Positions 1 to 23,156 of a stretch of DNA of 23,156 nucleotides are shown here, piece after piece. The translations under genes were made by a program, and so were the position numbers. The DNA comes from Paramicrosporidium saccamoebae KSL3 (lineage: Eukaryota > Fungi > Cryptomycota). Position 1 is the stretch's first letter. Every line of letters begins with the position of its first letter. The DNA is taken from NCBI GenBank assembly GCA_002794465.1, contig MTSL01000213.1, positions 90,257-113,412 of the forward strand, given 5' to 3'. The notes under the pieces are model-generated. The model had not been told where the DNA came from. It did not search any database and was given only the letters and a program-made list of their open reading frames with translations.

Positions 1-55
1 CACGTTAGTCCGTCCATAGATACAGTATTTAACAATTTCGTTTGACTTTAATTCA

Positions 56-724
56 ATGATCAAATGCGCAGTTGTCGGAGGTGCGGGAGCGTTGGGACGC
101 CAATTGGTGAATATCCTTCTGGGAAAGGGATGTCAGGTGGTTAGTGTTGACCTGACAGCAAATAGCCAGTCGGCCCATTGTGTGACCATCTCAAAGCCAC
201 TTTCGGATCCCAATAATCTAGAGACTGCCTCCAAGACTGCCTCAGCCCATGGACCATTCGATGCCGTCTTTTGCGTGGCTGGTGGCTGGCAGGGCGGCAG
301 TTCCACTTCTGCAGCATTTATACAGAGCGCCGTTGCCATGTGGGAGATGAACGTTCTCAGCGCCACCCTCGCTGCATCCCTCACCTCTGTCTTGAGTCCC
401 AGCGGATTGATGGTGTTTACTAGTGCCAAGGCGTCCCTTGAACCGACGCCTGGAATGTTGGGCTACGGCATGGCCAAGGCAGCCACCAACCATCTAATCG
501 CCTCTCTCGCTGATAAAGTCGCTTGTGTGGGTGTATTGCCAGTGACGCTAGACACAGAAATGAATCGAAAGGCAATGCCCGATGCGGATTTCTCCACTTG
601 GACTCCATTGGATGTTCTAGCGAACAAAATGTGCGAATGGGCCATGGTGCCAGAGAGTAGGCCCAAGAGTGGCTCTTTGGTAATCGTGGAGACGACTTCT
701 GAGGGAACCACGTTTACTAACTAA
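56..724 (+). CDS. QDPR: Dihydropteridine reductase (QDPR, short-chain dehydrogenase family)
   Basis: N-terminal Rossmann motif VVGGAGALG; VFCVAGGWQGG, GMLGYGMAKAA (YxxxK), LPVTLDTEMNRKAMPDADFSTWTPL are typical of DHPR. Confidence 0.92.
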   Translation: MIKCAVVGGAGALGRQLVNILLGKGCQVVSVDLTANSQSAHCVTISKPLSDPNNLETASKTASAHGPFDAVFCVAGGWQGGSSTSAAFIQSAVAMWEMNVLSATLAASLTSVLSPSGLMVFTSAKASLEPTPGMLGYGMAKAATNHLIASLADKVACVGVLPVTLDTEMNRKAMPDADFSTWTPLDVLANKMCEWAMVPESRPKSGSLVIVETTSEGTTFTN

Positions 725-835
725 AATCAATAATAAACCTGTATGTTGATATGAGTGTTGCGTGGTGAGAATATGACCACAGTGTCAATTCAAGTGGGCG
801 ACTGAGGACTGTTCATGTTAAACAACTGCATGTCA

Positions 836-945
836 TTGGTGAATCCGACCCTGATAGCGGCTCTGCAGTCCGATTTGGTCACATTAAGAATCGCTACCTA
901 TAAAGAAGCCACATACTTTAACAAAAGTGAGCTCACCCCTCAACA
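836..945 (+). repeat. Dispersed repeat module A, copy 1
   Basis: Reverse complement aligns by eye to 9972-10084 at roughly 80% identity and to 4046-4156. Confidence 0.9.
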
Positions 946-955
946 ATTTATTACT

Positions 956-997
956 AGTTGGTATGGATTCCCCCGCATAGCCTTGGAGAGTCGGCAT
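956..997 (-). repeat. Dispersed repeat module C, copy 1
   Basis: Reverse complement CGACTCTCCAA...CTATGCGGGGGAATCCATACCAACT matches 22397-22442. Confidence 0.7.
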
Positions 998-1078
998 TTC
1001 CTCTCCTCGCCTCGGACTCTTTTATGTGTTTGATCCACCATACTTTATACGGGTAGGCCCCGTTGGGATACCCTTGTC

Positions 1079-2602
1079 ATGACTTGGAGTAGGAAGAGAA
1101 AGGCTGTTTCATCCGCTGCAAAGGTTGAAGAGTTACTCACAAACAACATGCAGGAGAGTGTCCAGCTACCCGACCTACTCTCCACCAAGCTTTCAAGCGG
1201 CCAGCGTGATGAGCAGATGCAAGCCTGCGCTTTGCTGGCTTCCCTGGAGATGGAAAGTCTGCTAGGAAAGAGTGATATTCTACCCAGGCTGCTGGGCTGT
1301 ATTAATGGTGGGGATGCAGTGGTGGCGGCAGAGGCTGCTTCAGTGCTGCGGATATGGAGTAGCGGGAATGCCAGACTGCTCTACGCCCACTGTGTGCTGC
1401 CACGGATGATTCAGCTCCTCCCTGCCTGTCTAACCACGTTGGAGCGCATCTCAGAGCTAGAAAAGAGTGATGTGCAGGTTTTTGAACATTTCCTAGTATC
1501 TCTGCTGCTTGTCATCTGGTCTTTTGTGGAGGAAGTCCCAGCTGCCATTAATCAGATCAACGACAGCCCCGTCGTGTCCCTCAGCTGCCTGATACTGGAG
1601 AGGGCTTCATTTTTGGAGGAAGAGACGATTGTGGTAATGTTGCAGCTGTTACTCTGCGCAAGTGAAGAAAATCAGGAAAAGCTCTACGCAAATGCCGCCG
1701 ACAGAGTACGGCTCGAGGCTTTGCTTCAGAGAAGGACTGGTAATCTAGACTGTCATTCTGCCATTCTTTCCTTTGGTCTACTGAGTGTCATCTCCTCAGA
1801 ATGCACTTGTGAAAATGTTCTTCAGCTATTTTCAGTTGTGGAACGAGAAGTGTCGTTGGAGATGCTGCGCGATCTCTTGGAAATGTTGACAAATTTTATT
1901 TCTGAAGTGGAATTTGAGAGTTTCCAGGATCATTTTGCCAATATTCTATTGGCCAAACTGGCAGCTAATCCTGAGGCTACTGAAGTAATGAACAGGGGAC
2001 AGGGCTGCCTGATGAATTTGATTCTAGCCCAGCCTGCAGCACTAAGTGTGGAAGCTAAGCAGAACATCTGGACATGGGCACTTTGCGAAGCGCTCCCAAC
2101 TGCAGCCAGCGCAGTGAGTGCGATAGACCCGACAAATCCCGCCAGTGCGATTAATGCCGCAAATACAACGAGCACTCTCGCAGGTACATGCGAACTATTG
2201 AGGAATCTGCTGCTCTGCAGTCTTGGCGAGCATGAACTAAAGTATACGATGGAGGATATCGGACGCCTGCAGCAAATCTGCAATGCAAACATTGCCAATG
2301 ATTCCATAGTTGCAAATCTCGCGTCAATTCCTGCAATTCTATGCAAAGAAATTGATGTACCATGGCTTTATTCGACAGTCTACTCACTATTTGACAAGAG
2401 CAGGCCGCTAAGGACAATTTTGGCGGTTGCTGAGATAATTGAAGAATTGACAAACCGCGATGCGATTGAGACTAGTCTGCGAAACGTTCTAAAGTCGAGA
2501 CGGCCCTCGGTAATTGAGAGCTGCGCGAGTGAAATGGCTACCGCTGGGAACGACGAGTTTGACTATATTGTGTCCGTATTAGACGCGGCCCTTAACGACT
2601 AA
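1079..2602 (+). CDS. ARM/HEAT-repeat protein, probably Syo1/HEATR3-like (uL5/uL18 import adaptor)
   Basis: 507-aa intronless ORF; basic N-terminus MTWSRKRK followed by a leucine-rich helical repeat body, an architecture resembling Syo1/HEATR3. Family assignment from recall only. Confidence 0.55.
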   Translation: MTWSRKRKAVSSAAKVEELLTNNMQESVQLPDLLSTKLSSGQRDEQMQACALLASLEMESLLGKSDILPRLLGCINGGDAVVAAEAASVLRIWSSGNARLLYAHCVLPRMIQLLPACLTTLERISELEKSDVQVFEHFLVSLLLVIWSFVEEVPAAINQINDSPVVSLSCLILERASFLEEETIVVMLQLLLCASEENQEKLYANAADRVRLEALLQRRTGNLDCHSAILSFGLLSVISSECTCENVLQLFSVVEREVSLEMLRDLLEMLTNFISEVEFESFQDHFANILLAKLAANPEATEVMNRGQGCLMNLILAQPAALSVEAKQNIWTWALCEALPTAASAVSAIDPTNPASAINAANTTSTLAGTCELLRNLLLCSLGEHELKYTMEDIGRLQQICNANIANDSIVANLASIPAILCKEIDVPWLYSTVYSLFDKSRPLRTILAVAEIIEELTNRDAIETSLRNVLKSRRPSVIESCASEMATAGNDEFDYIVSVLDAALND

Positions 2603-2641
2603 TAAAACTATTGCATCAGGCACGGTGGGTAAATTGCCGCT

Positions 2642-2650
2642 CTGATTGGT
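2642..2650. promoter_or_regulatory. Reverse CCAAT box (NF-Y/HAP site) upstream of the CRAL-TRIO gene
   Basis: TCTGATTGGT at 2641-2650; the identical 10-mer occurs at 21087-21096 in another promoter. Confidence 0.5.
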
Positions 2651-2665
2651 CAATGGCCATTCTGC

Positions 2666-3946
2666 ATGGACATTCCTTGTGAGGTCAGTGTACCGCTACC
2701 TGGCACGGGTAGTCCAGAGGAGCCTGTAGTTGAAATGGAGAGTGTGGACACGCCGCCGATAAAGACGAGGAGGTCTAGTTCCGGTCCGGGATGTTTACAT
2801 ACGATAAATGACAAGCAGAAATCAACTCTATTTCTACTTTGGAACATGCTGGATGCCTATTTTAGACATCCCTACATTAAAGTCTCTGGGGAGAAGCTTG
2901 CCGAGCTTGGTCAAAGTTTCCTCGAAACTGGCAATGTGGGTGGGAAAGCAGCAGCAAGTGAACATCCTCTTTATTTGGAGCTGTACCGGTTTGCCGCCAG
3001 CGATGACCTTGACACAACTCTGCTTCGTTTCCTTCGTGCCCGTAAATGGAATGTTATCACCGCATTCACTGCCATTGTGGAGTGTCTAATATGGCGTCAT
3101 GAGTTTGGCGTTGATGCATTAATGCGTGCTGGCGAATCGCGGATAGACCAAGGCTCGCTGGAATCGGGCAAAGGTTTTGTGTGGGGCGAGGACCGGGACG
3201 GCCGTCTCGTTGTCTACATGCGCGGCCGTCTCCATGACAAAAACGCCCAAACATTGGAGGAAAGCATTGACTATGCGGTCCACTTTCTGGAGATGGCTCG
3301 ATCTTTGAGGAGACACGATGAACAGCTGCTGACTGTTGTGATTGACATGCAAGGAGCAGGATTAGCCTCCTTTGACCTGCCATTGGCACAGGCTATGGGC
3401 AGATTTGTGCAGGGATGCTACCCCGAGGTGATGGGTGTCTGTTTGGTGATGAATGCGCCGTGGATATTTTGGGGATTCTGGAGCATAGTAAAGAATCTGC
3501 TTGATCCTGTAATTGTCGCTAAATTTGCGTTCATCAAGCCGGCAGAGCTAGTCGATTACATAGATCCGGCACAGACTCCGGTGGACTTTGGCGGACGGTC
3601 TTCATTCAGATACCATTACTTTCCTGATCCAAAGCCTGTGCGCGCCCAGATAGACGAGATGGCATTGACAGCCCTGTATCGGAAGGGGAAAACCTTTGCA
3701 GAATTAAACAGACAGATCCACACGAACTGGGACCCCTCCATTGTGAGAAGTCGCAATCTGGTCAAGGCCGAGCTTCGGATAGGCTATTATCTGTTGATGA
3801 AGCCAGTCTATCCACAGACAATCTATCATCGCTGGGGGATCTGTCGGGAGGATGGGTCAATGGATTGGTCATTGTATAAGGGACCGGCAAAGAGGCATCT
3901 CCATCTGGGTGAACTGGAACAATTGCGTTCCTCTGCCCCGCCTTGA
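2666..3946 (+). CDS. CRAL-TRIO (Sec14-like) lipid-binding protein, Csr1-like
   Basis: DTTLLRFLRARKWNV (CRAL-TRIO N), WRHEFGV, G.D.DGRLVVY, FVQGCYPEVMG.CLVMNAPWIFWGFWSIVKNLLDPVIVAKF. Confidence 0.92.
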   Translation: MDIPCEVSVPLPGTGSPEEPVVEMESVDTPPIKTRRSSSGPGCLHTINDKQKSTLFLLWNMLDAYFRHPYIKVSGEKLAELGQSFLETGNVGGKAAASEHPLYLELYRFAASDDLDTTLLRFLRARKWNVITAFTAIVECLIWRHEFGVDALMRAGESRIDQGSLESGKGFVWGEDRDGRLVVYMRGRLHDKNAQTLEESIDYAVHFLEMARSLRRHDEQLLTVVIDMQGAGLASFDLPLAQAMGRFVQGCYPEVMGVCLVMNAPWIFWGFWSIVKNLLDPVIVAKFAFIKPAELVDYIDPAQTPVDFGGRSSFRYHYFPDPKPVRAQIDEMALTALYRKGKTFAELNRQIHTNWDPSIVRSRNLVKAELRIGYYLLMKPVYPQTIYHRWGICREDGSMDWSLYKGPAKRHLHLGELEQLRSSAPP

Positions 3947-4045
3947 ATTGCAATCAATATGCTCTTGACTTTGAGAGAGCACATCCACTGGCCATAGATA
4001 AGGGAGACATTGTAGGAGAATAGTTTGATTGATTGGAGATGATGG

Positions 4046-4397
4046 GTTTGTTGAAGAGCGAGCTTACTTTTATAAAAGTATATGGCATATAGACAGCCAT
4101 CCTTAATCTAACCGGAATGGCGTGCAGGATCGCTATCTGGGTCAGACTCGCCAATATTAAGTGTGTGACGTAGAGATAGAGGTAGAGGCAGAGGATTGAC
4201 TAGTTGGGTATATGTCGTAGAGAGTTGATTAGTTGCTGGGTATTTGAGGACAGTGAGGTGTGTATCCATACTATTCTAGGATTAGCAGTAAACAAATCCC
4301 CTCCTTTCCGCCTAAACTGGGCCGTGGTATCCTCTCCCCCACTGCGCGACAAAGGAGCCATACACTTTAATAAAAGTGTGTTCACCCATCAACAAAG
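4046..4397. mobile_element. Putative MITE-like non-autonomous element (modules A+B) bounded by about 40-bp imperfect inverted repeats
   Basis: 4046-4086 TTTGTTGAAGAGCGAGCTTACTTTTATAAAAGTATATGGC vs reverse complement of about 4357-4397 TTTGTTGATGGGTGAACACACTTTTATTAAAGTGTATGGC. The interior has copies elsewhere in the window. No clear target-site duplication. Confidence 0.5.
4225..4313 (+). repeat. Dispersed repeat module B, copy 1
   Basis: 89-bp direct repeat with 8060-8148 (about 8 mismatches), preceded in both copies by TGTGACGTAG and AGAGGY hexamers. Confidence 0.95.
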
Positions 4398-4568
4398 TCT
4401 TTACTACAAACACCAAACTCACAGCAGGTACAAGGCTATGCAACAGTTGACTAGGAATTTTGCAAAGCTTTGCGGCGGGATCGCCCAGCACGGGGTAATT
4501 AGTTGGCAATAAGCGTCTTTATTAGTTCAGATAACATAGACTTGACCACCTTGCGGCAGCAGCAGCGT

Positions 4569-6296
4569 TCAACTTTTCTGAGAATTATATTTTGATTCGT
4601 CCATAGAAAAATCTTCTGCATCGGAAACCTCGAGACTATTAAATGCTGATATCGGTACAAAGGTCTTGTCAACCAAACTGGCCATCTCATCTGGAGTAAA
4701 GAATGTTGAAATCTGCATTGTATTCAACATGCGTTGAATAGACGCACAAAGCTGATTATCAACCGAGTTAGTGACTTTTGCCGCAATACGGCTTGCAAAT
4801 CCGTCCCACGTCTCCAACTCATCTCCATCTTTAAAGAAGAAGGAAAAGTTCCCTTTTCTGTTGCAGAGGATTAAAAATGGCCAGGAAGCAATAGCTAGGT
4901 GAATTGACCCGTGTTTGTCGTCACAACTTTCTGACCATTCAGACGCAAATTTCACCAGCCATGTGCCAAACCACTCTGTTTCTCCAGACCAGTCAACAAA
5001 ATTATGATTGATTGGCAAGTTTTGTCCCTCTTGAAGACAATCTTCAATGAATATATTCATCGCTCTTTGGCGCTCATGGTGCGACGTCAGAAGCTGTACC
5101 GTCATCGGAATTCGGGGGAAAATGCCACTACTCCACCAAGAATTGATTCTGTGCTCCAATGGTACCAATATCCTGGGGAGAAAAGGACGTTTAAAGTGAC
5201 GAAAGTCAGTCACAAGCCAGTGTTGTTGATCGGTCCCCACATAAAGCTGGCCAATTTTTCGAATGGCAAAAGGCAGCACTAACTCTTCGGGAGCATTCTT
5301 TAGGAAGCGAGATACGAGTCTTTCGCATTCATACATTCCGATCTCATAGTCAGGACAAATACTGACAATGTTGGCCAAGGTTCCCCATATAGCTCTCTTT
5401 TCCGATATGAGAGCCGTTTGTTCCAGCGTTTCATAAACTTCTAAATGAGACTCTCTGCTTAGTGTGTCACCTTCCAGGCCCCTTATGAAGTTCCCCGCCA
5501 TGGCCGCGTCCTCTGACTCAAGATTTCCGAGGACCTCTTGAAAGATTATTGTTCCTGACATATTCAAACGGAACTCATTCACAGTCAAGGCAGCTGTAAC
5601 GGTTCGATAAAATAGTTCGTCCGGGGAAAGCCCATCAGGGCTTAAAAAGGACTTTAGAAAGATGTCTTCATCTAACGATCCCTCGAAAAGGAACAGCTGC
5701 AATAGTTCAGGAAACATTTCAGGGATAAGGAGATTATAAACGTCGACCACATCATCTAATGGGCAGTTTCTAGTAAGCCCTTGAAACAGATCCAACGACT
5801 CTAGGGAAGAAAACTGATGCTCAATGAGATAGCAAATCATGGCCTTCAGTGTTTCGCAATCTCTAAATAAAGGAGCTGAGTGCTTATGATGCCCGGATAT
5901 GTCTCCAACAAGGCTTGGAGTGTAGGGACACTTTTTTTCCACAAAAATGTACCGCGCATAGGGAGGCGTAGTAAGAAGCTTGTCTAGAGGGAAGAACTTT
6001 GGTTGCATTTTCGGATCTGTTGATAGTGGAAGCATATTCTGTATCCGTATGTAGTCCTCATAGAGCTTGTTGTAGATACTATCAAAGCCTAGCCTTTCGT
6101 TAGACAAGAGGTACTCCACGCTCGCCAGCGTATCCTGTTGTATCTCAAATGTATCAAATATAGTCGATATGACATCAGTGCCTACGCTAATTGCTAGTTG
6201 TGAAGGTGCAAGTTGAAGCTGAAGAGCCAAAGTCCACCCCAGAAGCCAAACCAAACGTAGCATCATCTGTATCCCCATATACCCCGGCTCCAACAT
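4569..6296 (-). CDS. Orphan protein with predicted signal peptide (likely start at ATG 6266)
   Basis: 575-aa intronless ORF; hydrophobic MMLRLVWLLGWTLALQL segment; no family recognised. Confidence 0.8.
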   Translation of the reverse strand: MLEPGYMGIQMMLRLVWLLGWTLALQLQLAPSQLAISVGTDVISTIFDTFEIQQDTLASVEYLLSNERLGFDSIYNKLYEDYIRIQNMLPLSTDPKMQPKFFPLDKLLTTPPYARYIFVEKKCPYTPSLVGDISGHHKHSAPLFRDCETLKAMICYLIEHQFSSLESLDLFQGLTRNCPLDDVVDVYNLLIPEMFPELLQLFLFEGSLDEDIFLKSFLSPDGLSPDELFYRTVTAALTVNEFRLNMSGTIIFQEVLGNLESEDAAMAGNFIRGLEGDTLSRESHLEVYETLEQTALISEKRAIWGTLANIVSICPDYEIGMYECERLVSRFLKNAPEELVLPFAIRKIGQLYVGTDQQHWLVTDFRHFKRPFLPRILVPLEHRINSWWSSGIFPRIPMTVQLLTSHHERQRAMNIFIEDCLQEGQNLPINHNFVDWSGETEWFGTWLVKFASEWSESCDDKHGSIHLAIASWPFLILCNRKGNFSFFFKDGDELETWDGFASRIAAKVTNSVDNQLCASIQRMLNTMQISTFFTPDEMASLVDKTFVPISAFNSLEVSDAEDFSMDESKYNSQKS

Positions 6297-6447
6297 GGCT
6301 GGAGGACATGCCGGAGTGATAGAGATTAAAAATTATAAAGATAGTAGACTATATTTCCTTCAGTTGACGCAATTCTGGTGCCCGATATAGCGCCAAGGAT
6401 CATGCAGGGCAACTGGATTTTAAAGAATATTATTTAACACTGGTCGT

Positions 6448-7939
6448 ATGAATAACGTTCGCAATTTTCTTCGCCCATTGCTCACTGTATCTCTCTCCAG
6501 GCGTCTGACCTTTTAGAATGGCAGCCGGCTTGCCAGTAGTGTTGCTGGTGTACCACTAACAGCAAATGCAACTGTTCTTAGTGGAGTCACCAGTGCCTTT
6601 CGTCCTACCCTCACAAAAGTCACTACTTTGAGCAACGGAATGAGGGTCGCATCTGAAAACTTGGAGGGTGAGACAGCAACAGTTGGGATTTGGATAGACG
6701 CCGGGAGTCGCTACGAGGACGAGTCGAATAACGGGACCGCTCACTTTCTAGAGCATATGGCCTTTAAAGTATGCCTCCCATCTAGTTAACCTTGGGTAGG
6801 GAACCAAGAGACGCACTCAGACCGACTTGGAGCTGGAAGTGGAAAATATGGGGGGACACTTGAATGCCTATACGTCCCGGGAACAGACGGCATATTTTGC
6901 CAAAGTGTTCAAAAAGGATATTCCAAAGGCAGTGGATATATTGTCGGATATTTTACAAAACTCCACTCTCGACGAGAGAAACATTGAAAGGGAGCGTGAT
7001 GTGATTCTGCGAGAGCAGGAGGAGGTTGAAAAGCAAATGGAAGAGGTTGTATTCGACCATCTTCATGCGACGGCATTCCAAGGAAGTGCATTGGGACGTA
7101 CCATTTTGGGAACTGAACGTAACATTCGAACAATCTCCAAGCGAGATTTACAAAATTACATCCGCTTCAACTACACTGGACCACGCATGGTGCTGGCAGC
7201 TGCCGGTGGAGTTGATCATGATGAGCTGGTGAAGCTCGCTGAGAGAGCCTTTGCAGGTCTCCCCGCTGGCCCCAGTGTTTGGCGTCCTGAACCGGCTTCG
7301 TATACCGGAAGCGAAGTGCGGATGCGTGATGACACCATGAGCCATGCTCACATGGTTATTTCTGTACAGGGAGCGAGCTGGACAAGCCCAGATTATTTTC
7401 CTCTGTTGGTCGCCCAGGCCATTGTGGGGTCCTGGAATCGAGGGCTGGCCGGTGGCCACAATCTCGGCTCCAAACTTGCCCAGGTAGTTGCAAAGAATGA
7501 TTTAGCCCAAAGCTTCACCTCCTTCAACACCTCCTACTCAGACACTGGACTCTTTGGCATTTACATGGTTAGCGATCATGTCTATGATCTGGATGATCTT
7601 GCCTATGAGGTTCAGCAGGAGTGGGTGCGCATCTGTTTAAATGCAACTGAAGGTGAAGTGGCTCGTGCCAAGGCCCAATTGAAGGCCAGTCTCCTCTTGT
7701 CTTTGGATGGCACCACCCATATTTGCGAAGATATCGGCCGCCAACTTTTAACCTATGGAAAGCGCTACTCGTGGCAAGATATCCACCGCATGGTGGATGC
7801 GGTCGATGCGGCCACTGTCCGCCGTGTAGCTTCCGAGTATCTTTACGATCGCGATCCGGCAGTTGTAGCCCTTGGCCCTATTGGCAGCTTCCCTGATTAT
7901 AATCGCATCCGTGCTGCCACTCTCTGGCTGCGAAACTGA
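6448..7939 (+). CDS. MAS1: Mitochondrial processing peptidase beta subunit; exons 6448-6486, 6517-6768, 6800-7939
   Basis: Spliced N-terminus [20 protein letters not shown] (targeting-peptide-like), [26 protein letters not shown] (HxxEH), [29 protein letters not shown] introns of 30 and 31 nt restore the frame. Confidence 0.97.
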
Positions 7940-8059
7940 GTAATCACAATAAAGTTATTTATGAACTGTGTGTGAGATTTATTGGAAGAGAGAGGACTCG
8001 GCAGTTGTGACCAATTTGTGATCGAATTGTGACGTAGTGGCAGAGGCAGAGGCAGGGGG

Positions 8060-8148
8060 TTGATTAGTTGCTGGGTATTTGAGGACAGTGAAATGTGTAT
8101 CCATACTATTCTAGGATTAGCAGTGAATAAACCCCCCCTTTCCCGCCT
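8060..8148 (+). repeat. Dispersed repeat module B, copy 2
   Basis: About 90% identical to 4225-4313. Confidence 0.95.
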
Positions 8149-8552
8149 GACGGTCCATACTATTTATCCCCACTACGCAACGGAATTAAGGCATTTGTCA
8201 GGTCGACTGATCCTAACAACGAGATCAAAGCGATCGTCTTGTTATTCGTTTAGATAATGAATCATATCACATTGGAGAGCTTACAACCGGTAATAACAGT
8301 GGCTAATTTGGTGGTGGTTCCTCTACTATGCGACATGCGGATCAACAATTTCTAGTAAAGGACCACTACCGCAGACCTCACAACTGTCGATTCACGCATT
8401 TTGGTGGACTTCTGGGTACCATATATGCCGACTCTCACTATTCTATTGAAATGTTTGGTGTAGTACACTATTTGCAAGAGAGTAGCCAAGACTTGTTCAA
8501 CTGTATCTACCACTTTACAGCCCCCGCACTATTAAATTTCTTATTCGTGCAA

Positions 8553-8821
8553 ATGTCCGACCCCGAGCCTCGCAAGCTGTGTGTTGATGAGCAGCAGCGC
8601 TTCATTGATTGCATGTTTATCAATAGCAAATGTCTCCAATCCGGCCGCTTGTCATTTGAAGAATGCCTAGCAGAAGATGAAGGGAGCTCAATCATGCGTA
8701 ACGAGTGCCGTAATCTCTATTCTATGTACCTTCGATGCCGCGCTCAGATTGTACATTATTGATGGTGGCGCTAACTTTTATTTAGTGTGACACGAGGACG
8801 CGCTTTCGTGGATATCGCTGA
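8553..8821 (+). CDS. PET191: Cytochrome c oxidase assembly factor Pet191/COA5; exons 8553-8750, 8786-8821
   Basis: Cysteine pattern C..C..C..C..C..C of the Pet191 type; 35-nt intron GTACAT...GCTAAC...TTTAG joins to CDTRTRFRGYR*, matching the family's D.R.RFRG tail. Confidence 0.85.
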
Positions 8822-9043
8822 CTTTTCTTCCAGCCGCTCTAATAGTTTCTGCAAAATTAGGCCACAGCAACTACAAACCTGGCGTGCCATGGCATAATCG
8901 TTCTTTGTAAATCCCAGGGGCACTCTGCCTTTACTGAGTTCATAAAGGCTCGCCACTTCTTCCTCCCAAACAACCTGTTTCTCGAGATATAATTGCTTCA
9001 TACGCTCGAGCCTCTCCATTCGGTAATCGTCAGAACCAATCAT
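8771..9043 (-). CDS. Small hypothetical helical protein (start ATG 9043 or 9019)
   Basis: Open frame with protein-like composition (MERLERMKQLYLEKQVVWEEEVASLYELSKGR...) filling the gap between PET191 and FIT. No family recognised; 3' end overlaps PET191. Confidence 0.45.
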   Translation of the reverse strand: MIGSDDYRMERLERMKQLYLEKQVVWEEEVASLYELSKGRVPLGFTKNDYAMARQVCSCCGLILQKLLERLEEKSAISTKARPRVTLNKS

Positions 9044-9083
9044 CGCATTCGGCACATTGGCAGAGTCTAATTATTGGTTCTCA

Positions 9084-9926
9084 ATGGGCAGAACTAAACG
9101 GCGCTCCCCTTCTTTGCCCTCTACGGCCATTCCCACAGCCCAAGAAGAACATCCTGAGCTCAAACCGCCAGGGGCAGCATTTATGTCTTTGAGAGGAAGT
9201 GCGCTGCGCGTACTCCTTACTGCCGTTTTATTCGGTCTCATTGTGGTTGGCGACAAGTGGGGACGCCATGGAGACGATTTTGCTGAGGACCACCCAGCAG
9301 GAATATTCCTTGGAGTGCTGAACGAGATATTCAAAAAGACTGGCTGGCTACTGACAGCATCCTGCTGGGCATTACTCTTGTTTGCTCGGTATAATCGACA
9401 AATCAGACTACAAGAAAATGCTAGCTGGAGGAGGCATGCCGTAGTGGACACATTACTCTGGATTCTGGGAAGCATTTATTGGATGGCCATAGTTCATGTC
9501 GTCTTCAAGCGGGTGGCGCTTAATGTTGGAGATTGTGTTCTCCCAGGGAGCGACATTGTGCATGCTGAAATTACCTCGGCAGATTGTGCAAAACTAACAG
9601 GCAAATGGGTACCCTTTGACATTTCCGGACACGCATTCCTTGGGTCGTTGGGTATTAGCATACTGCTGGAAGAAATTATTCGCTTCATTGGAGAGCCTGT
9701 CTACTATTTCACGTTTTACTCTGCGGATGAATCAGTAAATCGAGCAAAGCTTTTCTGGAGGGTGGCAGTCATATTTGCAGCCTGCCTGGTTTCTATTTGG
9801 CTAACTCTGTTTACCAGAACCGCCCTCTATTATCATACATTTCAGGAAAAGATTTGGGGGACTATCGTTGGCCTCTCGTACTGGTGGACCGTTGTCATAG
9901 TTAGACTATTTATTCTGTACATATAA
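9084..9926 (+). CDS. FIT family (SCS3/FIT2) acyl-CoA diphosphatase
   Basis: FDISGHAFL and TALYYHTFQEKIWG motifs, multiple TM segments; first ATG at 9084. Confidence 0.93.
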   Translation: MGRTKRRSPSLPSTAIPTAQEEHPELKPPGAAFMSLRGSALRVLLTAVLFGLIVVGDKWGRHGDDFAEDHPAGIFLGVLNEIFKKTGWLLTASCWALLLFARYNRQIRLQENASWRRHAVVDTLLWILGSIYWMAIVHVVFKRVALNVGDCVLPGSDIVHAEITSADCAKLTGKWVPFDISGHAFLGSLGISILLEEIIRFIGEPVYYFTFYSADESVNRAKLFWRVAVIFAACLVSIWLTLFTRTALYYHTFQEKIWGTIVGLSYWWTVVIVRLFILYI

Positions 9927-9963
9927 TACATAACTGCAAGAGAGCATCTTCATGGATCAGGGA

Positions 9964-10107
9964 TAAAGAGCCTGTTGATGGGTGAAGCTCACTTTTATTA
10001 AAGTATGCGGCTTCTTTATAGGTAGCCATTCTTAATATAACCGAACTGGCCTGCGGGGCCACTATCTGGGTCAGACCCACCACTAATAAGTGGATGCTGT
10101 TTGACAG
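9964..10107 (-). repeat. Dispersed repeat module A, copy 3
   Basis: Matches 4046-4156 (direct), 836-945 and 4351-4403 (inverted). Confidence 0.9.
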
Positions 10108-10294
10108 AGCCTATTTTAATAGAGTATAGCATATCCTATAATATCATGTCACAGATTAAGGCTCTAACAAAGAGTCGGCTGCAATCACAAACCTCACAAA
10201 TGAAATCTCTCTTAAGAGGCCCTCATTATCCCTTTTAATCCAATCCCATAGAATTCGGTAATGGCTAGGCTAGAAAAGGAAAGAACCCAGACCA

Positions 10295-10605
10295 GGGTCT
10301 TCACTAAACAGCTCAAGCGGGGACGAACAAGCCGAGTCGTTCTATGGGCAGGCGACTCGGTCAGGTTGGCCGCTAGAGGAAAGTCTGGCGTAAAATCGTT
10401 GCATCATCTCTTTGACACTTTATCCCCATGGTGTTGCAACGACCTGCCGCCAAGGACATAATTATTTAAAACAAAACTAAAATCCAGTTGGTAGCGCAAC
10501 GTTGTGCTGCATAGTGCAATACAATACTACAAGCCGAGAGAGTAGCCGGTCATTAGGCTCCTTGGACCGAGAGATTCTAGCAGACGTCGGCTTTTAGTAA
10601 GAGTC
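10295..10605 (+). ncRNA. Probable RNase P or RNase MRP RNA
   Basis: P1 10298-10308/10593-10602; P3 with internal loop (AGCGG/CCGCT and CCGAGTCG/CGACTCGG); CR-I GAGGAAAGTCTGGCG 10376-10390; CR-IV AGTGCAAT 10513-10520; P19-like CGGTC/GACCG; CR-V-like CAGACGTCGGCTT pairing with CR-I with the bulged U of P4; TTTT run at 10611-10614. Confidence 0.75.
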
Positions 10606-10617
10606 TCGACTTTTAGT

Positions 10618-10778
10618 CTCAAATAGAATTTACCTACAACTTCTGCCTCGAATAGAATTTACCTACAACTTCTGCCTCGAATAGAATTTACCTACAACTT
10701 CTGCCTCAAATAGGATTTACCTACAACTTCTGCCTCAAATAGGATTTACCTACAACTTCTGCCTCAAATAGAATTTAC
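10618..10778. repeat. 29-bp tandem repeat, about 5.5 copies (AATAGRATTTACCTACAACTTCTGCCTCR)
   Basis: Units start at 10622, 10651, 10680, 10709 and 10738, partial unit at 10767; no spacers. Confidence 0.98.
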
Positions 10779-11854
10779 TTATAGGTCGTCAATATGGCTT
10801 GAGTGTGAGATGGCAGGATGGATGCATGAGATACGTCCATCCCTTCAAAAATCTGGTGGCATCCGAAACAAAAAGGCCTGCCCTCGTTGGGAGGCAATGG
10901 TGCCATGCAGAGTGCACAAGGTTTCAGGTCCTCCAGCCGAGATATGCAGGTCTCAATTTTGGCAGTGGTACGAACCACAGTGCTGACGGTAGCCGAATTT
11001 TCCAAATCAAGCCCGGTTATAAAATTGTCTGTAAGGCCGTAGATAGAGTCAGCCTTTGTCATGGTTGACTGCCGAGGCATAGGACATTGATTCTTGATGG
11101 AATCAAGGTAAAAGTTTACTTCCAGATTGACCAAATCCCGCAGTGGGCGAATAACTGAAACATCTGAATATGCTTGAGCAAGAGAATACTTCCATGGAAG
11201 GGACACCCCTCTTCCAGTGCAAGTATCTGCCATGATATCGACTGCTAGTCGACTGCAATTTTCGCCAACATATACCTTGCCAATGCCGCGTTGTTGGGCA
11301 ATCCGGACTAGTGCAACTCGAGTCAAAATGCGCACCAAATCGACACGCAGAGTATCACTTTCACAGGCATCCAAGAGCTGCTGCAGTCTCTCAGGCTCAC
11401 CATTATACAGACAATCGGCGAGAGTGTAGCTTTCAATAGCGACACCATAGCTATCAAAGACATTCTTGACAAACTCTGGTTTTTCTGCGGAATCGCCTCC
11501 TCTGGTTATGTGTACAAAATAGTAAGTGTCTAAATTTTTCCTGTTGGGGTCCTGGATACGGGCTTGTTGAGTAAGATGCAGCAATAAACTAAATCGTCTA
11601 GTGAAGCACAATTGACAATACTGACTGGATAATCCGCCTGAATAACCCACAAGGATACTCCCAGGACCCGAAGGATTCCTGGTCTGGTTCCTGTACTTGT
11701 GATACACTTGGTCCTGGAAGCATGCTCTATCGTTGAGTAATTTTGGATAACAATAGTACTCGCAATATACCGCATAACGAACATTTATCGTAAACGGTTT
11801 GGATTTGCATTTGATACACTGACCTGCTATAATAGGATTACCAGCAGAATCCAT
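10775..11854 (-). CDS. CTU2: Cytoplasmic tRNA 2-thiolation protein 2 (Ctu2/Ncs2); probable introns 11727-11759 and 11589-11621
   Basis: N-terminal CxxC...CxxC after splicing, degenerate PP-loop GYSGGLSS, GENCSRLA.DIM..TCTGRG, IRPLRDL...EV..Y, STVVRT..K, C-terminal CxxC pairs. Confidence 0.9.
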   Translation of the reverse strand: MDSAGNPIIAGQCIKCKSKPFTINVRYAVYCEYYCYPKLLNDRACFQDQVYHKYRNQTRNPSGPGSILVGYSGGLSSQYCQLCFTRRFSLLLHLTQQARIQDPNRKNLDTYYFVHITRGGDSAEKPEFVKNVFDSYGVAIESYTLADCLYNGEPERLQQLLDACESDTLRVDLVRILTRVALVRIAQQRGIGKVYVGENCSRLAVDIMADTCTGRGVSLPWKYSLAQAYSDVSVIRPLRDLVNLEVNFYLDSIKNQCPMPRQSTMTKADSIYGLTDNFITGLDLENSATVSTVVRTTAKIETCISRLEDLKPCALCMAPLPPNEGRPFCFGCHQIFEGMDVSHASILPSHTQAILTTYK

Positions 11855-12028
11855 GTCGAATGTAGCCAGCCTGGGTCAGACAGGGCGCCATCATCAAAAA
11901 TATGCAACTGTGAAAACATGATGAATCAAACCCCTCGACTACTACTACTACAAGTATAATCCTCACAGCAATCACGAATTACTCGACGATAGTTATATAG
12001 ATAATTTATACGAAGAGGATTTTAGGAT

Positions 12029-12858
12029 TTAATGAGAGACAGAGCGACGCTTGGCAACACGCTTTCCCTTAAGCTCCTGCTTGCGAGCAGACAGCAGCTC
12101 GGCATACTCGGCGGCAGCTTGCTTGGAGGCCTCCAGCTTGGCAATCTTGTGGGCCATGCGGGCACGCTTGCGTTGCAAGACAACGGGCGTAACGAGGCGC
12201 TGGATCTTGGGGGCCTTGCTCTTGGGCTTCTGTCCTTCCTTCTTGGAGGGCACCTCACGACGGATGACATACTTGCGAACATCGTCCTCCTTGCTCAAGT
12301 TGAAGAGCTTGCGGATCTTGCTGGCACGCTTAGGTCCCAAGCGACGGGGAACGGTGGTGTCAGTGAGACCGGGAAGAGGAGTCTCGCCAGTCTTGGTAAT
12401 GACGAGGGCGAGGGCAGAAAGGTCGGGTCCAACAATGCATCCGCGGACAGACTTGCGCTTGCGCTCACCATCACGGCGTTCACGGAAGCACTTGTGTCCC
12501 TTTCCAAGGAGGAGGCGAACACGCTGGTTCGACAAAACACCCTGCATCATGGGGAAACCCTGCTTGTCATTTCCTCCAGTAATCTTAAGGACGTAGCCCT
12601 TCCACTCGTCACCGAGAAGGTCGGCCTCAACTTCCTGAGAAATGCGCTTGTCGTAGAAGATGCGCCTACAAGGTCAATATATGCCATAGCAGTGGAATTA
12701 CAGCTTGCGCTCATCAACGACTTCAATGAGCTTCTGGCAGCCGGTGGCTGGGTTAGCAATGTTGAGCTAAACACGAAATTAGTACCCGCAAAGACAGGAT
12801 GGGATGGATGGACTGAAAGCCCTTTGGAAGAAAGATGGACCCGAATACTTACCTTCAT
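12029..12858 (-). CDS. RPS6: 40S ribosomal protein S6 (eS6); exons 12858-12853, 12766-12702, 12665-12029
   Basis: Spliced [18 protein letters not shown]...[12 protein letters not shown]...[15 protein letters not shown]...[16 protein letters not shown]; introns of 86 and 36 nt. Confidence 0.99.
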
Positions 12859-12925
12859 TGGTACACGAAGAGGGAGCCCCTGTACAACTGGCTAATCAGA
12901 ACACCCCGGTACCGTCGTCTCTACA

Positions 12926-13648
12926 ATGATTGAAGATTTGCCTGAATCGTTGCTGGGAACCAAGGAACACTGGGATCATGTGTATGCTCAGGAGCTATCT
13001 AATTTCCACGAGTGCGGAGACGAAGGAGAGGTTTGGTAATTTTTCTTTATCGTGTTAACAGCAAGGTTTGGGCAGCAGTGTGAGAGGCGGCTCGTTGAAT
13101 GGATTTCAAGCAAAGTAGATAGCAGCAAGCCGCTTTTGGAATTTGGCTCAGGCAATGGTCACTTACTTGTTGCATTAGCCAAGGCGGGCTATACCCGTCT
13201 GATGGGTGTTGACTATTCGGATAGTGCAGTCACGTTAGGGGCTGAATACGCGGCGTCGTCTGGATTCAGGCACATTAAATTTGAAACGGCAGATTTGTTG
13301 AACAAGGATAGTATCAATCTGGATCCTGCATTTCTCATACTGGATAAAGGAACCTTTGATGCTATATCCTTGGGCCCCGAGCCCGACATGGACGCGCCAA
13401 AAACGGCACCCGGAGCAAGGATCTCATTACTTGCGTCTCGATATAAAGATGCGTTGCATCAATGTTTATCTACTGAACCATCCTCAATGTTCATCATTAC
13501 GTCATGCAACTGGACCCGAGATGAGCTGGTTCAACTTTTCAAGCCAGATTTTACAGCGATAGATGAGATTATGCATCCGACATTCTCCTTTGGAGGCCAG
13601 ACGGGTCAGACAGTGACCACCATCGTTTTTAATAGAAAAGCCATTTGA
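12926..13648 (+). CDS. EFM4: Protein-lysine N-methyltransferase Efm4/METTL10 (eEF1A); exons 12926-13035, 13066-13648
   Basis: [18 protein letters not shown]...GDEGEVW-FG, SAM motif [37 protein letters not shown]; 30-nt intron. Confidence 0.93.
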
Positions 13649-13678
13649 ATAAATCTTTAATTTGAAACATTCCGATTG

Positions 13679-14347
13679 ATGCTGTCAATTGAGACAGAGC
13701 CTTATGAGGAAGTCTCTCCAGGCACATCATCGATTGCTTCTGAGATTGGCAAGGCGCATGAACAGCCAAAATCGACTTTGGTTGATTCCATTGCTGAAGA
13801 GGACATTGCCATTGAAGAGTCGCTGAATAAGCGTCCAGCAGTGATAATGAAGAGGCGTCCAAGCACGCCAGCTTTAATTAAGCCCTTCTTAGCGTTGGTT
13901 CGCAACACTGGTGTAATGTCTACTGTCTATAACATAAGTGGGCGAGGAAACTTGGCACACTTGAAAATAGTAACACGAGACGTTAATGGATACCGTTACC
14001 ATCCAAGTACGATACGGGACCTGATGGAATACCAACAAAGATGCACAAGCAACACCAAGATGCCCCCCGAATTAGTAATTCGTCTCGTTGCTCGACTTCT
14101 CCAAGATTGGTAGTTGTCCTTGGTCTCCATGGCCTTATCTATTAGTCGCTCAGAAGATGCTGTTACAGATATTTGGCAGATTCTGCACAATAACTGGATA
14201 CGACCTCCAATGATTTCAAGGCAAGCTATCGCACATGTTATTTCATTCATCGGCCAAAGGGTAGATTATGGTCCGCCTATTCCAAACGTACTATTTACTG
14301 CTTTGCCCTCATGTATTAGCACCATGCCTACGTTTGGGAGCTTGTGA
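13679..14347 (+). CDS. Hypothetical protein with a weak histone H3-like segment; probable intron 14110-14145
   Basis: Two same-frame ORFs separated by one TAG that falls within a 36-nt GT...AG intron candidate. Function unknown. Confidence 0.6.
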
Positions 14348-14409
14348 ATCCCAACTTGATCGGTAGTGAACTTGCGCCTTTTGTGATTGAAGATCAAGCT
14401 ACTAGAAAA

Positions 14410-15755
14410 ATGGTAGAGATTGCAAGTTTCACTGAATGTGTAGTGTTTCAAACGTCTTCAAGCAGCATGTCCTTCCACAGATGACAAGATTGTCGATGAA
14501 ATTGCTGCAGTTAAATTAGAGAGCGAGCAGACAGAAGGTGATATGATGGCCGTTAAGCCAGAAGAAGAGCAAGCAGAGAAACATGTATCTAGAAAATCGG
14601 CAGCCGGAACTCCAATGTCAAAATCAAATTCCAAGATTTCTTCATTTTTTTCAGTGGTCAAAAAGACTGTGGCCACAGAGTCCAGCACCGTAACGACCAA
14701 CTATTTTCAACCATTCTGTGCTAAGCCAAATCAAAAGGTCTCGGCTTACAATCCGCTCTCCGGAATGTGTGAACCAGATCATGCAGTAGACTGGAGTCAC
14801 AAGGCCCGTGTTCCAGGGACCACAAAAAAGAAGCAATGCCTCTGTGTTGGTCTCGATGCAAAGCCGACCCTCCGGGTTATGAAATTACTTCAGTTCCATA
14901 CAAACTACCGCCCCGCATATTTCGGCACGTGGAGATTGGAGAATCCAGTGATAAAGCCACGTAGACCCTTTGTCCAGGCTACTGATTTGGAATATGAATA
15001 TGACTCGGATGATGATTGGGGCGAAGACGCAGAGATTCCTGACGCCGAAAGCATATCTGGTACTGATGAAGGTGAAATTGACGAATTGAACGAAATGTCT
15101 GACGAAGAGGATATTGAATCTAATGTTAGCCGACTTTACTGATTAATGGTTTTTAGAATTGGCTTGTTCCCGATGGATACATTTCAGATGACGAGGGACT
15201 GGGTGAACGAGAACCTACAGATAAAAAGAAGATTGAATTAGTGGATGATGTCGTGGCACCACGGCCAAAAAAGAGAAAATATGTAGAGAAGCAGCCCATC
15301 ATTATCGGCCCCTTCTTATGCAACGACCTCAATCCGAGCGGTATGTCTCTGAGGCTGACTTATTTTTAGATCCTTGCAACCCTTTTGGAAGCATTAAACT
15401 CGAATGGCTAGTTCCTGTTGAAAATCATCGCATTGATCCGTTCGATGCTTTGTTGAATCCAGCTGGCCCGGAGGCTTCAGATCTAAATGATAGACCCGTG
15501 AGGATTTTATTTACAGATGAAATGCTTCCGGATCTTGCAATGGTATTACAAGCCCCAGAAACTTGAACTGTTCTTTAGATAGCAACTGGATCTCCACTGA
15601 GTATTGCGTCCTTGTTTGATCTATTCATTGCTGCTCGTGGTCGCGTCGCGAAGCGTCAATTTGAGTTAAAGTTAAATCAGATTGCTACCAAAATGAAGGT
15701 TGATGGCAAAGCAATGTGGAATATAAGGCCAGAGTATGCGTACCTTTTGAAATAA
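14410..15755 (+). CDS. RLF2: Chromatin assembly factor 1 large subunit (Cac1/Rlf2/CHAF1A); introns 14413-14443 (tentative; alternative start 14543), 15125-15156, 15341-15369, 15543-15578
   Basis: KLLQFHTNYRPAYFGTW, LEYEYDSDDDW, acidic tract, spliced WLVPDGYISDDEG, C-terminal winged-helix-like exon ending KAMWNIRPEYAYLLK*. Confidence 0.9.
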
Positions 15756-15796
15756 ATTGAGGTTCTGAGTGGGTGGGGGGAGTTTTCGAGTAGAGG

Positions 15797-15892
15797 TCTC
15801 AGTCTCAGTCTCAATCTCAATCTCAGTCTCAGTCTCAATCTCAATCTCAGTTTCAGTCTCAGTCTCAATCTCAGTCTCCATCTCAGTCTCAG
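15797..15892. repeat. Hexamer microsatellite (TCTCAR)x16
   Basis: TCTCAG/TCTCAA units with two variant units (TTTCAG, TCTCCA), about 40 bp after the CAF-1 stop. Confidence 0.95.
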
Positions 15893-16108
15893 ACTTGACC
15901 TCAACACTCGTTTCAATACTTGTGTTAGATAGTATCTGCTTATGACTGGCAGTCCCAACGCAGATGGCTATCCCACAATCCAGTATGTTGATCTATAAAG
16001 GCACTACAATAAAACCAACTCGCTCTTCAAAGACTTAACATCAGAGATACTCTCCTCTCACACTTATCAACGCTAAGATAAAATCCCAATTATCTTAGTG
16101 TTGAGTTA

Positions 16109-17443
16109 ATGGAAGGGACTCCTTCTAAGGCTGCTCCTGGCTATGTAGAATTCAAGCTACGCTCAACTTCTTCTACCAACTTTGTTCATAATGTTATGAC
16201 ACTTAGTGGACCACCGGTGGATATGGCCGATTTCACGACACCGGTACGTCTGGTTCGCGACCCGAATACACGCGATGATGGAGACGGAATGGGACCTGGG
16301 AGCGAAGGAGATGACAGATTTATTGGAAAGAAGAAGCGAAAGACTAGAATCATTCAGCCCGAAGACGAAGATGAGCAGTCCCTGCGTAGCCAGGAACGTG
16401 CCCCATGGCTTTTGGAAGATTTTGACGGGCAACATTCCTACGTCAGCCAGCTAATGTCCCCTGATGCCAAGTATGTAATTTTTGTGAACCAAGGAAACGA
16501 GTTTCGCGTACTTTTAGCAAGCAAATGGTATCGATTTGCTCCTAAACTTGCTTATCGGCCCTTATCGTTGGAGGAGGCAGAAGAGCGAATGGCCGGGAAG
16601 GGACGCAACGAAGACTTTGACCGATGGTTAATGAAAAAGAGACCTCCTGGGTCCAGCCAGCAAGCATCGGGAGAGGCATCAGGAGTAGCATCAGTAGTTG
16701 CATCCAAGGGCCCCAAAGTAGCTACGAGAATGGTGAATCTAGGAGAGGAAGGATTTGACTTTGAAGAATTTGTGGACGATGATGATGGTGAGGATTTGTA
16801 CCACCGAGGTGCTGACGAGGACGATCCCTCCATGCCAAGAATCGACAGATCAAGGCAAGCTAAAAACCTTACAGACGCTGGAAAGCAGGTGAAGAGATTG
16901 TTCAAAAACTTGGATCGGCCAAACTATTTTTATGAATCGGACGACGAGGCAGCAGATCCCTATGCCGAAGAAACGGAGCCTTCGGATGAAGAACCTCCCC
17001 CACCTGCAAAAAGACCAGAGCCAGCCATTGCGATTCAGCAACCGAAGAGCTCCTCCCTCAGAGCTCCAGCACCTGTCTTGTCTGCGTCTCAAAGCCATGC
17101 GAGCACACCTCCAGGCAGTCAAAGTGCAAGTCTGAGCGTCTCGCGACTCCCAGACAGCCAAAATGCAAGTCCGGGTGGCTCGCGACCTCCAGGCAGTCAA
17201 GACCCAAGTCAATCCAACTCGCAAAGGTCGCCAGGCCTACTGACAGAAGCGGAAATTGTGGCAATACTTCGTGAATCGCCTATGCGAACTAAAGAGCTGA
17301 TCAGCAGGGTGAAGGGAAAGCTGCGCGAAGATCCCCAAAATAAGGAAATCTTCAAGGAGGTCGTAAAGAAAGTGGCAACTGTTAGATCCACGACTTCTCA
17401 AGATGACGACAAGCTACTCGAGCTAAAACCAGAGTATCGGTAG
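16109..17443 (+). CDS. TFG1: Transcription initiation factor IIF alpha subunit (Tfg1/RAP74)
   Basis: PWLLEDFDG, YVIFV..GNEFRV....KWYRF...AYRPLSLEEAEERM, acidic and S/P-rich linker, C-terminal winged helix LTEAEIVAILRESPMRTKELI. Confidence 0.93.
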   Translation: MEGTPSKAAPGYVEFKLRSTSSTNFVHNVMTLSGPPVDMADFTTPVRLVRDPNTRDDGDGMGPGSEGDDRFIGKKKRKTRIIQPEDEDEQSLRSQERAPWLLEDFDGQHSYVSQLMSPDAKYVIFVNQGNEFRVLLASKWYRFAPKLAYRPLSLEEAEERMAGKGRNEDFDRWLMKKRPPGSSQQASGEASGVASVVASKGPKVATRMVNLGEEGFDFEEFVDDDDGEDLYHRGADEDDPSMPRIDRSRQAKNLTDAGKQVKRLFKNLDRPNYFYESDDEAADPYAEETEPSDEEPPPPAKRPEPAIAIQQPKSSSLRAPAPVLSASQSHASTPPGSQSASLSVSRLPDSQNASPGGSRPPGSQDPSQSNSQRSPGLLTEAEIVAILRESPMRTKELISRVKGKLREDPQNKEIFKEVVKKVATVRSTTSQDDDKLLELKPEYR

Positions 17444-17464
17444 AAAAGGAATGTATTGATAAAC

Positions 17465-18598
17465 TTATAATACAGTAGGAGTGATAGTCTTACTAACTGA
17501 GCGAGTGATAGGCTTCACCTTGTTATCAACAAGATTCTCAGAATTGCCAGGATCGGCAGATTTGGCCTTTTCAGTTGTGGACTTTCGAACAACTTTAAAG
17601 ATTTGATCAATCCTCCCGTCCTTCTTGGGAGTGACGGGAACTACAATTGGCTTCTTTGGAGCTGCTTTCGACATTTCCGCCAAGATATTGACCCAAGAGT
17701 CGCACTCTCCAACCAGTTCAAAATTAAAAATAGTCTTCCATTCACTCCTGGGGGCTGGAGTTTTGTTGATAAAAAGCACCAATCCATTGGGCTCTTGGCG
17801 AACACTCCGAGCCAAGTCTTTGATCATCTTTTTCAGACCAACAACTTTCAATGAAGTTCCCATGACAACTAGCACTGTGGGGCGTTTCGAAATGTCAAAT
17901 CCAACGTACTCTGCTATCACATCACCCTGGGGATGAGGTTCATTGTAGAGAACAATGTCCGGTCGAAGAATTCCGCCCTTGATTGCACGGCGTCCTAATG
18001 CCTGCCGCTCTTTGGAAAACGATTCACAACTAGGGCAGGATGGCGAATCCCCCTCTGAAAATGAAGTCTCGTGAGAACTGGTAAACTCTGTGGTAGCCTT
18101 GCAGGCTGAACAGATGAGACGATCTAGAGTGCCGTGAAGGGAAACTACAGGAACCTTTTTGGTAGAATGCAAATCCACACAACAAGTAGTCTGCAATCCC
18201 ATCGCCTTTTCTAATCCGTCAATATTTTGAGAGTACCAACGAGTCACTCTTCCTTCCTTGACAAGATTTGCAATAAAGGAATGGGTCGGAGTAGGGTTCC
18301 CCGACGAACATAGCCTGCGCAATTCGGCTACAAATCGATTGAATAGTGGCCGAGTGGCTGGGTTGTGAAAAAAGGATGCATCAAAAAAGTCTTTGCCCTT
18401 TGCAGTTTTGCTATCAGAGCCGGATAGAATGCGCGCGTACAGACCGTCTGCAGAACGAAAGTCTGGGATGCCAGCTGAAACGGAAATTCCTGCGCCGGTC
18501 ACAACCACAATTCTGCGTTGATTGTGAATAGCAAAGGCCACCTTTTCCAGCAACCCTTTGTTTTCGTCCACCTGGTCAAGGCTCAATGACACAACCAT
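17465..18598 (-). CDS. NAD-dependent sirtuin deacetylase, Hst3/Hst4 type
   Basis: TGAGISVSAGIPDFRS, YSQNIDGLE, LHGTL with CxxC...CxxC, LRPDIVLYNEPHP, VMGTSLKVVGLKKMIK (Hst3/4-like). First ATG at 18598. Confidence 0.92.
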   Translation of the reverse strand: MVVSLSLDQVDENKGLLEKVAFAIHNQRRIVVVTGAGISVSAGIPDFRSADGLYARILSGSDSKTAKGKDFFDASFFHNPATRPLFNRFVAELRRLCSSGNPTPTHSFIANLVKEGRVTRWYSQNIDGLEKAMGLQTTCCVDLHSTKKVPVVSLHGTLDRLICSACKATTEFTSSHETSFSEGDSPSCPSCESFSKERQALGRRAIKGGILRPDIVLYNEPHPQGDVIAEYVGFDISKRPTVLVVMGTSLKVVGLKKMIKDLARSVRQEPNGLVLFINKTPAPRSEWKTIFNFELVGECDSWVNILAEMSKAAPKKPIVVPVTPKKDGRIDQIFKVVRKSTTEKAKSADPGNSENLVDNKVKPITRSVSKTITPTVL

Positions 18599-18692
18599 AC
18601 CGATTGCTGGCCAGCTATGATAGCCCTTGTTTCCCACAAATGTAAAATCCGCCCCACGGACTGCGCAATTTGCAATTTTATTTCACTTGAAG

Positions 18693-19888
18693 TTAGAGAG
18701 AATACACGGATGTGGACTTTGCCTCTTCCTTTGAACTCAAGCTATGCTTTCTTAGTAGCTGGCATTCCCCGCCCTTTTCAAAATCAATGGAAAAAACTAA
18801 AAAGAACCCATCGGCCGTCACAACCATCACTTGAGGCACCACACTACATCTTATCAGTTCCACCTGATAGAATTACCTGCTGAGAGCACAGAGACTAGCG
18901 ACATTTCCGGTGGGGAGTTTCAGATGCGCGAAATCTCGGGTCGATTCCAGTGCCTCTCCTACTCGCTCTGGTAAAAAAGAGCTCATTAGATGGGATCCTG
19001 AAGGCGAGGAAGCAGCCAGCTTAAAGATGTGCACAGTATCAGAGTCGCTTGTTACGCAAAGCATGTTCGACTGCATGTTAAAGGAAAGACAGTGGATGGT
19101 GGCTGGATAGGTTCCTCGTCGCAGTTGATGCAGCTTCTGTCCATTAATGGCGTTAAAAACTCGCAATATTGTTCCTCTATCTGAGGCTGTAGCCAGCAAA
19201 GTCCCATCGATATTGAATGCGAGCTTGGACACTGGTGTGCGATGCGCCTGAATGACACACACGGGCTGCAAGGTGAGGGTATTGAAGACCTGAATAGATC
19301 CATCGTGTTCGCCAGATGGATAGGCTAAAAAGGGCGGATCTGCAGTAGGGGACATGGCACTGACTCCTACAAAGCAGCTTAGCTGTCAGTTGATTCTGGA
19401 ACTACCCGTGGGATTGGTCGCTGTTTCTATTGTGTGGATAATCTTCATGGTGCTCAGGTCGTAAATATGGATTTTCTCGTCAAGGACAACCACAAGACGC
19501 TTTCGATTCATGTGAACCGAAAGGACCTTGGTAGGGAAATTAAGCTCACAGACTACAGTCTGCCTCTTTGTGTTAATAACCTGGAGTTTCCGGGGAGAAA
19601 AAGTGGGAGGCTCGCCCGCACCCGCGATTGCCACTAAACTTGAGCTAAACAGCATCTCACATATTCCGGCTGCTCCATCCTCTACAACTATTATTACAAG
19701 CCGAAATGTTGCACCGCGTTCATAACACTTTCCAAATGGTTCACAATTGTAAATACGAAAACCCCGACGCGTCCCCACCGATAAACAACTACAACATGTA
19801 CAGTAATTATGGTTGAATACCTAAAGTCCTGATTAAAGTTTACATATAAAAGCTCCTGCTCTGGACCCGCTAGTACTCCACAATTCAT
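18693..19888 (-). CDS. ATG18: PROPPIN autophagy protein Atg18/WIPI; introns 19789-19820, 19682-19714, 19367-19405, 18844-18876
   Basis: Spliced [67 protein letters not shown] lipid-binding motif, final exon [11 protein letters not shown]. Confidence 0.95.
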
Positions 19889-19904
19889 CGTCACAGTAGG
19901 GGCG

Positions 19905-20485
19905 ATGGCCAAGGTTCTGATTGGCGTGACTGGGAGCGTCGCTTCAATCAAATTATCCGAGCTTCTCGATAAGCTGCACGCTTCAGTTTCCAAAGTCGAT
20001 GTAAAGGTGGTGGCCACAAAAAATGCTTGCCACTTTCTTCCAGCTCTTACTTGCGGCCCGGTGCTGCTCGATGAAGACGAATGGCGCCTATGGAGGAGTC
20101 GCGGAGATCCAGTCTTGCATATTGAAGTACATTGTCGATATAAGGTTTAAATGCTTAGCTCAGAAAGTGGGCGGACATTCTTCTAATTGCTCCGTTGGAT
20201 GCCAATACTCTTGCCAAGTGTGCCAATGGCATCTGTGACAATCTGGTAACCAATGTTATAAGAGCCTGGGATTTTTCCAAGCCGATCATCGCCTGTCCAG
20301 CCATGAATACAGCCATGTGGGATAACCCATTGACGGTCACCCAGCTTGAAACTTTGCGCAATCTGGGATACACCATTCTTCCACCGCAAGAAAAATTGCT
20401 CGTCTGCGGAGATGTTGGAATGGGCGCAATGGCAAGCACGGATGACATTGTATCAGCCGTTACCGACGCTATCGGTAGGCAATAG
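19905..20485 (+). CDS. Phosphopantothenoylcysteine decarboxylase (HFCD flavoprotein); exons 19905-20126, 20159-20485
   Basis: VLIGVTGSVASIK, VLHIE-LRKWAD...APLDANTLAK, PAMNTAMW, LVCGDVGMGAM; 32-nt intron. Confidence 0.94.
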
Positions 20486-20661
20486 GAAGAGAGTGTACAG
20501 GGGGATATGCAACAGCGCATCATGTCATATCGTACCATATGCTATATCACATGTCGTATAATGTCAATAATACTTGCGAAACAGGGATCATGGGTCTTTA
20601 TGACATACACAAATCTCACAAATAGCAATATTTCTTCTTTATAACCATCCAGCAGTACAAT

Positions 20662-21057
20662 TTAGAGCTCAGACTTGTCCATACTATCCCATACAAGATC
20701 ATCCTCTTCGATAGCTTCAATGCGCCAATTATCCTTCTCGGCTTCCAGCTCTTTGACGTCCACCTTTGTCATGTTGGCGACCAGGAACTTGATATACGAC
20801 TCATTAACGGTTTCAGTAATGGCACATTTTCTAGTCTCAAGCCACTTTGTTACTCCATCGAAATGCGCAGTCTCAGCATCGTCGTGGAAGCTAATCAGCC
20901 AAGGCTCGACATTAGTATCGACATTCAGTCCAGCTGTGTCTACCGCCTTCTCGATGGGAGATTCAGAATGTTCCTCTTCCTTTTTGCATTGCACAATACA
21001 TAGGAGAAGCACGAATGCAACTAATACGGAGCGAGATAGAAAGGAGAGAACTCTCAT
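20662..21057 (-). CDS. Small secretory-pathway protein, peptidase inhibitor I9 (subtilisin-propeptide)-like, C-terminal KSEL
   Basis: Signal peptide MRVLSFLSRSVLVAFVLLLCIVQC; WLISF...FLVANMT..DVKEL...IEAIEEDDLV pattern resembles I9; ends DKSEL*. Confidence 0.65.
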   Translation of the reverse strand: MRVLSFLSRSVLVAFVLLLCIVQCKKEEEHSESPIEKAVDTAGLNVDTNVEPWLISFHDDAETAHFDGVTKWLETRKCAITETVNESYIKFLVANMTKVDVKELEAEKDNWRIEAIEEDDLVWDSMDKSEL

Positions 21058-21086
21058 GTCAGTTAGAGTCTTAATTTGTGTCTCGA

Positions 21087-21096
21087 TCTGATTGGT
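21087..21096. promoter_or_regulatory. Reverse CCAAT box in divergent promoter
   Basis: TCTGATTGGT between the ATGs at 21057 (-) and 21158 (+). Confidence 0.5.
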
Positions 21097-21157
21097 TATC
21101 GCCGTTGTCTTTATTTATTGGCCATTGCCATCATGGCACTAGTTGTCAAAATCAACC

Positions 21158-22306
21158 ATGGCGTTTGCCTTTCCAGATACCAACACTGAACGGTTTGACC
21201 TCTCTAAAATACTGGTGGACAGCACTACATTTCCCCTGGAGTATGTGAAGGCTGCTAATACAGCTCGCCAGCGAATGTGCGACACTCTTGTTGTGCAGCC
21301 TGCCACACAAGCCGCCCTTGATTCTATAGAAGAATATTTACCTTACCTGCAATACATTATTGACAAGGAAGAAAAACTGGACTATTCAGATAAAAAGATG
21401 AAATTCAGCTGGAGGTCGGTGCTCTCCAAGGGAATACGCATGTCTTTGCGTGAGTCGATTATTGAAAAGCCGATAGTGCGTTTTTCAACAATCTGGTTCG
21501 AGGCCATGTATGTCCTACTTGCATATGGTTTCACTCTTGCTAATATGGCGAACAAACGCCTGGGAAGCTCACCCTCTTCAGCGACTGAATCCGCTTACAC
21601 CGAAGCTGCAGATCTTTTTTCCCGTGCCTCTGGTGTTTTTCGTATCGCCGGCCTTTCGTGGGGGGCACGTTGGACTGATAAGAAAGATGCACCTCCCGAA
21701 TGTAGTGCCGAGATGGTGAGTCTACTCAGTCAACTGATGATCGCAGAAGCAAACAGAGCGGCCCTTTCAAAAGCAGAACGCCGTGGAATGTCGCCAGCTA
21801 CTCTAATCAAAGTCGGTTCAGCCGTAATCAGCAGTTTTGATGAGTGCATCAGCTTGGTGAGACTTGCAAACAAGCGTGATTCTTCTGAGCTTGCGGACAC
21901 TTTCAAGTCCTACATCGAAGACGGCAGTCGATTGGCCGAAGCGGCTGTCCTAAAACGCTTTGGTTCTGTGAAACACGAAGAAGGAGAGAACGGTGTCGCT
22001 GTTGCAGCAATGACTCTAGCTCATAATCAATTACTGAAATGTGCTAGTTCTGACTGGGCTCCTTATAAGAAAATGGCAAAAGATCAATTACCAGAGGTAG
22101 AGGAATTACGGAGTACATTTGTTCGTCTCAACAACAATATAACCTATCAGCGCGTACCCGAACTAGGAGAAGTTAAGGGCCTTTTACCTCCAGGATTTGC
22201 AATTGTGGAACAGAAAGGATTTATTCTTCCTCCTATCGTGGAACCCGAGCGCTCTGAAAAACTTAAGCCACTGGAACCGCCCGAGCCTTCTGAAGATCCC
22301 AAGTAG
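21158..22306 (+). CDS. Bro1-like domain protein, PalC-like
   Basis: MAFAFPDT start, ALDSIEEYLPYL, FSWRSVLS, FEAMYVLLAYGFTLAN, A.DLFSRASGVF, F.RLNNNITYQRVP: Bro1-domain features with no V domain. Confidence 0.7.
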   Translation: MAFAFPDTNTERFDLSKILVDSTTFPLEYVKAANTARQRMCDTLVVQPATQAALDSIEEYLPYLQYIIDKEEKLDYSDKKMKFSWRSVLSKGIRMSLRESIIEKPIVRFSTIWFEAMYVLLAYGFTLANMANKRLGSSPSSATESAYTEAADLFSRASGVFRIAGLSWGARWTDKKDAPPECSAEMVSLLSQLMIAEANRAALSKAERRGMSPATLIKVGSAVISSFDECISLVRLANKRDSSELADTFKSYIEDGSRLAEAAVLKRFGSVKHEEGENGVAVAAMTLAHNQLLKCASSDWAPYKKMAKDQLPEVEELRSTFVRLNNNITYQRVPELGEVKGLLPPGFAIVEQKGFILPPIVEPERSEKLKPLEPPEPSEDPK

Positions 22307-22396
22307 AAGCTAAATAGAATTTTTAAGCATGTATCTGGTGTGAAGTGGTAGGATGTTTAGCTGGATGCTAGGTATTTATCTAATGGTTGAAAATAT

Positions 22397-22442
22397 CGAC
22401 TCTCCAATGTTTGGACACTATGCCGGCGAGTCCATACCAACT
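22397..22442 (+). repeat. Dispersed repeat module C, copy 2
   Basis: 11-bp exact block plus a 25-bp block with 3 mismatches against the reverse complement of 956-993. Confidence 0.7.
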
Positions 22443-22590
22443 GACAATTCCCTGTTACCCATAACCATAGTACATCGACACCGTGATATACCTCCTCCTC
22501 CACGCAGTATTTGGTATCTCACATAGAATAGTTTTGCTTTTCCGTTATAACGGTAGCACCCCTTGTAGTCCCTTGGCGGGTCCTTGCTAA

Positions 22591-23156
22591 ATGACTGCAG
22601 CAGTCCCTTTGGATGTGGCTACCTTTCAGGCGCGTCTTCAGCGATTCCGAGCCGTCTGGAAAACTTGTTCTGCAAATGAGGACGGTCTAGGGAAATGCGA
22701 CGCAGTAATGCTAAACTTGGGAGCCCCCAGCGACTTTACAGTGTATCAAAAAACAACCGCCATGTTTTCTTGGCTTCTTGGCTATGAATTCCCTGAAACC
22801 AGCCTGATCATTACTCGAAAGCAAGTTGTATTTCTGACAAGCCAGCGCAAAGGTGCCATCTTGGATGCTCTGGTATCTTCAAATGACGACGTTATTGTAT
22901 TGAAACGGGACAAAGAGGCCGGACGTGGTTCCGAGTGCTTTGAGAAACTTTGGAAAATTATTGAAGATGCCTCCAGTGGGGGTCCAACGACAATTAGGCT
23001 TGGGGTCATCTCCAAGGATAAGAATGAGGGCATGATGATCGGAGAATGGAAATCATTTGTACAGGGACGTGCACATGAAAGTGTGGATGTTACAGCTGAT
23101 ATCGGGTCTGCCCTTGCGATTAAAGACCCTCAAGAACTTGAGAATATCCATTCAGC
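22591..23156 (+). CDS. SPT16: FACT complex subunit Spt16, 5' part (runs off the window)
   Basis: Manual translation from ATG 22591: F..RL..F...W, YQKTTAMFSWLLGYEFPET, VFLTSQRK, KD...G..IGEWK, VDVTADIGSALAIKD.QELENI. Confidence 0.95.
   Translation, partial: MTAAVPLDVATFQARLQRFRAVWKTCSANEDGLGKCDAVMLNLGAPSDFTVYQKTTAMFSWLLGYEFPETSLIITRKQVVFLTSQRKGAILDALVSSNDDVIVLKRDKEAGRGSECFEKLWKIIEDASSGGPTTIRLGVISKDKNEGMMIGEWKSFVQGRAHESVDVTADIGSALAIKDPQELENIHS

Follow-up and report, generated by a model that had tools for sequence, protein, structure and literature searches.

The described systems closest to the repeat family reported here are solo LTRs such as the delta and sigma repeats of yeast (Ty1/copia, Ty3/gypsy), with which it has a length of 130–320 bp in common. 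TRIMs are likewise very small LTR-like units of 100–300 bp that lack coding capacity. MITEs have in common with the family their small size, non-coding and intergenic nature, deletion-derivative families and tolerance near genes, and SINEs share its size, non-autonomy and dispersal.

Paramicrosporidium saccamoebae is a Rozellomycota fungus and amoeba parasite with a compact genome (7.3 Mb, 76% genic) that is almost repeat-free according to the published account. The genome paper gives a repeat content of 0.53%, mostly simple, with transposable elements unmentioned, and the assembly was built from 80-nt reads. The window analysed here, a stretch of 23,156 nt with N gaps at both edges, lies on scaffold MTSL01000213.1, and 42 kb of this one scaffold were searched for copies. 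The family is an ordinary kind of biology, yet undescribed for the P. saccamoebae genome; our literature searches found no description of it. We propose that it consists of decaying relics left by a mobile element that is lineage-specific and non-autonomous, with solo LTRs as the likeliest class, and give this statement as a whole an even chance of being right.

Long and short forms of one repeat family

Self-BLASTN and an nhmmer profile recovered what a preliminary description had called Module A, a repeated non-coding element with several copies in both orientations. Four of its five copies are robust (816–945, 4049–4163, ~4340–4394 and 9973–10106) and the fifth (15934–16030) is marginal; their locations stand, and the exact ends given for them were a few bases off. 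Module A had been taken for a free-standing unit. It instead comprises the head (~57 nt) and the tail (~70 nt) of a family whose members take two forms, an element of ~320 bp and its 130-bp derivative, and its link to a second repeat had been missed. This second repeat (4164–4350 and 8028–8190) is the internal part of the long unit. The long form (~319 bp) runs from the head through a ~200-nt internal 'B' segment, which contains ~30-nt sub-repeats, to the tail. The short form (130–134 bp) joins the head and tail of the long form, with 16 nt replacing B. Copies and flanking features are listed in Table 1.

Table 1. Copies of the repeat family and candidate flanking duplications, in window positions.
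Feature	Position	Strand	Basis or remark
Complete short-form copy, 130 nt	816–945	−	BLASTN to 9973–10106 stops exactly at both termini; nhmmer E 3.7e-40
Short-form copy lacking the last 12–14 nt	4049–4163	+	BLASTN, nhmmer; adjoins the inverted long copy at 4164
Long-form copy without tail	4164–4394	−	Head from 4394 down to ~4340; B 4350–4164
Diverged long-form copy	7950–8245 (outer limits approximate)	−	Fills the M16/PET191 spacer
Candidate target-site duplication, left copy GAGCC	9968–9972	+	Sequence reading, flank comparison, simulation
Best-preserved complete short-form copy, 134 nt	9973–10106	+	TGTTGATGGG...CTGTTTGACA; 47 nt 3′ of the FIT ORF stop
Candidate target-site duplication, right copy GAGCC	10107–10111	+	Sequence reading, flank comparison
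Possible very old short-form relic, marginal	15934–16030	−	nhmmer E 3e-4; ~50% identity
Only complete long copy	26136–25818 (window-equivalent; 2.7 kb past the right end of the window)	−	Alignment: head, reverse-complemented B, tail

Internal junctions recur between copies. The B-head junction, CGCGAC/AAAGGAGCC, is common to the complete long copy and 4164–4394, the B-tail junction to the complete long copy and the copy with its B core at 8028, and one internal junction to all three short copies. Since the long and the short form each occur at least three times with identical internal junctions, each was copied as a unit.

The two complete short copies align at 80–84% identity over 110–134 nt (BLASTN, E 1e-24 to 1e-26), and 4049–4163 matches 9973–10092 at 77% (E 7e-18). 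The partial inverted head was matched by nhmmer at 4347–4402 (E 3.7e-14), and the B segment of the same copy is 76–91% identical to the other two. In the diverged copy the B core at 8028–8190 is robust (BLASTN 81–91%, E 1e-26 to 1e-30; nhmmer E 7e-54); outside it, recognisable sequence is limited to a weak head and ~20 nt of the tail-side junction, with head and tail identities of 51–71%. The head is the best-conserved part: those of 816–945 and 9973–10106 are 93% identical. Between 816–945 and the complete long copy the tails are 89% identical, and this mosaic of similarities fits recombination inside the repeat family. A ~45-nt 'C module' lies next to one head and is also found alone elsewhere.

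The composite of 4049–4163 and 4164–4394, between Sec14 and a 564-aa gene, carries inverted heads of ~50 nt, as might be expected of a mobile element of another class. The candidates are an unclassified element and a MITE-like one derived by deletion from a DNA transposon, and in either the TGT/ACA ends would be incidental. Such an element would also account for a small, non-coding, intergenic family with a long form and a short deletion derivative, for the B segment having imperfect inverted ends of its own (~9 bp, GTGACGTAG...CTACGCGAC), and for the lack of a retroelement partner in the 42 kb. However, single copies have terminal inverted repeats of 3–6 bp, where at least ~10 bp are expected of a MITE; the head and the reverse-complemented tail share TGT, or up to TGTTGA/TGTTAA. 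The head and tail of the complete long copy have the same, direct orientation, and the copies have no stable single-strand fold-back (z-scores from +1.3 to −2.65). A single foldback or MITE unit at 4049–4394 was rejected, since no duplication flanks the composite and head and tail run in the same direction in the complete long copy. The inverted heads at 4049 and 4394 belong to two separate truncated copies, and the composite is best read as these two placed tail to tail. Overall, we consider an element of another class rather unlikely.

Termini, flanks and the proposed mechanism

The homology between 816–945 and 9973–10106 stops exactly at 5′-TGTTGA...TTTRACA-3′. Across the family the ends are 5′-TGTTGA...TT(T/G)RACA-3′, a TGT...ACA pair within an imperfect inverted repeat of ~6 bp, and the copies thus have the 5′-TG...CA-3′ ends in a short terminal inverted repeat by which solo LTRs are recognised. 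The termini read TGTTGA...TTTGACA in 9973–10106 and TGTTGA...TTTAACA in 816–945, where the head TGTTGAGGGG begins at 945 and the tail ends at 816. Those of the complete long copy, TGTTGA...TTTAACG, are one transition off, and TGTTGA also opens both truncated heads, at 4049 and 4394.

The 5-nt flanks of the three complete copies agree at 5/5 positions for 9973–10106 (GAGCC), 3/5 for 816–945 and 2/5 for the long copy. Compared with random flanks, a total of at least 10/15 matches in three copies, a small sample, has a P of ~0.001, and at least one perfect match a P of ~0.004. In three or four copies, TGTTGA is preceded at a fixed offset by an RTAAAG motif, which blurs the 5′ boundary. The true start of the element may therefore lie 5′ of TGTTGA, and the GAGCC repeat would then be coincidental.

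Among the options raised in the preliminary description, a non-autonomous mobile element is the one favoured by the data: copies lie in both orientations, have sharp TGT...ACA ends, and exist as long and short variants that share these ends. Truncated and inverted composites and the perfect 5-bp duplication point the same way, as does the fact that three relatives have no copies in those orthologous spacers that could be read. It is likely that transposition was the copying mechanism. Because the TGT...ACA ends lie in a ~6-bp inverted repeat and one perfect 5-bp duplication is present, solo LTRs are the most likely class; we assign the family to the LTR class tentatively, with a probability slightly short of one half.

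Under this assignment, an LTR retrotransposon would have been inserted by its integrase, and recombination between its LTRs would then have removed the interior and left solo LTRs. Copies would have entered convergent- or tandem-gene spacers in either orientation, once the lineage had separated from its closest sampled relative. Substitutions, end truncations and the formation of one inverted tail-to-tail composite would have followed as decay. The relics are now probably functionless, save that TATA-like or poly(A)-like strings in them may incidentally serve neighbouring genes as signals. In a check for the internal promoter and poly(A) signals that a U3-R-U5 layout would have, TATAAAAG was found in 4049–4163 and TTATTAAAG in the other copies, and AATAAG near the 3′ end in 9973–10106 only.

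The 42 kb yielded neither a full-length element nor a reverse transcriptase, integrase, primer-binding site or polypurine tract, and none of the annotated genes there has an RT, integrase or gag domain. The 564-aa orphan gene beside the composite was considered as a transposase and rejected; its N-terminus resembles a signal peptide, no Pfam domain was found in it, and its ~20 distant homologues are of similar length. When bacterial and archaeal genomes and IMG/VR were scanned for the B core and the head patterns, the outcome was either no match or chance matches to the pattern alone. Ten metagenome matches to the head core ACTTTTRTWAAAGTRTRYGGC were likewise dismissed as chance, being confined to a 21-mer (nhmmer) in a collection that does not hold the P. 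saccamoebae assembly.

Spacers, relatives and tests for RNA genes

The preliminary description had noted that the long spacers are occupied by the family, and this is borne out. The copy-bearing spacers measure 355, 623, 389 and 849 bp, plus 488 bp outside the window, and most others 9–250 bp. Copies are found in 3/7 convergent, 2/14 tandem and 0/8 divergent spacers and make up 2.9% of the 42 kb examined. Set against the 0.53% of repeats published for the whole genome, this means that the family is either locally clustered or low-copy.

We compared the syntenic relatives L013, L014 and L019, whose Sec14 proteins are 86%, 53% and 49% identical to that of P. saccamoebae. No A or B copies were found in the readable orthologous spacers of the stretches fetched from these three. 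The adh_short spacer is 169–228 nt long in the relatives versus 354 nt in P. saccamoebae, and the spacer downstream of FIT ~180 nt in L019 versus 336 nt, an excess that nearly equals the length of the 134-nt element with 5 nt added. These comparisons are length arithmetic, as the spacers are too diverged from those of L013 and L019 to yield a clean empty-site alignment.

The placement of the copies, mostly 3′ of genes and in convergent spacers, could also suggest a functional cis-element, for example a 3′-end/terminator or promoter module, that was spread through duplication or gene conversion and is maintained by selection. The strong conservation of the head, its TATA-like and AATAAA-like strings, and the RTAAAG that precedes several copies would agree with such a role. 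Placement is uninformative here, however, because a convergent spacer puts the head at a gene end in either orientation. Moreover, most convergent spacers in this region (26, 22, 152 and 177 bp) are free of the element, the copy at 816–945, between adh_short and a 507-aa gene, is antisense to both neighbours, and the copies are truncated and decaying. The relatives, which carry the same genes in synteny, lack the element in the orthologous spacers. We therefore regard a selected cis-element as improbable. We give a similarly low probability to a miniature, recently active LTR-like element whose insertions fall at a constant distance, 5 nt 3′ of ATAAAG motifs that are A-rich and resemble poly(A) signals, at the 3′ ends of genes. 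This would be a form of 'safe-haven' targeting, and the copies might also double as 3′-end or insulator modules between convergent genes.

The copies are non-coding, as had been proposed: stops occur in all frames, and between the two ORF-covered copies, codon positions 1, 2 and 3 have 4, 9 and 4 substitutions. A family of small structured RNA genes in multiple copies, another of the earlier suggestions, would fit the ~130-nt length, typical of small RNAs, and the short conserved hairpins (ACTTT/AAAGT; GGGT-CAG-ACCC with G-U-compatible variants). These hairpins are real features of the sequence, as is the exact 16-bp palindrome at 4065–4080 (TACTTTTATAAAAGTA, which contains TATAAAAG), but RNAalifold gave them no covariation support, with a covariation term of +0.23, near zero, and 1/32 pairs compensatory. 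The Rfam scan of the window returned no family match to the copies at E<=1, and ARAGORN predicted 0 tRNA genes. The single Rfam hit, a sub-threshold match to a CRISPR repeat inside a coding region (5625–5649), was dismissed. Folding z-scores (−1.5, +1.3 and −1.35 on the element strand; −1.8, +0.5 and −2.65 on the opposite strand) are mostly within 2 sd of shuffled sequences, and neither strand is consistently favoured. Furthermore, there is a 200-nt difference in mid-element between the long and the short form, and the three relatives lack the family. Small RNA genes are thus a very improbable explanation. Nothing was found in favour of a structural chromosome element, the third option of the preliminary description.

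If the copies are mobile-element relics, mobile elements have been active in a compacted Rozellomycota lineage since the split from the nearest sampled relative, and spacer length in such genomes can be determined by a small number of insertions, which are tolerated mainly at the 3′ ends of genes. One recognisable interspersed family accounts for the longest spacers of the 42-kb stretch and for about 3% of its length. With its 80-nt reads and the N gaps beside this window, the P. saccamoebae assembly may under-report repeats. The result can help annotation and studies of genome compaction, and involves no new kind of biology.

Comparison with known systems

The family differs from SINEs in having no tRNA-, 5S- or 7SL-derived head (Rfam, ARAGORN), and in a sharp 3′ end (...TTTRACA) where SINEs have an A-rich or simple-repeat tail. 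In contrast to MITEs, its copies show no duplication of TA, TTA or 8–9 bp. TRIMs consist of a direct-copy pair around a short interior with primer-binding site and polypurine tract; no such pair was found in the 42 kb, where all copies of this family are solitary or inverted. From solo LTRs it differs in that the 42 kb contain no full-length partner and in the conserved RTAAAG just outside its 5′ end; the flanking duplication is perfect in 1/3 complete copies, and, unlike at yeast delta and sigma, no tRNA genes lie near the copies. With solo LTRs it shares 5′-TG(T)...(A)CA-3′ ends in a short imperfect inverted repeat, a 5-bp flanking duplication in one copy and a TATA-like string near the 5′ part, together with intergenic dispersal in both orientations, length variants and truncated or nested copies.

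Copies, ends and size classes of the repeat

The window carries eukaryotic ORFs (Sec14/CRAL-TRIO, mitochondrial processing peptidase M16, PET191, FIT, CTU2, CAF1A, TFIIF-alpha, SIR2, PROPPIN and BRO1). Exact protein matches assign it to scaffold MTSL01000213.1 in assembly GCA_002794465.1, the genome of Paramicrosporidium saccamoebae. This organism belongs to the Rozellomycota and is an intranuclear parasite of amoebae; its genome paper reports 7.3 Mb and 3750 genes and leaves transposable elements unmentioned. All family counts refer to a 42.25-kb part of this scaffold, from -9944 to 32306 in window-equivalent coordinates. Further repeat copies could hide in the scaffold gaps of this assembly, which was made from 80-nt reads.

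Copies of Module A, the repeated non-coding sequence of about 110–140 bp, were recovered by self-BLASTN and an nhmmer profile. For four of the five copies in the preliminary description the similarity is far beyond chance: pairwise E-values lie between 1e-8 and 1e-26, and those of the profile reach 1e-42. The remaining one, described as a degenerate piece, is marginal. The 16-bp palindrome reported earlier is exact. Module A is also non-coding as proposed, with stops in every frame and substitutions spread 4/9/4 over the three codon positions when two copies under short ORFs were compared. Beside the marginal relic, the unit GTCTCA is repeated 16 times in an array that lies within the NCBI-model intron of a 589-aa TFIIF gene.

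Coordinates of the repeat family and neighbouring features (window positions)
Feature	Position	Strand	Remark
Module A copy	816-945	-	self-BLASTN, nhmmer
Module A copy	4049-4163	+	self-BLASTN, nhmmer
Module A partial head	~4340-4394	-	self-BLASTN, nhmmer
Module A copy	9973-10106	+	self-BLASTN, nhmmer
Marginal Module A relic	15934-16030		E 3e-4, ~50% identity
16-bp palindrome	4065-4080		
Segment B	4164-4350		
Segment B	8028-8190		
Composite	4049-4394		short (+) and long (-) copy
M16-PET191 spacer copy	~7950-8245	-	
Outside long copy	26136-25818	-	319 nt
C module	956-999	-	
C module	22391-22442	+	BRO1/SPT16 spacer
(GTCTCA)n array	15796-15892		
564-aa orphan gene	4569-6263	-	
NCBI 214-aa model	8771-9563	-	FIT locus
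FIT ORF	9057-9926	+	Pfam E 7.6e-15
FIT/CTU2-spacer block	10262-10490	-	
29-nt tandem array	10618-10778		5.6 copies, 96% matching
NCBI 639-aa model	17465-19888	-	
Scaffold gap (N run)	-240..0		borders window
Scaffold gap (N run)	23157..23356		borders window
Scaffold gap	-6237..-6131		

The BLASTN alignment of the best two copies stops exactly at TGTTGA (945 and 9973) and at ...ACA (816 and 10106). The element ends are 5'-TGTTGA...TTTRACA-3', that is, TGT/ACA in a 6-bp imperfect inverted repeat; a long copy outside the window ends in ACG, one transition from ACA. On either side of the copy at 9973-10106 stands the same pentamer, GAGCC (9968-9972 and 10107-10111), as a perfect direct repeat, and the 5-nt flanks of the other two complete copies match at 3/5 and 2/5 positions. 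When flanks were drawn at random from this region in a simulation, a sum of 10/15 matches or more over three complete copies had P ~0.001, and one or more perfect matches among the three had P ~0.004. As a caveat on these ends and flanks, three copies carry an RTAAAG motif at a constant distance of 5 nt upstream of TGTTGA, and a fourth has it 1 nt upstream; with only three complete copies, the motif may reflect a target preference or belong to the element itself.

A second repeat, B, occurs twice in the window with 81–91% identity and directly abuts Module A at 4164. The outside copy, 2.7 kb past the right end of the window, contains the A head (profile positions 2–57), the reverse complement of B (~200 nt) and the A tail (68–134) in one piece, and Module A is therefore the head and tail of an element of ~320 bp. 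The short form (130–134 nt) consists of the head and tail of the long form with 16 nt (ATAGGTAGCSATTCTT) in place of B, and this internal junction is identical in three short copies. Likewise, the B-head junction (CGCGAC followed by AAAGGAGCC) is common to the outside copy and 4164-4394, and the B-tail junction (CTACGTCAC followed by AAT..GATCA.AATTGG) to the outside copy and the copy at 8028. The common junctions indicate that the long form and the short form were each copied whole, on three or more occasions. B itself holds a variable number of ~30-nt sub-repeats with GTGACGTAGAGG and TTGATTAGTTG motifs.

In the composite, a short copy lacking its final 12–14 nt stands tail to tail with a long copy lacking its tail, which accounts for the apparent ~50-nt inverted repeat there. 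In the M16-PET191 spacer copy the B core is solid, and head and tail are only weakly recognisable. The copy at 816-945 shows mosaic similarity, its head being nearest the copy at 9973-10106 and its tail nearest the outside long copy. Adjoining its head is a ~45-nt C module (AAAT..CGACTCTCCAA...CTATGC.GG.GA.TCCATACCAACT), which recurs alone in a second spacer (local alignment score 24; the best of 1000 shuffles scored 18) and may be a further piece of this family or of another.

Placement among genes and in syntenic relatives

The family accounts for 1225 bp (2.9%) of the 42 kb, and no copy was found in the 10.7 kb left of 816 or the 6 kb right of 26136. The local density of 2.9%, compared with 0.53% genome-wide, suggests that the family is either clustered here or was overlooked in the published analysis of repeats. 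As first noticed, the long spacers hold the family (355, 623, 389, 849 and 488 bp), the other spacers being mostly 9–250 bp. According to the gene tables, 3/7 convergent spacers are occupied, holding four copies, together with 2/14 tandem and 0/8 divergent (promoter-promoter) spacers. The apparent 3'-UTR sense placement is uninformative, since in a convergent spacer either orientation puts the head at a gene end in sense.

With the Sec14 protein as query, syntenic contigs were identified from three uncultured relatives: L013 (JGI metagenome 3300042204; Sec14 86% aa identity, coding DNA ~83% identical at the nt level), L014 (Logan assembly; 53% aa) and L019 (JGI 3300037657, a 173-kb contig; 49% aa). 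None of these contigs contains matches to A, B or the long form. The spacer between adh_short and the next gene is 354 nt in P. saccamoebae, including a 130-nt copy, and 169, 228 and 204 nt in the relatives. From the FIT stop to a downstream conserved block the distances are 336 nt and, in L019, ~180 nt, a difference near that of the 134-nt element plus 5 nt. In L019, M16 directly follows Sec14, without the composite repeat or the 564-aa orphan gene. A clean empty-site alignment with the relatives was not obtained, as the spacers are too diverged. The P. saccamoebae copies are 74–93% identical in head and tail and the spacers are unalignable between species, which indicates that the insertions are younger than the species split. 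The relatives' spacers carry tandem duplications of their own: the adh_short 3' end in the orthologous spacer of L013 (727-946, ~112 nt, 75% identity) and a 96-nt unit in the M16/PET191 spacer of L019 (10857-11066, 97% identity).

Neighbouring loci

The 564-aa orphan gene, between Sec14 and M16 beside the composite, has a signal-peptide-like N-terminus, no Pfam domain and only ~20 distant homologues (21–27% identity) among 1.8 billion representative proteins. On the + strand of the window, an ORF encodes a FIT (fat storage-inducing transmembrane) domain, and FIT is on the + strand in L019 too; the 214-aa NCBI model for the window locus runs antisense to this ORF, which makes a mis-annotation probable. 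A 639-aa NCBI model joins a SIR2-domain ORF and PROPPIN/WD40 ORFs and overlaps a flavoprotein gene model in the opposite orientation; it is probably a gene-model merge.

In the FIT/CTU2 spacer, a block of ~190 nt is 76% identical to 12715-12945 of the distant relative L019. It has no conserved ORF (1-nt indels and stops), a conserved AAATAA upstream and a conserved CTTTTCTAG downstream, and no Rfam match even at E ≤ 10. On the - strand, the RNAalifold covariation term for these two sequences only is -5.75, with 9/47 compensatory pairs. The block is a candidate unannotated structured ncRNA gene. The 29-nt tandem array lies immediately 3' of CTU2 and terminates at its stop codon.

Nature of the family

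A multi-copy ncRNA had been one proposed explanation of Module A. Searches for Rfam families (E ≤ 1) and for tRNA-like genes were both negative. The folding z-scores of the three full copies were -1.5, +1.3 and -1.35 on the element strand and -1.8, +0.5 and -2.65 on the opposite strand, and the consensus fold had a covariation term of +0.23 with 1/32 compensatory pairs. The ncRNA option is thus unsupported. The copies are dispersed in either orientation and have sharp, conserved ends, which are identical in the two size classes. Together with the truncated and inverted composites, the mosaic similarity, the placement away from promoters and the absence in the relatives, this points to mobile elements and away from a functional element under conservation, favouring the non-autonomous mobile element that had also been suggested.

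Within the 42 kb, neither a full-length partner nor a reverse transcriptase, integrase, primer-binding site or polypurine tract was found. Among known classes, MITEs were rejected on the terminal inverted repeat and SINEs on the head and tail features.

LTRs (Ty1/copia, Ty3/gypsy) are marked by TGT...ACA ends, a 6-bp imperfect terminal inverted repeat and a 5-bp duplication. The element ends and, in one of three complete copies, the 5-bp duplication resemble these hallmarks, which favours solo LTRs. The best reading of Module A is a lineage-specific non-autonomous element whose copies have decayed to relics, solo LTRs being the likeliest class; it would be a new family of an already known type.
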